Source: an uncultured Bacilli bacterium (GTDB taxonomy: Bacteria > Bacillota_I > Bacilli_A > RF39 > UBA660). From it: a DNA stretch of 64,000 nt. Location: the NCBI GenBank assembly GCA_934162285.1, contig CAKPHY010000004.1, positions 542-64,541 of the forward strand. Reading direction: 5' to 3'. The notes below the pieces were generated by a model, which saw only the letters and a list, made by a program, of their open reading frames with translations, was not told the origin of the DNA and did no database searches. The stretch's first letter is position 1. Each line of letters begins with the position of its first letter. This document shows, one piece after another, positions 1 to 64,000 of the stretch. The position numbers and the translations under genes are program-made.

Positions 1-365
1 AGTGATACTTTAGGTAAACTATTTAAAATTGTTAAAAAAGGATCAAATATCTTAGCTAGAATTTTATTAAGCCAAAGAATAGAAGCTACGAAAACACCAA
101 CTAAAGTAGTTAAGACAAAACAAATCAAAACTTCATATAAAGTAACAAATATATGTTCAAATAAAGTATTAGATTTAAATAAAGAAATAAGCGTTTTAAC
201 AACATTTAATGGACTAGATAATATAAATGAATTTAAAACATTTAAATCAACTAATAACTGCCATAAAAACAAGAAAATAAAGACAATTAAAAATCTAAAA
301 AGTAAAACAATAAATTTTTCAAATCTTAATTTTTTTAAAAATTTAATATGCTCATCACTAAACAT
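1..365 (-). CDS. ABC transporter permease, N-terminal part (gene runs off the left edge)
   Basis: Manual minus-strand translation from ATG at 365-363 gives MFSDEHIKFLKKLRFEKFIVLLFRFLIVFIFLFLWQLLVDLN..., hydrophobic and open to position 1. The start overlaps the stop of the upstream ATPase gene by 8 nt. It is absent from the ORF track because it is open at the window edge. Confidence 0.7.
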   Translation of the reverse strand, partial: MFSDEHIKFLKKLRFEKFIVLLFRFLIVFIFLFLWQLLVDLNVLNSFILSSPLNVVKTLISLFKSNTLFEHIFVTLYEVLICFVLTTLVGVFVASILWLNKILAKIFDPFLTILNSLPKVS

Positions 366-1104
366 TTTTATCAATATCCTTCCATATTAAATCATAATAT
401 TCAAAGAATTTATTTGTTTTTCTAATTTCTAAAGGACTAAGTCTTTCTTCAAATTCAATATTATAAATATTTTTAATGTGAGCTGGCCTTTTAGTTAATA
501 CAATTACACGATCAGCCATACTTATAGCTTCAGCTAAATCATGAGTTACCATAATTGCACTTTTCTTTTCACTTTTTATAATTTTGTAAACATCATCAGC
601 AACAGCTAATCTTGTTTGATAATCTAATGCACTAAAAGGTTCATCTAAAAGCAAAATATCTGGATTAGTAGCAAGTGTTCTAATTAAAGCAACCCTTTGA
701 CGCATACCACCAGATAAGCTATTAGGATAACTATTAATAAAATCATTTAATCCATAAGTATTTAATAAATTTTTAACATTTTCAATATTCTTTTCATTTA
801 AACAATTATTTATTTCTAATCCAAGTAAACAATTACTTAAAATCGTACGCCAATTAAAAAGAGCATCCTGTTGTAACATATATCCAATTTTTAAGTTTTC
901 TTGCATTACAATATTGCCATCAGTTTTATTAAGAAGACCTGCTAGAATTGAAAGTATTGTTGTTTTACCACAGCCAGAAGGACCAACAATCGCAACAAAT
1001 TCGCCATTATTTAAATCAAATGAAAAGTCTTCAATCGCGACAGTTTCACTATTTTTAGACTGATAGTTTTTACGCAAATGTTCAATTGACAAAATTTTTT
1101 CCAT
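358..1104 (-). CDS. ABC transporter ATP-binding protein (nitrate/sulfonate/taurine-type importer ATPase)
   Basis: Walker A GPSGCGKTT, ABC signature LSGGMRQRV, Walker B LLLDEPFSALD, H-loop VTHD; 248 aa. Confidence 0.9.
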   Translation of the reverse strand: MEKILSIEHLRKNYQSKNSETVAIEDFSFDLNNGEFVAIVGPSGCGKTTILSILAGLLNKTDGNIVMQENLKIGYMLQQDALFNWRTILSNCLLGLEINNCLNEKNIENVKNLLNTYGLNDFINSYPNSLSGGMRQRVALIRTLATNPDILLLDEPFSALDYQTRLAVADDVYKIIKSEKKSAIMVTHDLAEAISMADRVIVLTKRPAHIKNIYNIEFEERLSPLEIRKTNKFFEYYDLIWKDIDKNV

Positions 1105-1214
1105 AAGTCTTCCTCCTTCAATTTAATATATTCTAAAAATAATATCATGTGTAGGTTTACGTTTAAGACTTTAAAAATAAAAGTCAATGTGCTATAATCA
1201 AACTAGGTGATTGC

Positions 1215-2378
1215 ATGGAAGAAAAAAGAGATTATGACAAAGAGCTAGAAAAAAAAGATACTCTTATGTGGAGTGATGAAGATTATAAATCAATGGAAAA
1301 ATTAACTGGTTTTTCTGAAGAAGATGTGCAAAAAGAAAATAAAAAAGCCTTGCAAATATTACTATACTCACTTGCTTTTATTTTTATCCTTGGAATTGGT
1401 ATTCTAATAGGTTATAATTTGCCAAGACTATCAAAGAAAGAAGAAAAAACGCAGCCTCCAATAGAAGAAGTAATAAAGGATGATTTAACAATAAATGATG
1501 CCTATACAAAGAAAAATGCCAGTGGTGAACTTTATTTATATTTAGAAGATAATCAAAGTGAAACATATTCAATTATGGATTTATCAAAGTTTACTAATTA
1601 TCAATTTAGTATTTATAATAATAACTTATATTTATTATTACTTGATAGTAATTACAAACTATATCAAATAAATGTCAATCAAAATGGCTATCGTACTAAA
1701 TATATAAAATCATTTGATATTGATGAATTTTCTAATGTTTATTTAAATGATAATATTATCTATTATAGTGTTTCAAAAATTTTAGAAATGTATAACATAG
1801 ATAATAATGAAACAACTAAAATGGAAGTTAATTTAGCTGAAATATTAAGTATTAAAAATAATAAAATTTTATATAAAAATGACAATAAAGTATACTTATA
1901 TGATCTAATAACTAAAACTGAAGAAGAACTAGGTAATGATTATTTATATGCAACAATTGTTAATGATGATAAAATATTATATTTTGTAAAAAATAATAAA
2001 CGAAATACCATTTTATTCTATGAATATTCTAATGAGCAACATGAATTTATCTCAGAATCAACAATGGAAAATTTACAATTAATAAATTATCAAGAAACCT
2101 ATATTTATATAGATAAAAATACTGCTTATGTATTTGAAAATGAACAAAATAAAGAAATATATAAAATAAATGAAGGTATATCTGAAATAGCATTCATTAA
2201 TAAAGAAGAAGTTATTTTTATACCATCAACATATAATATTACTACTTGTGATAATGCTAAAACAAAAGTAGGAGTTTATAATTTATTATATAAACAACTA
2301 AAAGAACAAGAAATTGAAGGTTGTTTAGAAACCCAAATAATCAATGATTTAACATTAGCAAAAAATATCAAGAATTAA
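1215..2378 (+). CDS. hypothetical single-pass membrane protein with a Tyr/Asn-rich repetitive ectodomain
   Basis: Long ORF preceded by TGcTATAAT-N7-GGTGAT-N3-ATG. One hydrophobic helix (ALQILLYSLAFIFILGIGILIGY). No motif recognised. Confidence 0.5.
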   Translation: MEEKRDYDKELEKKDTLMWSDEDYKSMEKLTGFSEEDVQKENKKALQILLYSLAFIFILGIGILIGYNLPRLSKKEEKTQPPIEEVIKDDLTINDAYTKKNASGELYLYLEDNQSETYSIMDLSKFTNYQFSIYNNNLYLLLLDSNYKLYQINVNQNGYRTKYIKSFDIDEFSNVYLNDNIIYYSVSKILEMYNIDNNETTKMEVNLAEILSIKNNKILYKNDNKVYLYDLITKTEEELGNDYLYATIVNDDKILYFVKNNKRNTILFYEYSNEQHEFISESTMENLQLINYQETYIYIDKNTAYVFENEQNKEIYKINEGISEIAFINKEEVIFIPSTYNITTCDNAKTKVGVYNLLYKQLKEQEIEGCLETQIINDLTLAKNIKN

Positions 2379-2389
2379 CTTGATATTTT

Positions 2390-3370
2390 TTATTTAACAT
2401 TTTTTATAAGTTTATCATAAGGAGCAATACCTTTTAATTCACCAGCAGCATCAATAATTTCTAAAACATGATTATAACTATCTTCATCAATATGGGTAGT
2501 TTTATACCACGAATCAATTTTTTTATAACGATCAACTAATTTTGTTAAATCATCTAAAGAAGTATCAGGGAAATAATCCAAAATAATCTTAGCAATTTCT
2601 TCGGCACTATGCGAATGCGTAAAATCTAGACCCTTTTGAATAGCGTTGCTAAAGGAAGTAATAACATCCATATTATTTTCAATATAACTTTTTCTAGCAT
2701 TATAAACAGTATAAGGAACTTCACCACCAAGTTCACCTAAAGAAGCTACAACATAACCATATCCCTGTTCTTCAATTTTTAAAGCATTAGGTTCAAATAA
2801 AGAAACAAAATCTCCAGTTCCTCCAATAAAACTACCAGACATAGCAGGAAAAGCAATACTAGTGTCAATAGTTACATCTTTAAGATTGATTCCGTTTTCT
2901 TTAAGAATCCATTCTAAAGTCATCTCTGGCATTCCAGCTTTTCTTCCACCAATAATATATTTTCCTTTTAAGTCTGTTAATTTAAAGTTATCTGTTTTTT
3001 TCCTAGATACAATAAAGCTACCATCTTTTTTAGTTAATCCAGCAAAATTTACTAAATAATCTTTTTCACCATTATTATAAATATAAATAGTTGCTTCACT
3101 ACCACAAAAACCAATGTTAACATCACCAGATAAAACACTAGCAGCAACAGCATCAGCTCCAGCTGTTAAAATAATTTCTACATCTAATCCTTCATCTTTA
3201 AAATAACCTAAAGCATGAGCTACATATTGAGGAGTGTAAAAAACACTATGAGCAACTTCTGCAACTTTAATTTTTTTCAAACTATCATTATTTTTTGGCC
3301 TAAAAATAAAAATGGCAGTAAGACCTAATAATAAGATAATAAGAATGTAAACAAATAAATTTTTTTTCAT
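2390..3370 (-). CDS. ABC transporter substrate-binding protein, NMT1/THI5 (SsuA/TauA-like) family
   Basis: N-terminal signal/anchor helix. Overall pattern (VAEVAHSVFYTPQYVA..GYFKDEGLDVEI) is typical of NMT1-like binding proteins. It lies near the matching ATPase and permease genes. Confidence 0.7.
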   Translation of the reverse strand: MKKNLFVYILIILLLGLTAIFIFRPKNNDSLKKIKVAEVAHSVFYTPQYVAHALGYFKDEGLDVEIILTAGADAVAASVLSGDVNIGFCGSEATIYIYNNGEKDYLVNFAGLTKKDGSFIVSRKKTDNFKLTDLKGKYIIGGRKAGMPEMTLEWILKENGINLKDVTIDTSIAFPAMSGSFIGGTGDFVSLFEPNALKIEEQGYGYVVASLGELGGEVPYTVYNARKSYIENNMDVITSFSNAIQKGLDFTHSHSAEEIAKIILDYFPDTSLDDLTKLVDRYKKIDSWYKTTHIDEDSYNHVLEIIDAAGELKGIAPYDKLIKNVK

Positions 3371-3546
3371 AAAACCTCCTAATACTTATATATTCAAATA
3401 AGCATTAAGTGTTAAAAAAATGTAAAAATTTCTTTTCTATTTTATTTACTTATTTCTAAAATATTTTAATAATAATTTGTGATATAAGAAAAAAAGTTTA
3501 ATTGCTCTAAGTATTAAATTATGATAAAATTAAAAAAGGTGGTTAT

Positions 3547-3855
3547 ATGAAATCTTCAAAACAAGCTTTAGCAGTATTAGCAGCTGTTATTATCATTTTA
3601 CTTATATATATTTTTTATACAATGATTAGTGATAAACTTACTAATACATATTATATAGTAAACTTTATAACTTACTCGGATACAGAAATACCTAGTCAGC
3701 AAGTAAAGATTAATGGAAAAGTAGAAAAACCAGTTGATCCTTATAAAGAGGGCTATGAATTTCTTTATTGGTATGATGCTAATGGTGAATATAACTTTGA
3801 TGAAAGAGTAAAAAGCAACAAGACTTTAAAAGCAAGATGGGAAGAAATAAAATGA
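3547..3855 (+). CDS. small membrane-anchored protein with one Listeria-Bacteroides (Flg_new) repeat
   Basis: One TM helix, then Y.V.F......G..V..P.DP.KEGYEF..WYD....YNFD..V....TL.A.W, the InlB B-repeat-like pattern. Confidence 0.55.
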   Translation: MKSSKQALAVLAAVIIILLIYIFYTMISDKLTNTYYIVNFITYSDTEIPSQQVKINGKVEKPVDPYKEGYEFLYWYDANGEYNFDERVKSNKTLKARWEEIK

Positions 3856-5933
3856 ATTTAGATTTACTTAATGAATGGCAGCTTGAAGCTGTAAAAACAA
3901 CTAATGGGCCACTTTTGATCTTAGCAGGAGCTGGTTCTGGAAAAACACGTGTTTTAACTTATCGTGTTGCTTATTTAATTAATGAAGAAAAAATAGATCC
4001 TTATAATGTTTTAGCAATAACTTTCACCAATAAAGCAGCTAAAGAAATGAAAGATCGTATTATTGGAATTTTGGGATTTAAAGCTTTAGGTATTCAAATT
4101 TCCACTTTTCACTCTTTAGGTGTATTAATTATCAAAGAGAATTATGAAAAAGCTGGTTATAAAAATAATTTTACTATTTTAGACAGTGATGATTCTTTAA
4201 CTTTAATAAAAAAAATATTAAAAGAATTAAACTTAGATCCTAAAATGTATAATCCTAAAGCTATTAGAAATCAAATAAGTGGCACTAAAAACCAACTTTT
4301 AACATCTAAAGAATATGAAAAATATGCAATGACTGATTTTGAAAAAGTTGTTTTCAAAGTTTATCAAAAATATGAAAACAAGCTTTTAGTAAATAATTCA
4401 TTAGATTTTGATGATCTTTTAATGTTACCAATCAAGATTTTTAGAAAATATCCTGAAGTTTTAAAGCATTATCAAGAAAGATTTAAATATATTCTTATTG
4501 ATGAATATCAAGATACTAATGAAGCTCAATATACATTTGTAAAAATGTTAAGTGCTAAATATAAAAATATATGTGTAGTTGGTGATAATGATCAATCAAT
4601 ATATTCTTTTAGAGGAGCTAATTACCATAATATTTTAAATTTTGAAAAAGATTATCCTAATTGTAAAGTGATAATGTTAGAAAAAAATTATCGTTCAACT
4701 AAAACAATTTTAAATGCTGCTAACGATGTTATAAAAAATAATAAAGAAAGAAAAGATAAAAATCTTTGGACAGATAATGAACTTGGAAATAAAATAAAAT
4801 ATCATCGTGCATTAGATGAAAAAGATGAAGCTTTTTATGTTCTTCAAGAGGTAAAAAAATTAATAGATCAAGGAATAAAATTAAATGATATTGCTGTTTT
4901 ATATCGCACTAATGCTCAATCAAGAAATATTGAAGAAGCTCTTTTAAGAGAAAGTATTCCTTATCGTGTAATAGGTAGTTTTTATTTCTATAATAGAAAA
5001 GAAATAAAAGATTTAATTTCTTATTTAAAAGTTATTTATAATTCTAATGATGATATAAGTTTACTTAGAATAATAAATGTTCCTAAAAGAGGAATAGGTG
5101 ATAAAACTATTCAAAACTTGACAAAAAAAGCTAATTCATTAAATACTTCATTATTTGAAGCAATTGATTCAGGAAAAGAATTATTATTTAAACAAACTAT
5201 TAATGAATTAAAAGAAATAAGTGAAAAATCATCATTAACAGAATTAATAGATCAAATTTTAAATAAAAGTGGTATAAAAAATGAACTTGAAAATGAAAAA
5301 TCAATAGAAGCGGATATTCGTTTAGAAAACTTAGAAGAATTTAAAACAATAACTAGAAATTATGAAGAAAATAAAGGAATAGCTTCATTAGATGAATTTT
5401 TAAATGAAATAAGTTTAGTTTCGGATGTTGAAGAATATCGTAATCGTGATGATGTTATAACTTTAATGACTATTCATTCTGCAAAAGGACTAGAATTTAA
5501 CAATGTATTTTTAATTGGTATGGAAGAGGGTATATTCCCTCATCAAGCGGCTTTTTTTGATAACAACGAATTAGAAGAAGAAAGAAGACTATGCTATGTA
5601 GCAATAACAAGAGCCAAAGAAAAACTTTATATTGTTAATGCCAAAAGAAGAACTCTTTATGGTATTGATAGTGTTAATCCACCAAGTCGTTTTATAAGTG
5701 AAATAAATAAAGAACTTTTAGAACCTGATGAAGTTAAAGAAGAATTTAAATCTCCAATTAAAAGAACAATTGATACCTCAATTGAGTATAAAGCTGGTGA
5801 ACATGTTTTACATGACACTTGGGGTGAAGGGGTAATTATAAGTGTTGAAGATAAAATACTAACGGTTGCTTTTCCTCATCCTAATGGCATAAAAAAATTA
5901 ATGAAAGGTCATAGCAGTTTTCATTTAGTATAA
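3852..5933 (+). CDS. pcrA: ATP-dependent DNA helicase PcrA (UvrD/Rep superfamily 1)
   Basis: Motifs AGAGSGKT, DEYQDTN, VGDNDQSIYSFRGA, YRS, TIHSAKGLEF, YVAITRAKEKL. Start moved to the ATG at 3852 (MNLDLLNEWQ); the track ORF begins 15 nt earlier inside the previous gene. Confidence 0.92.
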   Translation: MNLDLLNEWQLEAVKTTNGPLLILAGAGSGKTRVLTYRVAYLINEEKIDPYNVLAITFTNKAAKEMKDRIIGILGFKALGIQISTFHSLGVLIIKENYEKAGYKNNFTILDSDDSLTLIKKILKELNLDPKMYNPKAIRNQISGTKNQLLTSKEYEKYAMTDFEKVVFKVYQKYENKLLVNNSLDFDDLLMLPIKIFRKYPEVLKHYQERFKYILIDEYQDTNEAQYTFVKMLSAKYKNICVVGDNDQSIYSFRGANYHNILNFEKDYPNCKVIMLEKNYRSTKTILNAANDVIKNNKERKDKNLWTDNELGNKIKYHRALDEKDEAFYVLQEVKKLIDQGIKLNDIAVLYRTNAQSRNIEEALLRESIPYRVIGSFYFYNRKEIKDLISYLKVIYNSNDDISLLRIINVPKRGIGDKTIQNLTKKANSLNTSLFEAIDSGKELLFKQTINELKEISEKSSLTELIDQILNKSGIKNELENEKSIEADIRLENLEEFKTITRNYEENKGIASLDEFLNEISLVSDVEEYRNRDDVITLMTIHSAKGLEFNNVFLIGMEEGIFPHQAAFFDNNELEEERRLCYVAITRAKEKLYIVNAKRRTLYGIDSVNPPSRFISEINKELLEPDEVKEEFKSPIKRTIDTSIEYKAGEHVLHDTWGEGVIISVEDKILTVAFPHPNGIKKLMKGHSSFHLV

Positions 5934-5956
5934 AAGCACAAAAAAAGTGCTTTTTT
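5932..5956. terminator. intrinsic terminator hairpin (bidirectional A-tract/T-tract) after pcrA
   Basis: AAAAGCAC-aaaaaaa-GTGCTTTT followed by T run. The same hairpin-containing flank recurs downstream of the paralogues near 7040 and 10396. Confidence 0.7.
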
Positions 5957-5962
5957 AATGCA

Positions 5963-6213
5963 CTAATATTTAAAATATCCATGAGTAGAATCAATTGTTT
6001 CGGTTCTATAGCCACAACACTCAAATCAAGTTTACTAGTTAAATTGTTAGCTTTAAAATCCCATTTAGCAATAGTACCATTGATAATTCCACTAATACTA
6101 GATTGATAAAAAACGTAGATAATAGAACCACCTATAACTAAAACTGAAAACGAAATAGATAAAATTAAAAATAATTTGAATTTGCACAAGAAAATATAAT
6201 AAAAAAAAGACAT
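5963..6213 (-). pseudogene. internally deleted remnant of a TasA/camelysin-like paralogue
   Basis: The 3' end (5963-6010) is near-identical to the 3' end of 10418..11116 (..ETIDSTHGYFKY*). It joins directly to an N-terminal piece (..ILSISFSVLVIGGSIIYVFYQSSISGIINGTIAKWDFKANNLTSKLDLS). The start codon and promoter are replaced by the junction ..aataatttgaat|ttgcacaagaaaat. Track ORF 5881..6213 is a chimeric reading of this. Confidence 0.75.
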
Positions 6214-6234
6214 AAAGTCTTTTAATAATTAGCA

Positions 6235-6957
6235 TTAATAAGCAAGTTGAATTGGCCCTTTTTCAGCATATACTTGACCGGCATAATAAAAGTAAAGATC
6301 TTGATCGTATCCATATTGTGTATTATCGCCTTTTATTAAGTTGTTACCAAGTTTATGATTTAAATTTAAAAGGAATAAAGGCCAACCTTTAGCTCCAGTA
6401 TATTGTCTGGCTATAATTTTGAATGTAGGAAATTCAATTTCTTCACCAGTATATTTATCACTACCATTATATGGCCAATTAAAGTAAATAGGAATAGTAA
6501 CAGTTTTACCTTTAGTAATTTTCCCATACCACCCAATGTAATATATACCGAGTCCATTGCTATTGGAAGGGGAATAAAATATATTAACGTCTGATACAGA
6601 ATCATTCCAACGTAAAAATCTGCTACCAGTTTTAGTTGCTGGAATATTCTCGGCAATTATTTCATAATAAACATCTAAATCGGAATTTTCGGCAGATAAA
6701 ACAATATTATAAGGACCATCCTCTTTTCCAGGGTATATTTCACCAAAATCAAGTTTAAAAGTATCAACTTGATTATTAGCCTTAAAATCCCATCTAGCAA
6801 TCGTACCACTAGCACTTCCTTTAATACTTGATTGATAAAAAGCATAGGTGGCAGTGCCTGCTATAATTAAAACAGAAAAAGAAATAGCTAAAATTAAAAA
6901 TAAATTAGAATTAAAAAAGTTCTTTTTTTCACAGTTATTATTTTTCACATGTTTCAT
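6235..6957 (-). CDS. secreted TasA/camelysin-like protein with SipW-type signal peptide, paralogue 1 (divergent C-terminal half)
   Basis: N-terminus KKNFFNSNLFLILAISFSVLIIAGTATYAFYQSS then SGTIARWDFKAN..LDFGEIYPGK.. resembles the TasA signal and mature start (..GGGTWAAFND..ASGTLDL...LKPGD). RBS AGGAG. Confidence 0.55.
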   Translation of the reverse strand: MKHVKNNNCEKKNFFNSNLFLILAISFSVLIIAGTATYAFYQSSIKGSASGTIARWDFKANNQVDTFKLDFGEIYPGKEDGPYNIVLSAENSDLDVYYEIIAENIPATKTGSRFLRWNDSVSDVNIFYSPSNSNGLGIYYIGWYGKITKGKTVTIPIYFNWPYNGSDKYTGEEIEFPTFKIIARQYTGAKGWPLFLLNLNHKLGNNLIKGDNTQYGYDQDLYFYYAGQVYAEKGPIQLAY

Positions 6958-6983
6958 TAATGATTACATCTCCTATAATAACC

Positions 6984-7014
6984 ATTATATATATATATAT
7001 ATATCAAAAGTCAA
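6984..7014 (-). promoter_or_regulatory. sigma-A-type promoter with (AT)9 tract filling the -35/-10 spacer (candidate phase-variable promoter)
   Basis: Gene strand reads TTGACT(7014-7009)-TTTG(AT)n-TATAAT(6989-6984). The perfect (AT)9 is at 6987-7004 and the spacer is 19 bp. AGGAG and ATG follow about 30 nt downstream. Confidence 0.6.
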
Positions 7015-7056
7015 ATAAAATTAGAGTTTTGCACAAGAAAATGTAATAAAAAAGCA

Positions 7057-7752
7057 CTAATATTTAAAATATCCATGAGTAGAATCAATTGTTTCTACTC
7101 TGTAGCCACAACCTGTTCCGATCATCCTATAACCATAAGCATCACCTGTACATGTAGTTGCGTAAGTACCGAAAGTTAAACCTAACATATTAATAGGTAA
7201 ACTCCCGGAATAACCAGTATATTGTCTACCAATAATTTTAATTGAAGATGAAGGAGTTCCAGCATAATAATTTTCTGAAGAAGCCCCATAAGGCCAATTA
7301 TAATAAAGTGTAACCGTTTCTTTAGAACCAGCTTTAATAACACCATATTTACCAACACGCCATTCATTTGGACTCATATTTCCTCTTGATCCTATTCCTC
7401 TATCATAATTAGAATCCCAATAAAGTTTAGAATTAATAGTACCACTTGGAAATATTAATTCATAATAAACATCAAGATCAGAATTTTCAGCAGATAAAAC
7501 TAAATCAACACTTCCATTTTTTCCAGGATATAATTCACCAAAGTCAAGGCTAATATTATCAGTTAAATTATTAGCTTTAAAATCCCATCTAGCAATCGTA
7601 CCACTAATAGTTCCATTAATACTAGATTGATAAAAAGCATAGGTAATAGAACCACCTATAACTAAAACAGAAAACGAAATAGCTAAAATTAGAAATAAAT
7701 TAGAATTAAAAAAATTCTTTTTTTCACAGTTATTATTTTTCACATGATTCAT
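7057..7752 (-). CDS. secreted TasA/camelysin-like protein, paralogue 2
   Basis: Same N-terminal signal (..ILAISFSVLVIGGSITYAFYQSS). Near-identical over its full length to 10418..11116. Confidence 0.55.
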   Translation of the reverse strand: MNHVKNNNCEKKNFFNSNLFLILAISFSVLVIGGSITYAFYQSSINGTISGTIARWDFKANNLTDNISLDFGELYPGKNGSVDLVLSAENSDLDVYYELIFPSGTINSKLYWDSNYDRGIGSRGNMSPNEWRVGKYGVIKAGSKETVTLYYNWPYGASSENYYAGTPSSSIKIIGRQYTGYSGSLPINMLGLTFGTYATTCTGDAYGYRMIGTGCGYRVETIDSTHGYFKY

Positions 7753-7778
7753 CAGTAATCACATCCCCTATAATAACC

Positions 7779-7809
7779 ATTATATATATATATATATATC
7801 AAAAGTCAA
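7779..7809 (-). promoter_or_regulatory. second copy of the promoter with (AT)9 in the spacer
   Basis: TTGACT(7809-7804), (AT)9 at 7782-7799, TATAAT(7784-7779), 19-bp spacer. The flank duplicates the 6958-7040 flank. Confidence 0.6.
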
Positions 7810-7888
7810 ATAAAATTAGAGTTTTGCACAAGAAAAAGTGCTTAAAAAGCACTTCTTAGTAAATAAATATTTTAAGGAATAAATTATG

Positions 7889-10300
7889 CTAATTAATTGT
7901 TATGTTTATAGTTTTATATACACCATCACGATAATATTTCATTGTTGAACTACCTTTTTTAGCAGCAATAATTTTACCATCACTATCTACATTAAAAATA
8001 TCTTTATTTGAGAAAATTGTATTTTCACCATATTTTTTAATTGTAATAGTTTCTTGACTTAAACTATTATATTTCAAAACAAATTTAATATTATCTACAT
8101 TGTCACCTACATTGTAAGTATAGTTTCCTTGACTAGAAGTTATAGAAGTTACAAAGTCACCTAAATATAAATAATCCCACCAATTATTAGAATAACCATC
8201 ACTTGTATATCCAGTAACATGTGGCATTAATCCAAACCACCAGCGATGATGAAGTCTTGCCTCAGAATTTGTTCCTGAAATATTTGCATTCATATAAACA
8301 CTAGGGGAGAAAATATCATTGCTTGGATTACTAGTTAAATAAGGATAATTTAGCCATTCTTTCCATTTACTTTTAGCAGTAGTTGTATAGTTTGCCCAAT
8401 CATAATCTTTAGTACTATTTGGTGAGAAGTGAACATTTCCAGCTCCAGCCAATCCGGTATTTTTACTAATATTAGTATGATCAGTTAATGTGAATTTTTC
8501 CCATAAACTTAAATTACTGTAATTTGTGCTATTAATATTAACATAGTTGGCATTATAGTAATCATAAACACTGTTTTTAAATACATTATTCATTATAAAT
8601 TCACTTGCATGTCCATAACATTCAAAATTAGTATCTGGTCGTGAAGTAGAAACATTAATCATTTTAAAGTTATCGCATGGTTTCTTTGTTGCATCTCCAT
8701 TCATCCAATATGGATTTTTTCCTACTAAAAGAGATTCAAATGATCTAGTTGGGTCGACATTTACTAGCCAAACTTCATTAAATTCATTATTATTTCTTCT
8801 TTGAACAAGATTAAATTTATTTAATAAATATTCATAATTAAGAGAATAATCACCAAATTCTTTTACTCTTTCATCATCCCAAAAGCCATACCAACCATTT
8901 TTCATTATATCTAACCATGTATCTTCATCAAGTTTATAATCTTTAGTTCCGTTTAATAGAGTAGCTTTATTTTTGTGAGTACTAAATTCATTTAATTTTT
9001 CTGTTTTTACAATTTGAACATCAATTATTCCATGAGAACTACTTTCTATATCATTAACTAATTCATTTATTACTTGAGACTTATTTTGACCCAAACATAC
9101 ACTGGCTGTAATACCTGCACATGATCTACCTTCAATTGTGCCTTTAGATAATACTGGATCCATTTCAATAACTAAGACTTTCAATACCTTTTTAGTAGTA
9201 ACATTAGAAACTTTTGGAAATTCATAGTTAGACATACTAACAACACTAGGTGTTGGTATTGGATCATTAATATATTCAATATTACAACTTACATTAGAAG
9301 TATTTCCAACTTTATCACTAAAAGAAAGAGTTACACTTTGATGTTTTCCATCTAATGTAATATTTTTTCCACTCCATTTATACCAATTACCATTAAAGCT
9401 ATATTTATCAATATCACTATCATTTGTTGTTATATTTAAAGTAGTTTTATTTCCTTCAGCTTTGCCACTACAACTAGTTATTACTGGTGCTTCTTTATCA
9501 ATATTAGAAATAGAAATCTGAGCTGTAGTCATATTTCCATCATTATCATACATTTTAAAAATATAGACACCATTACTTTTAGCAACATAAGTAGAAGTTT
9601 TTTGATTTGATCTTATACCATCAGGTAATATCACATGAGAAAAATTATCAATATAACTTTTAAATGTAATAGTAACATCTGAAGAAGTTAAAGATGTCTT
9701 ATTTGCTGTTAATGTATAATTATTACCAGTTACACTGATAGTTCTCGTCAATATAACTTTTTTACCATTATAATTTAAGGTATAAGTAATTTTATAAGTT
9801 CCAACCTTAGAAGTATTTATATTGCCATTAACAATAACTTTACTTTTTAAATTTTCACCAGTTTTATTATTTTTACAAACAAACCCCGGATCATTAAAAT
9901 TTCCGTTCAATTTAATTTGGTAATTTTCATTACCCAATAAATAAAATCTAATATCATTTGAATTTTTATTAACTATTTTAATTGTACGTACTCGAACAAC
10001 ATCTCCAAATTTATAAGTTATTGTATAAGTACCTTCTTTAGAAGGATCTAAATTAGAATCAATAATTACCTTACTAGTCAAATCATTATTTTTATCATCA
10101 TAAGCTTTATAACCAGGTTCAATAAAACTCGAATTTACATCTAATTCTATTGTTTCATCTCCTAATAAAGTAATTGTAATTTCTTTTTTATCATTCTTCA
10201 TAAAATTATTTCCAGTAAATATCAATAAAGAAACAATTATAATGAGAAGACCTCCTATTATATAATATATAAAATAATTATTTTCCTTTTTCTCTCCCAT
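7889..10300 (-). CDS. large membrane-anchored surface protein: two DUF5011-type Ig-like repeats, a shared Ig-like module, and an unassigned C-terminal domain of about 450 aa
   Basis: N-terminal TM helix. Repeats of the form ITLLGDETIELDVNSSFIEPGYKAYDDKNNDLTSKV...GTYTITY. Module ILPDG...NGVYIFKMYDNDGN...NIDKEAPVITSC is shared with 42951..48701. The C-terminal domain has conserved-looking GNVHFSPN and HHRWWFG motifs that I cannot name. Confidence 0.6.
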   Translation of the reverse strand: MGEKKENNYFIYYIIGGLLIIIVSLLIFTGNNFMKNDKKEITITLLGDETIELDVNSSFIEPGYKAYDDKNNDLTSKVIIDSNLDPSKEGTYTITYKFGDVVRVRTIKIVNKNSNDIRFYLLGNENYQIKLNGNFNDPGFVCKNNKTGENLKSKVIVNGNINTSKVGTYKITYTLNYNGKKVILTRTISVTGNNYTLTANKTSLTSSDVTITFKSYIDNFSHVILPDGIRSNQKTSTYVAKSNGVYIFKMYDNDGNMTTAQISISNIDKEAPVITSCSGKAEGNKTTLNITTNDSDIDKYSFNGNWYKWSGKNITLDGKHQSVTLSFSDKVGNTSNVSCNIEYINDPIPTPSVVSMSNYEFPKVSNVTTKKVLKVLVIEMDPVLSKGTIEGRSCAGITASVCLGQNKSQVINELVNDIESSSHGIIDVQIVKTEKLNEFSTHKNKATLLNGTKDYKLDEDTWLDIMKNGWYGFWDDERVKEFGDYSLNYEYLLNKFNLVQRRNNNEFNEVWLVNVDPTRSFESLLVGKNPYWMNGDATKKPCDNFKMINVSTSRPDTNFECYGHASEFIMNNVFKNSVYDYYNANYVNINSTNYSNLSLWEKFTLTDHTNISKNTGLAGAGNVHFSPNSTKDYDWANYTTTAKSKWKEWLNYPYLTSNPSNDIFSPSVYMNANISGTNSEARLHHRWWFGLMPHVTGYTSDGYSNNWWDYLYLGDFVTSITSSQGNYTYNVGDNVDNIKFVLKYNSLSQETITIKKYGENTIFSNKDIFNVDSDGKIIAAKKGSSTMKYYRDGVYKTINITIN

Positions 10301-10417
10301 TTTTTCCCTCTCTATACTATCATCTTCCTTATTATAGCATTTTTAAAATCTAGTAATAGAACAATTTAGCTTTTCGTTAATTCAAGTATACACAAAAAAA
10401 GTGCTTTTTTAAATGCA

Positions 10418-11116
10418 CTAATATTTAAAATATCCATGAGTAGAATCAATTGTTTCAGTTCTATAACCACAACCAGTACCAATAGTACGATATTTATAAG
10501 CATCAGCAGTACATGTAGTTGCGTAAGTACCAAAAGTTAATCCTAACATATTAATAGGTAAACTCCCTGAATAACCAGTATATTGTTTACCAATAATTTT
10601 AATTGAAGATGAAGGAGTACCTGCAGAATAATTTTCTGAAGAAGTTCCATACGGCCAATTATAGTAAAGTGTAACTGTTTCTTTAGAACCAGCTTTAATA
10701 ACACCATATTTACCAACACGCCATTCATTTGGACTCATATTTCCCCTTGATCCTACTCCTCTATCATAATTAGAATCCCAATAAAGTTTAGAATTAATAG
10801 TACCACTTGGAAATATTAACTCATAATAAACATCTAAATCAGAATTTTCAGCAGACAAAACTAGATCCACACTTCCAGTTTTTCCAGGATATAATTCACC
10901 GAAGTCAAGCTTAATATTATCAGTTAAATTATTAGCTTTAAAATCCCATCTAGCAATCGTACCATTGATAATTCCATTAATACTAGATTGATAAAAAGCA
11001 TAGGTGACAGTACCAGCTATAATTAAAACTGAAAACGAAATAGTCAAAATTAAAAATAAATTAGAATTCAAAAAATTTTTCTTTTCACAGTTATTATTTT
11101 TCACATGATTCATCAA
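10418..11116 (-). CDS. secreted TasA/camelysin-like protein, paralogue 3
   Basis: 232 aa with only scattered substitutions relative to 7057..7752. Its upstream tract is interrupted (TTGACATATGTATAATATATAATC), not a perfect repeat. Confidence 0.55.
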   Translation of the reverse strand: MMNHVKNNNCEKKNFLNSNLFLILTISFSVLIIAGTVTYAFYQSSINGIINGTIARWDFKANNLTDNIKLDFGELYPGKTGSVDLVLSAENSDLDVYYELIFPSGTINSKLYWDSNYDRGVGSRGNMSPNEWRVGKYGVIKAGSKETVTLYYNWPYGTSSENYSAGTPSSSIKIIGKQYTGYSGSLPINMLGLTFGTYATTCTADAYKYRTIGTGCGYRTETIDSTHGYFKY

Positions 11117-11204
11117 TCATCACATCTCCTATAATAATGATTATATATTATACATATGTCAAAAAGACATTTTTTAACATTCGGTAAGTGAAATTAAATA
11201 TGTT

Positions 11205-11700
11205 AATTTATGTTTATAATTTCTTATATATGATTGCGATAATATTTCATTGTTGAACTACCTTGTTTAGCAGCAATAATTTTGTCATCAATACATACAT
11301 TAAAAATACCTTTGTTTGAAAAAATTGTATTTTAATCATATTTTTTAAATCATTTTTTGTAAAATTATTTCCTGTAAATATCAATATTGAAACAATTATA
11401 GTTGAATACTAACTATTGTATAATATACAAAATAATTTTATCTCTCTATTTTATTTTTAACTTTTTCTCCTATTCTATACTATCAACCATTTCTTATAAA
11501 TCTAACAACAGATCAATTTACCGTTTTGTTAATTTGACATACAAAAAGTGTTTTTTAAAAAATAATAAAAAAGACATAATGTCTTCTAAAATCAAGTTGA
11601 ATTGCCGTAAAGTATATTATCTTTTATATTAATACTACATTTCTATAATAATCAAAAGTCAAATAAAATTAGAGTTTTTCACATCGAAGTTAAAATATTA
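11205..11700 (-). pseudogene. collapsed ghost of a second array copy (3' and 5' ends of an 803-aa-type gene, last codons of a paralogue-1-type gene, promoter remnant)
   Basis: 11221-11340 matches 7905-8040 (3' end of the 803-aa gene). 11345-11560 matches 10195-10400 (its 5' end and upstream region). 11575-11625 matches 6205-6260. 11643-11690 matches the promoter flank but has no AT tract. Track ORF 11402..11632 (+) lies inside this debris. Confidence 0.7.
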
Positions 11701-11732
11701 TGGTATAATAAAAATGTTTGGAGGGCTTTAGT

Positions 11733-12563
11733 ATGATAAAAGGGAAACCATTCGTGAAATGGGCTGGTGGCAAAAGACAAATAATAAAGGAATTAACTAA
11801 ATTAGCTCCTTTAGAATATTCAACATATTATGAACCATTTGTAGGTGGTGGGGCACTTTTATTTGAACTTTCACCTAAAAAAGCTGTAATAAATGATTAT
11901 AATGAAGAATTGATGAATGTTTATAATTGTATTAAAGATGAAAACAAATTTGAAAAAATGGTTCATGAATTAAATCATTATGAAGCAAGTCATAATAAAG
12001 AATTTTATTTAGAATTAAGAAATAAAGATCGTGATCAAAAGAAATTCATGAAAATTCCTGATTATAAGAGAGCAGCAAGAACGATATATTTAAACAAAGC
12101 TTGTTTTAATGGCTTATATCGTGTTAACAGTAAAAATGAATTTAATGTACCTTTTGGTAAAAAAGAAAAAGTTAATACATATGATGGTCAAAATTTAGGA
12201 ATAATTCATTCTTTCTTGAACTTTAATGATATTAAAATAATGAATGTTGATTTTGAAGAAGCCGTAAAAGATGCCAAAAAAGGCGATTTCATTTACTTTG
12301 ATCCCCCATATGATTCAGACACTCATACCTTCAATAGTTATACGGAAGAAGGCTTTGGTAAAAAAGATCACATTCGTTTAGCTAATACCTTTAAAGAATT
12401 AGATAAAAAAGGTTGTTATGTAATGCTTTCAAATCATAACACTGAATTAGTAAATGAATTATATAAAGATTTTAATATTCATATAATTGAAGCTAAAAGA
12501 AATATTAATGCAAATGGTAAAAAACGAGGAAAAGTAGAAGAAGTAATTATCACTAATTACTAG
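11733..12563 (+). CDS. dam: Dam-family DNA adenine methyltransferase (MethyltransfD12), no adjacent endonuclease
   Basis: N-terminal FVKWAGGKRQI, FGGGA-like EPFVGGGAL, catalytic DPPY (FIYFDPPYDS). TGgTATAAT promoter and GGAGGG RBS precede the ATG at 11733; the track start at 11718 is a TTG. Confidence 0.85.
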   Translation: MIKGKPFVKWAGGKRQIIKELTKLAPLEYSTYYEPFVGGGALLFELSPKKAVINDYNEELMNVYNCIKDENKFEKMVHELNHYEASHNKEFYLELRNKDRDQKKFMKIPDYKRAARTIYLNKACFNGLYRVNSKNEFNVPFGKKEKVNTYDGQNLGIIHSFLNFNDIKIMNVDFEEAVKDAKKGDFIYFDPPYDSDTHTFNSYTEEGFGKKDHIRLANTFKELDKKGCYVMLSNHNTELVNELYKDFNIHIIEAKRNINANGKKRGKVEEVIITNY

Positions 12564-12574
12564 GGAGAAAATAC

Positions 12575-12898
12575 ATGGATAAAGATAAATATATAATAGT
12601 AGTAACAATGTGTAATAAAAAAGAAATAGCAAATACTATTTGTCGTACTTTATTAAATAAAAAATTAGTTGTTGGTTGTCAAATATATAATGCTGACTCA
12701 ATATATCGTTGGAAAGACAACATCGATATTGAAAAAGAATATCGTATAGAATTTAGAACTAAATTATCTAAATACGAAGAAGTTGAAAAAGAAATAAGAG
12801 CTTTACATGATTATGAAGTATGTGAAATATCAGCTTATGAAATAGTATGTGGTAGTAAAGAATTTTTAAACTGGATTGACAATAATTTGTGTGAATAA
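12575..12898 (+). CDS. cutA: divalent-cation tolerance protein CutA family
   Basis: About 107 aa; the pattern VVT..NKKEIA..I.R.LL.KKL..C.QI....SIY.W...I...E..I.F.T is typical of CutA1. Confidence 0.65.
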   Translation: MDKDKYIIVVTMCNKKEIANTICRTLLNKKLVVGCQIYNADSIYRWKDNIDIEKEYRIEFRTKLSKYEEVEKEIRALHDYEVCEISAYEIVCGSKEFLNWIDNNLCE

Positions 12899-13028
12899 TT
12901 AAAAGATAAAATTAGATTAATTTCTAATTTTTTTGTTTAATGTTAAAAATGGTGTAAAGAATAATAATAAAACATAAAATAAAAAATGCTTTATGTTATA
13001 ATTATAAATATAGTAGCGGAGGTATTTT

Positions 13029-13955
13029 ATGGAAGTAATATTACAATTATTTATTTTAATATTTGGCTTTTTATTATTAGTTAAAGGTGCTGACTTTTTT
13101 GTTGATGGATCATCCAAAATTGCTAAAAAATTCGGTATTTCTGAATTAATAATAGGCTTAACAATTGTAGCTATGGGTACAAGTGCCCCCGAAACCGCAG
13201 TAAGTATTGCTGCAGCTTTAAAAGGAACAGCTGATATCTCAATCGGAAATGTTGTTGGAAGTAATATTTTAAATATCTTAATAATTTTAGGTATTTCCGC
13301 AACAATTAGAACAATAAAAGTAGGAAAGACCACAATAAAATATGAAATTCCCTTTATGATTGCCATCAGTGCTTTATTACTATTATTAGGTTTAGATGGA
13401 ACCATTGATTTTAAAGATGGAATTATCCTTTGGCTTTTATTTATTGCTTATTTAACATATCTAATAATCATGGCTAAAAAAGATAAACAAAAAGAAGAAA
13501 AGAAATCTAAAGTTATCCTTTGGCAAGTCATATTAGCAACTCTAGGCGGTTTAGCTTTAATTATAGTTGGATCAGATATTTCTGTAGATGCTGCATCAAA
13601 AATTGCTAGATATGCTGGATTAAGTGAAAGATTTATTGGTCTTACAATTGTAGCTTTAGGAACATCACTTCCCGAATTAATAACATCAGTTACCGCAGCA
13701 TTTAAAGGTAATAATGATATCGCGATTGGTAATATCGTTGGAAGTAATATATTTAATATTTTATTTGTAATTGGAACATCATCTTTAATATTACCAATTA
13801 CCTTTGCAAGTACTTTTAAAATCGATTCTTTAGTAATGATAGGAGCCGCTTTATTACTATTTATTTGTTCTTTAAGAAAACAAAAATTAGATCGATTCTC
13901 TGGTATTTTAATGCTTTTATCATATGCTTTATATTTTATACTAGTATTAATTTAA
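13029..13955 (+). CDS. Ca2+/Na+ antiporter (CaCA/YrbG family)
   Basis: Two internal alpha-repeats: GLTIVAMGTSAPE...GNVVGSNILNIL and GLTIVALGTSLPE...GNIVGSNIFNIL. About 10 hydrophobic segments. Confidence 0.85.
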   Translation: MEVILQLFILIFGFLLLVKGADFFVDGSSKIAKKFGISELIIGLTIVAMGTSAPETAVSIAAALKGTADISIGNVVGSNILNILIILGISATIRTIKVGKTTIKYEIPFMIAISALLLLLGLDGTIDFKDGIILWLLFIAYLTYLIIMAKKDKQKEEKKSKVILWQVILATLGGLALIIVGSDISVDAASKIARYAGLSERFIGLTIVALGTSLPELITSVTAAFKGNNDIAIGNIVGSNIFNILFVIGTSSLILPITFASTFKIDSLVMIGAALLLFICSLRKQKLDRFSGILMLLSYALYFILVLI

Positions 13956-13981
13956 ACTTGTGCGTAACAAGTTTTTTTTTA
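13955..13981 (+). terminator. intrinsic terminator
   Basis: AACTTGT-gcgta-ACAAGTT followed by a T9-10 run. Confidence 0.75.
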
Positions 13982-14049
13982 AAACTTAAATCAATCTAAA
14001 ATTTCAAATTTTTTTGAATTTATAGTATAATAATAATAATGGTGATAAC

Positions 14050-15120
14050 ATGGAAAGACAAACATATTTAGAAATCGATTCTAAAGCATTCATACATAAT
14101 ATAAATATAATAAAAGAACTAGTAAAACCCAAAGAAATAATGCCCGTTATTAAAGCTAATGCCTATGGTACTCATATCAATAAAAATTTAAATTTAATTA
14201 AAAATTTTAACATCGTTGCTGTTGCTATCGTTAAAGAAGCAGTAGAATTAAGAAATCTAGGCTTTAAAAATGAAATATTTGTTTTAAATCAACCATTCAA
14301 AGAAGAAATCGCAGATATCATAAAATATAATATAACAGTAGGAGTAGCATCTTATAATTTTTTAGAAGAACTAATTAAAACTAAAAAAGATTTAAAAATT
14401 CATTTAGAATTAGAAACAGGAATGGGTAGAACCGGTATAAATTATGAAGATTTAAACAAATTCATAGAAAAAGTAAAAAATTCTAACATCGAAGTAGAAG
14501 GCGTTTACACTCACTTTGCAGTAGCTGATACCGATCAAGAATTTACCAAAGAACAAATAAATAAATTTACTAAAGGTTTAAATCTTATAAAACAAAACTT
14601 TAATTTAAAATACATTCATACTGATGCATCTAATGGAATAGTAAACTTTAACACCGATATTTGCAATTTAACTAGACCAGGAATAATCATGTATGGTTAT
14701 AATTCATGTGAAAACTCTTGTAAATTACCATTAAAACCCGTAGCTAAATTAATATCTAAAATATCTTTTATTAAAGAAATAGATAAAAATATCAGTATAA
14801 GTTATGGTAGAAAATTTATTTCTCAAGCAAAGATGAAAGTAGCAACAGTATCAATCGGTTATGCTGACGGGATTAGAAGAGCTTTATCTAATGTAGGTAA
14901 TGTAGTAATAAAAGGTCAAAAAGTTCCTATAATCGGGACCATTTGTATGGATTCATTCATGGTTGATGTAACAAATATTGATTGTCAAGAAGGCGATCAA
15001 GTTTACATTTTTGATAATGAAATAATCACATTAGACGAAATCGCGAAACAATGTAATACCATTAATTATGAAATATTATCAACAATATCGGAACGTGTTC
15101 CTCGCGTATTTAAAAATTAA
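14050..15120 (+). CDS. alr: alanine racemase
   Basis: PLP-lysine motif VIKANAYGTH; C-terminal ..SMD...VD.. pattern (ICMDSFMVDVT); 356 aa. Confidence 0.88.
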   Translation: MERQTYLEIDSKAFIHNINIIKELVKPKEIMPVIKANAYGTHINKNLNLIKNFNIVAVAIVKEAVELRNLGFKNEIFVLNQPFKEEIADIIKYNITVGVASYNFLEELIKTKKDLKIHLELETGMGRTGINYEDLNKFIEKVKNSNIEVEGVYTHFAVADTDQEFTKEQINKFTKGLNLIKQNFNLKYIHTDASNGIVNFNTDICNLTRPGIIMYGYNSCENSCKLPLKPVAKLISKISFIKEIDKNISISYGRKFISQAKMKVATVSIGYADGIRRALSNVGNVVIKGQKVPIIGTICMDSFMVDVTNIDCQEGDQVYIFDNEIITLDEIAKQCNTINYEILSTISERVPRVFKN

Positions 15121-15130
15121 GGAGTAAAAA

Positions 15131-15529
15131 ATGAAGTGTAAAGTATTATTAATATTACTAATTTTAATATACCTAACTGGATGTGGCAAAGTTAAGGAAA
15201 TTCCCCAAGAAAAATTAGATAAACCCGAATACGTTTTAAAATCATCAGAAGATCGTTTAGTTTTTTCTCATGATTCTAACAAATATGAAGTAGTTTACTA
15301 TGAAAACGACAAAATAGTAAAAGTTGAAAGTGCTATTAAATTTAAAACCAAAGAAGAAGCTAAACAAAAATATTTAGAAGAAAAAATAAACACTTTTAAT
15401 CAAACCGATTATATCAATAATATCTATGTTGCGATTGAAAGTGAAGATTACTACGAAGACTATAAAAATTTAAGCAAAGAAGAATTAAAAAAATATTTTG
15501 AAAAAGCTGGTTTAGAAATAGAAGAATAA
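15131..15529 (+). CDS. lipoprotein, function unknown
   Basis: Signal peptide ending in lipobox LTGC (ILIYLTGCGK). Confidence 0.6.
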   Translation: MKCKVLLILLILIYLTGCGKVKEIPQEKLDKPEYVLKSSEDRLVFSHDSNKYEVVYYENDKIVKVESAIKFKTKEEAKQKYLEEKINTFNQTDYINNIYVAIESEDYYEDYKNLSKEELKKYFEKAGLEIEE

Positions 15530-15586
15530 TTTGCAAAATTACCAAAATAAGCTATAATATAAATGCCTAAAAAGGAGAAGCAATTT

Positions 15587-15937
15587 ATGGGAGAAGAATT
15601 TACTTACCGTTATGATGAAAATTTAGAAGTATATTTTGCAAGAAGAAAAGATGGAACTCCGATTTGTCGTTTACCACAAGGATTAATAAAGCAAATGTTT
15701 ATAGAATTTAATTATGAAACTGGTTATCCAATAAAAATGAATACCCTTGAAAAAGCTGTGCATTTTTCTAAAGATCGCCTTTATGCTTTTGTTGATCCTA
15801 AAGAAAGAGAGTATTCAGAACCTTTAGAAAGATTCATGTTTTTAGGTCAAGAAAATTATATTGAACAAGAAAATAGAATCAAAGAAGAACCAAAAGGAAT
15901 AAGTAAAATATTATTAAAAATTAAAAGAAGAAAATAA
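15587..15937 (+). CDS. hypothetical protein
   Basis: ORF with RBS AAGGAGAAG 7 nt upstream of the ATG at 15587 (the track start at 15563 is less likely). No motif recognised. Confidence 0.45.
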   Translation: MGEEFTYRYDENLEVYFARRKDGTPICRLPQGLIKQMFIEFNYETGYPIKMNTLEKAVHFSKDRLYAFVDPKEREYSEPLERFMFLGQENYIEQENRIKEEPKGISKILLKIKRRK

Positions 15938-15968
15938 AATTTTCTTTTTTTTAGAAAAAGAGGTAAAA

Positions 15969-16730
15969 ATGTTTAAAAATGATACAGATCACTTTGATCA
16001 ACACTTTTTAGTTGATCAAAAAGTAATTGATAAATTTATAAAAGAAGCCAATTTAACTAAAGAAGACATTGTTGTAGAAATTGGACCAGGAAATGGTGTT
16101 TTAACTAAAATAATTGCGCCTCAAGTAAAAAAATTATATGTTATAGAACTAGATCAACGCTTAAAAGATAATTTGGAAGCACTTCAAAGAAAAAATAAAA
16201 ACATAGAATTAATATTTGATAACTGTTTAAATACTTATATTCCACCATGTGATAAAATTATAACATCTCTACCTTATAGTATAATTGAACCCTTTATCAA
16301 TAAATTAGTTAAATGTGAATTTAAAGAAATAATTATGATTACAGGAAATAATTATGCTAATAATGTTTTAGAAAATAAAAATAAATTAGCATTATTAACT
16401 AATTCCCATTTTAAGTTTACTAAAATAATGGAAATATTACCTGAATCATTTAATCCTAAACCACGCGTTTTATCAGCTTTAATTAAGCTAGAAAAAAAAG
16501 AACCCGATGATTTACTTTTAAAAATATTTAAAAATCTCTTCTATTATCAAGATAAAAAATTAAAAAATGCTTTAATAGAAACCTTCATAAATGTTAATTT
16601 AGTTCAAACAAAAAGAGAAGCAAAAGAACTAATTTCTAAGTTAGAAATAACCAATTTAGAAAAAAATTTTGAAATTTTTTCTAATCAAGAAATTCAAGAA
16701 TTACATAAGCAATTAGAAAAAATTATTTAA
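15969..16730 (+). CDS. rRNA adenine N6-dimethyltransferase family protein (KsgA/Erm fold), short form
   Basis: FDQHFLVD (compare GQNFL), SAM motif VVEIGPGNGVLT, SLPYSI (compare N[LI]PYNI). 253 aa. Confidence 0.65.
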   Translation: MFKNDTDHFDQHFLVDQKVIDKFIKEANLTKEDIVVEIGPGNGVLTKIIAPQVKKLYVIELDQRLKDNLEALQRKNKNIELIFDNCLNTYIPPCDKIITSLPYSIIEPFINKLVKCEFKEIIMITGNNYANNVLENKNKLALLTNSHFKFTKIMEILPESFNPKPRVLSALIKLEKKEPDDLLLKIFKNLFYYQDKKLKNALIETFINVNLVQTKREAKELISKLEITNLEKNFEIFSNQEIQELHKQLEKII

Positions 16731-16771
16731 ACTATTGAAAAAAATTTAAAAAGTGCTATACTATTTTTAGT

Positions 16772-16848
16772 GCCTCAATAGCTCAGTCGGTTAGAGCACT
16801 TGACTGTTAATCAAGGGGTCGTAGGTTCGAGTCCTACTTGAGGCGCCA
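16772..16848 (+). tRNA. tRNA-Asn (anticodon GTT), CCA encoded
   Basis: Manual cloverleaf: acceptor GCCTCAA/TTGAGGC, D arm GCTC..GAGC, anticodon stem CTTGA/TCAAG with loop CTGTTAA, T arm GTAGG-TTCGAGT-CCTAC, discriminator G, then CCA. TGcTATACT promoter lies 9 nt upstream. Confidence 0.93.
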
Positions 16849-16912
16849 TTAATAGGTGAATAAACAATCATAAATGGTTGTTTTTTTAATAATTGTAAGT
16901 AGGAGTTTTTAA

Positions 16913-18172
16913 ATGAAGAAAAGATTAGTAGCCATATTAGTACTTTTATTACTAATTATATTGTTTTCATCACTATATTTTATTATAACCAATAAACAAG
17001 AAAAAAATATTGAAGTTAAACCCGATCCTAATCATCATCAAAAGGTAGAAATCAAAGAGCCAGAAGAACCAGTAGAAACATTAAATATAACTTCTAATAT
17101 AAATATAAATGAGAATAAAGATTTAGAAGCATTTTTTAAAACTTTTTTTGATAGTTACTATAAAAGTTTAGCTGATTTAGAATTAACAGATACAACTTAT
17201 ATGTTTAGTAACTTAGAAAATGCTAAAGTCTATAAAACGGCTTTAGAGTTATTAATAACTACTCGAAAAGAAAAAGATCACGATTTAAAAATCAACGATA
17301 TTATTTATACTTTAACTGTAGATAAATATAAAGAAGAAAATAATAAAATTACAATTGTTTTATATGAAAATTGCCAATATAAATTTAATTTTATTAAAGA
17401 TGTTGAAAGTAAAATATATAATATTAAAAATACCTTTACTTTAATAAAAGATGAAAATAGTTATAAAATTGACTATTATAATAAAGTACAAGATTTTTAT
17501 GTTATGATTACTGATTATTACAAAATAGGTAGTCAAGGTAATTATGAAGAAAAAATCGATCAAATAAAAGAAAATTATCTTGAAGTTTTTAAAACAGAAA
17601 ATGCTAAAATTCTTGATATGCAAACAAACTATTTAAATAACAACTATACAAAATTAACTTGTGATCACGCATACGATCGTGAAAGTGCTTATAATTATGC
17701 TACCAATTGGGTTGGGAAAAGAAATCCACGTTGGGCTCGTTTTGGCGCTAATTGTGTAAACTATGTATCTCAAGTAATGTATAATGGTGGCATTCCTATG
17801 GATTATTACGGAGATTATCAATGGAAATTTTATGATTCTCATAAAAATGATAATAATACAGCTAGTGGTTTTACTTATTCATGGACATGGGTTCCCGCTC
17901 TTACCAATTACTTTAAATATAATAAAGGCTATGGCTTGTGTGGAAAATATAACGAAAACCTTTATTTAGGTGAAAAAGGCGATGTTGTCGTTGTTGGGAC
18001 TAAAGGTGCAGATCGCCACGTTATAACTGTTATCGATCAAGTAAAAGAAGACGGAAAAGTTATTGATTTACTTGTTAATTCTAATACTGTTGATTTAGAA
18101 AATTTTCCATTGTCGGCTTATGCTTACCCATATAAAGTCTTACTAAAAGTTTATGGCTGGAATGAAAAATAG
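16913..18172 (+). CDS. membrane-anchored protein with putative amidase domain (Amidase_6-like)
   Basis: N-terminal TM helix. C-terminal YDRESAYNYATNWVGKRNPRWARFGANCVNYVSQVMYNGGIPM matches the pattern of the putative-amidase domain (Y..A..YA..........DCTNFVSQ....GG). Confidence 0.65.
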   Translation: MKKRLVAILVLLLLIILFSSLYFIITNKQEKNIEVKPDPNHHQKVEIKEPEEPVETLNITSNININENKDLEAFFKTFFDSYYKSLADLELTDTTYMFSNLENAKVYKTALELLITTRKEKDHDLKINDIIYTLTVDKYKEENNKITIVLYENCQYKFNFIKDVESKIYNIKNTFTLIKDENSYKIDYYNKVQDFYVMITDYYKIGSQGNYEEKIDQIKENYLEVFKTENAKILDMQTNYLNNNYTKLTCDHAYDRESAYNYATNWVGKRNPRWARFGANCVNYVSQVMYNGGIPMDYYGDYQWKFYDSHKNDNNTASGFTYSWTWVPALTNYFKYNKGYGLCGKYNENLYLGEKGDVVVVGTKGADRHVITVIDQVKEDGKVIDLLVNSNTVDLENFPLSAYAYPYKVLLKVYGWNEK

Positions 18173-18188
18173 AATTTAAAAAATATGT

Positions 18189-18428
18189 TTGACAACAATT
18201 TAAAAATGATATATAATCTAGTCAAACGAAGAACAAGAGGAGTAAATTAGTTAGTAGTTATTAGGAATGAGAGGTCAGCGACTGAAAGCCTTTCTTAACG
18301 AAAAGTAATTGAAGGTTGCTTGGGAGTGCGAAAGCCGTATAAATGCGTTAAATTTTTAAGGTAGTTTATAAACTACAAATTAAGGTGGTACCACGAAGAT
18401 TCGTCCTTAGCGATGAATCTTTTTTTGT
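18189..18428 (+). promoter_or_regulatory. promoter plus T-box leader (valine) with terminator/antiterminator
   Basis: TTGACA(18189-94)-17 nt-TATAAT(18212-17). T-box sequence AAATTAAGGTGGTACCACG at about 18378-18396. Terminator AAGATTCGTC-cttagc-GATGAATCTT plus T run (18396-18427). Possible GUC specifier in GAGAGGTCAGCG. Confidence 0.8.
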
Positions 18429-18444
18429 TGAAAGGAGAAAAAAT

Positions 18445-20994
18445 ATGTTAGAAATGGAAACAAAATATGATCATTCTAAAGTTGAAGAATCAAAATATGC
18501 AACATGGAAGAAAAACGAATATTTTAAAGCAGGAGATAAAAGAAAAAAGCCTTTTTGTATCGTAATTCCACCACCAAATGTTACAGGAAAGCTTCATTTA
18601 GGTCATGCTTATAATACTGCAATTCAAGATGCTATTATTCGCTTTAAAAGAATGCAAGGCTATGATGCTTTATGGTTACCCGGTATGGATCATGCTGCCA
18701 TTGCAACAGAAGCTAAAGTAGTAAAAAAATTAAAAAGTGAAGGCATAAACAAATATGAATATGGTCGTGATAACTTTTTAAAATCTTGTTGGGATTGGAC
18801 TCATGAATATTCTGAAAATATCCGTAATCAATGGGCTAAACTAGGTTTATCAGTAGATTATTCTAGAGAAAGATTTACTTTAGACGAAGGTTTAAATAAA
18901 GCTGTAACTAGAGTATTTATTGATTATTACAATAAAGGTTTAATCTATCGTGGTGAAAAAATCATTAACTGGGACCCAGAAGCTGAAACGGCTCTTTCTA
19001 ATGAAGAAGTAATATATAAAGATGTTGAAGGCGCATTTTATCATTTAAAATATTATTTAGAAGATAAAAGTATGTATTTAGATGTTGCAACAACTCGTCC
19101 TGAAACCTTATTTGGTGATACAGCCGTAGCAGTAAATCCTGAGGATGAACGTTACAAACATTTAATTGGTAAAAAAGTAATTTTGCCAATCGTTAACAAA
19201 CTAATTCCTATTATTGCCGACGAACATGCTGATCCTGAATTTGGAACAGGTGTAGTTAAAATAACTCCAGCGCATGATCCTAATGACTTTGAAGTAGGAA
19301 ATCGCCACAATTTAGAAAGAATTGTAGTAATGAATAAAGACGCTACTATGAATGAAAATGCCGTTGGTTATACTGGATTAACAAGAGAAGAATGCCGTCA
19401 AAAATTACTTGAAGATTTAAAAGAAAAAGATCTTTTAATTCGCATTGAAAAAATAACCCATTCAGTTGGTCACTCTGAAAGAACTGGTGTTATGGTTGAA
19501 CCATATCTTTCAAAACAATGGTTTGTTAAAATGGGAACTTTAGCTAGTCAAGTACTAGAAAATCAAAAAAATAAAGATTCTAAAATAAACTTTGTTCCAG
19601 AAAGATTTGAAAAAATTTTAAACCATTGGATGGAAATAAGTTACGATTGGTGTATATCAAGACAACTTTGGTGGGGTCATCGTATACCAGCATGGTATAA
19701 AGATGATCAAGTATTTGTAGGTGAAAAAGCTCCAGATTCTGACTGGGTTCAAGATAATGATGTACTTGATACTTGGTTTTCTAGTGCATTATGGCCATTT
19801 AGTACTTTAGGTTGGCCAGAAGATAGTGATGACTTTAAACGCTATTTCCCTAATGATTGCTTAGTAACAGCTTATGATATTATCTTCTTCTGGGTAGCAA
19901 GAATGGCTTTCCAAACAGAAAATATCACAGGACAAAGACCATTTAAAGATTGTATAATTCATGGCCTTATTCGTGATAAAGAAGGCCGAAAAATGAGTAA
20001 ATCTCTTGGTAATGGTATTGATCCTATGGATCTAATTGATGAATATGGTGCAGACTCATTAAGATACTATTTAGTAACTGATGTTGCTTTGGGAACTGAT
20101 TTAAGATTTGATACTGATAAAGTAAAAAGTACTTGGAATTTTATCAATAAACTTTGGAATGCTTCAAGATTTGTTTTAATGAATATTGAAGATTTAAAAG
20201 AATTAACTTTTGAAAATTTACGTGAAGAAGATAAATGGATTTTAACCAAATATGAAATGAATGTTAAAAATACTATAAATCACATGGAAAAATACGAATT
20301 CAATTTAGTTGGAGCTGAAAACTATGAATTCATATGGGAAGATTTCTGCAATAATTATATTGAATTTGCTAAGTTTAATTTAGAAAGCCAAACAACAAAA
20401 AGTGTTTTAACTTACATTTTAACTGGAATTCTAAAAATATTACACCCATTCATGCCTTTTGTAACTGAAGAAATATATCAAATGTTACCATTCAAAGATC
20501 AAGAATCAATTATGATCAGTGAATATCCAAAATATAATGAAAAATTAGATTTCCAATCACTAGAATTTGAAAAAGTAATCAATTATATAACTTATTTTAG
20601 AAATAAAAAAGCTGAAAATAACATCACGAGTGAATTTGAAGTAGTTACTAATATTGATAATGAATTAATATTAAAAATGCTAAAATTAAATGATAAAATA
20701 GTAAAAGAAAGCAATTTAAAAGGATCTTTAAACGTTTCTTTAGATAAATATGAATTAATAATTTATTATGATAATTCTAGACAACAAACTGAAGAATTAG
20801 AAAATTTAATCAAAGAAAAAGAAACATTATTAAAATCAATTCAAAGAAGAGAAAATCTTTTATCTAATCAAAATTATGTAAGTAAAGCTCCAGAAAAAAT
20901 AGTTGCTTCTGAACGTGAAAATTTAGAAAATGAAAAAAATAAATTAGAAATAACTTTAAAAAGATTAGAAGAATTAAGTAGAGCATCCGCATAA
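18445..20994 (+). CDS. valS: valine--tRNA ligase
   Basis: HIGH (HLGHAYN) and KMSKS (RKMSKSLGN) motifs, class I editing-type length, C-terminal coiled coil. Start set at the ATG after RBS AAAGGAG; the track ORF extends upstream through the T-box leader. Confidence 0.93.
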   Translation: MLEMETKYDHSKVEESKYATWKKNEYFKAGDKRKKPFCIVIPPPNVTGKLHLGHAYNTAIQDAIIRFKRMQGYDALWLPGMDHAAIATEAKVVKKLKSEGINKYEYGRDNFLKSCWDWTHEYSENIRNQWAKLGLSVDYSRERFTLDEGLNKAVTRVFIDYYNKGLIYRGEKIINWDPEAETALSNEEVIYKDVEGAFYHLKYYLEDKSMYLDVATTRPETLFGDTAVAVNPEDERYKHLIGKKVILPIVNKLIPIIADEHADPEFGTGVVKITPAHDPNDFEVGNRHNLERIVVMNKDATMNENAVGYTGLTREECRQKLLEDLKEKDLLIRIEKITHSVGHSERTGVMVEPYLSKQWFVKMGTLASQVLENQKNKDSKINFVPERFEKILNHWMEISYDWCISRQLWWGHRIPAWYKDDQVFVGEKAPDSDWVQDNDVLDTWFSSALWPFSTLGWPEDSDDFKRYFPNDCLVTAYDIIFFWVARMAFQTENITGQRPFKDCIIHGLIRDKEGRKMSKSLGNGIDPMDLIDEYGADSLRYYLVTDVALGTDLRFDTDKVKSTWNFINKLWNASRFVLMNIEDLKELTFENLREEDKWILTKYEMNVKNTINHMEKYEFNLVGAENYEFIWEDFCNNYIEFAKFNLESQTTKSVLTYILTGILKILHPFMPFVTEEIYQMLPFKDQESIMISEYPKYNEKLDFQSLEFEKVINYITYFRNKKAENNITSEFEVVTNIDNELILKMLKLNDKIVKESNLKGSLNVSLDKYELIIYYDNSRQQTEELENLIKEKETLLKSIQRRENLLSNQNYVSKAPEKIVASERENLENEKNKLEITLKRLEELSRASA

Positions 20995-21073
20995 AAATAT
21001 GAAGATTAATATTCGTTGGGAATAACATCAAATATTAGTCTTTTTATATTATCCAAATTATGATTATATAATG

Positions 21074-21751
21074 TTAGTTTTTCTTAGTGATTCTGTTTTG
21101 TTTTCTGATATTATCATTTAAGATATAATCAAAATAATCTTTTATATCTAAATAAAAATTCTTTTTGTTTTCTTTAACCGCAAAACAATAATGACTATTT
21201 TTTTCAATAATCTTTTTGGCAATATCTTTTTGACAACCCATTGCATCGATAGTAATAACACAATTTTCTATATTGATTAAATCTAATAAATCGGGTGTTT
21301 CAGTAATTTCATTAGATTTATCATCAACCTTTACTTGACCTATAGATATACATAAATATGATAGAAAAGCTGAAACAATATAAGGAATATTACCACCATT
21401 AATTTTATCAGTAGCACTTTTAATAGCTTTTCCGTCGATAGGCACAATTTTATATTTATTTTTTAATTGATTATTCTTTTCTTCAACGATTGATTTTACC
21501 CAAGAAACAAAAATGTTCATAAATTCTTTAGGGTAAATTAATAAGTAAATTTTTAATAATGTAGGAGGAGTACCATTTTCTAAATTCAATTCATTTACAA
21601 AGCAATCTTCATTAAGATTTAAAAAATATACTATATTTTTTGCATCGTAATATCCAGCAAGAATACCATAAATAGACATTACAATACAATCCGTTAATTC
21701 GTGCTTTAGACCTCTTATATCTCTAGTATCAGTTAATTTATAAAAAAACAT
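21074..21751 (-). mobile_element. 3'-truncated ISAs1-family (H-repeat-associated) transposase gene
   Basis: The N-terminal D.R.......H.L.D....S......G pattern (TDTRDIRGLKHELTDCIVMSIYGILAGY) and central IDAMGCQKDIAKKI match ISAs1-type DDE transposases. At 225 aa the last third of the protein is missing. Confidence 0.7.
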
Positions 21752-21928
21752 AATAAGATTATTATGTTATCACTTCCTATTATAATTTTAACTTATTTTT
21801 TAAAATATTAATATTATTATTGACATTTTTTATGCGAACACCCTAACTAAAAGTTTAAATCTAAAAGTTAAGTATATATAACTGACTAAAAGTATGTTAT
21901 AATTGTAACTGAGAGAGGTGATCGAGAG

Positions 21929-22477
21929 ATGTGGCTATATATACTTATAGCAATTATTGTTATTGTTCTAATTGCATTCTTTGTTGCTTATAACAATTTT
22001 GTAAGAGAAAATAACAAAGTCAAAGAAGCATTTGCGACAATGGATGTTTATTTGAAAAAAAGATGGGATTTAATTCCAAATATTGTTGAAACAGTAAAGG
22101 GATATGCAAAACATGAGAAAGATACTTTAACAGAAGTTATCAAAATGAGGAATTCTGCTTATGACAAGATGAGTGATGACGAAAAGATTGAAGCAAACGA
22201 AAAATTGTCTAGTGGCATTAGCAAGATAATGGCACTTGCAGAAGCATATCCAGATCTAAAAGCAAATGAAAACTTCAAAGATTTAAGTAAAGAATTTACT
22301 AAAATTGAAGACGAAATTGCTAGTTCAAGAAAATACTATAATGCAACAGTTAGAGATTTTAATAATAAAGTTGAGATGTTTCCAAGCAATATAGTAGCTA
22401 AATTATTAGGTTATAAATCAAAAAGTATGTTTGAAGCAAACGAAGAAGAAAGACAAAATGTCAAAGTAAATTTATAA
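21929..22477 (+). CDS. lemA: LemA family protein
   Basis: N-terminal TM helix, then YNNFV...N.V.EA....DV.LK.R.DLIPN.V..VKGYA.HE..T, the classic LemA pattern. Confidence 0.85.
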   Translation: MWLYILIAIIVIVLIAFFVAYNNFVRENNKVKEAFATMDVYLKKRWDLIPNIVETVKGYAKHEKDTLTEVIKMRNSAYDKMSDDEKIEANEKLSSGISKIMALAEAYPDLKANENFKDLSKEFTKIEDEIASSRKYYNATVRDFNNKVEMFPSNIVAKLLGYKSKSMFEANEEERQNVKVNL

Positions 22478-22478
22478 T

Positions 22479-24083
22479 ATGAGAAAAAGGAATAATACTT
22501 TAAGAACAATAATTTTACTATTTGTATGGACATTGCTATTAGTTATCATTCCTTTTTTTGTTTCAAAGGTTGAAAACAATAGATTTAAAAATAATGGCTC
22601 ATACCTATCTTCTGAATTTGAGATTGTAAATTATGATGTTGTTATGGATGTTGATAGAAATAATCGTGTTGATGTAACCGAGAATATTGTTGTCAATATT
22701 CCTGGTAATAATTTTAATGGAATATATAAATCAGTTCCTAAATGGTTAAAATATTATGATTCAGATGGTAAAGATATCAAGAAAAAAATAGTAATAACAA
22801 ACTTACGAGCATCTGGCGAAAAGTTTGTTATTAATGAAACAAGTGATAGTATCGGAATTAAGATTGGTAGTGCTAGAACAACTATTAATTCTGGACTACA
22901 TACATATCAAATTATGTATCGATACAATATGGGAAAGGATACAAATAAAGACTTTGATGAATTAGTATTTAATGTATTTGACAATTATGATAATACTAAA
23001 ATAGATAATATGTCAATTACAATAAATATGCCTAATAATATTGATGATAATACTGTTAATTTCTTTAAAGATAAAGAAAAAATCAATAGCAATATAGATT
23101 ATAGTATAAACGGAAACACTTTAGTTGCTAGATTATCAAGTTATCAACTTGATGATTCAGTAACATTAAATATGAAATTACCTGATGGCTACTTTGTTGG
23201 TGGTGTTAGCAATTATGGAATTATATGTTTCATTATTTGCATAGCACTTGTAGTCTTATCAATTTACAGTTTTTGCTCTTGGTCTAAATATGGTAAAGAT
23301 TTTAATAAATATTCACAAACTGTCGAATTCTATCCTCCTGAAGATTTGGATGCAGCACAAGTGGGATTTATTTATGGTGAAAAATCTATTACAAAACTTA
23401 CTACTGCCCTAATTATTGGTTTAGCAAGTAAGGGTTATATTTCAATAGAAGAAATTGGCAAAAACAAATATAAAATTGTTAAAACCGGAAACAATAATTC
23501 TAAAAAAATGTCTATTACAGAACAAATCGTATATCAAGATTTGTTTAAGAATGGAAACAATGAAAATGTAATTAGTGAAGATCCTTCATTTGCAGGTGTA
23601 TTTGCAAAGGTAAATACTTGCCTAGAAAATGTTATGGATAAAAAAATAAACGATAAAGAATCAAGAAATAAAATGTATTTAACTTTTACATTATTATTTA
23701 TTGGTATAGTTGCATGGATTGGTTCTTATCTTTATATTAGAGATTTAAATCCTGCATATAACATTGTATATACACTATCCTTTGCTGCAATATTTATTTC
23801 TGGTTTCTTTGCAATAATTACAAATAGAAAAACATCTTATGGCGAGATGATTAGTTCAAAAGTTCTAGGATTTAGAAATTATCTAAATACTGCTGAAAAA
23901 AATCAATTAGAAAAATTAGTAGAAGATGATCCAAACTATTTTTATAATATATTACCTTATACTTATGTATTAAATATATCTAAAAAATGGATTGATACTT
24001 TTGGTAAAAAGAATATGCCTAATATTGACCTTTCAGCACTAGAATACTATGAGAATAATCTTTTCATGATTATGCCTGAATAG
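22479..24083 (+). CDS. DUF2207-type membrane protein (usual LemA partner)
   Basis: Signal/TM, large ectodomain, then multi-TM C-terminal half. Begins 2 nt after lemA, as in the common lemA-DUF2207 pair. Confidence 0.65.
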   Translation: MRKRNNTLRTIILLFVWTLLLVIIPFFVSKVENNRFKNNGSYLSSEFEIVNYDVVMDVDRNNRVDVTENIVVNIPGNNFNGIYKSVPKWLKYYDSDGKDIKKKIVITNLRASGEKFVINETSDSIGIKIGSARTTINSGLHTYQIMYRYNMGKDTNKDFDELVFNVFDNYDNTKIDNMSITINMPNNIDDNTVNFFKDKEKINSNIDYSINGNTLVARLSSYQLDDSVTLNMKLPDGYFVGGVSNYGIICFIICIALVVLSIYSFCSWSKYGKDFNKYSQTVEFYPPEDLDAAQVGFIYGEKSITKLTTALIIGLASKGYISIEEIGKNKYKIVKTGNNNSKKMSITEQIVYQDLFKNGNNENVISEDPSFAGVFAKVNTCLENVMDKKINDKESRNKMYLTFTLLFIGIVAWIGSYLYIRDLNPAYNIVYTLSFAAIFISGFFAIITNRKTSYGEMISSKVLGFRNYLNTAEKNQLEKLVEDDPNYFYNILPYTYVLNISKKWIDTFGKKNMPNIDLSALEYYENNLFMIMPE

Positions 24084-24115
24084 ATTATAAAATAAGAATA
24101 AAGGAGATGTGTGCT

Positions 24116-25962
24116 ATGAAAAGATTAAAAAGAAATTTAATTTATATGTTGATAATGATGCCTAGTATGGTATTTGCTAGTAATGGCGAAAGTTCTTTTC
24201 CATTAGGAATAGCATTATGTATGGAAGCATTTTTATCAATTCATATGTCGGTATTGGTTCTTATTCCATTATCTAAAATGATTTCTCAAGAAAATAATAA
24301 ACAAGTATTTTGGATATTGTTTGGAATAAGAGCTGCTATCTTACTGTTCTGTGATTTCTTTGTAACTCCTGGAATTGCAATAGTAGATTTCATATTAGTA
24401 GTATTCATTGGTGCAGCATTTAAGGCAGCAACTAAGGCATCAGTTAATAATTTATATAGAAAAGGGAAGCAAACATTTACAAATAATAATATAGGTGCAA
24501 ATATAAACTCTAATCCTACTGTTACTAAAAATGTTGAATTAAAGTGTGTTAAATGTGGAGCAACATAAAGATAACTGATAAGTTCTGTACTGCTTGTGGA
24601 ACACCATTTGATGGAAATAATGTTCAAGTTGTTCAACAACAAGTAGTTCAAGACACAAGCCCTGTTGTTAATTTTGATACTACATATTACGGAACTGAAA
24701 AAACAATATTAAGAAATACGTTAAAAGAAGAAATACAAAGTCAAGGAGAAAATGTTTCACTATTATCAACAAGAAGTTTAAATACCAAAAGAAATATATT
24801 ATTAGTTATATTTGGAATAATTACACTTCTTTGCACTTTGTTATATTTTTTAATTTACCCGTTAATTTTATGTGGATTTATTGAGTTTGTTGCTTTTATG
24901 ATTTATTTAATTATTTCAAAAAGGCTTAACATATTAAATGTATTAACTAAAAAAGCAATAAAAAGTCCAAATGAAGATTTGTCTAAAATAGTAAATGATA
25001 TTAGAAATGAGAAACAAGATACCTTCTTGCCACAAATTATTAAGGTAATGATTGTTATATTTGCTGCAATATTTATACCAAGTGTTATGTTCTTCCAACC
25101 AAAACTTTTATTCACTAGATATGGCGATGGATATCAAGTATTTAGATATACAAGAGGAATAGTTCAAGAAAGCACTGAAATAAATATACCAAGCACATAT
25201 AAGAATAAACCTGTTCTAGCGATTGGTGAAAGTGCATTTGCAAATACTAATGTTACAAAAGTTAGTATACCTTATGGTGTTGAAAGTATAAAAACGAAAG
25301 CATTTTATAATGCAAGTAATATTACAACAATAGAAATACCTTCTACTGTGTATGAAATACGAGGCGATGCTTTTGCCTATATGACTAATTTAACTCATAT
25401 TTCTTTACCTGAAGGATTAAAAGAAATAAGAGGTGGAGCATTTGCTTATGACTATAACTTAACAAATGTTAAATTACCAAATTCACTTGAATATCTTGGA
25501 GGTAGTGCATTTTCACATTGTAGTTCAATTACTGAAATGACTATTCCAAGTAAAGTAACTGAAATAAATGGTGCTACTTTTGAATATATGACATCATTAA
25601 GAACAATTAACTTGCATGAAGGAATTACATATATTCACGGCGAAGTATTTATGGGTGATACAAGTTTAAATAATGTAAAACTACCATCAAAAATAACTGA
25701 AATTAAGGGTAGCACATTTGAAAATTGTAGTTCATTAACTTCAATAGAGATACCAGAGGGAGTAACAAGAATTGGGGGACATGCTTTCTATGGTTGTTCA
25801 AGTTTAAGTTATGTATATGTCCCTAGAACGGTTGTTGAAATAGGGAGTTCTGCATTTAGAAAATGTTATTCTTTAAGAAGCATAACAATACCAAGAAATG
25901 CAGTAGTAAATGAGAGAGCATTTAAAGAGAGTCCTACTTCAATAAGCTATTATAACTACTAG
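24116..25962 (+). pseudogene. frameshifted gene: polytopic membrane region, double zinc ribbon, TM segments and BspA-type leucine-rich repeats (track ORFs 24107..24568 and 24553..25962)
   Basis: ORF1 ends ..LKCVKCGAT* and ORF2, in another frame, continues NIKITDKFCTACGTPF. One CxxC...CxxC zinc ribbon is therefore split between the two frames. The C-terminal half has 8 or more LRR_5/BspA-like repeats (IP..V..I...AF..C..L..I.). Confidence 0.6.
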
Positions 25963-25971
25963 GAGTATGTA

Positions 25972-27735
25972 ATGAATAATGAATATAAGTTTATACACTT
26001 ACTTTATGTCCCAACAATGAATTGCAATATGCAATGTAAATATTGTTATTTAAAAGAAAATACAATAGATTTAAAACATGATGATAAATACTTAAAAACT
26101 TTGGAATATGCAGTAAAAAAATTTAGAGATGCAGGAGTTGTTCCTTTCAACATTTCACTTCATGGTGGCGAAGTAACAACTCTTTCCAAAGAAGATTTTA
26201 GAGATATAATTGAGTTCATTTCTAATTACTACAAAAATAATAAAAAAATAATTGAAGATAATGGTTTTAGACTTGGAGAGCCACATATCAAAACAAACCT
26301 CTTAAATCTTGAAAAGCATATTGATGCAATTAGAGATTTTAATGTATCTATTAGTGGAAGTTTAGATTTACCATTTTCATTACATGAGGAATATAGAGTA
26401 ACAAAAGGAAATCAAAAAACATTAGATAAAATACTTAATAATATTAAATTATTAGAAAATATACCTAATAAAAAGAAAGTGTCAGCTACTATTTTTAAAG
26501 AACACTATGATAAACTTGATGAAATAGTAAAAGATATTAAATATTTAGAAAAAAATACTTGTCTTGATATGAACGATTTTAACTTTATGATTGGTTTTGT
26601 ATCAAAAGACGATAAAGTATTACATGCAATGAGTGAAGAAGAACAAGTTAATTTATATAATAGAATGAAAAAAGAGTTCTTAAATACTTCACTAGATTAT
26701 GGAGTAAGAAATACTTGGTTTGCAGAGTTTAATCCTACTTATTGCACTAATTGTGATAATTGTGGGGAAAAGTTTTTTCTACTTGAAAGAGATGGCGATA
26801 TATATTCTTGTGTAAGAGGTCAAAAAAATCCTGATTTCTATTATGGTAACATTTACAGAGATACAGTAGAAAATATTATGAATAATGCTAGGATAAAAAT
26901 ATTTGAAAATCATAATAGAGTTGGATTTAATGAGGAATGTCTTAATTGTAAATATTTATATTTATGCAAAACAGGTTGTCCTTATGTAAAAAATAATTAC
27001 AAAACAAATAAATCATATACTTGCAAATTACAGCAAGAAATATATAAGGATAATGCAGAATTATATAAAGAAGATGCTTATAACGAAGAATCAATATATA
27101 TGTATTTGAGTAAAATGCATCCAAGTATTGCTTCAAAATACTATCCTCCTGAAAAGCAAATGACAACAGATGGTATTCCTAAATTAAATGAGATAATATC
27201 AAATGACGAAAAACTTAAAAATATTTATAGTTCTGATATTTTCATATTAAAAGTTGATGATGAAGAATATAAGCTGCAATCACAAATATTAAAAAATAAT
27301 AGAGATATTATATACTTGACTGAAAAAAGTAATATAAAATTGTATATTAAAAAAGGTGTATTAGAGGATTGCGATTATCCTGCAAATAATTCATTATATA
27401 TGATGTTATTAAGTGGTAATTTAGTTCAATATGGTGATGAAAACAGGATTAAACAAGAACATATAATGACACATCAAATATATACTAATACTATTTTAAA
27501 GAAAAAATCTGATAAGAAAAATTATTATTGTATTGATATTACCAATATATTATCGTTGTATTATAATGATATTTCTAGTGATAATCCAAATAACTTGTTT
27601 TTTACAACATCGGAATTAAGAGATTATCATTATTTAAAACAAAAAAATAATGCTTATTACCATATACAAGCAATAAATCTACCATTTCAAAATATAGAAT
27701 TTTTCTATATAGACTGTAAGGAGGATATAAAATGA
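25972..27735 (+). CDS. radical SAM enzyme with SPASM domain and an unassigned C-terminal extension of about 220 aa
   Basis: CX3CX2C (NCNMQCKYC), GGE motif (HGGEVT). SPASM signatures: G-x4-C (GDIYSC) and C-x2-C-x5-C-x3-C (CLNCKYLYLCKTGC). Starts 9 nt after the preceding gene. Confidence 0.85.
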   Translation: MNNEYKFIHLLYVPTMNCNMQCKYCYLKENTIDLKHDDKYLKTLEYAVKKFRDAGVVPFNISLHGGEVTTLSKEDFRDIIEFISNYYKNNKKIIEDNGFRLGEPHIKTNLLNLEKHIDAIRDFNVSISGSLDLPFSLHEEYRVTKGNQKTLDKILNNIKLLENIPNKKKVSATIFKEHYDKLDEIVKDIKYLEKNTCLDMNDFNFMIGFVSKDDKVLHAMSEEEQVNLYNRMKKEFLNTSLDYGVRNTWFAEFNPTYCTNCDNCGEKFFLLERDGDIYSCVRGQKNPDFYYGNIYRDTVENIMNNARIKIFENHNRVGFNEECLNCKYLYLCKTGCPYVKNNYKTNKSYTCKLQQEIYKDNAELYKEDAYNEESIYMYLSKMHPSIASKYYPPEKQMTTDGIPKLNEIISNDEKLKNIYSSDIFILKVDDEEYKLQSQILKNNRDIIYLTEKSNIKLYIKKGVLEDCDYPANNSLYMMLLSGNLVQYGDENRIKQEHIMTHQIYTNTILKKKSDKKNYYCIDITNILSLYYNDISSDNPNNLFFTTSELRDYHYLKQKNNAYYHIQAINLPFQNIEFFYIDCKEDIK

Positions 27736-28094
27736 TTGATAAAAAACCGAAAACATATAATGAAATTGTTAGAATGAAAAAATGTTATACATTAACACAA
27801 TACTTTTCTAATATAACTGAAAATATGTTTAATGAGATTTATAATTTTTTAGGGGAAAATCCTGATAATACTATTGTAGCAAACCAAAGAGTATTATCAT
27901 TTGTTAATAGTGCTACACAAGTCGTTAAGTCTTTACCATTAGTGCCTAAAAATTCATCTTTTGATAGTATAAAGATTGGTAAAAGTGGTGTTTCAGTAGT
28001 TCCTCATTATAGTCCAAGTTCTAGTTCTGATCGGGGGGGATCTTCTAGCAACAATAATAACAATAATAATAACAATAACAATAATAATAGATAG
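27732..28094 (+). CDS. 120-aa protein ending ..SSSSDRGG-SSS-N13-R (possible rSAM partner or substrate)
   Basis: The ATG overlaps the rSAM stop (ATGA). No TM segment and no Cys after residue 18. The tail is encoded by imperfect AAY repeats. Confidence 0.5.
   Translation: MIDKKPKTYNEIVRMKKCYTLTQYFSNITENMFNEIYNFLGENPDNTIVANQRVLSFVNSATQVVKSLPLVPKNSSFDSIKIGKSGVSVVPHYSPSSSSDRGGSSSNNNNNNNNNNNNNR
28033..28039 (+). repeat. G7 homopolymer inside the coding sequence
   Basis: gatcGGGGGGGatc encodes R-G-G. It is the longest G/C homopolymer I noticed in this AT-rich window. Confidence 0.9.
28050..28088 (+). repeat. 13 consecutive AAY (Asn) codons
   Basis: AAC AAT AAT AAC AAT AAT AAT AAC AAT AAC AAT AAT AAT, read directly. 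Confidence 0.95.
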
Positions 28095-28111
28095 AATTGA
28101 GAGGAAAATAT

Positions 28112-29572
28112 ATGAACGATTCTAATAATGTGTTAGGTAACAATAACGTTACACCAACACCACAACCTGATAATGCAAACAAATTTATACCAACATCAGA
28201 AAATAATATTAATAACAATGTAAATATATCAACAGTAGATGCCAATGCTGTGTTTGGAATCAATACAACACCTGAACAACCACAAAACGAAATATCACAA
28301 ACAAATCAAAATAATACACCTGCACAACCACAATCTAGCTTTAATTTACAAGTAAATAATACAATTCCTAGTAATAACATAAACCCAACTCCTGTTAGTC
28401 CAACTACTACTGTTAATCCTACACCACAACCTATTCAAAATGCTAATAATACACCATCACAACAAGACTTTTCTTCAAGTAATACAATAAATGATGATGA
28501 ATTATTAAGGGCATTTATTGGAAATAATTATGAAAAAATTACAACAAGACAATTTAACTTTGCAGGATTTTTCTTTAATTCATTATATATGTGTTATAGA
28601 AAGATGTTTGGATATGGTATATTAACATTTTTAATATATTTTGTATTATATAATATTGTTAATGCTTTTGCACCTTCGTTGTCATTGGTATTACCAATAG
28701 GAATATGTGTAGCAGTAGGACTTATGGTTAATAAAATATACTTGTCCTATGCTAAAAAGAAAGTAGCAATAATAAGAGCAAGTTATCCACAAAAAAGCAA
28801 CGAAGAATTAAAATCAATATGTGCTGATAAGGGTGGAACAAGTGTTGGAAAAATATTCTTGGGTCTACTAGCACAATTTGGTATAGCACTTGTTGCATTG
28901 TTTATAATGGCTTTAATTGGTATTGGAAGTTTCAGTGGTGATTTCTTTAATCCAAATAATTGGAATATAACAGATGATGGTAGTGGCCCAAACAAAAATA
29001 ATACAAATAATAATGGTTCTTCTACTAATGGAACATTACTAGAAAATGTTAGTGTTAATGGATATGGATGTATGAATTCAAAATGTAATGTTATTATTGA
29101 AAGTCCAGATGGTAATTCAGAAGATTATGTACTAGGAATTAGCAATAGCGATTTCTTTAATAAATTAGGAGATTATAAAGATTATATAAAATTAGATATC
29201 TATTATAATAAAAAGGGAAGTAGTAAAACTATTGTTAGATATAAAATATATCTAAAATCTAATAACGAGGATATAAGTAGTGTTTCAACTGAAAGTGAAT
29301 TAAGAGATAAAATAGGATTATATTCATTAGGTACACATACCGAAACAATGACATTAAAAGAAATAGGAACAACAGGTTTTGGCTTTTCTGATGATCAGTC
29401 ATATACATATACTGAATACACTTTTGTTAATAGTAAAAATATTGAATATGAAATGAAATATAAAAATGATAATGGCCCATCAAATCTTACTGAAGGTAAA
29501 CAATATAGTGTTACTTTTGAAGTAACTGAAGGAACATTTGATTATGAATATTATATTCAATCTATAAAATAA
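28112..29572 (+). CDS. membrane protein: N/P/Q/T-rich low-complexity N-terminus, DUF2628-like TM core, unassigned C-terminal domain
   Basis: RBS GAGAGG precedes the ATG at 28112. FNFAGFFFNSLYMCYRKMFGYGILTFL resembles the DUF2628 core. Two further hydrophobic segments. Confidence 0.5.
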   Translation: MNDSNNVLGNNNVTPTPQPDNANKFIPTSENNINNNVNISTVDANAVFGINTTPEQPQNEISQTNQNNTPAQPQSSFNLQVNNTIPSNNINPTPVSPTTTVNPTPQPIQNANNTPSQQDFSSSNTINDDELLRAFIGNNYEKITTRQFNFAGFFFNSLYMCYRKMFGYGILTFLIYFVLYNIVNAFAPSLSLVLPIGICVAVGLMVNKIYLSYAKKKVAIIRASYPQKSNEELKSICADKGGTSVGKIFLGLLAQFGIALVALFIMALIGIGSFSGDFFNPNNWNITDDGSGPNKNNTNNNGSSTNGTLLENVSVNGYGCMNSKCNVIIESPDGNSEDYVLGISNSDFFNKLGDYKDYIKLDIYYNKKGSSKTIVRYKIYLKSNNEDISSVSTESELRDKIGLYSLGTHTETMTLKEIGTTGFGFSDDQSYTYTEYTFVNSKNIEYEMKYKNDNGPSNLTEGKQYSVTFEVTEGTFDYEYYIQSIK

Positions 29573-29582
29573 TAAAAGAAAG

Positions 29583-29611
29583 CTATATGAAAAAAATCAT
29601 ATAGTTTTTTT
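29583..29611 (+). terminator. intrinsic terminator closing the 24.1-29.6 kb gene string
   Basis: CTATATGA-aaaaaa-TCATATAG followed by T7. Confidence 0.75.
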
Positions 29612-29676
29612 ATATAAAAAAATGACTAGCAATTTAACTAATGATACTACTTCATCTTTTGTTGAAACTTCATTAA

Positions 29677-30611
29677 TTAATAATGAATTATTTGGAGCAA
29701 ATTATAGCCGTCTGATAAAATCCAGAACACGAATTTATAAATTTTATTAATAATAGACTTATCATTAAACTCTTCTAGAACAGCTTCTAGAGGAGTTTTA
29801 TAATTTAAACATTTTCTAGGATAATTATTAATCCAATTAGCGATGTTATTGATATTTTCGCAGAAATAGTTTCTATTAAAGTTTTTTAGGAATAAAATAT
29901 CTAATCATACTATTTTGTTTTTCTTTCTGTAATGGTTAGAAGACATTCATGCTTACGACGGCTAGTACCAATTATAGTATCAATTTCAAGGTGACCAAAA
30001 GTAGAACGATTATTAATTTCTTCAGGCCTATTTTCGATACTATAAGGTATTTTACTAATAGGAAGAGAATTTTTATCTTTATATTCATATTCTGGTTTAT
30101 ATTTCATGCTTCTTGTATCCCCAAGTTTAACATTTATAATACCATATCTAATAGCGTTATAAATGGTAGGAACAATAATTTCACAGAAACCATTTTTTTT
30201 AAAATAATTATGAACTTGCATATAACCAACAATTACATCAGGAGCCCATTTATCTATTTTAATTTTATCTTCAATATATTTAGCCATATTAGTATATTTA
30301 CGTAGCTTATATTCACCTTTAGATAAACCACGTTTAAATAAATAATTATTATGTGCATCGGTAGCATTATAAGGATTTTCGATAGTTCTACCAGCTCTAA
30401 CCATAAATCGATAAGATTTTTTGTTTTTAAGTTCTCTAGAAATAGTAGAACGATGAACGCCAAGATAGTTAGCTATATAAGTATTATTAAATAATCTTTT
30501 ACCATTTTTATCTTTTTGCTCAATTAAAGTTTGAATAGTAGCTCTATCTTTTTCTGTTAAATGATGTTATTGATTTTCTTTCTTTTTTAGTGTATTATTT
30601 GTGTCAAACAT
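29677..30611 (-). mobile_element. degraded IS30-family transposase gene (premature stop plus internal deletion of the DDE core)
   Basis: Manual translation from ATG 30611: MFDTNNTLKKKENQ*HHLTEKDRATIQTLIEQKD..YIANYLGVHRSTISRELKN.. (HTH) ..FGHLEIDTIIG..ECLLTITERKTK*. In another frame the typical C-terminus follows: NIANWINNYPRKCLNYKTPLEAVLEEF. The catalytic middle is missing. Confidence 0.75.
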
Positions 30612-30720
30612 ATGAAATTTCCTTTCTGTTTGTTGAGAATAGATATTATAGGTTATTCATATGCCTTTTTCAATGCTTATTTGTTGCAATTCAAATTTAA
30701 AATAACATAGGTAAATAATA

Positions 30721-30749
30721 TTGACAAAAAAAATTTAAAAGTGTATTCT
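30721..30749 (+). promoter_or_regulatory. putative promoter of the rel leader
   Basis: TTGACA-17 nt-TATTCT with TG at -15/-14 (gtgTATTCT). Confidence 0.45.
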
Positions 30750-30776
30750 CATTATTAACATTTAGAAGGTGATCTT

Positions 30777-30869
30777 ATGGATAATAATAAGAATGTAATA
30801 AAAAAACACGTAATGTTTTTATCCTACTACGTGTTTTTGTGCTTTCAGGAGGTTTTTAAATGGATGTAG
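30777..30869 (+). CDS. putative 30-aa leader peptide overlapping the rel start
   Basis: Strong SD AAGGTGAT 3 nt before the ATG. Product MDNNKNVIKKHVMFLSYYVFLCFQEVFKWM*. The ORF runs through the hairpin at 30802-30838 and ends 10 nt inside rel in another frame. Confidence 0.3.
   Translation: MDNNKNVIKKHVMFLSYYVFLCFQEVFKWM
30802..30838 (+). terminator. terminator-like hairpin between the promoter and rel (possible attenuator)
   Basis: AAAAACACGTA-15 nt loop-TACGTGTTTTT (11-bp stem including A/T tracts). No upstream gene ends here. Confidence 0.5.
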
Positions 30870-32287
30870 AAAAATTATTAGAACTTATAGAAGATTATAA
30901 TCCTGGTGAAGTTGAAAAAATCAAAAGAGCCTATTTATATGCTGCCTATTTGCATGATGGGCAATATCGTGAAAGTGGTGAAGCTTATATAATTCATCCC
31001 TTAAATGTCGCTTATATCTTAGCGGAAATGCATGCTGATAGTGATACCGTATGTGCTGGTCTTTTACATGATGTTTTAGAAGATACTAAAGCTAGTAAAG
31101 AAGATATTCAAAAAGAATTTAATAATGATATTGCCAGTTTAGTTGATGGGGTTACCAAACTAGCTAAAATGAATTTTTCAACTAAAGAAGAAATGATCTA
31201 TGCTAACACTAGAAAAATAATTACAAGTATAACTGAAGATGTTCGTATAATAATAATTAAACTTGCTGATCGCTTACATAATATGCGAACTCTTGAATAT
31301 AAAACAACATTCAAACAAAAAGAAAATTCTTTAGAAACTATGGAAATATTTGTACCCATAGCTTATTCTATTGGCGCCTATCGCATAAAATCTGAATTAG
31401 AAGATCTTGCATTTCGCTATCTAAAACCTGATAAATATCAAGAAATATCTGATCAAAAAGAAAAAATAGAAATAGATAGTCAAAAGTGTTTAAATGATAT
31501 GCTTTTTGAAATATATAAAATTTTAAGTACTAATAATATACCTAGTGAAATAAAAGTTCGCACGAAAAACATTTATGGTATATATAAACGTGAACAAGAA
31601 GGAAATAAAATAACTACTATTCATGATTTATTAGCTCTTAAAATAATGGTTGACACTATTACCAATTGTTATATCTCACTAGGACTCGTTCACTCTAAAT
31701 ACCATCCTATAAATGACAAATTTAAAGATTTCATCTGTAATCCCAAAACTAATATGTATCAAAGTTTACATACAACAGTATTTGGACCCGATGATCATTT
31801 AGTTCAAACGCAAATAAGAACTTTTGCTATGGATAAAGTAGCTTCCTTTGGTTTAACAACTTATTGGGATTTACAAAAAGGAGAAGCTCGTAATGAAATG
31901 CAAAAAGATTTAAGAACTAAGTTTCAATTCTATCGCTCTTTATCAGAGATAAATGATACTTTTAGAGATAATGAATCTTTTGTACTTCAAGTAAAAAACG
32001 AATTATTTTCGGATCAAATCTTTGTTTACACTACTAGAGGGGAAGCAATCGCCTTACCAAAAGGATCAACTCCAATTGATTTTGCATATGCTTATGATGA
32101 AAATGTTGGTAATAAAATGAGTCGTGTTTACGTAAATGATAAAAAAGTAAAGTTTAACCATCAATTGCAAAATAAAGATCGAGTAAGAATAATTATGAAT
32201 TCCAATTCTTTCCCTAAAAAAGAATGGTTAGAAGAAGCCAAAACAACATTAGCTAAAATGAAAATAAAAGAATATTTACATCTTTAA
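30860..32287 (+). CDS. rel: RelA/SpoT-homologue (p)ppGpp synthetase/hydrolase, short form ending after the TGS domain
   Basis: HD hydrolase motifs (HPLNVAYILAE..., LLHDVLEDT), RelA_SpoT core (..YQSLHTTV..VQTQIRT..), TGS (GEAIALPKGSTPIDFAY). 475 aa only. Confidence 0.8.
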   Translation: MDVEKLLELIEDYNPGEVEKIKRAYLYAAYLHDGQYRESGEAYIIHPLNVAYILAEMHADSDTVCAGLLHDVLEDTKASKEDIQKEFNNDIASLVDGVTKLAKMNFSTKEEMIYANTRKIITSITEDVRIIIIKLADRLHNMRTLEYKTTFKQKENSLETMEIFVPIAYSIGAYRIKSELEDLAFRYLKPDKYQEISDQKEKIEIDSQKCLNDMLFEIYKILSTNNIPSEIKVRTKNIYGIYKREQEGNKITTIHDLLALKIMVDTITNCYISLGLVHSKYHPINDKFKDFICNPKTNMYQSLHTTVFGPDDHLVQTQIRTFAMDKVASFGLTTYWDLQKGEARNEMQKDLRTKFQFYRSLSEINDTFRDNESFVLQVKNELFSDQIFVYTTRGEAIALPKGSTPIDFAYAYDENVGNKMSRVYVNDKKVKFNHQLQNKDRVRIIMNSNSFPKKEWLEEAKTTLAKMKIKEYLHL

Positions 32288-32362
32288 TGTCAACAAGAAG
32301 GTCAATTTGACCTCTTTTTTAATAAAAAAAAATAACTATGCTATACTAATAATGGTGATAAT

Positions 32363-33589
32363 ATGAAAAAAAGAAAACTAAAAAAAAGTGCTAAAATTAT
32401 GCTTATTTTACTTATAATAATCATCATTTTAATTATTTTAATTTTAACTAAAAAGAAAGTATATATTCCTGAATTTAAAAATATAAATGAAGCCATTAGC
32501 TTTTGTAACGTAAATAAATGTAAAATAAAAACTAATTATGTTAATGATTTAAATATTGATAAAGATTATATAATTTCTCAAGAACCAAAAGAAAATACTA
32601 AATTAACCAAAAATACCGAAATAACTCTTACTGTATCTAAAGGAATCGATTATGACATATATGCTAATTATCAAGTAAACGAGTTAGGAAATGTTCCCAT
32701 AATGATGTATCATGGCATTCATAATAAAACCAATGATGAAACTGAGTATACAGGTGGTAATGTTGATAAAGATGGCTATCAAAGAACTGCTGAAGCCTTC
32801 AGAAAAGATTTAGAATTTTATTATCAAGAAGGCTATCGTATGATTCATCTAAATGACTATGTTGATGGCAAGATCGATGTTGAATTAGGTAAAAGTCCAA
32901 TAATTTTAACATTTGATGATGGTTTAGCTAATAATATAAAAGTTACAGGTTTAGATGAATCAGGTAATATTATTATCGATCCCAATAGTGCCGTTGGCAT
33001 TTTAGAAGAATTTAAGAAAAAATATCCTGATTATCATGTAACTGCAACATTCTTTATTAATGCTGGTCTTTTCTCGCAAGAAAAATACAATGATAAAATA
33101 ATTGAATGGCTTTTAGAAAATAACTATGATATTGGTAATCATACTTATTCTCATGCTAATTTAAGTAACACTACTAAAGAAGGTACTATAAAAGAAATAG
33201 GCTCGATGTATAAAATTTTAGAAGAAAAAACCCAAGGAAAATATGTAAAAATCGTTGCTTTACCATTTGGAACTCCTTATGTAAAAACTCATGCTAATTT
33301 TGATAGTATTATAAGTGGCATTTATGAAGATACAACTTATAATACTAAAGCAACCATGCGTGTAGGATGGGAAAGTGAAGTATCACCATTTAGTCAAAAA
33401 TTTGATAGTCACTTTTTAAAACGCATACGTGCTTATGATAATAATGGTTTAGATTTTGATATTGAATATAATTTTAAAGTCTTAAAAAATAATCGTTACA
33501 TTTCTGATGGTAATGTAAATACTATAGTAGTACCCAAAGAAAAAGTTGAAAATATTAAAGAAACGAATTTAAAAATCATTTCATACTAA
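32363..33589 (+). CDS. membrane-anchored polysaccharide deacetylase (NodB homology) with PASTA-like domain
   Basis: TM helix. PASTA-like YIISQEPKENTKLTKNTEITLTVSKG. NodB motifs ILTFDDG and GNHTYSH. Confidence 0.75.
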   Translation: MKKRKLKKSAKIMLILLIIIIILIILILTKKKVYIPEFKNINEAISFCNVNKCKIKTNYVNDLNIDKDYIISQEPKENTKLTKNTEITLTVSKGIDYDIYANYQVNELGNVPIMMYHGIHNKTNDETEYTGGNVDKDGYQRTAEAFRKDLEFYYQEGYRMIHLNDYVDGKIDVELGKSPIILTFDDGLANNIKVTGLDESGNIIIDPNSAVGILEEFKKKYPDYHVTATFFINAGLFSQEKYNDKIIEWLLENNYDIGNHTYSHANLSNTTKEGTIKEIGSMYKILEEKTQGKYVKIVALPFGTPYVKTHANFDSIISGIYEDTTYNTKATMRVGWESEVSPFSQKFDSHFLKRIRAYDNNGLDFDIEYNFKVLKNNRYISDGNVNTIVVPKEKVENIKETNLKIISY

Positions 33590-33635
33590 CTTGTTATTTT
33601 GCTAAAAAAATTATATACTTATAATAGGTGATAAC

Positions 33636-34640
33636 ATGAAATTAAATAATAAAGGCTTTGCTATAACAAGTATTCTTTACGCCGTTTTAATCTTGTTTTT
33701 ATCCCTAATTTTAGCTATGATGATGCTTTTAGCTAATCGAAAAATGGTATTAGATAAATATAAAGCTAATGTAAGAGAAGAACTAAATTCATCTAAAGAA
33801 ACATATGGTGCACATGTTCAAATCTCTAGTGATACAGTAAAGTTACGTATATATGAAGATGAATTCATGAATTTTGATATGAAATCTAAAGTATCTGGCT
33901 GCTTAAATGTTGCTAAAAAAGTGGAAAATCCAGAAGCAAGTTTATGTAGTGAAAATGAAAAAGATGTATCTGAATTAGTAAACTATAATATCTATGACGA
34001 ATTAGGTAATGAAGTTTTAAATTTTTCTTCTGAAGTATTAATAAGTGAAGATGGCTTTAAAACCGAAATAATAAAATATACTACCTATGAAAAAGATAGT
34101 AATAATAATTATGTAGTAGCAGAAGATGGAAAAAGTTTAAAAATAATTACTCATGATTTAACAGCAAATAAAAACAATATCTTTTTTGTAAACTACTATG
34201 TAGTTGATAATGCTAATATCCTTTCTAAAGCTAGTATTAGAAATATTATTATAGTAAAATATAACAATTATATTAATGTTTTAAATAATTATTTAAAAAT
34301 ATCAAGATCTGAAATTTTAACATATGATTTTTTATCTAAAGCTAAAGCATATAAATTAGAAACAACAACTGAAAACAATACCTTAAAACGTAAATTAGTT
34401 GCTGATCAACAAAGCTTAAATTATAAAATATACAATGCTGATGATTATGAAATAAAAGAATTCAAAATAGTTGATAACCAATTAGTATATAGCTACTGTA
34501 AAAAAAATATATGTGAAAGTAATGACACCTATTTTGAAGAGAAAATAACATCCGATGAAAAGTTTCGTGTAAGATACTTTACAGGTACTATAAATAATCC
34601 AACTTCTGAAATAAATTATGCTTACTTTAATGTTGAATAA
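33636..34640 (+). CDS. prepilin-like N-terminus protein (KG|FAITS..., no Glu5), function unknown
   Basis: MKLNNKGFAITSILYAVLILFLSLILAMMMLLANRK resembles a class III (type IV pilin) signal, but Ser replaces the usual Glu at +5. Confidence 0.4.
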   Translation: MKLNNKGFAITSILYAVLILFLSLILAMMMLLANRKMVLDKYKANVREELNSSKETYGAHVQISSDTVKLRIYEDEFMNFDMKSKVSGCLNVAKKVENPEASLCSENEKDVSELVNYNIYDELGNEVLNFSSEVLISEDGFKTEIIKYTTYEKDSNNNYVVAEDGKSLKIITHDLTANKNNIFFVNYYVVDNANILSKASIRNIIIVKYNNYINVLNNYLKISRSEILTYDFLSKAKAYKLETTTENNTLKRKLVADQQSLNYKIYNADDYEIKEFKIVDNQLVYSYCKKNICESNDTYFEEKITSDEKFRVRYFTGTINNPTSEINYAYFNVE

Positions 34641-34670
34641 AAAGCAAAAAAATGAATTTTTGCTTTTTTT
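34641..34670 (+). terminator. intrinsic terminator
   Basis: AAAGCAAAAA-aatgaa-TTTTTGCTTT followed by T run. Confidence 0.7.
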
Positions 34671-34901
34671 ATTTTTTGAAAAAATTCAAAAAAATAGAAA
34701 AATTTAAAAATAGAAAAATTAAAAAAGTATTGAAAAATAAGGAAAAAACACAAAAATAGGTTTACAAAAAATATTTCTTTTTTATAAAAAGGCTAAAAGT
34801 CATTTTTTTAAAAAATCATTTTTTTCTCAAAAAATTCTATTGCAATTAACTAAATATAATGCTATTATGAAGGTGTCATAAATAAGCATGGAGGTAGAAT
34901 T

Positions 34902-37199
34902 ATGGTAGGCTTAGGAGAAGAATTAAATGAATTAAAAGTCGTTAAAAGAGACGGACGTAAAGTTGATTTTAACGGAACTAAAATTGCGCTTGCAATTCAA
35001 AAAGGTTTTGAAAGTATCAAGATCATTGACGATGATAACGCATATGTATTTAAATATACTGAAAAAGATACTAATAAAGTATTTGTAGGCGTTATGAAAA
35101 AAATCGTTAAAGATTATAAAGACAAAGAAAAAATAAAAATCGAAGAAATTCAAGATTTAATAGAAGAACAATTAAAGAAAGATAAATATGAAGATGTTTA
35201 TGAAGCTTTTAAAGAATATCGTGAACGTAGAGCTTTATCAAGAGAAACATTCTTAGGCTTTGATGAAAAAAGACGTCATCGTTTATTAAAAGCCTTTGAA
35301 AACTTAGGCTTAAAATCAGCTCATGAAGAAGATGCTAAAAGAGAAAATGCCAATGTTGATGGTGATACCGCTATGGGAACAATGCTTCAATATGGTAGTA
35401 CTATTTCTCGTGAGTTTGCTAAGTCATACTTGATGAAGAAAAAATTTGCTGAAGCTCATGAAAATGGTGATATTCATATTCATGATATGGATTTCTTACC
35501 AATGGGAACTACAACTTGTACCCAAATCGATTTGAATAAATTGTTTAAAAATGGTTTTTCAACAGGTCATGGTCATTTGAGAGAACCAAATGATATTATG
35601 TCATATTCAGCTTTAGCAGCAATTGCCATTCAATCAAATCAAAATGATCAACATGGTGGTCAAGCAATCCCAGCATTTGATTTCTATTTAGCTCCAGGTG
35701 TTTTAAAAACTTTTAGAAAACAATTTAAACAAACATTATATGATATTTTAGATGTTACGGATTTTGCTCGCTTCTTAAATTTTGATAAAATTGCGCAAAC
35801 AATCGATAAATTAACAACAATAACAGTTGATATTACTATGTTAGAACCATTCTATAAAGATTCAACAGAAGTTAAAAGAATTTTTGAAAAAGCTTATGAA
35901 AAAGCTTTACAAAAAACTGATCGCATTACTTATCAAGCAATGGAAGCCTTCATTCACAATTTAAATACAATGCATAGTAGAGCAGGAGCTCAAGTTCCAT
36001 TTAGTTCAATTAACTTTGGAACTGATGTAAGTCCAGAAGGAAGAATGGTAATTAAAAATTATTTACTAGCTGCTGATGCCGGCTTAGGTCATGGTGAAAC
36101 ACCAATTTTCCCAATTTCAATTTTTAAAGTAAAAGAAGGCATAAATTATAATAAAGAAGATCCAAACTATGATTTATTCCACTTATCATGTGAAGTATCA
36201 GCAAAACGCTTATTTCCAAACTTCTCATTTATTGATGCTCCATTCAATTTACAATATTATAAACCAGGTGATTATCAAACCGAAGTAGGCTATATGGGTT
36301 GTCGTACTCGTGTTTTAGGTAATGTTGTTGATGAAGATCGTCAAATAACTCCTGGTCGTGGTAATTTATCATTTACTTCAATCAATTTACCAAGATTAGG
36401 TATTAAACATGGAATTGTTGGTGGCGCTGAAAAGCCAGATCTTGAAGGTTTTTATCAAGAATTAGGTGAAATGATGGAACTAGTTAAAGATCAATTATTA
36501 GAAAGATTTGAAATCCAATGCAATAAACGTGTTTATAATTTCCCATTCTTATTAGGTCAAGGTGTATGGATTGATTCTGAAAAATTAAAACCAACTGATC
36601 GCTTAAGAAAAGTATTAAGACATGGAACTTTAACTTTTGGTTTTATCGGTTTAGCTGAATGTTTAAAAGCATTAATTGGTAAACACCATGGTGAAGATCC
36701 AGAAGCTCAAAAATTAGGTTTAGAAATTATTGGCTTTATGCGTAAAAAAGCTGATGAATATGCTAGTAAATATCGTTTAAATTTCTCAGTAATAGCAACA
36801 CCAGCCGAAGGACTTTCAGGTCGATTTGTTAAAATTGATCGTGCTATATATGGAAAAATTAAAGGCGTAACTGATCGTGAATACTATACAAATTCATTTC
36901 ATATCCCTGTTTACTATAATATCTCAATTAAAAATAAAATTCATTTAGAAGCTCCATATCATGCATTAACTAATGCCGGACATATAACTTATATAGAGTT
37001 AGATGGTGATACAACTGCTAATGTTGAAGCTTTTGAAAAAGTAGTTCGTATTATGAAAGAAGAAGGAATTGGTTATGGCGCTATTAACCATCCAGTTGAT
37101 CGTGACCCAGTATGTGGTTATGTAGGAATTATTGGAGATGTTTGTCCAGGATGTGGTCGCCGTGAAGGTGAAGGAATTCCTGTAGATAAATTAAATTAG
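34902..37199 (+). CDS. nrdD: anaerobic ribonucleoside-triphosphate reductase NrdD, ending at an in-frame TAG before the glycyl-radical domain
   Basis: ATP-cone (VVKRDGRKVDFNGTKIALAI), class III RNR core, C-terminal Cys cluster (VCGY...VCPGCG). The ORF stops at TAG 37197-37199, without the RxxGY glycyl-radical motif. Confidence 0.88.
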   Translation: MVGLGEELNELKVVKRDGRKVDFNGTKIALAIQKGFESIKIIDDDNAYVFKYTEKDTNKVFVGVMKKIVKDYKDKEKIKIEEIQDLIEEQLKKDKYEDVYEAFKEYRERRALSRETFLGFDEKRRHRLLKAFENLGLKSAHEEDAKRENANVDGDTAMGTMLQYGSTISREFAKSYLMKKKFAEAHENGDIHIHDMDFLPMGTTTCTQIDLNKLFKNGFSTGHGHLREPNDIMSYSALAAIAIQSNQNDQHGGQAIPAFDFYLAPGVLKTFRKQFKQTLYDILDVTDFARFLNFDKIAQTIDKLTTITVDITMLEPFYKDSTEVKRIFEKAYEKALQKTDRITYQAMEAFIHNLNTMHSRAGAQVPFSSINFGTDVSPEGRMVIKNYLLAADAGLGHGETPIFPISIFKVKEGINYNKEDPNYDLFHLSCEVSAKRLFPNFSFIDAPFNLQYYKPGDYQTEVGYMGCRTRVLGNVVDEDRQITPGRGNLSFTSINLPRLGIKHGIVGGAEKPDLEGFYQELGEMMELVKDQLLERFEIQCNKRVYNFPFLLGQGVWIDSEKLKPTDRLRKVLRHGTLTFGFIGLAECLKALIGKHHGEDPEAQKLGLEIIGFMRKKADEYASKYRLNFSVIATPAEGLSGRFVKIDRAIYGKIKGVTDREYYTNSFHIPVYYNISIKNKIHLEAPYHALTNAGHITYIELDGDTTANVEAFEKVVRIMKEEGIGYGAINHPVDRDPVCGYVGIIGDVCPGCGRREGEGIPVDKLN

Positions 37200-37208
37200 G
37201 AGGAAAAT

Positions 37209-37373
37209 ATGGAAAAAGTTGAAGAAAAAATTGTTAAAGAACCTAAAAAAGTAGGCGAAGGCGTAGGCTTCGAAAGAATCAGAAGAATCACCGGTTATTT
37301 AGTAGGTACAGTAGATCGTTTCAACAATGCCAAAAAAGCTGAAGTAAGAGATCGTGTAAAACATACATTATGA
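37209..37373 (+). CDS. 54-aa stand-alone NrdD glycyl-radical domain
   Basis: Manual translation MEKVEEKIVKEPKKVGEGVGFERIRRITGYLVGTVDRFNNAKKAEVRDRVKHTL*. RRITGYL and FNNAKKAEVRDRVKH match the NrdD C-terminus (E. coli RRVCGYLG...FNAGKQEEVKRRVKH, from memory). Same frame as nrdD, 3 codons after its TAG. AGGAGG lies 7 nt upstream. The stop overlaps the nrdG start (ATGA). Too short for the ORF track. Confidence 0.8.
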   Translation: MEKVEEKIVKEPKKVGEGVGFERIRRITGYLVGTVDRFNNAKKAEVRDRVKHTL

Positions 37374-37921
37374 AAATTAGATTAGCAGGGCCTATTTTAA
37401 AAGATAGTATTGTAGATGGTCCGGGAATTCGAGCAGTAATATGGACTCAAGGCTGTAAACATGCCTGTCCTGGCTGCCATAATCCCGAAACTCATTCATT
37501 TACAGGCGGTACTCTTTATGATGTTGAAGATATAAAACATAAAATCGATGAATTAATCGATCAAGATGGTGTAACATTTTCAGGTGGCGATCCTATGTAC
37601 CAAATTGAAGCCTGTTTAGAATTAGCTAAATACATTAAAACTAAAAATTTAAATATTTGGTGTTATACCGGTTTTACATTTGAAAACATTTTAGAAAAAG
37701 CCAAAGAAAATAAAGACTACTTAGATTTTTTAGAACAAATAGATGTCTTAGTTGATGGACCATTTATTCTAAGTAAACGTAGCTTGAGTACTCTTTACAG
37801 AGGATCAACTAATCAAAGACTTATCGATGTTCCTAAAAGTTTAAAAGAAAATGAAACAATAACTATCGAAGAAAAAGATCGTAGATTAAAACAAGAAAAA
37901 AAAGAATGCATCTTTATTTAG
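37370..37921 (+). CDS. nrdG: anaerobic ribonucleotide reductase activating protein (radical SAM)
   Basis: GPGIR, CX3CX2C (CKHACPGC), GVTFSGGDP. 183 aa. Confidence 0.9.
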   Translation: MKIRLAGPILKDSIVDGPGIRAVIWTQGCKHACPGCHNPETHSFTGGTLYDVEDIKHKIDELIDQDGVTFSGGDPMYQIEACLELAKYIKTKNLNIWCYTGFTFENILEKAKENKDYLDFLEQIDVLVDGPFILSKRSLSTLYRGSTNQRLIDVPKSLKENETITIEEKDRRLKQEKKECIFI

Positions 37922-38765
37922 CATTCTTTTTTCTTGAATTTAATAACTCTAAATCATCTTCGTAATGAGACCCAATTTTTTCTAAATATTTTACCTTTTC
38001 TTCATTACCCATTTCACTTATAAAAAGGTGAATTTCATCTTTAAAATAACTAAGATCACCTTGAAAAATTACAATTAAACTTCTAAGAAATAATTCTAAA
38101 ATAGTCATAATAGGATCTTTGTCCCCATTAAAGTTACATAAAATTGAACTTAAAGCAGAACCAAAACAATTTTCAAGATCTAAACAAACAAGACCTAAAT
38201 CTTTTTTATCTTCAAGTAAGTTATTAAGTTTTTCAACATCAAAATTATTATCAGCCAGTGCTAAACTAAGTTCAGGACATATAAAAGGCATTTCATATTT
38301 TATGCGATCAAAGAAAAGCAAATTAGGATTCTTTTTGATCTCTTCTTCTAACAAAGTCAAAAAGATAATATGCAAATCTCGATTATTTTTAATACAAGAA
38401 TCACCACTATAACCACTTTTATCATTAAAATCCAGTTCAAATAAAAGAAAAGAAGTGTTAAAAATATAATTTTCAATCAAATTTGTATCAATACCTATTA
38501 AAAAAGGTACAGTGAATCCCTTAGGATAAACATTAAATTCAGTTTTTTTTAAAAAATATTTTTTTAAATCAACTCCTGTAATACCAGCTTTACTAAGTTC
38601 ATACAATTTTTGATTCAAACTTATTACAAGATCACGATATTTAATATTTATTTCTTCAAACTTTTTAGAATTTTTCTCACCATTTACATCTAATACATAA
38701 AGTTGCTCTAAATAATTATATAAATTTGAACCATCTTCATAAATAGCATCCAATAAAGTATCCAT
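37914..38765 (-). CDS. hypothetical cytoplasmic protein, paralogue A
   Basis: 283 aa, no TM segment. Collinear similarity to 38831..39709 (..NNFDVEKL.., ..GDLSYF.. compared with ..NNFDVDAL.., ..GDLTFS..; C-terminal GNEE...IG.H.EDD). Confidence 0.45.
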   Translation of the reverse strand: MDTLLDAIYEDGSNLYNYLEQLYVLDVNGEKNSKKFEEINIKYRDLVISLNQKLYELSKAGITGVDLKKYFLKKTEFNVYPKGFTVPFLIGIDTNLIENYIFNTSFLLFELDFNDKSGYSGDSCIKNNRDLHIIFLTLLEEEIKKNPNLLFFDRIKYEMPFICPELSLALADNNFDVEKLNNLLEDKKDLGLVCLDLENCFGSALSSILCNFNGDKDPIMTILELFLRSLIVIFQGDLSYFKDEIHLFISEMGNEEKVKYLEKIGSHYEDDLELLNSRKKNAK

Positions 38766-38830
38766 AAAATTCCCCCTAAAAAATGCCTTTATTATATTTC
38801 ACAAATTAGAAAAAAGCAATAAAAAAAGAA

Positions 38831-39709
38831 CTATTTTATTTTGGTTCTCTCACATAATTTAATATCATCTTCCAAATGCTTACCAATATTAGAAATAAAA
38901 TTTTTATTTTCTTCATTACCAAACTTTTCTAATATATTTTTTAGATCATTTTCACTAAAGGTAAGATCACCATTAAAGAAAACAACTAATGCTCTAAAAT
39001 AAGCTTCAAAAATAGACATAATAGAAGAAGATTTAAATCCTTCATAATTAATCAATATACTAGCCAATGTTGCTAAAAGCGCATCTTCAAGTTCAGCTTC
39101 TTTCGCATCTTTAATTTCGTAATTTTTATAACTTTCATAATTCAAATCAATTTTCTTAACTAAAGCGTCAACATCAAAATTATTATTAACAAATTCTAAC
39201 TCTAATCCAGGTATTATATAAGCAGCTATGTATTTTAGTTTTGAAAAATCATAAGGCATTTCTTCTAAAATTTTTAAAAACAAAACATGAAAATCACTTT
39301 TAATTTCACATAAAAGACTATTAGTATTATCAAAATATTCTTTTAAACTTGGATCATTTTCTTCAATATCAAATGCAGCTAATGCTTCATAGCTATAGAA
39401 AATATGTGTACTAATTAAATCAATGTTTTTATAAAAATTTGGTAAAGTGAAACTAGGTTCAAAAACATTTATATCTTTTTTTAATTTCATAGAAAGATAT
39501 TTCTTTAAATCCGATAATTTTAAACCTTGTCTAATAAGTTTATATAAATTATTATTAATTTTATAAGAAGTACTACTAATAGATGAACAAATACATTTAT
39601 ATTGATGGCTACTTTTTTGATTATCAAGCTCTAATTGATGCAGCTTAATTAGCATATCATGTAAAGATATCGAATCGTCTAAAATAAAATCAATTAGTTG
39701 ATAATTCAT
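38831..39709 (-). CDS. hypothetical cytoplasmic protein, paralogue B
   Basis: 292 aa, tandem paralogue of 37914..38765. Confidence 0.45.
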   Translation of the reverse strand: MNYQLIDFILDDSISLHDMLIKLHQLELDNQKSSHQYKCICSSISSTSYKINNNLYKLIRQGLKLSDLKKYLSMKLKKDINVFEPSFTLPNFYKNIDLISTHIFYSYEALAAFDIEENDPSLKEYFDNTNSLLCEIKSDFHVLFLKILEEMPYDFSKLKYIAAYIIPGLELEFVNNNFDVDALVKKIDLNYESYKNYEIKDAKEAELEDALLATLASILINYEGFKSSSIMSIFEAYFRALVVFFNGDLTFSENDLKNILEKFGNEENKNFISNIGKHLEDDIKLCERTKIK

Positions 39710-39763
39710 AGTATCATCTCCTTAGAGAAAATATTATAAATTAAAAGCAACTAAATTGTCAAA

Positions 39764-40210
39764 CTAAAGTAAAAAATCTTTAACACTTAGAAGACTATCA
39801 TCACAATTTTTATCTATTATTAAAATATTTTTTAATAAACCCATTATTTCTTTACTTTTATTATAATTATTTATAATATCACTTATAGAAATAATGCCAA
39901 CGATCTTTTTCTCATCTACAACCAGTAATCTTCTAACTCGATATTTCTTCATTATATCAATACAAGACTTGATAGAACTATTATAATCAATCGTTATTAA
40001 AGTTCGATTCATAATATCACTAATAGCACTATTATTAACAATCCCATTTATAACCAAGTCACGATCAGTTAAAACTCCAACAATTTTTTTCTTGTTTTTA
40101 ATTGGTAAAAAACCAATATCATAATTTAACATTAAAAGACTTACATCTTTTAAACTATCATTGATACTACCTACAACAATATCTCTAGTCATAATATCTT
40201 TTACTTTCAT
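39764..40210 (-). CDS. CBS-pair domain protein
   Basis: MKVKDIMTRDIVV... and a second CBS (..IMNRTLITID...VRRLLVVDEKKIVGIISISDI). Start set at the internal ATG 40210; the upstream extension overlaps the divergent gene. Confidence 0.75.
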   Translation of the reverse strand: MKVKDIMTRDIVVGSINDSLKDVSLLMLNYDIGFLPIKNKKKIVGVLTDRDLVINGIVNNSAISDIMNRTLITIDYNSSIKSCIDIMKKYRVRRLLVVDEKKIVGIISISDIINNYNKSKEIMGLLKNILIIDKNCDDSLLSVKDFLL

Positions 40211-40285
40211 ATAATCACCATTAAATAGTGTTAACAAAATAGAAAAAATCATACACTTAAGTAGGTGATCTACTTGAAAAAAAGA

Positions 40286-40966
40286 ATGCATTTAAAAAGA
40301 AAGAAAAAAAATTTCAAAAAATTTTTAATTATAATTATTATATTAATAATACTAGCATTACTATTAAAAAAATATGTAAGTGTTAAACCCTTAATTATTG
40401 CTTATAGTGAAATGGAAACTAATAAACTAGCAACATTAATAATAAATACAGCGATCCTAAAAGAAAATACTGAAGAAAAAATAAATGATATTTATAAAAT
40501 AAATGATACAGCTATAACTAATATTAGTTATGACACCAAAGAGTTAAATAAAATACTTACTAATATTACTTTAAAAATTCAAAATTATTTTGGAGCCATC
40601 GAATCCGGCAACATCGACGATATCGGAATAGACATTTTAGATAAATATAATTACAACAATCTTAAAAAAGGACCAATAATTTATATACCAATGGGCTATC
40701 TAACAGGTAGCCCTTTTTTAGCAAATGTTGGACCCAAAATTCCTTTAAAAATAACCCTAATAGGTGATGTTCGAACTGACATAAAAACAGAAGTAAAAGA
40801 TTATGGATTAAATAATGCTTTACTAAAAATTTACATTCATGTCGAAGTAGTAACACAATCAATATTTCCTTTAGTTTCAAGCATTCAAACAACGATAGTA
40901 GAATACCCAGTCGTTTTAAAAATAATTGAAGGTAAAGTTCCTAGCTTTTACTTACCAAATACTTAA
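40286..40966 (+). CDS. yunB: sporulation protein YunB-like
   Basis: N-terminal TM helix. GPIIYIPMGYLTGSPFLANVGPKIPLKITLIGDV......YGLNNALLKIYIHVEV....PLVS......EYPVVLKIIEGKVPSFY follows the YunB family pattern. Start could be 40265 (GTG) or 40286 (ATG). Confidence 0.6.
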   Translation: MHLKRKKKNFKKFLIIIIILIILALLLKKYVSVKPLIIAYSEMETNKLATLIINTAILKENTEEKINDIYKINDTAITNISYDTKELNKILTNITLKIQNYFGAIESGNIDDIGIDILDKYNYNNLKKGPIIYIPMGYLTGSPFLANVGPKIPLKITLIGDVRTDIKTEVKDYGLNNALLKIYIHVEVVTQSIFPLVSSIQTTIVEYPVVLKIIEGKVPSFYLPNT

Positions 40967-41007
40967 ATAAAAACTATAGTTCGTGTTATAATATAATAGG
41001 TGATAAT

Positions 41008-42663
41008 ATGAAAAAGAAAGTAAAACTAAGGTATGATCGAATAGCAATATTTGCAGTTTTTTGCTTTCTTGCTGTATTTTTATTTATAAAAAGTATAACA
41101 TTCTTATTTTCTAAAATAAATCCTAAAACAGAAAAATACTTTTTAGCAAGTATCAGTAATAAAGTTAATTTATATGACAAAAATAAAAACAAAATCAAAG
41201 AAGAAAATAGAGGTCAAGAAGTTTTTCTTTATGTTGATACTATAAAAGATGAATATAGTAAAGTAAAGTATCAAGGTAAAAACTACTATGTCAAAAATGA
41301 AGAGTTGTCTAAAGAATATAGTGATGTCGTTTTAATAAAAGATCTATATGTTCGAACAGCAACTGTTTTATTAGATGGTATCAGTGTTTTAAATTACATT
41401 CCGAAAGGATCAAAACTTGAAGTCCTTGGCTTTGATGAAATAGATAATAATGGCAATGTTTTTAATTATAAAGTAAAATATGATAATCAAGTCGGGTATG
41501 TAAATGAAGAATATTTAGTTGGTTCTAAAGAAGAATCACTTATTAACTATGATCAAAATGGTAATTATCTAATTCATAAAGCTAGAACCAGTAGCTATGG
41601 TGGCAATGCTGGAGATTTAGATTTTTATCCTCGTCAAAAAGGTAATTTTCAAAACAATAAAATGCCTGATAAAGTCCGTGCTTTATACTTAAATGGTGAA
41701 GCTATTTATGAAGCCCAAGATTATATTGAAATAGCTAAAGGTAGTCAAATAAATGCCTTTGTTATCAATATTAAAGATGATGTATTATCATATAAATCAG
41801 AAGTAGCCAAAGAATTTTCTTTAAGAAGCTATAATAATGCTTTGGGATCAATTGAAAAATATAAGCAAAATATTGAACTTTTAAAAAATAATGGATATTA
41901 CTTAATTGGGCGAATTTCGGTTTTTAAAGATTACGCTTATGCTCTTGATAATCCTAACAATGCTATAACTGATAAAAATGGAGATCTTTATAAACATAAT
42001 GGTTCATATTGGCCAAGTGCTTATAATACTAATGTCTGGGAATACAACTTAAAGCTAGCTTTAGAAGCAATTGAATTATTTGGTTTTAATGAAATACAAT
42101 TTGATTATGTTCGCTTTCCAGATGGCACTAGCAGTCTTGAAAAAGATGGCGTAATCGATATGAAAAATAATTATAACATCTCTAAGATTCAAGCTATTCA
42201 AACTTTCCTCATGTATGCAACTGATATATTACATCAAAAAGAAGTTTATGTTTCTGCTGATGTTTTTGGTGAAAGTGCTCATACATACGTTAACTCTTAT
42301 GGTCAATATTGGGGAGCAATTTCCAATGTTGTTGACGTAATAAGTGCCATGCCATACCCCGATCACTTCAATATAAATCAATATGGGATAGAAGAACCAG
42401 TATGGACAAATCCCTATAAATTGTTGTATACTTGGAGTAAGAATTTTGCAATGAAACGTCAAAGTGAAATACCAACTCCTGCTATAATGCGAACTTGGAT
42501 TCAAGCTTATAATACAACTAAAACTCCAGCTGTAGAATATAATGCTGAAAAAATAAAAGAGCAAATAAAAGGACTAGAAGATGGCGGAGCCGTTGGGGGA
42601 TATATGACTTGGAATTCAGTTTCCAGCAAATCAAAATATCGTGAAATTGCAAATTCAATGTGA
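41008..42663 (+). CDS. putative glycoside hydrolase (DUF4015 TIM-barrel) with N-terminal anchor and SH3-like repeats
   Basis: VRALYLNG..., INAFVINIKDD..., WEYNLKLALEAIELFGFNEIQFDYVRFPD are the conserved blocks of the DUF4015 family. Confidence 0.7.
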   Translation: MKKKVKLRYDRIAIFAVFCFLAVFLFIKSITFLFSKINPKTEKYFLASISNKVNLYDKNKNKIKEENRGQEVFLYVDTIKDEYSKVKYQGKNYYVKNEELSKEYSDVVLIKDLYVRTATVLLDGISVLNYIPKGSKLEVLGFDEIDNNGNVFNYKVKYDNQVGYVNEEYLVGSKEESLINYDQNGNYLIHKARTSSYGGNAGDLDFYPRQKGNFQNNKMPDKVRALYLNGEAIYEAQDYIEIAKGSQINAFVINIKDDVLSYKSEVAKEFSLRSYNNALGSIEKYKQNIELLKNNGYYLIGRISVFKDYAYALDNPNNAITDKNGDLYKHNGSYWPSAYNTNVWEYNLKLALEAIELFGFNEIQFDYVRFPDGTSSLEKDGVIDMKNNYNISKIQAIQTFLMYATDILHQKEVYVSADVFGESAHTYVNSYGQYWGAISNVVDVISAMPYPDHFNINQYGIEEPVWTNPYKLLYTWSKNFAMKRQSEIPTPAIMRTWIQAYNTTKTPAVEYNAEKIKEQIKGLEDGGAVGGYMTWNSVSSKSKYREIANSM

Positions 42664-42670
42664 GGTAACT

Positions 42671-42946
42671 ATGAAAATAAAAATAAATGATAAAGAATAT
42701 GAATTACTTGAAAACTATAAAGATGGTTTTAATCAAGAAGAATTTACAAAATGTTTAACTGAGTTTTATGATAATTACGATTACATTTTAGGTGATTGGG
42801 CTTATGGTAAATTGCGATTAAAAGGTTTTTGTGATAAAAGCAATAAAAACTTTAACAATGTAAATGATATAAAAAATAAAGAAAAGTACATAAAAGAAGA
42901 ATGTGCTTATGAATGTAAATACTTTTTAGTAAAGATATGTAGGTGA
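42671..42946 (+). CDS. yutD: YutD-like protein (DUF1027)
   Basis: YELLENYKDGFNQEEF....F.DNYDYILGDWAYGKLRLKGF matches the YutD pattern. Start at the ATG after GTGAGG. Confidence 0.65.
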   Translation: MKIKINDKEYELLENYKDGFNQEEFTKCLTEFYDNYDYILGDWAYGKLRLKGFCDKSNKNFNNVNDIKNKEKYIKEECAYECKYFLVKICR

Positions 42947-42950
42947 ATAT

Positions 42951-44798
42951 ATGTTTGAAAGGATAGGTAATTTAGAAACAGAAGAAAAAATCCACAGATA
43001 TTTTTCTTACCTTAAATATGCTTTAATCGGCATTTCAATAATTATCTTGTATTTCTTAATTCGTAATTTTATTCATACCTATAGTGATACTGAAAAAGAA
43101 ATGATTGAACTTGCTAAAAATTACATTAAAGATAATAATATCGCTATAAGTGGTGATTACTATATAGCTTTAGGTGATTTAGGTGAGGTTGAAGGTGCGG
43201 AACTATGCTATAACACCAGTGGCGTTATTGTTACTAAAAATAAGAATAAGTTAAACTTTCAAACATACTTAAAATGTATTGATCATGAAACAACAATTGT
43301 TAAAAACAAAGAAAAATATATCACTTTGAGTGGTGACACCATCACTATATTAAATGCTGGTGAAATTTATGAAGAAAAAGGTTTTTACACTGAAGATGAT
43401 GTTGAAGTAAAAACAACAGGAACAGTTTCTCGAGAACCAGGTATTTATACAATAACTTATGATGTTTATATAGATGGTAAAAAGAAAGAGACTCTTTACC
43501 GTAAAGTAATTGTAACCAAATATGATAAAAATGCTACCAATAGTGGGGTTAAAAATGTTGACATTCCAAGCTTAACATTGTTAGGAAACTCAACAATGAT
43601 TCTTGAAAAAAATGAAAGATTTTATGAACCAGGTTATAAAGCTGTCGATTATAAAGATGGTAAAATCAGTCGTCAAGTTGAAGTAAGTGGTAAAGTTGAT
43701 AGCAGTAAAACTGGTATTTACATTGTCAATTATTCGGTTACTAATTCTCGTAGCAAAAAAGTTACAAAAACACGTGTAGTAAGAGTAGTAGAAGAAAAAA
43801 GCGATCTAGTAATTGATCATAAAATTGAAAAATTATCGTCAGGATTTGTTGTTAATTTAAAAATAACAGGAAGTGGCTATAAACAAACGATTTTACCGGA
43901 TGGTAGTAAAACAAGTAATACTGTTTTTAGCTATCCTATCAAAAGTAATGGCATATATTCTTTTGCTGTTTATGATGTTGAAGGTAATGTCAATGTTCGT
44001 GAAGTTGATGTCAATGATATTGATATTACAGGACCGACTGGAAACTGTATCGCCAATGTTAATTCAAATAAAACGGCTGTTGTAATTAATGCAACCGATA
44101 AAAGTGGTATTAGTGGCTATAACTTTATTGTTGATGGCGTTGCTTCTAATTTCATTTCGAGTTTATCATATGAAACAGCAGCAACTGGAATTAAAGTTAT
44201 AGGTCAAGTAAAAGATACATATGGAAATGTAACTACTATGACTTGTCAAGTGAATGATATTTCTAGGACAGTAGGTACAATGACCAATGGCGTTATGAAT
44301 ATTCCTCTTTATTTACAATACAACTATACAACACCAATCTATTGGGGAACTCAAGGAAAAACTTCCACAGTAAAAAGATCCGGATGTGGACCAACTTCCG
44401 TTTCAATGATTATTACTTACTTTACAGGCAATGTTAGTCAAAATCCTCAATTCCTATTTGAGTGGTTAAATAGTTTAAATTATTACCATGGAGCTGGTTT
44501 CGGGCAAGCAGCTTTAACGAAGGCTGCTAAAAAATATGGTGTCACTTGTACATGGCGTGGATTAAATGAAGAACAATTGAAAGCTACTATTTTAGCAGGT
44601 AATCCAATAATTGCTTTCATGGGACCTGGTGCTTTCACCAGTGGTGGTCATTATATAGTTTTAAAAGGTGTAACAAGTGATGGGAAGATCCTAGTAAATG
44701 ATCCTAATAGTGAAAAAAGAAGTAAACAAGCCTGGGATCCTAAAATAATACTAAGCCAAAGTGTAACTAATGTTCCTTTTGCTGTATGCCATTTGTAA
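42951..44798 (+). CDS. surface protein family member 1: TM anchor, Cys-pair N-domain, 2x DUF5011 Ig-like, shared Ig module, C-terminal peptidase C39-like domain
   Basis: DUF5011-type repeats (LTLLGNSTMILEKNERFYEPGYKAVDYKDGKISRQV...GIYIVNY). C-terminal KRSGCGPTSVSMIITYF...GGHYIVLKGV...VNDPN (Cys/His/Asp of the C39_2-like fold). Confidence 0.6.
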   Translation: MFERIGNLETEEKIHRYFSYLKYALIGISIIILYFLIRNFIHTYSDTEKEMIELAKNYIKDNNIAISGDYYIALGDLGEVEGAELCYNTSGVIVTKNKNKLNFQTYLKCIDHETTIVKNKEKYITLSGDTITILNAGEIYEEKGFYTEDDVEVKTTGTVSREPGIYTITYDVYIDGKKKETLYRKVIVTKYDKNATNSGVKNVDIPSLTLLGNSTMILEKNERFYEPGYKAVDYKDGKISRQVEVSGKVDSSKTGIYIVNYSVTNSRSKKVTKTRVVRVVEEKSDLVIDHKIEKLSSGFVVNLKITGSGYKQTILPDGSKTSNTVFSYPIKSNGIYSFAVYDVEGNVNVREVDVNDIDITGPTGNCIANVNSNKTAVVINATDKSGISGYNFIVDGVASNFISSLSYETAATGIKVIGQVKDTYGNVTTMTCQVNDISRTVGTMTNGVMNIPLYLQYNYTTPIYWGTQGKTSTVKRSGCGPTSVSMIITYFTGNVSQNPQFLFEWLNSLNYYHGAGFGQAALTKAAKKYGVTCTWRGLNEEQLKATILAGNPIIAFMGPGAFTSGGHYIVLKGVTSDGKILVNDPNSEKRSKQAWDPKIILSQSVTNVPFAVCHL

Positions 44799-44818
44799 AA
44801 AGATAAAAGGGTGGTAAT

Positions 44819-46699
44819 ATGAATACTCTAGAACGTGAAGAAAGAATTCAAAACATAATCAAATATGGAAAATATGTTGTTTTGATAGTAATAATTGGCA
44901 TAATAGCCTTGATTATAATAAATTCCAAACAAAGTTATAGCAAAATAGAAAAGACTTTGATCGAAGCAGCTCAAAAATATGTAGCAGACAACAAGATTCA
45001 AGTTAATGATACGACATACATTGAAATTACTAAACTAGGCGAAATAGAAGGAACCGAATTATGTAGTAAAGCAAGTGGGGTTTCTGTAACTAATGAAAAT
45101 GGTAAATTTAAGTATAAAGCATTTTTAAGCTGTAATAATTATCAAAGCAAAGTTTCAACAGCAAATACCAAATATATAATTTTAACTGGTGGCGATGTAA
45201 TAACTCTTAATAAAGGCGAAGTTTTTAATGATCCTTTATATACATTAAAAAAAGAAGCTGAAGTTATCATATCGGGTAAAGTTTTGACAACACCAGGAAT
45301 ATATACTATAAGTTATGCTGCCTATGTAGATAACGAATTGAAAGAAACTGTTTATCGTAAAGTAATAGTAAGTGAAAACGATAAAGCGAGCAATATCAGT
45401 GGTTTAGTCAATGAAGTTGATCCCATTATTACATTACTTGGTGATAAAAATATGACAATATCACTTAATTCTCGATATAAAGAACCTGGATATAAAGCTA
45501 TTGATTATGTTGATGGCAAAATAAGTAGAAGTGTCGACGTTACTGGTAAAGTAAATACCAGTCAAGTTGGTACTTATCCAATTACTTATAAAGTAACTAA
45601 TTCCAGGGGCAGAACAGCAATAGTTCAAAGATTTGTTAAGATAATCAAAGAAACAAGTAATTTAAATATTTCCTTGAGTCAAAACAATGAAGAAGTATCA
45701 GCAACAACCGAATTAAACCTTGAAATAATTGGAGAAGATTATAGCTATACAATCATTCCCGACGGTACTAAGTGTATTATGAAAAATTGCAGTTATACTG
45801 TTAAAAATAATGGCACATATACTTTTAAAATATATGATATTAGAGGGAATGAGTTTATTAAAGAAATAGAAGTTTCTAATATAGATAATACTCCACCAGC
45901 AGGCTCGTGCAGTGCTCTTATCCGTGGTAATAATACAGAAGTGGAAGTAAATGCCAGCGATAACAAAGGAATAGCAAGTTATACTTATATACTAGATGGA
46001 GTAGAAGCATCAAAATCAAGCGACAACACTTACAAAGTTAGTAAAAAATCCAGTAAGGTGACAGTTAAAGTAACGGATATCGCTGGTAACGAAGCAAATC
46101 TAACATGTTCTGTTACTGTTAAAGAAGAAACGATTGTTCCTGTAAGAACAAGTGGTAGTACCTCTGTTAAAGATGTAGATGAATATTTAGTTGTTGATAC
46201 TAAAAACGATGTTATATCCTTAGCTAATTATGTTGAGGGAAGAGTTTCGCAAAATACGCCTCCAGGCTATCCTGACATGTGTTTATCGTTTGCATATTAT
46301 CACGCTTACAAATTGTATAATGGTGACCCTTTAAGTAGTATGACTGCTGTTGAAGGGGCAAAATATCATTATGGCTCATTTTTTACTGGAGTAAAAAATG
46401 ATAGTAAACAAGAAATACTTAAAGTCGTTTATGAACAAATAAAGCAAGGTAGACCATGCATATTACATGTAAATGGTAATACATCTGGAACATCGCGCCA
46501 TTATGTAACCGTTGTCGGTTATAAAAAAACAGTTACATCGGGAGAAACAATGAGTGAAACAGACTTACTAATAATTGATTCATACGATGGTAAACTAGAA
46601 AGAATGGATAAAGAAGGTTCACGTTTTATGATATCTGGTTATGATACAGGACGTAAAGGTAATAAAGCTTATGGCTATCAAGTATATATATTAAAATAA
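44819..46699 (+). CDS. surface protein family member 2: same scaffold, C-terminal papain-like (C39-related?) cysteine peptidase-like domain
   Basis: Scaffold collinear with member 1. C-terminal candidate triad PDMCLSFAYYH ... SRHYVTVVGY ... IIDSYDG. Confidence 0.5.
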   Translation: MNTLEREERIQNIIKYGKYVVLIVIIGIIALIIINSKQSYSKIEKTLIEAAQKYVADNKIQVNDTTYIEITKLGEIEGTELCSKASGVSVTNENGKFKYKAFLSCNNYQSKVSTANTKYIILTGGDVITLNKGEVFNDPLYTLKKEAEVIISGKVLTTPGIYTISYAAYVDNELKETVYRKVIVSENDKASNISGLVNEVDPIITLLGDKNMTISLNSRYKEPGYKAIDYVDGKISRSVDVTGKVNTSQVGTYPITYKVTNSRGRTAIVQRFVKIIKETSNLNISLSQNNEEVSATTELNLEIIGEDYSYTIIPDGTKCIMKNCSYTVKNNGTYTFKIYDIRGNEFIKEIEVSNIDNTPPAGSCSALIRGNNTEVEVNASDNKGIASYTYILDGVEASKSSDNTYKVSKKSSKVTVKVTDIAGNEANLTCSVTVKEETIVPVRTSGSTSVKDVDEYLVVDTKNDVISLANYVEGRVSQNTPPGYPDMCLSFAYYHAYKLYNGDPLSSMTAVEGAKYHYGSFFTGVKNDSKQEILKVVYEQIKQGRPCILHVNGNTSGTSRHYVTVVGYKKTVTSGETMSETDLLIIDSYDGKLERMDKEGSRFMISGYDTGRKGNKAYGYQVYILK

Positions 46700-46720
46700 A
46701 ACTCCATTGGAGTTTTTTTT
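46698..46720 (+). terminator. weak intrinsic terminator between members 2 and 3
   Basis: AAACTCC-att-GGAGTTT followed by T8. A TGcTATAAT promoter follows. Confidence 0.5.
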
Positions 46721-46745
46721 ATGCTATAATTAAAATGGTGATAAA

Positions 46746-48701
46746 ATGGATGGTTTTTACTTACAAGAAAACTTAGAAAAAATAAAAAAATATATTATTT
46801 ATTTCTTTATCTTAGTAGGAATTATTATAGTAGTTTTTATAGCTTTAAGGCTATTTGAAAACCCTTATAAAAATTCAGAAAAACTTGCTATAAAAGCTGC
46901 TGAAGTTTATGTAAAAAAAAATAATATAGTTGTAACAAGTGAGATATATATCCCCTTAGAAAAACTACCATCCATTGATAATACCGATTTATGCAAAACT
47001 TCGAGTGGAGTAATTGTAACCAATGAAAAAGGAAAATTAAATTATCAAGCTTATTTAAAATGTGATGACTATGAAACTAAGATTGTTAATAACAAAGGAA
47101 AAATAATTGAATTAGTAGGGGATCCTGTAATCATTTTAAATAATGGTGAACTATTTAAAGATCCTTTATATATTTTAAAAGATGAAGCTCGTGTCGAAAT
47201 AGTATCTAATGTAACAACCAAACCAGGAATTTATACTGTAAAATATTGTGCATATGTTGAAGACAAATTACAAGAAATAATAGAAAGAAGAGTAATAGTA
47301 AGTGAAAGTGATAAAGAAAAAACTATTACCGGTTTAATAAATAAAGAAGTGCCTGTTTTAAAATTAATTGGGGACAAAAATATTTATTTGAGTTTGAATT
47401 CCAAATATAAAGAACCCGGTTATAAAGCTTACGATTATAAAGATGGCAAAATAAGTAGAAATGTTGAAGTAACAGGTAAAGTTGATAGCACTAAGATAGG
47501 AACATATACTATAACTTATAAAGTGACCAATTCTAGAGGGGCAACTGTTATTGAAACACGAAATGTAAGTATCCTGCAAAAAAAAGCTAATTTTGATATT
47601 GATTTAAAAAGTTCTTTTGTAGAAGATAAAACCACTATAACTTTAAGCATAAATGGTAATGATTATAACTATAGTATTGATCCTATGGGAAATAAGTGCG
47701 TTTTTAAAACTTGCACTACTGAAGTAAAAACCAATGGAACTTACAAATTTAGAATATATGATATTTATGGAAATGAATATATCCGTGAAATAGAAATAGA
47801 TGGAATTGATGATCAAGCTCCAACGGGGATATGTACAGCAACAGTGACTAGTAAAAAAAGTACAATTGTAATATCAGCTAGTGATAATAAAGGAATTGGT
47901 AGTTATACTTATATAATTGATGGATCACGTATTGAAAATCAAAAAACTAATGTTTATGAAGTTGCTAAAGAAATAAAAACTGCCAGTGTTGAAGTTAAAG
48001 ATATATCAGGGAATACTACTAAGTTAGCATGTGATATTGAAAATAAAAAAGTAACAAGTGATATGTCATCTGTTACTATGGCAACTACAACATTTCCATG
48101 CCAAGCTGGTTCTAATCAGGCTTTAAATGCTGCCCTAAAAGCTAAAGTAAATGCCGCTGGGCGTAAAACTAGAGCTGGAGTTGTCGCAGCTGCTACCTAT
48201 TTAGCAGCCGACTTAGGATATCGCATCGAATATTTCTGGGCTGGTAAATATGATTATGAAGGTTTAAATTCTAAATGGGGTTGTGAAATGAAGTGGTGGG
48301 ATCGTAAAGTTTGTAGTCAAAAATCATCAGGAGATACTTGCTTGTATGGAATGGATTGTACAGGATTTACTAAATGGGCATTTGTAAATGCCGGCTTTGA
48401 TGCCAATCTGATTCCAAGAAGTAGACAACAAAGTAGTAACTGGGGAACAGTAAAACCAGCATATTTTACTTTTGATAGTCCTTCAAAAGTGGAACCACAA
48501 CCAGGTGACATTTTATATACACCAGGACATGTAGGTCTTATAATTGGTGTTGACGATAAACTCATCAAATTGGCTCAATTGACTCCAAGATCTTTAAGTA
48601 TCGATTTTATTTATAAAGATACTGGCAAAAGCGTAGACAACAAAACTAACTTTTCAGGCTTTGTTGCTTTAGATGAATTCTATCAAGCATATGGCGAATA
48701 G
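46746..48701 (+). CDS. surface protein family member 3: same scaffold, C-terminal NlpC/P60 peptidoglycan endopeptidase domain
   Basis: Scaffold collinear with members 1 and 2. C-terminal GMDCTGFTKWAFVNAGF ... PGDILYTPGHVGLIIG (NlpC/P60 Cys and His motifs). Confidence 0.65.
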   Translation: MDGFYLQENLEKIKKYIIYFFILVGIIIVVFIALRLFENPYKNSEKLAIKAAEVYVKKNNIVVTSEIYIPLEKLPSIDNTDLCKTSSGVIVTNEKGKLNYQAYLKCDDYETKIVNNKGKIIELVGDPVIILNNGELFKDPLYILKDEARVEIVSNVTTKPGIYTVKYCAYVEDKLQEIIERRVIVSESDKEKTITGLINKEVPVLKLIGDKNIYLSLNSKYKEPGYKAYDYKDGKISRNVEVTGKVDSTKIGTYTITYKVTNSRGATVIETRNVSILQKKANFDIDLKSSFVEDKTTITLSINGNDYNYSIDPMGNKCVFKTCTTEVKTNGTYKFRIYDIYGNEYIREIEIDGIDDQAPTGICTATVTSKKSTIVISASDNKGIGSYTYIIDGSRIENQKTNVYEVAKEIKTASVEVKDISGNTTKLACDIENKKVTSDMSSVTMATTTFPCQAGSNQALNAALKAKVNAAGRKTRAGVVAAATYLAADLGYRIEYFWAGKYDYEGLNSKWGCEMKWWDRKVCSQKSSGDTCLYGMDCTGFTKWAFVNAGFDANLIPRSRQQSSNWGTVKPAYFTFDSPSKVEPQPGDILYTPGHVGLIIGVDDKLIKLAQLTPRSLSIDFIYKDTGKSVDNKTNFSGFVALDEFYQAYGE

Positions 48702-48710
48702 GAGAATAAC

Positions 48711-49937
48711 ATGATTAAAACTGTAAAAATAACCGATTTTGACTATCAAGGAAGAGGTGTAGCAAGGATCGATGATAAAGTAACATTTATCAGAGGAGCA
48801 CTTTTAGATGAAATAGTCGAAATAGAAATAACTAAAACATCAAAAAAGTTTGATGAAGCAAAAACTATCAAAGTAATTAAAAAAAATAATTCAAGAGTAA
48901 CAGCACCATGTCCATATTATGAAAGATGTGGTGGTTGTGATTTAATGCATATGAATTACAATGGAGCATTAAAATTTAAAGAAAATAAAGTAAAAAATAC
49001 AATAAAAAAATTTGCTAACATAGAAACAACTATTAAACCAATAATTCCAGCTGAAGAAATACTTAACTATCGAAATAAAGTAACGTTTAAAGTCAAAAAT
49101 AAAAAGATAGGTTATTATAAAAAAGAAAGCAATGAATTTATAGAAATAAATAATTGTTTAATATGCGATAATTTAGAACAAACATTAAAAGAAATAAAAA
49201 AATGCGATTTAAAAGATGTATCTGAAATAATAATAAGATCATCTAAAAATTTGTTAGAAAAAATGCTTATATTTAAAGCAACTAAAGATTTAGATACAAG
49301 TAAATTAAAAGGTTTTGATTCTATATATTTATTAAAAAATAATCAATATATCTTAAAATCAGGTAATAAAAATATAATTGAAATTATGAAAAATTTTCAA
49401 TTTTGTATTTCACCAGAAGCTTTCTTTCAAGTAAATACTAATCAAGCAATAAAACTATATGATAAAGTTTTAGAATATGCCGATCCCAAAGAAAATGAAA
49501 CCATTTTAGATCTTTATTCCGGAACTGGAACCATTGGTTTATACTTAAGCAAAAAAGCTAAAAAAATTATAGGTATTGAAATCAACGAAGAAGCGATTAA
49601 GGATGCCAATTCTAACAAAGAAAAAAATAATATTAAAAACGCTACTTTTTATGCATTAAATGCCAATCAATTCTTAAGTAAAATCAAAGAAAAAATTGAT
49701 ACAGTTATAGTAGATCCTCCAAGAGGTGGTCTAGATACAAAAACAATCAATTCCATTTTAAAAATACATCCTAATAAAATAGTCTATGTTTCATGTGATG
49801 TTTCAACTTTAGCAAGAGATTTAAAAATATTAAGTGAAAACTATAACGTTCAAGAAATAACCCCTGTTGATATGTTTCCCAATACTTGTCACGTTGAATG
49901 TGTTTCAGTACTACATCGAAAAAGTCTTGAAAAATAA
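48711..49937 (+). CDS. rlmD: 23S rRNA (uracil-5-)-methyltransferase RlmD/RumA family
   Basis: TRAM N-domain, Fe-S Cys cluster (CPYYERCGGCDLMHM), SAM motif DLYSGTGTIG, DPPRGG, catalytic C in YVSCD. Confidence 0.85.
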   Translation: MIKTVKITDFDYQGRGVARIDDKVTFIRGALLDEIVEIEITKTSKKFDEAKTIKVIKKNNSRVTAPCPYYERCGGCDLMHMNYNGALKFKENKVKNTIKKFANIETTIKPIIPAEEILNYRNKVTFKVKNKKIGYYKKESNEFIEINNCLICDNLEQTLKEIKKCDLKDVSEIIIRSSKNLLEKMLIFKATKDLDTSKLKGFDSIYLLKNNQYILKSGNKNIIEIMKNFQFCISPEAFFQVNTNQAIKLYDKVLEYADPKENETILDLYSGTGTIGLYLSKKAKKIIGIEINEEAIKDANSNKEKNNIKNATFYALNANQFLSKIKEKIDTVIVDPPRGGLDTKTINSILKIHPNKIVYVSCDVSTLARDLKILSENYNVQEITPVDMFPNTCHVECVSVLHRKSLEK

Positions 49938-50106
49938 GGCTTTTTGTTCTTTGCTCAAACTAAAAAAATGATATTTTAAATAGAATTTATGTAAAAAAAT
50001 TAAAAATAATCAAAAGGTTGTCTTAGTATGATATATACACGACGTTGGGATAAGTGGTATATGAAAACATATGCTACTTAATATGTTTTAAAGGTGATGA
50101 TAAAAT

Positions 50107-50519
50107 ATGAATGAAAGCAATATATTGTTATATGAAACTGATGAAGGTAAAATTAATGTAGATGTAATATTAAAAGATGAACCAATATGGTTAACTCAAA
50201 AGAGTATGAGTGAACTTTTTGATGTTAATGTACCTGCAATTAATAAGCATTTAAATAATATATATGAAGAGAAAGAACTTGATAAAAATTCAACTATTTC
50301 CAAAATGGAATGGTTCGAAAAGAAGGAAATAGGAATGTTAATCGAGAATTAGGATTTTATAATTTGGATGCTATTATTGCAGTTGGATACAGAGTTAATT
50401 CTAAGAAAGCAACAAAATTTAGAATTTGGGCTACAAAAATATTAAAAGATTATATGATTAAGGGGTTTGTAATTGATGTTGATAAAATGAAAGTGGTAAC
50501 TTATGATGAAGATAAATGA
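50107..50519 (+). pseudogene. RhuM-family gene remnant (frameshifted and 3'-truncated)
   Basis: ORF 50107..50352 (..PIWLTQKSMSELFDV....INKHL.NIY.E.EL...STISKME) continues in another frame as VRKEGNRNVNRELGFYNLDAIIAVGYRVNSKKATKFRIWATKILKDY (50310..50519). The shift is at about 50306-50315 (GGAATGG). Only about 135 residues of the protein remain. Confidence 0.7.
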
Positions 50520-51153
50520 TTTAAACCAAGAATATGATAAATTACAATTACAATATGGAGCAAAAGAATTAACATCTATATATAATGGCGGATGTACTGA
50601 TAATCCACGCTTTTGCTTTGTTTTTATGAATCCTACAGGTAGAAATATTGCTTCAGATCCTAATTGGAAAGGAAGAAGATCACCTTGGATAGGAACTAAA
50701 AACATCTGGAAACTATTTTATAGAATAGGACTATTAAGTGAAGATTTATATAAAGATATCATGATAAAAAAGCCCCAAGAATGGGATGAACATTTTGCTG
50801 ATTTAGTATATGCTGATATTGAAAAACATAAGTGCTTTATAACTAACTTAGGAAAATGTACTCAAATAGATGCTCGCGTATTACCAAATTCAGTTTATAA
50901 TCAATATTTAGATTTATTATGTAAAGAAATTGAAATAATTAATCCTAAAGTCATCATAACCTTTGGAAATCAAGTAAGTTCAATTTTTTTAAGTAAAAAT
51001 ATATCTGTATCTCAATGTAGAAAACAAAGTTTTACTAAAAACATAGCCGTTAAAGAATATAAAGTGTATCCTGTTTATTATCCAATTGGCAATGGCATGA
51101 TGAATATAGAAAAGGCAATAGAAGATTTAACTTACATTATTAACGAAAATTAA
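50503..51153 (+). CDS. uracil-DNA glycosylase superfamily protein
   Basis: Motif-A-like FVFMNPTGRN (compare GMNPG/GINPG). NLGKCT. C-terminal Y.P..Y.. loop. 216 aa. Confidence 0.55.
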   Translation: MMKINDLNQEYDKLQLQYGAKELTSIYNGGCTDNPRFCFVFMNPTGRNIASDPNWKGRRSPWIGTKNIWKLFYRIGLLSEDLYKDIMIKKPQEWDEHFADLVYADIEKHKCFITNLGKCTQIDARVLPNSVYNQYLDLLCKEIEIINPKVIITFGNQVSSIFLSKNISVSQCRKQSFTKNIAVKEYKVYPVYYPIGNGMMNIEKAIEDLTYIINEN

Positions 51154-51171
51154 GTTAAAAGTGAGGAAAAA

Positions 51172-51760
51172 ATGAAAAAAATATTATTAGGTGAATCAAT
51201 TGTAAGTCAATTTGTGCAAGTATTACCAATCACAATTATTATTGCCGTTTTATATGCTATTTTTAGAATCAAATATTTAAAAAATAAAGAAATCAATTAT
51301 CGAAAAGAAGCATTATATTTAATATTTATTTGTTATATAGTAGGTTTATTTAATTTAGTACTAGTACCAAGTAATTTTTGGATCATAACTTGGAATAATA
51401 TATTTTATGGTTATGGTGAAAATCCCTTTGAAGGAATGTTTGATTTTTCCTACAGTTTTGTTCCTACATTGTATAGAGTTATTAAAGGTGAACTAATTAT
51501 TGGTAGTTGGGTAAAAACAATGCTAATAGGAAATATTTTAATGTTTATACCTATGGGAATATTTTTAGCATTATGTTTTAAAAAAATAAATAATAAAAAT
51601 ATATCTCTTTATGCTATTTTAATTACTATTATCATTGAATTCACAACTTATAATTGGTAGAAGTTGTGATATTGATGATCTAATAATGAATTCTTTGGGA
51701 ATTTTAATTGGTTATTTTATATCTAATTTAATTTTGAAAATAAAAAAGAAAAAAATATAG
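51172..51760 (+). pseudogene. VanZ-like membrane protein with a frameshift near codon 157
   Basis: The track ORF ends ..IIIEFTTYNW*. The conserved VanZ C-terminus GRSCDIDDLIMNSLGILIGYFI continues in another frame to TAG 51758-60. The shift is at about 51640-51647. Confidence 0.65.
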
Positions 51761-51773
51761 AAAGAAGGTTTTA

Positions 51774-52091
51774 ATGATTAAACAAACAGCAGGACGCGAA
51801 GCTTTAGGAGAATTTGCACCAAATTTTGCTCATTATAATGACGACATTTTATTTGGCGAAAACTGGAATGATGACTCTATTGATTTAAAAACAAGATGCA
51901 TAATTACAGTGGTGGCATTAATGTCGAGTGGAATAACCGATAACTCTTTAAAATATTATTTAGAAAATGCTAAAAAAAATGGTGTAACTAAAGAAGAAAT
52001 GGCTGGTATTATTACTCATACAGCTTTTTATGTCGGTTGGCCTAAAGGCTGGGCAGTATTTAATTTAGCAAAAGAAGTTTATAAAGATTGA
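51774..52091 (+). CDS. carboxymuconolactone decarboxylase (AhpD-like) family protein
   Basis: Pattern ..F..Y....LFGE.W.....L..R....I.V..L...G.......Y......NG....E..E...H...Y.G.P is typical of CMD-family proteins. Confidence 0.65.
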   Translation: MIKQTAGREALGEFAPNFAHYNDDILFGENWNDDSIDLKTRCIITVVALMSSGITDNSLKYYLENAKKNGVTKEEMAGIITHTAFYVGWPKGWAVFNLAKEVYKD

Positions 52092-52111
52092 ATATACCAA
52101 AAAATGATGGC

Positions 52112-52440
52112 TTAATTGTCATCATTTTCTGTTTTAATTAAATAACTAAAATATTTTTTCTTACCAGATAGAACATCTTTATAAAAATTTTGTTTCCAGT
52201 GAACAAAATTAATCTCTTTTTCAATTTACTGTTTCTTATATTCTAATTCATGAAGTTTAGTATCTAAAATATCTTGTCTTTCAGGTATAGAAGATTCACC
52301 TTTTAAATATAAATCCAAATATTCTTTCATTTCTACAATACTCATCCCACAATTTTTTAGACAAGATAGACTTTTAATCCAGTTAATATCGTTATCATCA
52401 AATACCCGGTAGTTACTTTTAATTTTTGATATATTAAATA
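52112..52440 (-). pseudogene. MerR-family regulator remnant (HTH deleted, in-frame stop)
   Basis: Manual translation ..SNYRVFDDNDINWIKSLSCLKNCGMSIVEMKEYLDLYLKGESSIPERQDILDTKLHELEYKKQ*IEKEINFVHWKQNFY.. . This is MerR wing plus coiled coil. TAA at 52226-52228. There is no N-terminal helix-turn-helix and no start codon. Confidence 0.6.
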
Positions 52441-52585
52441 CTGAAGATATTTTAGAAAATATAAAAAAATAAAAAATGAAATATAGTTTACAATCAATTC
52501 AAAAATAACTAAAGAGATAAATCTTTTTTCGTTTCTTTTTCATAAGGTAAACCTAAAATTTTGGTATAATAAAATAGGTGATAAT

Positions 52586-52963
52586 ATGCAATCAAATCAA
52601 GAAAAAATAATTAAAACAAAATTAAATGAACTTTCTAAATCAAAGTTTAGAACAAGTTTTAAGTTAAATAAAGAAGATATTGAATATATCAATAAAAAAG
52701 GATTTGAAAAAATAAAGGATCATACTTATGAATTTATTAATGAAAAACTAAAACCAGCAATAATAAAAAATGATGGCAAGCAAACACCAACTCATAAACA
52801 TCCCACATTTAAAGCGATGCATGCAACTGCAACGTGTTGTCGAGGATGTTTATATAAATGGCATCATATAGCCAAAGATCGTGAATTAACAAATAATGAA
52901 ATAAATTATATTGTATTATTAATATTAACTTGGATAAAGCAAGAGTATAATAAAAGTAATTAG
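52586..52963 (+). CDS. DUF4186 domain protein
   Basis: ..HP.FKAMHATATCCRGCLYKWHHI....L...E..YIV.LI..WI.. matches the DUF4186 pattern. Confidence 0.6.
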   Translation: MQSNQEKIIKTKLNELSKSKFRTSFKLNKEDIEYINKKGFEKIKDHTYEFINEKLKPAIIKNDGKQTPTHKHPTFKAMHATATCCRGCLYKWHHIAKDRELTNNEINYIVLLILTWIKQEYNKSN

Positions 52964-53014
52964 TATTTTTGTTGTAAAATATAGTAATATAAGTTATAAT
53001 AATAGTGGTGTTAT

Positions 53015-53746
53015 ATGAGAAAGTTAATTAAAAATATAAATGTTAATTACGAATTATATGGTGAAGGAAATGATACTATTGTTCTTCTTCATGGCTGGGG
53101 TCAAAATATTGAAATGATGAAACCAATAGGTGATAATTTAAGACGTGAACATCAAATTTTAATAATTGATTTACCAGGCTTTGGTTTGAGTGATGAACCA
53201 GATTTTCCTTGGACATTATATGATTATGTTGAAATGCTTAAAGAAATGATTGAATCATTAAAATTAAAAAATATTATTTTAATGGGACATTCTTTTGGTG
53301 GAAAAATAAGCTTATTATATGCTAGTATGTACCCTGTAAAAAAAATTGTTGTTTTTGGTAGTCCTTACAAATGTAAAGTAGCTAAAGATAATTTAAAAAC
53401 TAGAACTTTAAAGAAATTGAAAAAAATACCAGGTTTAAATAAGTTAGAAGAATTTGCTAAAAAACATATTGGTTCAACTGACTATAAAAATGCTTCACCT
53501 ATGATGCGTGAAGTGTTAGTGAATCATGTAAATTTAGATATAACAGAAGAGGTAAAGAAAATAAAAAGTCCTCTACTTATTATTTGGGGCACTAATGATG
53601 CTGCTGTTCCTATAGCTGATGCCTATGAACTTGAAAAATTAGTTCCTGGCTCTGGTTTAGTTGTTTATCCTAATTGTACCCACTATGCTTATTTAGAAAA
53701 TTTAGGTCAAACAATTAATGTTCTAAGAAGTTTTTTAGGAGGCTAA
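53015..53746 (+). CDS. alpha/beta hydrolase
   Basis: HGWG oxyanion region, nucleophile elbow GHSFGG, C-terminal His (CTHY). Confidence 0.75.
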   Translation: MRKLIKNINVNYELYGEGNDTIVLLHGWGQNIEMMKPIGDNLRREHQILIIDLPGFGLSDEPDFPWTLYDYVEMLKEMIESLKLKNIILMGHSFGGKISLLYASMYPVKKIVVFGSPYKCKVAKDNLKTRTLKKLKKIPGLNKLEEFAKKHIGSTDYKNASPMMREVLVNHVNLDITEEVKKIKSPLLIIWGTNDAAVPIADAYELEKLVPGSGLVVYPNCTHYAYLENLGQTINVLRSFLGG

Positions 53747-53747
53747 T

Positions 53748-55334
53748 ATGAAAGAAGAATTTATAATTTCAATTATATGCTTATTAATATATTTAATATT
53801 TAAAACTAAAAAAGCTTTTCATATGTTACAACAAAATTGGTATGATAAAAGCTATCGTTATTTAAGATGGATGTTTAAAAATTTGAAAAAAGTTTTCTTA
53901 GAAATCGATACTTTAATATTTTTAGTATTAATAATTAATCATTTTTATGCATTTAAACATCTAACATATATATTTGGTATATTATATTTATTATTTACAA
54001 TCGTATTTGTTTATAAATCTAAAAAAGAACAAGTAAAAAAAGCAATTGTATATACTGCAAGAATTAAAAGATTAACTCTTACGATGTTAATAATTTATCT
54101 AATTCCCTTAATTATAATATTGAGTAATTTTCAAGTTCAAAAATTAGCTAACTATTATTTAATGTTTAGTATTATGGCTTATTTAAACTATTTTCTAGTT
54201 TTAATAGCTAATAGAATAAATATGCCGATTGAAAAAATGGTTTATTTTTACTATTTAAATAAAGCTAAAACTAAATTAGCGTCAATGCCTAATTTAAAAA
54301 TAATTGGTATAACTGGTAGTTATGGTAAAACCACTAGTAAAAATATTTTAAATGATATTTTAAGTACAGAATTCAATACTTTAGCTAGTCCTTTAAACTA
54401 TAATACTCCTTATGGATTAATGCGAACAGTTAATAATTATTTAGATAAGTTCACAGATATTTTTATTGCTGAAATGAGTACTTCTAAAAAAGGTGATATT
54501 CGTAAACTTGCTAAAATATTCAAGCCTCAATATGCAATATTAACTAAAATTGGAGTTGCTCATTTAGAAACATTAGGTAGTCAAGAAAATATTCAAAAAG
54601 AAAAATTTAGTTTAATAGAATCATTACCTGAAAATGGTATTGCTGTTTTAAATAAAGATGATGAATGGCAAGTTAATTATAAAATAAAAAATAACTGTCG
54701 TGTTATATGGGTCGGAATTGATAATGATGCTGATATTCGTGCAACTAATATAAAACTATCGCATGAAGGAAGTACTTTTGACTGTATTATTAAAGGTCAA
54801 AAATATCATTTTACAACTAAACTTTTGGGTAAAACTAATATATATAATATATTAGCAGCTATTGCCTTAGGTGTTGAATTTGGTATTGAAAATGACAAAT
54901 TAGAAATGGCAGTTAGAAGAGTAAAACCAACGGAGCATCGCCTAGAATTAAAAAAATATAAAAATATTAATATAATTGATGATGCTTATAACTCTAATCC
55001 TATTGGTTCAAAAATGGCAGTAGAAGTTCTTGGATTAATGCCAGGTAAAAAAATAATTGTTACACCTGGTATGGTTGATCTTGGTGAAAAACAAGAAGAA
55101 TTAAATAAACAATTTGGTGAATATATTGCTTCTGTTGCTGATGAAGTAATATTAGTAGGAGCCAAAATAACGAAACCAATTTATGAAGGTTTAAAAAATA
55201 AAAAATATAATGAAAAACAAATTCATGTTATTGATGATGTTAAATTAGCATTTAGTTTGATGGAAAAACTTCAAGGAGAAGAAACTTATGTTTTACTTGA
55301 AAACGATTTGCCAGACATCTTTAACGAAAAATAG
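53748..55334 (+). CDS. murF: MurF-like Mur ligase whose N-terminal domain is replaced by about 170 aa of TM helices
   Basis: P-loop GITGSYGKTTSKNIL, IAEMSTSKKGDI, TKIGVAHLETLGSQENIQKEK, DDAYNSNP (MurF-type). Residues 1-170 form about 5 hydrophobic segments. ddl follows 9 nt downstream. Confidence 0.7.
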   Translation: MKEEFIISIICLLIYLIFKTKKAFHMLQQNWYDKSYRYLRWMFKNLKKVFLEIDTLIFLVLIINHFYAFKHLTYIFGILYLLFTIVFVYKSKKEQVKKAIVYTARIKRLTLTMLIIYLIPLIIILSNFQVQKLANYYLMFSIMAYLNYFLVLIANRINMPIEKMVYFYYLNKAKTKLASMPNLKIIGITGSYGKTTSKNILNDILSTEFNTLASPLNYNTPYGLMRTVNNYLDKFTDIFIAEMSTSKKGDIRKLAKIFKPQYAILTKIGVAHLETLGSQENIQKEKFSLIESLPENGIAVLNKDDEWQVNYKIKNNCRVIWVGIDNDADIRATNIKLSHEGSTFDCIIKGQKYHFTTKLLGKTNIYNILAAIALGVEFGIENDKLEMAVRRVKPTEHRLELKKYKNINIIDDAYNSNPIGSKMAVEVLGLMPGKKIIVTPGMVDLGEKQEELNKQFGEYIASVADEVILVGAKITKPIYEGLKNKKYNEKQIHVIDDVKLAFSLMEKLQGEETYVLLENDLPDIFNEK

Positions 55335-55343
55335 GAGGAATTT

Positions 55344-56531
55344 ATGAAAATTAAAGTAGGTGTAATATTTGGTGGAGAAACAGTTGAACATGAAGTAAGT
55401 ATTATTTCAGCTGTTCAAGCTATGAAACATATAAATGAAGAAAAGTATGAGATTGTTCCCATTTATATGGCTAAAGATCGTACTTGGTATACGGGAAATA
55501 TGTTAAAAGATATTGATGTATATCGTGATTTTGATTCTTTAAAAAAGTATGCTAAAAAAGTTGTTTTAACTAAAAAGAATAATCAATATATTTTACAAAA
55601 AATAGATGGTCTTTTTAGAAAAGAAGTAACAGATATCGATGTTATGTTACCAATTGTTCATGGTCATGGTGCTGAAGATGGAACTTTACAAGGATATTTT
55701 GAAACTTTAGGTGTACCATATGTTGGATCAAATGTTTTAGGTTCAGCATTAGGTCAAGATAAAGTAGTAATGAAACAAGTAATGAAAGAAGAAAATCTTC
55801 CTATTGTTGATTATGTTTGGTTTTTTGATACTGAATATGAAATGAATCATGAAGAAATTAATAAGAAGATTAGTAAAATGGGCTTTCCAGTTGTTGTAAA
55901 ACCAGCAACATTAGGTAGTAGTGTTGGTATTTCTTTTGTAAAAAAAGAAGAAGAATTAGAAGATGCTATTGCTGAAGCTATAACTTATGATTCTAAAATT
56001 GTTGTAGAAAAAGCTGTTCAAAATATGGTTGAAGTAAATGCTAGTGTTATTGGCAATTATGAATTTCAAGAAGTAAGTGTCTTGGAAGAAGTAATGGGTG
56101 CTGATGAATTCTTGAGCTATCGTGATAAATATCTTGGTGGTGGTAAAGTAAAAGGTGCTTCTAAAGGAATGGCTTCAACTAATAGAATTGTTCCAGCTCG
56201 TTTAGATGAAGCAACTACTAAAGAAGTAGGCGAAATAGCTAAGAAAGTATTTAGAACATTAAATTTAAATGGTGTTTGTCGTATTGACTTCCTTATTGAT
56301 AAAAAAGCTAATAAGATATATGTTAATGAACCAAATACTATTCCTGGGTCTTTATCATTCTATCTATGGGATAAATGTGGCAAAGATTATACAAAACTAT
56401 TAGATGAAATAATTACTTTAGGTTTAAGAAGATATAAAGCAGAAAGCAAAAAAGTTCGTTCTTTTGAAAGTAACATTTTAAGCAATTTTGCTGGAGCTAA
56501 AGGTGTTAAAGGTGTAAAAGGAGTAAAATAA
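55344..56531 (+). CDS. ddl: D-alanine--D-alanine ligase
   Basis: N-terminal GG.S.EHEVS, ATP-grasp blocks (PVVVKPA..GSSVGI, E.N..PG). 395 aa with a (GVK)3 tail. Confidence 0.88.
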   Translation: MKIKVGVIFGGETVEHEVSIISAVQAMKHINEEKYEIVPIYMAKDRTWYTGNMLKDIDVYRDFDSLKKYAKKVVLTKKNNQYILQKIDGLFRKEVTDIDVMLPIVHGHGAEDGTLQGYFETLGVPYVGSNVLGSALGQDKVVMKQVMKEENLPIVDYVWFFDTEYEMNHEEINKKISKMGFPVVVKPATLGSSVGISFVKKEEELEDAIAEAITYDSKIVVEKAVQNMVEVNASVIGNYEFQEVSVLEEVMGADEFLSYRDKYLGGGKVKGASKGMASTNRIVPARLDEATTKEVGEIAKKVFRTLNLNGVCRIDFLIDKKANKIYVNEPNTIPGSLSFYLWDKCGKDYTKLLDEIITLGLRRYKAESKKVRSFESNILSNFAGAKGVKGVKGVK

Positions 56532-56552
56532 GCATTTGCTTATTTTTTCTAA

Positions 56553-58790
<2,238 letters not shown>

Positions 58791-58794
58791 GAAA

Positions 58795-59844
58795 ATGAAA
58801 AAGATAATTTTAACAGGGGAAAGACCAACCGGACCATTACATATAGGACATTATGTTGGTTCAATTAGAAATCGTGTAAAGATTCAAAATAGTGGTGATT
58901 ATGATGAAATGTATTTATTTGCAGCAGATGCACAAGCATTAACTGATAATTTTGATAATCCTAAGAAAGTACGTGATAATGTTTTTGAAGTTGCATTAGA
59001 TAATTTAGCATGTGGAATAGATCCAAATAAAGTAAATTATTTTATACAATCAGAAGTTCCAGAATTAACAGAGCTTACTTTTTATTATATGAATTTAGTT
59101 ACAGTATCACGATTATATCGAAACCCTACCGTAAAGGAAGAAATAAAGTTGCGTGGTTTTGAAGAGAGTATTCCTGCAGGATTCTTTACTTATCCCGTAA
59201 GTCAAACTGCTGATATAACAGCTTTCAAAGCAACGATTGTTCCTGTTGGGGAAGATCAATTACCTATGCTAGAACAAGCTCGTGAAATTGTTAGAAAATT
59301 TAATAATATTTATGGTGAAACACTAGTTGAACCTAAAGAATTATTACCAGAAAATTTAAATGAAAGAAGATTAGTAGGAATTGATGGTAATGCCAAGATG
59401 AGCAAATCATTAGGTAATTGTATTTATTTAAAAGATAGTGCTGAAGAAGTTAGAAAAAAAGTATTTGCAATGTATACAGATCCTGATCATATTCGTGTTG
59501 ATGATCCGGGAAAAGTAGAGGGTAATGTTGTTTTTACTTATTTAGATGTTTTTTGTAAAGAAGATTCTTTTAGTAAATACTTACCAGAATATAAAAATTT
59601 AGAAGAACTAAAAGAACATTATCGTCATGGTGGCTTAGGTGATGTTAAAATTAAAAAGTTCTTATATGAAGTGTTAGAAGAAGAATTAAAACCAATTCGT
59701 GAACGTCGTGAAGAATTAGCTAAGAATCCTGAATATGTATATCAAGTTTTAAGAGAAGGAACTAGAAAAGCTCGTGAAAAAGCTACTGAAACTTTAAAAG
59801 AAGTAAAAAAAGCGATGTTATTAGATTATTTTGAAGAGCAATAA
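58795..59844 (+). CDS. trpS: tryptophan--tRNA ligase
   Basis: HIGH (LHIGHYVG), KMSKS (AKMSKSLGN). Start at the ATG after TAGGAGGG; the track ORF extends upstream through the leader. Confidence 0.9.
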
Positions 59845-59911
59845 TGTTTGCTCTTTTCATTTACAAAAGTATTAAATCTATATATAATAATCTTATAAGG
59901 AGATGATACAA

Positions 59912-60559
59912 ATGGAAATTATTGTTCAAGGTAAAGGAACTAAATATATCAAACCCAATGAAGTGATTTTAAATCTTACATTTACTAATAAAGCTAAAAC
60001 TTATGATGTAGCATTAAGTGATGGCATTAGAAATGTTAATTATTTTGTCGAAGAAATTTTAATTAAAAATGGTTTTTCCAAAGATGAATTAAAAACAAGA
60101 AGTTTTGTTATTAATGAAGAGAAAAAGTATGATGAAAAAATGAGAGAATATATTGATGCTGGCTATTCATTTAATCAAGTAGCAACACTTAAATTTGATT
60201 ATAATATGGAATTGTTATCAAGATTAATATTAGCAATATCAGAAATGACTATTGCTCCTACATATTACATAAAATTTGGTGTTAAAGATGAAGAAGAGTG
60301 TCGTAATGAAGTATTAGCAAAAGCTTATCAGAATGCATATAACCAAGCTTTAGCTATAGCAGCTTCAGCTAGTAAAAACTTAAGGTACTGCCAAAAAGTA
60401 GATTTTCAACCTATATCAAATAACTATTATTCTCCTGCAGAATTTTCATCTAGTTTTATGCGAACTAAAGCTATTAACAATGATATGATTATAAATAGCT
60501 TTACTCCAGAAGATATTGAAATATCTGAAACGTTATATTGTTCATGGATTGCTGATTAG
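59912..60559 (+). CDS. SIMPL (DUF541) domain protein
   Basis: The pattern V.G.G.....P......L......A.....A (IIVQGKGTKYIKPNEVILNLTF..) and length fit the SIMPL family. No signal peptide. Confidence 0.5.
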   Translation: MEIIVQGKGTKYIKPNEVILNLTFTNKAKTYDVALSDGIRNVNYFVEEILIKNGFSKDELKTRSFVINEEKKYDEKMREYIDAGYSFNQVATLKFDYNMELLSRLILAISEMTIAPTYYIKFGVKDEEECRNEVLAKAYQNAYNQALAIAASASKNLRYCQKVDFQPISNNYYSPAEFSSSFMRTKAINNDMIINSFTPEDIEISETLYCSWIAD

Positions 60560-60560
60560 A

Positions 60561-60592
60561 AGACTTATTTTATCAAAATAGGTCTTTTTCTA
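60561..60592 (+). terminator. intrinsic terminator
   Basis: AGACTTATTTT-atc-AAAATAGGTCT (one G.U pair) followed by TTTT. Confidence 0.75.
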
Positions 60593-60596
60593 ATTT

Positions 60597-60628
60597 TTGT
60601 TAAATTTATACAATAATAAATTTAACAA
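60597..60628. repeat. perfect 13-bp inverted repeat with 6-nt spacer
   Basis: TTGTTAAATTTAT-acaata-ATAAATTTAACAA, checked base by base. Confidence 0.9.
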
Positions 60629-60858
60629 AAAGAGAATTTATTTTGAAACTAGTATTTTTGATCTTATACTTATTAGTAGAGTAACTAAGTAATATTAAAA
60701 GAAATTAAAACTATAATAATTACTTAATGTTTATAGTTGAAGAAAAAAACAACAAAAAATTGCTTTATATCATAATAAGTATTATTATATTAACATGCTT
60801 AAAAGACTTTTTCTTCTAAATAAGAAAAATCAAAATAAAATAGATTAAGGTGAAAAAA

Positions 60859-61665
60859 ATGGCTAAAAATCGTATATCAAAAATGTATCGTGAAACTAAA
60901 AAAAGTGTTTTTTTAGTTTATTTAATTCTTAGAATTTTAGTTTTATTATGTATAATAATTCAAATTACTAATAAAAATTGGAATAATGTATTTTACTGTG
61001 TAATGGCATTAATTCTTTTTACTTTACCATATTTTGTTAGTAAAAACTTTAAAATAGGCATACCTAATCTTTTAGAAATAATAATTATGGTATTTATATT
61101 TTCAGCAATGATACTTGGAGAAGTAAATCGCTTTTATTTAACCATTCCACATTTCGATACCATTTTGCATACGATTAATGGTTTTATATGTTGTGCTATT
61201 GGCTTTAGTTTAGTTGATTTGTTAAATGATAATGTAGAATCATTTAATTTGAATCCTTTTTTTAGAGTAATGTTTGCTTTTTGTTTTTCTATGACCATAG
61301 GAGTATTATGGGAATTTCTTGAGTTTGGTTGTGATAAATTTTTTAAAAGTGACATGCAAAAAGATACATATATTAAACAAATAGCCTCTGTTGATTTAAA
61401 TAAAGATAAAATAAACAAATCCGTTATTTTAAATGATATTGAAGAAGTTACTATAAAATATAATGGTGATCAAGTAATAACTTTAGATGGCTATTTAGAT
61501 ATCGGTTTATATGATACTATGAAAGATTTATTAGTGAATTTTCTTGGTGCTATTGTCTTTGGAATTATAGAATGGTTCTATTTCAACAATAAAGACAAGC
61601 TAAAATTTACAGAACAATTATTCTTGTATAAAAATGCTACTGAAAATAGTCAAAAAGCATCTTAA
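60859..61665 (+). CDS. polytopic membrane protein, function unknown
   Basis: About 6 hydrophobic segments. SD GGTGA precedes the ATG at 60859; the track start at 60850 is a GTG inside the SD. Confidence 0.5.
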   Translation: MAKNRISKMYRETKKSVFLVYLILRILVLLCIIIQITNKNWNNVFYCVMALILFTLPYFVSKNFKIGIPNLLEIIIMVFIFSAMILGEVNRFYLTIPHFDTILHTINGFICCAIGFSLVDLLNDNVESFNLNPFFRVMFAFCFSMTIGVLWEFLEFGCDKFFKSDMQKDTYIKQIASVDLNKDKINKSVILNDIEEVTIKYNGDQVITLDGYLDIGLYDTMKDLLVNFLGAIVFGIIEWFYFNNKDKLKFTEQLFLYKNATENSQKAS

Positions 61666-61722
61666 AATAGGTAGTGCCACTGATAATATTTTGGTTATAA
61701 TGACGGTAGAGGTGAAGAAAAT

Positions 61723-63108
61723 ATGAAGTTTTGTGATAAACTTTCAAAATTAAGAAAAGACAACAATCTAAGTCAAGAACAATTGGCAGAGAAACTTGAT
61801 ATGTCCCGTCAAGCAATATCCAAATGGGAATCAGGAGCATCTTATCCGGATATGGCAACAATTATGAAATTATGCAAAATACTTAATTGTAGTTTAGATG
61901 ATTTAGTTGATGATGATGCAACAGGAAATAAAGATAACAAAAAGACTCAAAAAATAACGCCAGAAAGTATATTAAAAGATTTTCTAGCTTATATTACTAA
62001 AACTTATAATATGTTTATAAGCATGAATTTGAAAGAAAAAATAAAATGTATTTTTGAAATGATTTTTATTATTTTTATTTTAACATTACTAGGAATAATG
62101 CTTGATAATGTTGGACGTGATCTATTAAGTAAATTAATATATTTATTGCCATATGATGCAAGAATAATGGTAATAAATATATTAAATGTAATATTTGCTA
62201 TATTATATATTGTTTTATCAACAATTATTGTTTTACATTTATTTAAAATCAGATATTTAGACTATTATGTTGTAATAGAAGATAAAAATGTTACCAAGAA
62301 AACAATAGAAAAACCTGTTGAAATAAAAGAAATAAAAGATCAAGAAAAAATAATAATAAGAGAACCTAAACATCAAAATTACTCTATTTTTAATGGTTTA
62401 TTTAATTTAATAATTTCAATTTTAAAAACATTTTTAATATTTTTATTAATACCATTAATATTAAGTTTTATTGCTTTAGTCATATGTTTAGTAATTGTTT
62501 TTTCAGTTTTAAAATTTATACCATTATCATTCTATTTAATGATTTTAATAATTGGTTTTATTCTTTTAACCCTAATTTTTATTAAAGGTTTTTATAAACT
62601 TATATTTAATCAAAAATTAAATTTTAAATTGTTCTTTATTTTATTTATAGTATCTTTATCTTTAATCGGTATTGGTTGTGGCACAACTATTGTAGATATT
62701 TCTAATTTTAAACCTAAAACTATCAAATCAGAATATCAAATAACAAAAGAAAAACTTGATATGCAAGATAATTTAACTCTAGAGTTTTTTAAAGATCAAA
62801 ATGTAACTGTTGTTGTCAATAACAGTTTAAAAGATGTAGAATTAGAAATAAAATCATCACCAAATATTGAATACTATATTTATAGTCGTTATGTACCTTT
62901 TAAAAATAAAAATTATTTATACTATAATATAAGCTATTATAATAGTTATGATTCTTATGAAAAATTTTTAAAATATAAAGATCAATTTATTGAAGGAATT
63001 AAAAATCATGAAATAGTTGTTTATGATAAAATATTTGAAATTACTATAAATGTTTCTGAAAAAAATTATAATATTTTAAAAGAAAATTATAAGTTATTAA
63101 ACTACTAG
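61723..63108 (+). CDS. XRE-family helix-turn-helix protein fused to a multi-TM region and an extracytoplasmic C-terminal domain
   Basis: LSKLRKDNNLSQEQLAEKLDMSRQAISKWESG (Cro/C1 HTH), followed by about 5 hydrophobic segments. Confidence 0.75.
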   Translation: MKFCDKLSKLRKDNNLSQEQLAEKLDMSRQAISKWESGASYPDMATIMKLCKILNCSLDDLVDDDATGNKDNKKTQKITPESILKDFLAYITKTYNMFISMNLKEKIKCIFEMIFIIFILTLLGIMLDNVGRDLLSKLIYLLPYDARIMVINILNVIFAILYIVLSTIIVLHLFKIRYLDYYVVIEDKNVTKKTIEKPVEIKEIKDQEKIIIREPKHQNYSIFNGLFNLIISILKTFLIFLLIPLILSFIALVICLVIVFSVLKFIPLSFYLMILIIGFILLTLIFIKGFYKLIFNQKLNFKLFFILFIVSLSLIGIGCGTTIVDISNFKPKTIKSEYQITKEKLDMQDNLTLEFFKDQNVTVVVNNSLKDVELEIKSSPNIEYYIYSRYVPFKNKNYLYYNISYYNSYDSYEKFLKYKDQFIEGIKNHEIVVYDKIFEITINVSEKNYNILKENYKLLNY

Positions 63109-63163
63109 TTTTTAGTAGTTTTTTAATGTATAATGGTAATACACATATAAGGGGTGATTAATT

Positions 63164-63589
63164 ATGGAAACTAAAAGATATATTTTAGCTATTTTAGGTG
63201 GCATTTTAGGAGGCTTGATCGCAAGTATTCCTTGGCTATGTTTGTTAATTTTTGGTAGTGTTTCTTTGTCAATTTTAGCATTTTTAATTCCGATGGGCGT
63301 AAACTATGGTTACCGTAAATGTAAAGGTAGAGTTAATAAAAAATTACCAAATATTACAATATTTACTAGTATTATCGTCTTTCTAATAATTATTTTATTA
63401 GTATTACCAATCTGGGAACTAGTTTTATTAGAATTACCAATATCTTTTAAAACTATCAAAGAAACAATTTTTTCTATCAGTTATTGGCGTGACTATGGAA
63501 GAATAATTATTATTGCTTTTGTTTTTTTAATAAGTGGTGTTATTAAAACTGTAAATGATATTAAACACGAAATTGGACTATATTATTGA
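63164..63589 (+). CDS. small membrane protein
   Basis: 4 hydrophobic segments. SD GGGGTGAT. Confidence 0.45.
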   Translation: METKRYILAILGGILGGLIASIPWLCLLIFGSVSLSILAFLIPMGVNYGYRKCKGRVNKKLPNITIFTSIIVFLIIILLVLPIWELVLLELPISFKTIKETIFSISYWRDYGRIIIIAFVFLISGVIKTVNDIKHEIGLYY

Positions 63590-63596
63590 GGTGAAT

Positions 63597-64000
63597 TATG
63601 CAACGATACTTTGCTATTGATCAAAAAGAAAATGAATTTATTTTAGAAAAAGATGATTATTATCATATAAAAACAGTTATGCGTATGAAACCAAATGAAA
63701 AAGTAGAAGTTGTCTATATAGGTAAAACATACATAGCTAATATTAATAATGATTATAAAATTATGTTTGAAAAAGAAATATTAGAAGATCAGGATCTAAT
63801 CTATAAAAGATTGATGATTCCTCTTTTAAAAGAACAAAAAATGGATTTTATTTTGCAAAAAGCAACTGAATTAGGAGTTAATGAAATAGTTCTTTACAAA
63901 TCTAAACGTTCCATAATTCCTTTTGAAGTTTGTAAAGAAAAACGTAAAATGGAAAGATGGCTAAAAATATGTAAAGAAGCTAGTGAACAATCTAAAAGAC
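63597..64000 (+). CDS. rsmE: 16S rRNA (uracil1498-N3)-methyltransferase RsmE (5' part; runs off the right edge)
   Basis: Manual translation MQRYFAIDQKENEFILEKDDYYHIKTVMRMK...LQKATELGVNEIVLYKSKRS...RWLKICKEASEQSKR matches RsmE hallmarks (MQRYF, QKATELGV, EA.EQS.R). Confidence 0.8.

What the first reader, a model, noticed from the sequence alone, without database searches (positions are those of the whole stretch)
6984..7809. (AT)9 dinucleotide tracts fill the -35/-10 spacers of two paralogue promoters: candidate slipped-strand phase variation
On the gene strand both promoters read TTGACT-TTTG-(AT)9-AATGG. The last TAT of the tract plus AAT forms TATAAT, so the repeat is the spacer. The perfect repeats lie at 6987-7004 and 7782-7799 and the spacers are 19 bp. 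AGGAG and ATG follow about 30 nt downstream. Each TA unit gained or lost changes the spacer by 2 bp, and loss of one unit gives the canonical 17 bp. As sequenced, both promoters would therefore be in a weak state, one slippage step from optimal. This is the architecture of the Haemophilus influenzae hifA/hifB fimbrial switch, where TA repeats lie between -35 and -10. The third paralogue keeps the TTGAC element, but its tract is interrupted (TTGACATATGTATAATATATAATC). The ghost promoter near 11657 has no tract at all (TTGACTTTTGATTATTATAG). The perfect tract is thus specific to two copies of a surface-protein family, as expected for a contingency locus.
Basis: partly seen in the sequence, partly recalled or inferred. 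Interest (0 to 1): 0.7.

Follow-up and report, generated by a model that had tools for sequence, protein, structure and literature searches.

The report
Slippery TA-repeat promoter switches, gut bacterium
Two neighbouring genes for unknown secreted or membrane proteins in an uncultured gut bacterium each have a run of TA repeats between the two halves of their promoter, and the run's length differs between otherwise identical strains, which marks a mutation-driven on/off switch of a kind already known from mycoplasmas and Haemophilus.

Summary
Perfect (AT)9 tracts lie at 6987-7004 and 7782-7799, each exactly filling the gap between TTGACT and TATAAT (19-nt spacer) upstream of paralogous genes on the minus strand. 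They are the only AT tracts longer than 4 units in 64 kb.

On 18 metagenome contigs of the same species, 30 copies of this promoter cassette carry 4-15 units. Five assemblies have no substitutions over 2.3-3.9 kb; four of them differ from the window only in tract length. Eight units (the canonical 17-nt spacer) occur in 4 of 30 promoters.

Homologues at 43-51% identity in other uncultured Bacilli also carry variable (AT)n or poly(A)+(AT)n tracts ahead of TATAAT, three of four right after a TTGA(C) -35 element. Tract-free homologues have fixed 17-18-nt spacers or an extended -10.

Hypermutability is therefore shown. The transcriptional on/off effect is inferred from geometry.

The closest known system is the TA-repeat promoter spacer of Mycoplasma mycoides Vmm lipoprotein genes, then Haemophilus hifA/hifB. 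This is a new member of a known kind, in a non-pathogen lineage and an unannotated protein family.

Corrections: the tract is not restricted to two copies, and gene A's ribosome-binding site is AGGGG.

The parts
7804..7809 (-). -35 hexamer TTGACT of the gene A promoter
   Evidence: Sequence. The same hexamer sits in every copy of the cassette.
7782..7799 (-). (AT)9 tract filling the gene A promoter spacer (19 nt as sequenced)
   Evidence: At this gene the tract is 8-15 units in other assemblies.
7779..7784 (-). -10 hexamer TATAAT of gene A (TAT from the tract plus AAT)
   Evidence: Sequence. There is no TG at -15/-14, so it is not an extended -10.
7765..7769 (-). Ribosome-binding site AGGGG of gene A, 12 nt before the ATG at 7750-7752
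   Evidence: Sequence.
7057..7752 (-). Gene A: 231 aa, N-terminal hydrophobic helix plus beta-sandwich, unannotated family
   Evidence: No Pfam or NCBIfam hit. 101 homologues. AF2 model with pLDDT 77.8.
7009..7014 (-). -35 hexamer TTGACT of the gene B promoter
   Evidence: Sequence.
6987..7004 (-). (AT)9 tract filling the gene B promoter spacer (19 nt as sequenced)
   Evidence: At this gene the tract is 8-12 units in other assemblies.
6984..6989 (-). -10 hexamer TATAAT of gene B
   Evidence: Sequence.
6970..6974 (-). Ribosome-binding site AGGAG of gene B, 12 nt before the ATG at 6955-6957
   Evidence: Sequence.
6235..6957 (-). Gene B: 240-aa paralogue, 53% identical to A. The promoter and first ~85 codons are 87% identical in DNA; the C-terminal half is divergent.
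10418..11116 (-). Gene C: third paralogue, 92% identical to A
11134..11162 (-). Gene C promoter region with an interrupted, non-slippery tract. It reads TTGACA-11-TATAAT and TTGACA-17-CATTAT.
   Evidence: In L059 and L061 the same gene has the perfect-tract cassette with n = 11 and n = 7.
11643..11662 (-). 'Ghost' cassette next to the Dam-like methyltransferase gene. It reads TTGACTTTTGAT-TATTATAG, with the tract collapsed.
   Evidence: The same cassette carries (AT)10 in L004, (AT)4 in L057 and (AT)8 in L032.
5881..6213 (-). Truncated family-gene remnant lacking the promoter cassette
   Evidence: The sequence runs from 'cttgtgcaaa' straight into the signal-helix coding part.
7832..7853 (-). 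Terminator-like hairpin plus U-run ending the upstream 803-aa gene, which insulates the gene A promoter
   Evidence: -11 kcal/mol, z = -3.0. The consensus scan did not call it.
7889..10300 (-). Neighbouring 803-aa gene with bacterial Ig-like surface domains. It has its own TGcTATAAT promoter and is not tract-controlled.

Best explanation
Each family gene has its own sigma-70-type promoter whose -35 (TTGACT) and -10 (TATAAT) hexamers are separated by TTTG plus a perfect (AT)n tract. The spacer is therefore 2n+1 nt.

Replication slippage adds or removes TA units, so the spacer moves in 2-nt steps. Only n = 8 gives the canonical 17 nt (ON). The sequenced n = 9 gives 19 nt (weak or OFF), and longer tracts give 21-31 nt (OFF).

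The promoters of genes A and B, and in other strains those of gene C and a fourth cassette, switch independently. This would give a population a mixture of expression states of a small family of secreted or membrane-anchored beta-sandwich proteins with a conserved N-terminus and a variable C-terminal half.

Shown: the position of the tract, its rarity, its hypermutability relative to point substitution, and its recurrence in diverged homologues.

Inferred: that these hexamers are the working promoter, that spacer length sets transcription, and that the proteins are surface-exposed.
For: 1. Anatomy. The tract is bounded exactly by TTGACT-TTTG and AAT. There is no TG extended -10, so a -35 at the correct distance should be needed.

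2. Rarity. There are no other AT tracts above 4 units in the window. Only one tract of 6 or more units occurs in 1.03 Mb of related genomes, and that one is again TTGACC-(AT)12-AAT upstream of a signal-peptide gene.

3. Hypermutability.
- The 30 cassettes on 18 contigs tally as n = 4:1, 7:1, 8:4, 9:9, 10:4, 11:5, 12:3, 13:1, 14:1, 15:1.
- L001, L002, L007, L010 and L011 have 0 substitutions against the window over 2.3-3.9 kb. In L002, L007, L010 and L011 the only differences are tract indels. A/B states are 9/9, 15/12, 9/10 and 11/11, and B = 10 in L011.
- L002 and L007 carry the same BioSample identifier.

4. The 17-nt allele exists: L004-A, L005-A, L006-B and L032.

5. Conservation of the design across species.
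- P0047 group: TTGACA-A7-TGT-(AT)5-AAT gives 17 nt in 6 of 7 samples and 19 nt in one.
- P0021 group: TTGACA-(AT)n-AAT, with n = 9 versus 14 in two samples.
- P0087 group: n = 10, 10, 11 and 16.
- P0100 group: TTGA(AT)13AAT.

6. Tract-free relatives have TTGAAA-17-TATACT, TTGACA-18-TATAAT or TGcTATAAT at the same distance from the ribosome-binding site. This supports the hexamer assignment.

7. Precedent. TA indels in the promoter spacer switch vmm of Mycoplasma mycoides ON and OFF (PMC10502178, PMC2268961). (TA)9-11 controls hifA/hifB (PMC2651432).
Against: - There are no transcription-start or expression data.
- Promoter-like consensus matches are no commoner than chance in this 26% GC DNA: 56 found against 48 +/- 7 in shuffles. 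The promoter call therefore rests on comparative conservation.
- The modal allele is 19 nt, not 17. Many alleles lie far from 17 nt, up to 31. That fits 'mostly OFF' but also fits neutral drift.
- The P0087 group has a variable tract but no recognisable -35.
- No terminator separates gene A from the gene B promoter (-1.3 kcal/mol). B could also be read through from A.
- Assemblies give one consensus length per sample, so reversible switching within a clone has not been observed.
Confidence: 0.72

Rival explanations
1. Neutral microsatellite. The TA tract is an unstable but functionless repeat that happens to sit in the AT-rich intergenic cassette and is carried along when the cassette is duplicated or converted. 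Expression does not depend on its length.
For: - The length distribution is broad (4-15 units) and peaks at 9, not at the 'optimal' 8.
- All copies within the species descend from one cassette.
- Promoter-like motifs are not above chance in this DNA.
Against: - Long AT tracts are otherwise almost absent from these genomes.
- In three lineages with different flanks (the window species, the P0047 group and the P0021 group) the tract sits exactly between a TTGAC[AT] and a TATAAT whose first three bases it supplies. The P0100 group reads TTGA(AT)13AAT.
- Tract-free homologues keep 17-18-nt spacing.
- A change of 2-14 nt between -35 and -10 without an extended -10 is expected to affect sigma-70-type initiation (established promoter biology).
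Confidence: 0.13
2. The tract regulates, but not through -35/-10 spacing. For example, (AT)n could act as a supercoiling-sensitive, easily melted or cruciform-forming element. Alternatively its length could set the phase between an upstream regulator site (the conserved CTTGTGCAAAACTCTAATTTTAT) and the core promoter.
For: - The P0087 group has a long variable tract without a clear -35.
- A 36-nt block upstream of the tract is identical between the A and B cassettes.
- Most natural alleles are far from a 17-nt spacer.
Against: - The upstream block is not conserved in the other species, which still carry the tract between -35 and -10.
- No regulator gene is evident next to the locus.
- The simple spacing model already accounts for the geometry and has direct precedent.
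Confidence: 0.1
3. Artefact. The length differences come from sequencing or assembly errors at a dinucleotide repeat, not from the organisms.
For: - AT dinucleotide runs are prone to polymerase stutter.
- One contig end shows an odd (TAA)n run where the tract should be (L005 1-80).
Against: - Differences reach 7 units and are seen with both MEGAHIT k141 and SPAdes-type assemblies.
- They lie inside contigs of 6-150 kb.
- The two tracts on one contig vary independently.
- Tracts of 30 nt or less are spanned by single reads and by a 141-mer.
Confidence: 0.03

Closest known systems
Vmm and Vmm-type lipoprotein genes of the Mycoplasma mycoides cluster (TA repeats in the promoter spacer)
   Same: - Dinucleotide TA insertions and deletions in a repeat between -35 and -10 switch transcription ON and OFF (PMC10502178, PMC2628566, PMC2268961).
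- Several genes per genome carry poly-TA tracts of 10-16 units immediately upstream (PMC3053259).
- The hosts are low-GC relatives: the Bacilli/Mollicutes neighbourhood.
   Different: - The proteins here have no lipobox (sequence) and no known family. Homology to Vmm itself was not tested.
- The host is an uncultured gut Bacilli/Erysipelotrichaceae-like organism, not a mycoplasma pathogen.
- Switching has not been shown experimentally.
Haemophilus influenzae hifA/hifB fimbrial switch
   Same: A (TA)9-11 tract between the -35 and -10 elements is proposed to change promoter spacing and so fimbrial expression (PMC2651432, citing van Ham 1993).
   Different: - In hif the tract lies in overlapping promoters of two divergently transcribed genes.
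- Here each promoter is unidirectional and its upstream neighbour is co-directional.
- The organism is Gram-negative and the proteins are unrelated.
Mycoplasma hyorhinis vlp family (poly-A tract in each promoter)
   Same: - A multigene family of variable surface proteins, each gene with its own promoter tract that mutates independently, giving combinatorial expression (PMC10502178, PMC2268961).
- The P0047-group homologues here even combine poly(A)7-10 with (AT)n in the spacer.
   Different: - The repeat is a homopolymer rather than a dinucleotide.
- Vlps are lipoproteins with repetitive C-termini, whereas these are beta-sandwich proteins without internal repeats.
Neisseria meningitidis porA promoter tract
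   Same: A simple-sequence tract within the promoter modulates expression of a surface protein (PMC3639595).
   Different: - A poly-G homopolymer that gives graded levels.
- A proteobacterial outer-membrane protein.

Membership tests
SSR promoter-spacer phase-variation switch (contingency locus, Vmm/hif type) | A perfect simple-sequence repeat, long enough to slip, lies between the -35 and -10 hexamers | tested here: met
   TTGACT-TTTG-(AT)9-AAT at both promoters.
SSR promoter-spacer phase-variation switch (contingency locus, Vmm/hif type) | Tract length varies among closely related strains while the flanks stay constant | tested here: met
   4-15 units in 30 cassettes. Five assemblies have 0 substitutions over 2.3-3.9 kb; four of them differ from the window only in the tracts.
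SSR promoter-spacer phase-variation switch (contingency locus, Vmm/hif type) | Some natural alleles give the optimal 17 +/- 1 nt spacing | tested here: met
   n = 8 (17 nt) in L004-A, L005-A, L006-B and L032. 17 nt in 6 of 7 samples of the P0047 group.
SSR promoter-spacer phase-variation switch (contingency locus, Vmm/hif type) | Transcription level depends on tract length | not testable with these tools
   No transcriptome or reporter data. The effect is inferred from spacer geometry only.
SSR promoter-spacer phase-variation switch (contingency locus, Vmm/hif type) | High-frequency, reversible switching within a clonal population | not testable with these tools
   Only consensus assemblies are available. 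L002 and L007 share BioSample SAMEA4766259 but differ (15/12 versus 9/10). That is suggestive and not proof.
SSR promoter-spacer phase-variation switch (contingency locus, Vmm/hif type) | The controlled gene encodes a surface-exposed or host-interacting product | tested here: inconclusive
   The protein has an N-terminal hydrophobic helix (residues 8-45 in the model) plus a beta-sandwich. It lies next to an Ig-like surface protein gene. There is no family or structural match.
hifA/hifB-type divergent switch | The tract is shared by two divergently transcribed, overlapping promoters | tested here: not met
   All the genes at 6235-11116 are on the minus strand, and each cassette faces one gene.
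Mycoplasma variable lipoproteins (Vmm, Vlp) | Lipoprotein signal peptide with a lipobox cysteine | tested here: not met
   No Cys follows the hydrophobic segment. The only N-terminal Cys, at residue 9, precedes it.
TasA/camelysin SipW-dependent fibre proteins (considered because of the GG-S/T-x-T-Y-A-F-Y motif) | Match to Peptidase_M73/TasA models or to the SipW-cognate signal-peptide model, or a TasA-like fold | tested here: not met
   No Pfam or NCBIfam hit at E <= 1. No PDB sequence hit. Best Foldseek result has E = 5e-3 and TM < 0.3, to generic CUB or C-CPE sandwiches.

The most novel reading that the evidence does not exclude
The tracts may be one visible part of a lineage-wide contingency system. 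In this reading, an unannotated family of beta-sandwich envelope proteins, spread over several species of uncultured, small-genome gut Bacilli (Erysipelotrichaceae- or 'Tenericutes'-like MAGs), is switched combinatorially by TA and poly(A) tracts in promoter spacers and reshuffled by recombination between conserved promoter/N-terminal cassettes. That would make it a commensal counterpart, and possibly an evolutionary relative, of the mycoplasma Vmm/Vlp systems. It would show that multi-locus SSR phase variation is not restricted to pathogens.
Probability: 0.3. Interest if true: 0.65.

Novelty: new member of a known kind. Interest (0 to 1): 0.5.

Why it matters
SSR-driven phase variation is documented almost entirely in pathogens. 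A recent review names its apparent restriction to pathogens as an open question, possibly caused by database bias (PMC11868660).

Here an uncultured, non-pathogen gut lineage shows the same device on a protein family with no annotation. Tract-length polymorphism is already visible in public metagenome assemblies.

This gives three things:
- a concrete locus where phase state can be read directly from metagenomes and correlated with host, phage or immune variables;
- a pointer to a likely host- or phage-exposed envelope protein in organisms that cannot yet be cultured;
- a warning for MAG annotation and strain tracking, because these loci vary faster than SNPs and break assemblies.

Tried and rejected
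1. Pfam, NCBIfam, PDB-sequence and Foldseek-PDB searches for the family gave nothing usable. I dropped the TasA/SipW idea that the N-terminal motif had suggested.

2. A genome-contig scan with the family alignment found no member among GTDB species representatives. A second scan with PcrA placed the organism only roughly. The nearest hit is 'uncultured Erysipelotrichaceae bacterium RUG11241' at 81% aa, followed by 'Tenericutes' and 'Bacilli' MAGs at 55-70%.

3. The gapped DNA pattern scan of metagenome contigs returned 45 loci, but only 3 were the real cassette (L015, L018, L032). The rest were chance matches.

4. The sigma-70 consensus scan cannot see 19-nt spacers, and its hit count is not above chance in this AT-rich DNA. 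It is not used as evidence.

5. My first reading was that the methyltransferase-proximal cassette drives the 803-aa gene in L004. That was wrong. The cassette is followed by a deleted family-gene remnant and a hairpin, and the 803-aa gene has its own TGcTATAAT.

6. I looked for 'one gene ON per locus'. Three contigs have exactly one 8-unit promoter and none has two, but the numbers are too small to mean anything.

7. Equal A and B lengths on one contig (9/9, 11/11) might hint at gene conversion. The contigs concerned are near-identical strains, so no conclusion is drawn.

Full report
**Observation**

The window is 24-32% GC throughout. On the + strand, perfect (AT)9 runs lie at 6987-7004 and 7782-7799.

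The genes here are on the minus strand. Gene A is 7057-7752 (231 aa), gene B is 6235-6957 (240 aa) and gene C is 10418-11116 (232 aa). A truncated remnant lies at 5881-6213, and an 803-aa gene with bacterial Ig-like domains lies at 7889-10300.

Read on the gene strand, both tracts sit in TTGACT-TTTG-(AT)9-AATGG. The -35 hexamers are at 7009-7014 and 7804-7809. The -10 hexamers (TATAAT, formed by the last TAT of the tract plus AAT) are at 6984-6989 and 7779-7784. The spacer is 19 nt, or 2n+1 in general. A ribosome-binding site (AGGAG for B, AGGGG for A) and the ATG follow, with the ATG 26 nt after the -10.

**Is it more than chance?**

- These are the only AT tracts above 4 units in the window.
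- The 12-mer ATATATATATAT is expected 0.11 times per shuffle, and no shuffle of 100 reached the observed count.
- In 1.03 Mb of DNA from the nearest available genomes (28% GC) there are 160 (AT)4, 16 (AT)5, none of 6-11 units and a single (AT)12.
- The two tracts are copies of one cassette, not independent events. The sequence is identical from 36 nt upstream of the tract to 17 nt downstream.

**Organism and context**

The flanking genes are ordinary chromosomal ones: PcrA/UvrD helicase, a D12-class adenine methyltransferase, CutA, a Na/Ca exchanger, alanine racemase and ABC transporter components.

The family has no member among GTDB species representatives. PcrA is 81% identical to an 'uncultured Erysipelotrichaceae bacterium' MAG and 55-70% identical to MAGs labelled Tenericutes or Bacilli. 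One homologue is named as coming from an Erysipelotrichaceae MAG.

The organism is therefore an uncultured low-GC member of the Bacilli. Sample names such as Hadza, and labels that look like human gut study codes, suggest gut metagenomes. That origin is my inference.

**Test of hypermutability**

Looking up contigs that encode exactly the window's proteins returned independent metagenome assemblies. In them the same cassette carries 8, 9, 10, 11, 12 or 15 units with unchanged flanks.

Adding contigs of a 90%-identical allele and three hits of a DNA pattern scan gives 30 cassettes on 18 contigs:

| Units (n) | 4 | 7 | 8 | 9 | 10 | 11 | 12 | 13 | 14 | 15 |
|---|---|---|---|---|---|---|---|---|---|---|
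| Cassettes | 1 | 1 | 4 | 9 | 4 | 5 | 3 | 1 | 1 | 1 |

Comparison with a 3901-nt reference (window 4500-8400) gave these results:

| Locus | Substitutions | Aligned length | Tract state (A/B) |
|---|---|---|---|
| L001 | 0 | 3901 nt | 9/9 |
| L002 | 0 | 3901 nt | 15/12 |
| L007 | 0 | 3338 nt | 9/10 |
| L010 | 0 | 2304 nt | 11/11 |
| L011 | 0 | 2541 nt | B = 10 |
| L009 | 2 | 3901 nt | 9/9 |
| L003 | 11 | 3901 nt | 9/11 |
| L004 | 15 | 3901 nt | 8/9 |

L001 is identical to the window. In L002, L007, L010 and L011 the only differences are indels at the two tracts. Tract length therefore changes much faster than base substitution, and the A and B tracts change independently.

L002 and L007 carry the same BioSample identifier (S002 and S001), which hints at heterogeneity within one sample. 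I cannot tell what the two sub-labels mean.

An artefact is unlikely. The differences reach seven units, are seen with different assemblers, and lie inside long contigs.

**Is the tract really in a promoter?**

No transcript data exist. A consensus scan is uninformative in such AT-rich DNA: it found 56 hits against 48 +/- 7 in shuffles, and it allows only 16-18-nt spacers. The argument is therefore comparative.

Homologues at 43-51% protein identity from other species were traced to their contigs, and their upstream regions were read.

| Lineage | Upstream architecture | Spacer or tract state |
|---|---|---|
| P0047 group | TTGACA-A7-TGT-(AT)5-AAT | 17 nt in 6 of 7 samples, 19 nt in one. Its paralogues carry poly(A)8-10 plus (AT)3-4, giving 11-12 nt |
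| P0021 group | TTGACA-(AT)n-AAT | n = 4 fixed at one gene; n = 9 versus 14 at its neighbour in two samples |
| P0087 group | (AT)n before TATAAT, no clear -35 | n = 10, 10, 11, 16 |
| P0100 group | TTGA(AT)13AAT | one sample |
| P0092 group (two genes) | TTGAAA-17-TATACT | no tract |
| P0058 group | TTGACA-18-TATAAT | interrupted tract |
| P0093 group | TGcTATAAT extended -10 | no tract |

All of these elements lie at the same distance from the ribosome-binding site. The hexamers that flank the tract are thus the conserved promoter elements of the family. Where there is no slippery tract the spacing is canonical. Where there is one, the length varies between samples.

Genes A and B have no TG extended -10, so a correctly spaced -35 should matter (established sigma-70 promoter biology).

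**Mechanism proposed**

Slipped-strand mispairing changes the tract by whole TA units. The spacer then runs 15, 17, 19, 21 ... nt.

- Eight units give 17 nt (ON).
- The sequenced nine units give 19 nt (weak or OFF).
- Longer tracts give OFF.

The 8-unit allele exists in nature at gene A (L004, L005), at gene B (L006) and at the methyltransferase-proximal cassette (L032).

Each gene has its own cassette, so states combine. A strong hairpin with a U-run ends the 803-aa gene just upstream of the A promoter (-11 kcal/mol, z = -3.0). Nothing comparable separates A from the B promoter (-1.3 kcal/mol), so B may also be read through from A.

The shown steps are position, rarity, hypermutability and cross-species recurrence. 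The inferred steps are the transcription start, the length-to-activity relation and reversibility within a clone.

**The proteins**

No Pfam, NCBIfam or PDB-sequence match was found.

An AlphaFold model built on 31 homologues (pLDDT 77.8) shows an N-terminal helix at residues 8-45, which includes the hydrophobic stretch LFLILAISFSVLVIGGSITYAF, followed by a beta-sandwich. Foldseek against the PDB found only generic sandwiches (best E = 5e-3, TM < 0.3).

The N-terminal 60-90 residues are nearly invariant across the family, and the C-terminal half is variable. Within the window, the promoter plus the first ~400 nt of A and B are 87% identical, although the proteins are only 53% identical overall.

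A secreted or membrane-anchored product is likely. 'Surface protein' remains an inference. There is no lipobox, and the TasA/SipW resemblance I noticed in the N-terminal motif is not supported by any model.

- The perfect tract is not confined to two copies. Gene C carries it in L059 (n = 11) and L061 (n = 7). The 'ghost' cassette carries it in L004 (n = 10), L057 (n = 4) and L032 (n = 8).
- The window's gene C has an interrupted, stabilised version in which TTGACA lies 17 nt from CATTAT.
- In the window's ghost cassette the tract is missing.
- The locus is also structurally plastic. Paralogue number and order differ between contigs.

**Comparison with known systems**

The design matches SSR promoter-spacer switches.

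- The nearest precedent is vmm of Mycoplasma mycoides. There, dinucleotide indels in a repeat in the promoter spacer turn transcription ON and OFF (PMC10502178, PMC2628566, PMC2268961), and poly-TA tracts of 10-16 units precede several lipoprotein genes per genome (PMC3053259).
- The hifA/hifB switch of Haemophilus influenzae uses (TA)9-11 but in divergent overlapping promoters (PMC2651432). That feature is not met here.
- The vlp family of Mycoplasma hyorhinis uses poly(A) in each promoter of a multigene family (PMC10502178). The P0047-group promoters, which combine poly(A) with (AT)n, recall it.

Membership in the general class is met for position, polymorphism and the existence of optimal-spacing alleles. 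It is untestable here for length-dependent transcription and clonal reversibility.

**Verdict**

It is a new member of a known kind. The new elements are the host lineage (an uncultured gut commensal rather than a pathogen), the unannotated protein family, and the conservation of the device across several species.

[quoted passage not shown] This locus bears on that question and can be followed directly in metagenomes.

Noticed in passing
L004, L005, L006, L057-L061 compared with window 5881-11700: The locus is structurally plastic between strains. The third paralogue is absent or reduced to a remnant in L004 and L057. An extra 231-aa copy replaces the 803-aa gene in L005. The 803-aa gene is missing in L006. 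Additional 248/249-aa paralogues occur in L059-L061. The conserved promoter/N-terminal cassettes probably act as recombination substrates.
   Followed up: partly
window 11230-11520 (minus strand): Between the ghost cassette and gene C lie decayed pieces that resemble the start and the C-terminal end (…KIIAAKQGSSTMKYY…) of the 803-aa gene. This suggests an old duplication of the whole 803-aa-gene-plus-paralogue unit. It was seen by eye only.
   Followed up: partly
window 5881-6213 (minus strand): A truncated family gene whose promoter cassette has been deleted. The conserved upstream 'cttgtgcaaa' runs straight into the signal-helix coding region, and the reading frame then drifts into the 3' end of another copy.
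   Followed up: partly
L145 14006-14040: A different uncultured Bacilli MAG (PcrA 53% identical) carries TTGACC-(AT)12-AAT about 100 nt upstream of a gene that starts MNDNKKQTIILTLIAIITLS… This was the only AT tract of 6 or more units in 1.03 Mb of related DNA, and it has the same promoter-spacer layout.
   Followed up: partly
L062-L069 (P0047 group), upstream of the family genes: Two kinds of simple repeat share one promoter spacer there: poly(A)7-10 followed by (AT)3-6. Both lengths differ between paralogues and samples.
   Followed up: partly
L005 1-81: At the contig start, where the TA tract should be, the sequence reads (TAA)n directly joined to TGGTTATTATAGG. This is probably an assembly artefact at a contig end, but it could be a real alternative repeat.
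   Followed up: no
window 7030-7066 (minus strand): No terminator-like hairpin lies between gene A and the gene B promoter (-1.3 kcal/mol). The 803-aa gene, by contrast, ends in a strong hairpin plus U-run. Genes A and B could therefore be co-transcribed when A is ON.
   Followed up: partly
window 28033-28039: A G7 run, unusual in a 26% GC genome, lies inside a 120-aa ORF (27732-28094) that ends in a poly-Asn tail. The ORF sits directly downstream of a radical-SAM/SPASM gene (25972-27735). It could be a peptide-modification cassette or another slippery site.
   Followed up: partly
window 11718-12563: A D12-class (Dam-like) adenine methyltransferase gene, with no obvious restriction partner, borders the variable locus in every strain examined.
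   Followed up: no
window 21074-21751: A DDE-type transposase ORF (DDE_Tnp_1 plus an associated domain), which indicates an insertion sequence in the window.
   Followed up: no

What the first reader, a model, noticed from the sequence alone, without database searches (positions are those of the whole stretch)
37185..37373. nrdD is interrupted by one in-frame TAG; the glycyl-radical domain is a separate 54-aa ORF coupled to nrdG
The sequence reads ..GTA GAT AAA TTA AAT TAG GAG GAA AAT ATG GAA.. . The 765-codon nrdD ORF ends just after its Cys cluster. Three codons later, in the same frame, an ATG opens a 54-aa ORF containing RRITGYL (the radical glycine) and FNNAKKAEVRDRVKH, which normally form the extreme C-terminus of NrdD. 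The stop codon is part of TAGGAGG, which gives a perfect SD 7 nt before that ATG. The small ORF's stop overlaps the nrdG start (ATGA), so the arrangement looks translationally organised rather than degraded. There are three possibilities. (a) A true two-piece class III RNR, whose replaceable radical domain would be analogous to the YfiD/GrcA spare part for pyruvate formate-lyase. I do not know of this for NrdD. (b) TAG readthrough. (c) A recent nonsense mutation or a base-call error. TAG is used as an ordinary stop elsewhere in the window (dam, the LRR gene, 16913..18172), which argues against global recoding.
Basis: partly seen in the sequence, partly recalled or inferred. Interest (0 to 1): 0.65.

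Follow-up and report, generated by a model that had tools for sequence, protein, structure and literature searches.

The report
Two-piece anaerobic ribonucleotide reductase
In this gut bacterium and dozens of related species, the short loop that carries the radical of the anaerobic DNA-precursor enzyme (class III ribonucleotide reductase) is made as a separate 54-residue protein, and many phage-like contigs carry that small piece alone, an arrangement I could not find described for this enzyme.

Summary
nrdD stops at TAG 37197-37199 just after its Cys cluster. A 54-aa ORF (37209-37373) with its own AGGAGG/ATG encodes the glycyl-radical loop (RRITGY, Gly29), and its stop overlaps the nrdG start.

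It is not an error, a fresh nonsense mutation or readthrough:
- Independent assemblies of the same species have the identical junction.
- 67 of 80 related species genomes are split at the same place.
- The small ORF lies in all three frames relative to the large one (25/22/21).
- The large ORF ends in TAA (44) or TAG (24).
- The spacer is 1-49 nt, and 57 of 68 loci have a strong SD.
- nrdG starts within -13..+9 nt of the small ORF's stop in 63 of 68.
- Both pieces are under purifying selection (pN/pS about 0.22-0.26).

Split large subunits carry a conserved extra tail. It is a diverged duplicate of the first 9-12 residues of the small protein.

The best reading is a genuine two-polypeptide class III RNR; activity is untested.

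Unexpectedly, 57 of 80 viral-contig hits encode an NrdD-type radical peptide with no NrdD barrel nearby. Reviews state that spare-part proteins are known only for formate lyases.

The parts
34902..37199 (+). nrdD large ORF (765 aa): ATP-cone, ten-stranded barrel, Cys/Zn knuckle and a short tail. It has no glycyl-radical loop. Stop is TAG 37197-37199.
   Evidence: PF13597 at 1.2e-185 covering model 1-531 of 562; NF005497 at 1021 bits covering model 3-712 of 746. P. copri NrdD 8p23, E 3.8e-171, residues 13-754 aligned to chain 9-705.
34935..35234 (+). ATP-cone (residues 12-111 of the large ORF)
   Evidence: PF03477, E 2.1e-13.
36300..36302 (+). Codon of Cys467 (in the MGCRTR motif), the counterpart of the thiyl-radical Cys416 of P. 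copri NrdD that receives the radical from the glycine
   Evidence: One search aligns it to chain position 420, which is Cys416 in the paper's numbering (offset 4); invariant in 38 relatives. (PMC11226230) gives the role of Cys416.
37113..37154 (+). Cys cluster of the Zn knuckle (C738 ... C748-P-G-C751), the last canonical element retained by the large ORF
   Evidence: C738, C748, C751 invariant. One search aligns it to CGY...CPKCG at positions 690-704 of 8p23.
37161..37196 (+). Split-specific tail REGEGIPVDKLN (residues 754-765). It is a shortened version of the conserved tail ...GEGV(S/P)VEKLxxLxCxCK of split relatives, and a diverged duplicate of the start of the small ORF's conserved part.
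   Evidence: the tail is present in all 68 split loci and absent from all 13 continuous ones; close relatives read ...GIPVDKLNSLNCDCK; a single register gives BLOSUM62 +21 over 9 aa; all other registers score negative.
37198..37203 (+). Shine-Dalgarno AGGAGG for the small ORF, overlapping the TAG stop, 5 nt before the ATG
   Evidence: 57 of 68 split loci match at least 5 of 6 bases of AGGAGG at 4-12 nt spacing, against 3.4% of random positions.
37209..37373 (+). Small ORF (54 aa): the free-standing glycyl-radical subunit. The N-terminal 15-20 residues are K/E-rich and variable. The core is GEGVGFERIRRITGYLVGTVDRFNNAKKAEVRDRVKH. Stop is TGA 37371-37373.
   Evidence: residues 21-52 aligned to 8p23 chain 707-738; pN/pS 0.22, median dN/dS 0.13, and the other two frames are closed in 68 of 68 loci; the best 120 database relatives are all 46-79 aa.
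37293..37295 (+). GGT codon of Gly29, the predicted radical glycine (RITG*Y), counterpart of Gly711 of P. copri NrdD
   Evidence: alignment (chain position 715, Gly711 in the paper's numbering) and (PMC11226230).
37370..37921 (+). nrdG, the radical-SAM activase. Its start overlaps the small ORF's stop (ATGA).
   Evidence: TIGR02491 at 154 bits (cut-off 126.1); PF13353 at 2.4e-40; nrdG starts within -13..+9 nt of the small ORF's stop in 63 of 68 split loci.

Best explanation
The operon encodes a class III (anaerobic) ribonucleotide reductase whose catalytic subunit is made as two polypeptides. One is a 765-aa body holding the ATP-cone, barrel, thiyl-radical Cys467 and Zn knuckle. The other is a 54-aa glycyl-radical subunit translated from its own SD and ATG and translationally coupled to the activase gene nrdG.

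Shown here: the split is real, old, widespread, independently initiated, and both parts are under purifying selection.

Inferred mechanism: NrdG abstracts a hydrogen atom from Gly29 of the small protein. This may happen while the peptide is free or only loosely bound, which avoids the step where a tethered radical domain must swing out of the barrel. The Gly loop then inserts into the barrel next to Cys467, as in single-chain NrdD, and catalysis proceeds normally.

Inferred benefits, neither tested: oxygen destroys the enzyme by cleaving the chain at the radical glycine, so only a 54-residue peptide would need replacing, not the whole 765-residue body. Coupling to nrdG would deliver the activase together with its substrate.

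Inferred origin: a DNA insertion or duplication in the 3-9 residue connector between the Zn knuckle and the Gly loop. It left a 9-12 codon duplicate (GEGVSVEKL in the tail, GEGVGFERI in the small ORF) on each side. In some phage relatives an HNH homing endonuclease gene sits in this same gap.
For: Clean partition of the NrdD profiles between the two ORFs, and of the solved P. copri NrdD structure at the Zn-knuckle/Gly-loop connector. The catalytic Cys is conserved.

67 of 80 species-representative genomes are split at the same place. Frames are 25/22/21, stops are TAA 44 and TAG 24, 67 of 68 small ORFs start with ATG, and 57 of 68 have a strong SD against 3.4% background. Spacers are 1-49 nt, small ORFs are 47-61 aa, and nrdG abuts in 63 of 68.

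Purifying selection acts on both parts: small core pS 0.615 and pN 0.136; large ORF pS 0.617 and pN 0.157.

The same species from independent samples has an identical junction, at 98.7-99.2% nucleotide identity across the operon. 113 of the 120 nearest large-subunit clusters lack the Gly loop.

The best 150 representatives in a 1.84-billion-protein library are short, and 148 of them start with M and have no upstream CxxC.

There is a split-specific conserved tail, and it is a duplicate of the small ORF's start.

The radical domain of single-chain NrdD is highly mobile, and the glycyl radical still forms in the dATP-bound state, in which that domain is disordered (PMC11226230). This makes a detachable loop physically plausible.

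Phage genomes carry the peptide alone under purifying selection, which suggests it can act in trans.
Against: There is no expression, proteomic or enzymatic evidence, and read-level data were not available for this window.

I could not inventory whole genomes, so a second, continuous NrdD or another RNR class in the same organisms is not excluded.

The AlphaFold model of the joined chain was too poor to show docking: mean pLDDT 63.9, and below 50 for the radical-loop part.

The barrel phylogeny does not separate split from continuous forms cleanly, needing 5-8 state changes in all 100 bootstrap trees. The history of the split (single origin with recombination, or repeated events) is therefore unresolved.

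The window's own tail is the shortest seen and lacks the terminal Cys pair found in most relatives.
Confidence: 0.85

Rival explanations
1. Spare part rather than sole part. The organisms also carry a full-length NrdD elsewhere, and the 54-aa protein mainly rescues oxygen-cleaved enzyme, as GrcA does for pyruvate formate-lyase. The truncated large ORF would then be an auxiliary acceptor.
For: Orphan NrdD-type radical peptides exist in phage contigs with no barrel nearby, so the peptide can evidently be useful without a linked barrel gene. Whole genomes could not be inspected.
Against: The small ORF is always immediately downstream of a barrel ORF that itself lacks the loop. That barrel is as strongly conserved as the peptide. 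The 33 closest clusters to the window's large ORF (87-100% identity) are all 765-769 aa. No two of the 80 genome loci share an assembly, although only the best 80 of 380 were kept.
Confidence: 0.08
2. Recoding: TAG readthrough, frameshifting or ribosomal bypass produces a single fused NrdD.
For: In the window the two ORFs share a frame and are only 9 nt apart.
Against: Frames are evenly 25/22/21. 44 of 68 large ORFs end in TAA. Spacers reach 49 nt, and the long ones contain several stops. 67 of 68 small ORFs have their own ATG, most with an SD. TAG ends 20 of 56 other long ORFs in the window. The only tRNA gene in the window is tRNA-Asn, and no Rfam element was found.
Confidence: 0.02
3. Decay or artefact: a recent nonsense mutation, a sequencing error, or a pseudogene.
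For: A single stop codon in an otherwise intact gene is the usual signature of such events.
Against: The junction is identical in independent assemblies from different samples. The architecture is conserved across 67 other species, with strong purifying selection on both parts. About 33 junction residues, an SD and an ATG are absent from continuous forms.
Confidence: 0.02
4. The small protein has taken on a different role, for example as a decoy or regulator of NrdG, or as a radical donor to another glycyl-radical enzyme, and the truncated NrdD is inactive as a reductase.
For: No activity data exist. Phage orphan copies might act as inhibitors of the host RNR rather than helpers.
Against: The catalytic Cys467, the ATP-cone and the barrel are conserved. 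The small protein's core is 80-90% identical to the loop of continuous NrdDs, including the full RITGY...DRVKH signature. nrdG remains coupled.
Confidence: 0.03

Closest known systems
Canonical single-chain class III RNR (NrdD with NrdG), e.g. Prevotella copri NrdD (PDB 8p23) and phage T4 NrdD (1h78)
   Same: Same domains in the same order: ATP-cone, barrel with MGCRTR thiyl Cys, Zn knuckle, RITGY glycyl loop, C-terminal tail, and an adjacent nrdG. The large ORF matches 8p23 at E 3.8e-171 and the small ORF aligns to chain residues 707-738.
   Different: The glycyl loop is on a separate polypeptide with its own translation start. The 3-residue connector of P. copri NrdD is replaced by a stop, a spacer, an SD, and about 33 extra residues shared between the two pieces.
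GrcA/YfiD of E. coli and Y06I of phage T4: autonomous glycyl-radical 'spare parts' for pyruvate formate-lyase
   Same: A small free-standing protein carrying a glycyl-radical loop, presumably activated by the parent enzyme's activase and inserted into a barrel that has no working loop of its own. Phage-encoded copies exist for both systems.
   Different: It is homologous to the NrdD C-terminus, not to PFL. There is no match to Gly_radical or GrcA models. Here the parent gene has no loop at all, so the peptide is obligatory rather than a back-up. It is also less than half GrcA's size. Reviews state that spare parts are known only for formate lyases (PMC13450708; PMC8683613).
Split RNRs of other classes: NrdJa/NrdJb (class II, Pseudomonas aeruginosa; cited in PMC9669993) and NrdA-a/NrdA-b of Aeromonas phage Aeh1 (class Ia, split by the mobE homing endonuclease; PMC2988022 and PMC3653736)
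   Same: The catalytic subunit is encoded by two adjacent ORFs that must reassemble. In phage relatives of the present system, an HNH endonuclease gene sits in the gap (L112 and L113).
   Different: Different RNR class and different break point. Here the detached piece is the radical cofactor itself, and the arrangement is fixed across many bacterial species with no endonuclease in the gap.
Interrupted nrdD genes of cultured phages (T4 intron; Lactococcus phage 949; Clostridium phage c-st intein; Aeromonas phage phiAS4 fragments), from Dwivedi et al. 2013 (PMC3653736)
   Same: nrdD is described there as the most frequently split RNR gene in phages.
   Different: Those cases are introns, inteins or unexplained fragmentation within the barrel. 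None is described as a conserved, separately translated glycyl-radical peptide, and none is bacterial.

Membership tests
Class III ribonucleotide reductase (NrdD/NrdG) | NrdD barrel domain above the curated thresholds | tested here: met
   PF13597 at 618.8 bits (cut-off 26.2); NF005497 at 1021 bits (cut-off 764).
Class III ribonucleotide reductase (NrdD/NrdG) | Thiyl-radical cysteine in the finger loop | tested here: met
   Cys467 (MGCRTR) aligns with Cys416 of P. copri NrdD and is invariant in 38 relatives.
Class III ribonucleotide reductase (NrdD/NrdG) | C-terminal glycyl-radical motif (RxTGY) on the same polypeptide as the barrel | tested here: not met
   The motif lies on a separate 54-aa ORF. 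This is the feature that makes it a variant.
Class III ribonucleotide reductase (NrdD/NrdG) | Glycyl-radical motif present in the operon and homologous to the NrdD C-terminus | tested here: met
   The small ORF covers NF005497 positions 710-744 of 746. Gly29 aligns with Gly711 of P. copri NrdD.
Class III ribonucleotide reductase (NrdD/NrdG) | Dedicated radical-SAM activase NrdG adjacent | tested here: met
   TIGR02491 at 154 bits (cut-off 126.1); the start overlaps the small ORF's stop.
Class III ribonucleotide reductase (NrdD/NrdG) | Glycyl radical formation and NTP reduction | not testable with these tools
   Needs anoxic biochemistry and EPR.
GrcA/YfiD autonomous glycyl-radical cofactor family | Small free-standing protein consisting essentially of a glycyl-radical loop | tested here: met
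   54 aa with its own SD and ATG; conserved as 47-61 aa in 68 loci.
GrcA/YfiD autonomous glycyl-radical cofactor family | Sequence homology to the PFL C-terminus (Pfam Gly_radical or NCBIfam GrcA models) | tested here: not met
   At E up to 0.01, only NrdD models match the small ORF in Pfam and NCBIfam.
GrcA/YfiD autonomous glycyl-radical cofactor family | Coexists with a full-length parent enzyme whose oxygen-cleaved form it rescues | tested here: not met
   The linked parent ORF lacks the loop entirely. Whether a full-length NrdD exists elsewhere in the genome could not be checked.
Split ('genes-in-pieces') RNR catalytic subunits | Catalytic subunit encoded by two adjacent, separately translated ORFs, both conserved | tested here: met
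Split ('genes-in-pieces') RNR catalytic subunits | Mobile element (homing endonuclease, intron or intein) in the gap | tested here: not met
   The window's gap is 9 nt, and bacterial gaps are 1-49 nt. An HNH endonuclease is present only in phage loci L112 and L113.
Split ('genes-in-pieces') RNR catalytic subunits | The two pieces reassemble into an active enzyme | not testable with these tools
   The AlphaFold model of the joined chain was uninformative.

The most novel reading that the evidence does not exclude
The NrdD glycyl-radical loop is an exchangeable, diffusible protein cofactor. Many gut Bacilli make it as a separate subunit. Phages carry orphan copies, with no barrel or activase gene nearby, that are activated by the host's NrdG and loaded into host NrdD bodies. 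Those bodies could be split-type or oxygen-cleaved. The effect would be to keep dNTP synthesis running during infection. This would be the first spare-part or trans-acting radical-domain system for any glycyl-radical enzyme other than pyruvate formate-lyase.
Probability: 0.35. Interest if true: 0.85.

Novelty: new variant of a known kind. Interest (0 to 1): 0.75.

Why it matters
Glycyl-radical enzymes are generally described with the radical glycine on the same chain as the barrel. For activation, that buried domain has to swing out to meet the activase. Oxygen kills the enzyme by cutting the chain at the radical glycine.

The field has asked whether spare-part radical domains exist beyond pyruvate formate-lyase. 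PMC8683613 says it is possible such proteins exist for other glycyl-radical enzymes. [quoted passage not shown]

This locus gives a natural, widespread case in which the class III RNR radical loop is a free 6-kDa protein. That makes several questions directly testable:
- Can NrdG activate a free peptide?
- Can a radical-bearing peptide dock into a barrel in trans?
- Does this allow cheap repair after oxygen exposure?

It also matters for annotation. The small ORFs are currently labelled 'hypothetical protein' or given the full enzyme's name, and one phage copy is unannotated. The truncated large ORFs are labelled as complete NrdD. RNR surveys that filter on length or on the C-terminal motif would misclassify these genomes.

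Class III RNR could be the main dNTP source in these small-genome gut anaerobes, although I could not check their RNR inventory. The phage orphan copies suggest a new kind of auxiliary gene.

Tried and rejected
I used independent assemblies of the same species instead.
- AlphaFold2 on the two pieces joined, with a 38-sequence alignment, gave mean pLDDT 63.9 and below 50 for residues 755-819. The alignment is too shallow (75-90% identity), so no structural conclusion was drawn and no fold search was run.
- Rfam scan of 34300-38200 on both strands at E up to 0.1 found nothing. The promoter and terminator scan was not above shuffled expectation and showed no + strand terminator between the two ORFs.
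- Phylogeny meant to decide between a single or multiple origins of the split was inconclusive. NJ on 280 aa and on the barrel only (719 columns, 100 bootstraps) intersperses continuous and split forms, needing 5-8 state changes. The radiation is star-like at 75-80% identity, while the C-terminal signatures (CGF versus CGY, and presence of the tail) are class-specific. This is left unresolved.
- Literature searches for a split or two-subunit NrdD, stand-alone glycyl-radical domains and GrcA-like proteins for RNR found only class I and II splits, phage introns and inteins in nrdD, and PFL spare parts.
- PHROGs has no family for the free peptide. It hits only the last ~35 positions of the NrdD families.
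- Pyrrolysine or suppressor recoding was considered and rejected on frame and stop statistics and on normal TAG use.
- Protein trans-splicing was considered and rejected. No intein-sized sequence exists, since the gap is 9 nt and the small ORF is 54 aa.
Full report
**1. The observation**

- A 765-aa ORF (34902..37199) ends ...CPGCGRREGEGIPVDKLN-TAG.
- Three codons later, in the same frame, ATG 37209 opens a 54-aa ORF (37209..37373) containing RRITGYL.
- AGGAGG (37198-37203) overlaps the TAG and ends 5 nt before the ATG.
- The small ORF's TGA overlaps the ATG of a 183-aa ORF (37370..37921).

Profile searches assign the parts cleanly.
- In NCBIfam NF005497 (NrdD), the large ORF covers model positions 3-712 of 746 (1021 bits). 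The small ORF covers positions 710-744 (45.7 bits).
- Pfam PF13597 gives 1-531 and 533-562 of 562. An ATP-cone lies at residues 12-111.
- The third ORF is NrdG (TIGR02491, 154 bits).

The window is a low-GC (26.5%) bacterial chromosome segment. It carries, among others, RelA/SpoT and PASTA-deacetylase genes. TAG is a normal stop here: of 56 long ORFs, 28 end in TAA, 20 in TAG and 8 in TGA.

**2. Not an error and not a fresh mutation**

Read-level data were not available for this window. Instead I looked up a 96%-identical small protein (P0004). It is encoded on at least 24 contigs read, out of 80 index blocks, from independent ENA and Logan samples. All show the same 765 + 54 + 183 aa layout and the same neighbouring genes. 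Four of these loci are 98.7-99.2% identical to the window over the operon, and their junctions are letter-for-letter identical, TAG included. The 33 protein clusters closest to the large ORF (87-100% identity) are all 765-769 aa long, and none is fused.

**3. The split is a conserved architecture**

A scan of one genome per species returned 80 loci. They come from uncultured gut Bacilli, 'Tenericutes' and Mycoplasmatota-like metagenome-assembled genomes, including Ca. Coprovivens and Ca. Fimihabitans. 67 of the 80 are split at the same place and 13 are continuous.

Across the 68 split loci, window included:
- The small ORF is in frame 0, +1 or +2 relative to the large ORF in 25, 22 and 21 cases.
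- The large ORF ends in TAA in 44 and TAG in 24.
- The spacer is 1-49 nt (median 18).
- 67 of 68 small ORFs start with ATG.
- 57 of 68 match at least 5 of 6 bases of AGGAGG at 4-12 nt spacing, against 3.4% of random positions.
- The small ORF is 47-61 aa long.
- nrdG starts within -13 to +9 nt of its stop in 63 of 68.

An even frame distribution, TAA stops, and multi-stop spacers (visible in the long spacers listed) rule out readthrough, frameshifting or bypass as a general mechanism. The shared frame in the window is a coincidence.

**4. Both pieces are under selection**
- Over the 35-codon core of the small ORF, split loci differ at 61.5% of synonymous sites but only 13.6% of non-synonymous sites. 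The median dN/dS is 0.13. The other two frames are closed in all 68 loci.
- The last 280 codons of the large ORF give pS 0.617 and pN 0.157.
- The thiyl-radical cysteine is present: Cys467 in MGCRTR aligns with Cys416 of P. copri NrdD. It is invariant in 38 relatives.

**5. Breadth**
- The best 120 hits to the small ORF in the 5.8-billion-protein collection are all 46-79 aa.
- In the 1.84-billion-protein representative library there are 2096 hits at E up to 1e-3 and 578 at E up to 1e-10. The best 150 are 54-196 aa. 148 of them start with M and have no CxxC motif upstream of the Gly motif.
- 113 of the 120 nearest large-subunit clusters lack the Gly loop.
- Public annotation calls the small proteins 'hypothetical protein' (NCBI) or gives them the enzyme's name (JGI). 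The truncated large ORF is simply called 'anaerobic ribonucleoside triphosphate reductase'.

**6. Anatomy of the break**

In the solved P. copri NrdD (8p23), the Zn knuckle (CGY...CPKCG) ends at chain position 704. The strand leading to the radical glycine starts at 708, so the connector is 3 residues. The window has about 33 extra residues there: 12 after CGR in the large ORF and about 21 before ERIRR in the small ORF. Gly29 of the small ORF corresponds to Gly711.

Continuous relatives read CGF...CPGCGRTEADGVGFERIRRITGY. Split relatives read CGY (one exception) and carry a conserved tail...CGRxxGEGV(S/P)VEKLxxLxCxCK*, which continuous forms lack. That tail aligns in exactly one register with the start of the small ORF's conserved part: GEGVSVEKL against GEGVGFERI. 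The mean BLOSUM62 score is +21 over 9 residues with 4.2 identities, and every other register scores negative. The split therefore came with a 9-12 codon duplication around the break.

The window's tail (...GIPVDKLN*) is a shortened form of a close relative's ...GIPVDKLNSLNCDCK*, so the terminal Cys pair is dispensable.

**7. Mechanism (inferred)**

The radical domain of single-chain NrdD is highly mobile. In the dATP-bound state it is disordered, yet the glycyl radical still forms (PMC11226230). A detachable loop is therefore physically plausible.

I propose three steps:
- The 54-aa protein is the substrate of NrdG.
- After hydrogen abstraction at Gly29, it sits in the barrel beside Cys467.
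- The enzyme then works like any class III RNR.

Two advantages are plausible but untested: easier access for the activase, and cheap replacement after oxygen-induced cleavage at the glycine. An AlphaFold model of the joined chain was too poor to test docking.

**8. Phage copies (outside the finding, but relevant)**

A scan of IMG/VR with the small ORF gave 80 loci. I classified them by tblastn with the window's NrdD and NrdG, and after the correction to L133 noted under 'split' below:
- **Orphan (57 loci):** a small open frame carrying the GRD core G.GV.FERIRRITGYLVGT.DRFN.AK.AE..DRVKH, with no barrel and no nrdG within 4 kb either side.
- **Continuous phage nrdD:** 16 loci.
- **Split:** 2 loci classified as split (L114 with nrdG downstream, and L116), plus L093, L112 and L113, where further ORFs lie between the barrel ORF and the small ORF. 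A sixth locus first scored as split, L133, reads as continuous at its junction and is counted as continuous above.
- **No usable motif:** 2 loci.

Spot checks of three orphan loci confirm phage context: a terminase large subunit next to the L101 copy, a Mu-type transposition protein in L087, and an endolysin in L134.

The orphan cores have 44 distinct DNA sequences from backgrounds of 26-61% GC. They give pS 0.855 and pN 0.190. None of the orphan contigs is among the best 80 (of 177) viral contigs that carry an NrdD barrel. This is only a partial check.

In L112 and L113 an HNH endonuclease gene (phrog_59, E 8e-38) sits between the barrel ORF and the small ORF. The related L116 has the same small ORF without it.

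The cultured Eggerthella phage EL753P1 has a barrel-only nrdD followed by a 102-aa ORF. After that comes a 42-aa 'hypothetical protein' ending ...GEGVGFERIRRI*. The remainder of the Gly loop (TGYLTGSADRWNDAKKAELRDRVKH) continues in another frame after a 5-nt insertion and is unannotated.

**9. Comparison with what is known**
- Split catalytic subunits are known for class II (NrdJa/NrdJb) and class Ia (phage Aeh1 NrdA, split by mobE).
- Phage nrdD genes interrupted by introns, inteins or fragmentation are known.
- Free glycyl-radical 'spare parts' are known only for pyruvate formate-lyase (YfiD/GrcA and T4 Y06I). The literature says so explicitly.

Five literature searches and the papers I read turned up no description of a class III RNR whose radical loop is a separate, conserved polypeptide, nor of orphan NrdD-type radical peptides. 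The library lacks most subscription journals, so prior mention elsewhere cannot be excluded.

The small ORF is not a member of the GrcA family, because only NrdD models match it. It resembles GrcA in how it would work.

**10. Verdict**

It is a new variant of a known kind. Open points:
- biochemical activity;
- whether these genomes hold another RNR;
- the evolutionary history of the split, since barrel trees intersperse the two forms;
- the role of the phage orphan copies.

Noticed in passing
L086-L152 (IMG/VR viral contigs), e.g. L087:3938-4126, L101:3932-4219, L134:3827-4144: 57 of 80 viral-contig hits encode a small ORF with the NrdD-type glycyl-radical core but have no NrdD barrel or nrdG within 4 kb either side. 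Contexts checked are phage: terminase, Mu-type transposition protein, endolysin. There are three sub-types. The first is about 60 aa. The second is a high-GC form beginning MNTTPMREFNHFPII. The third is about 105 aa with an unknown ~65-aa N-terminal domain (...VTVDGDY.E.DYH..PFERIRR). The core is under purifying selection (pN/pS 0.22 across 44 distinct sequences).
   Followed up: partly
L112:3180-3665 and L113 (viral contigs); compare L116: An HNH homing endonuclease gene (phrog_59, E 8e-38) lies exactly between a barrel-only nrdD ORF and its separate glycyl-radical ORF. The related contig L116 has the same small ORF without the endonuclease. This suggests how such splits arise, or that the gap attracts mobile genes.
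   Followed up: partly
L166 (Eggerthella phage EL753P1, OP172808.1 record positions 3741-7175): A cultured phage has a barrel-only nrdD followed by a 102-aa hypothetical ORF. After that comes a 42-aa 'hypothetical protein' ending ...GEGVGFERIRRI*. The remainder of the Gly loop (TGYLTGSADRWNDAKKAELRDRVKH) follows in another frame after a 5-nt TGACC insertion and is unannotated. This could be a sequencing error, a real disruption or a programmed frameshift.
   Followed up: partly
L081:755-1090 (Logan contig, 60% GC): An NrdD-type radical peptide (MREFDHLPVIDGKVGNGVKFERIRRITGY...) is preceded by a non-NrdD ORF on a short high-GC contig. Several representatives (P0188, P0194, P0230, P0256) look alike and carry long mis-called extensions.
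   Followed up: partly
C-termini of large and small ORFs in L001-L080 (e.g. L007, L028, L044, L054, L077): Most split large ORFs end in a Cys pair (CxC or CC). Several small ORFs also end in CxC, sometimes in loci where the large tail has none. The window has neither. A shared metal site or redox tail joining the two pieces is conceivable but the pattern is inconsistent.
   Followed up: no
window 37914-38765 (-) and 38831-39709 (-): Two adjacent ORFs of 283 and 292 aa immediately downstream of nrdG on the opposite strand have no Pfam match. By eye they look like paralogues, with similar ends (...GNEE.....I/L.IG.H.EDD..L). They are syntenic in the same-species contigs L082-L085.
   Followed up: no
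window 34686-34730: AT-rich direct repeat (aaaaatagaaaaatttaaaaatagaaaaattaaaaaag) in the 260-nt region upstream of nrdD. It lies between an AT-rich hairpin after the preceding gene and a promoter-like TTGCAA-17-TATTAT at 34840-34868. No Rfam match.
   Followed up: no
window nrdD barrel versus L001, L013, L006: On barrel-only distances the window's nearest neighbours in the species set are continuous forms (79-80% identity), although its C-terminus is of the split type. This hints at recombination of the C-terminal module, or at a poorly resolved radiation.
   Followed up: partly
protein clusters of P0008 and P0082: Two 90% clusters represented by small radical peptides also list unrelated long members: a 466-aa protein, and a 480-aa Kitasatospora Ser/Thr kinase. 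This is probably a clustering artefact of the collection.
   Followed up: no
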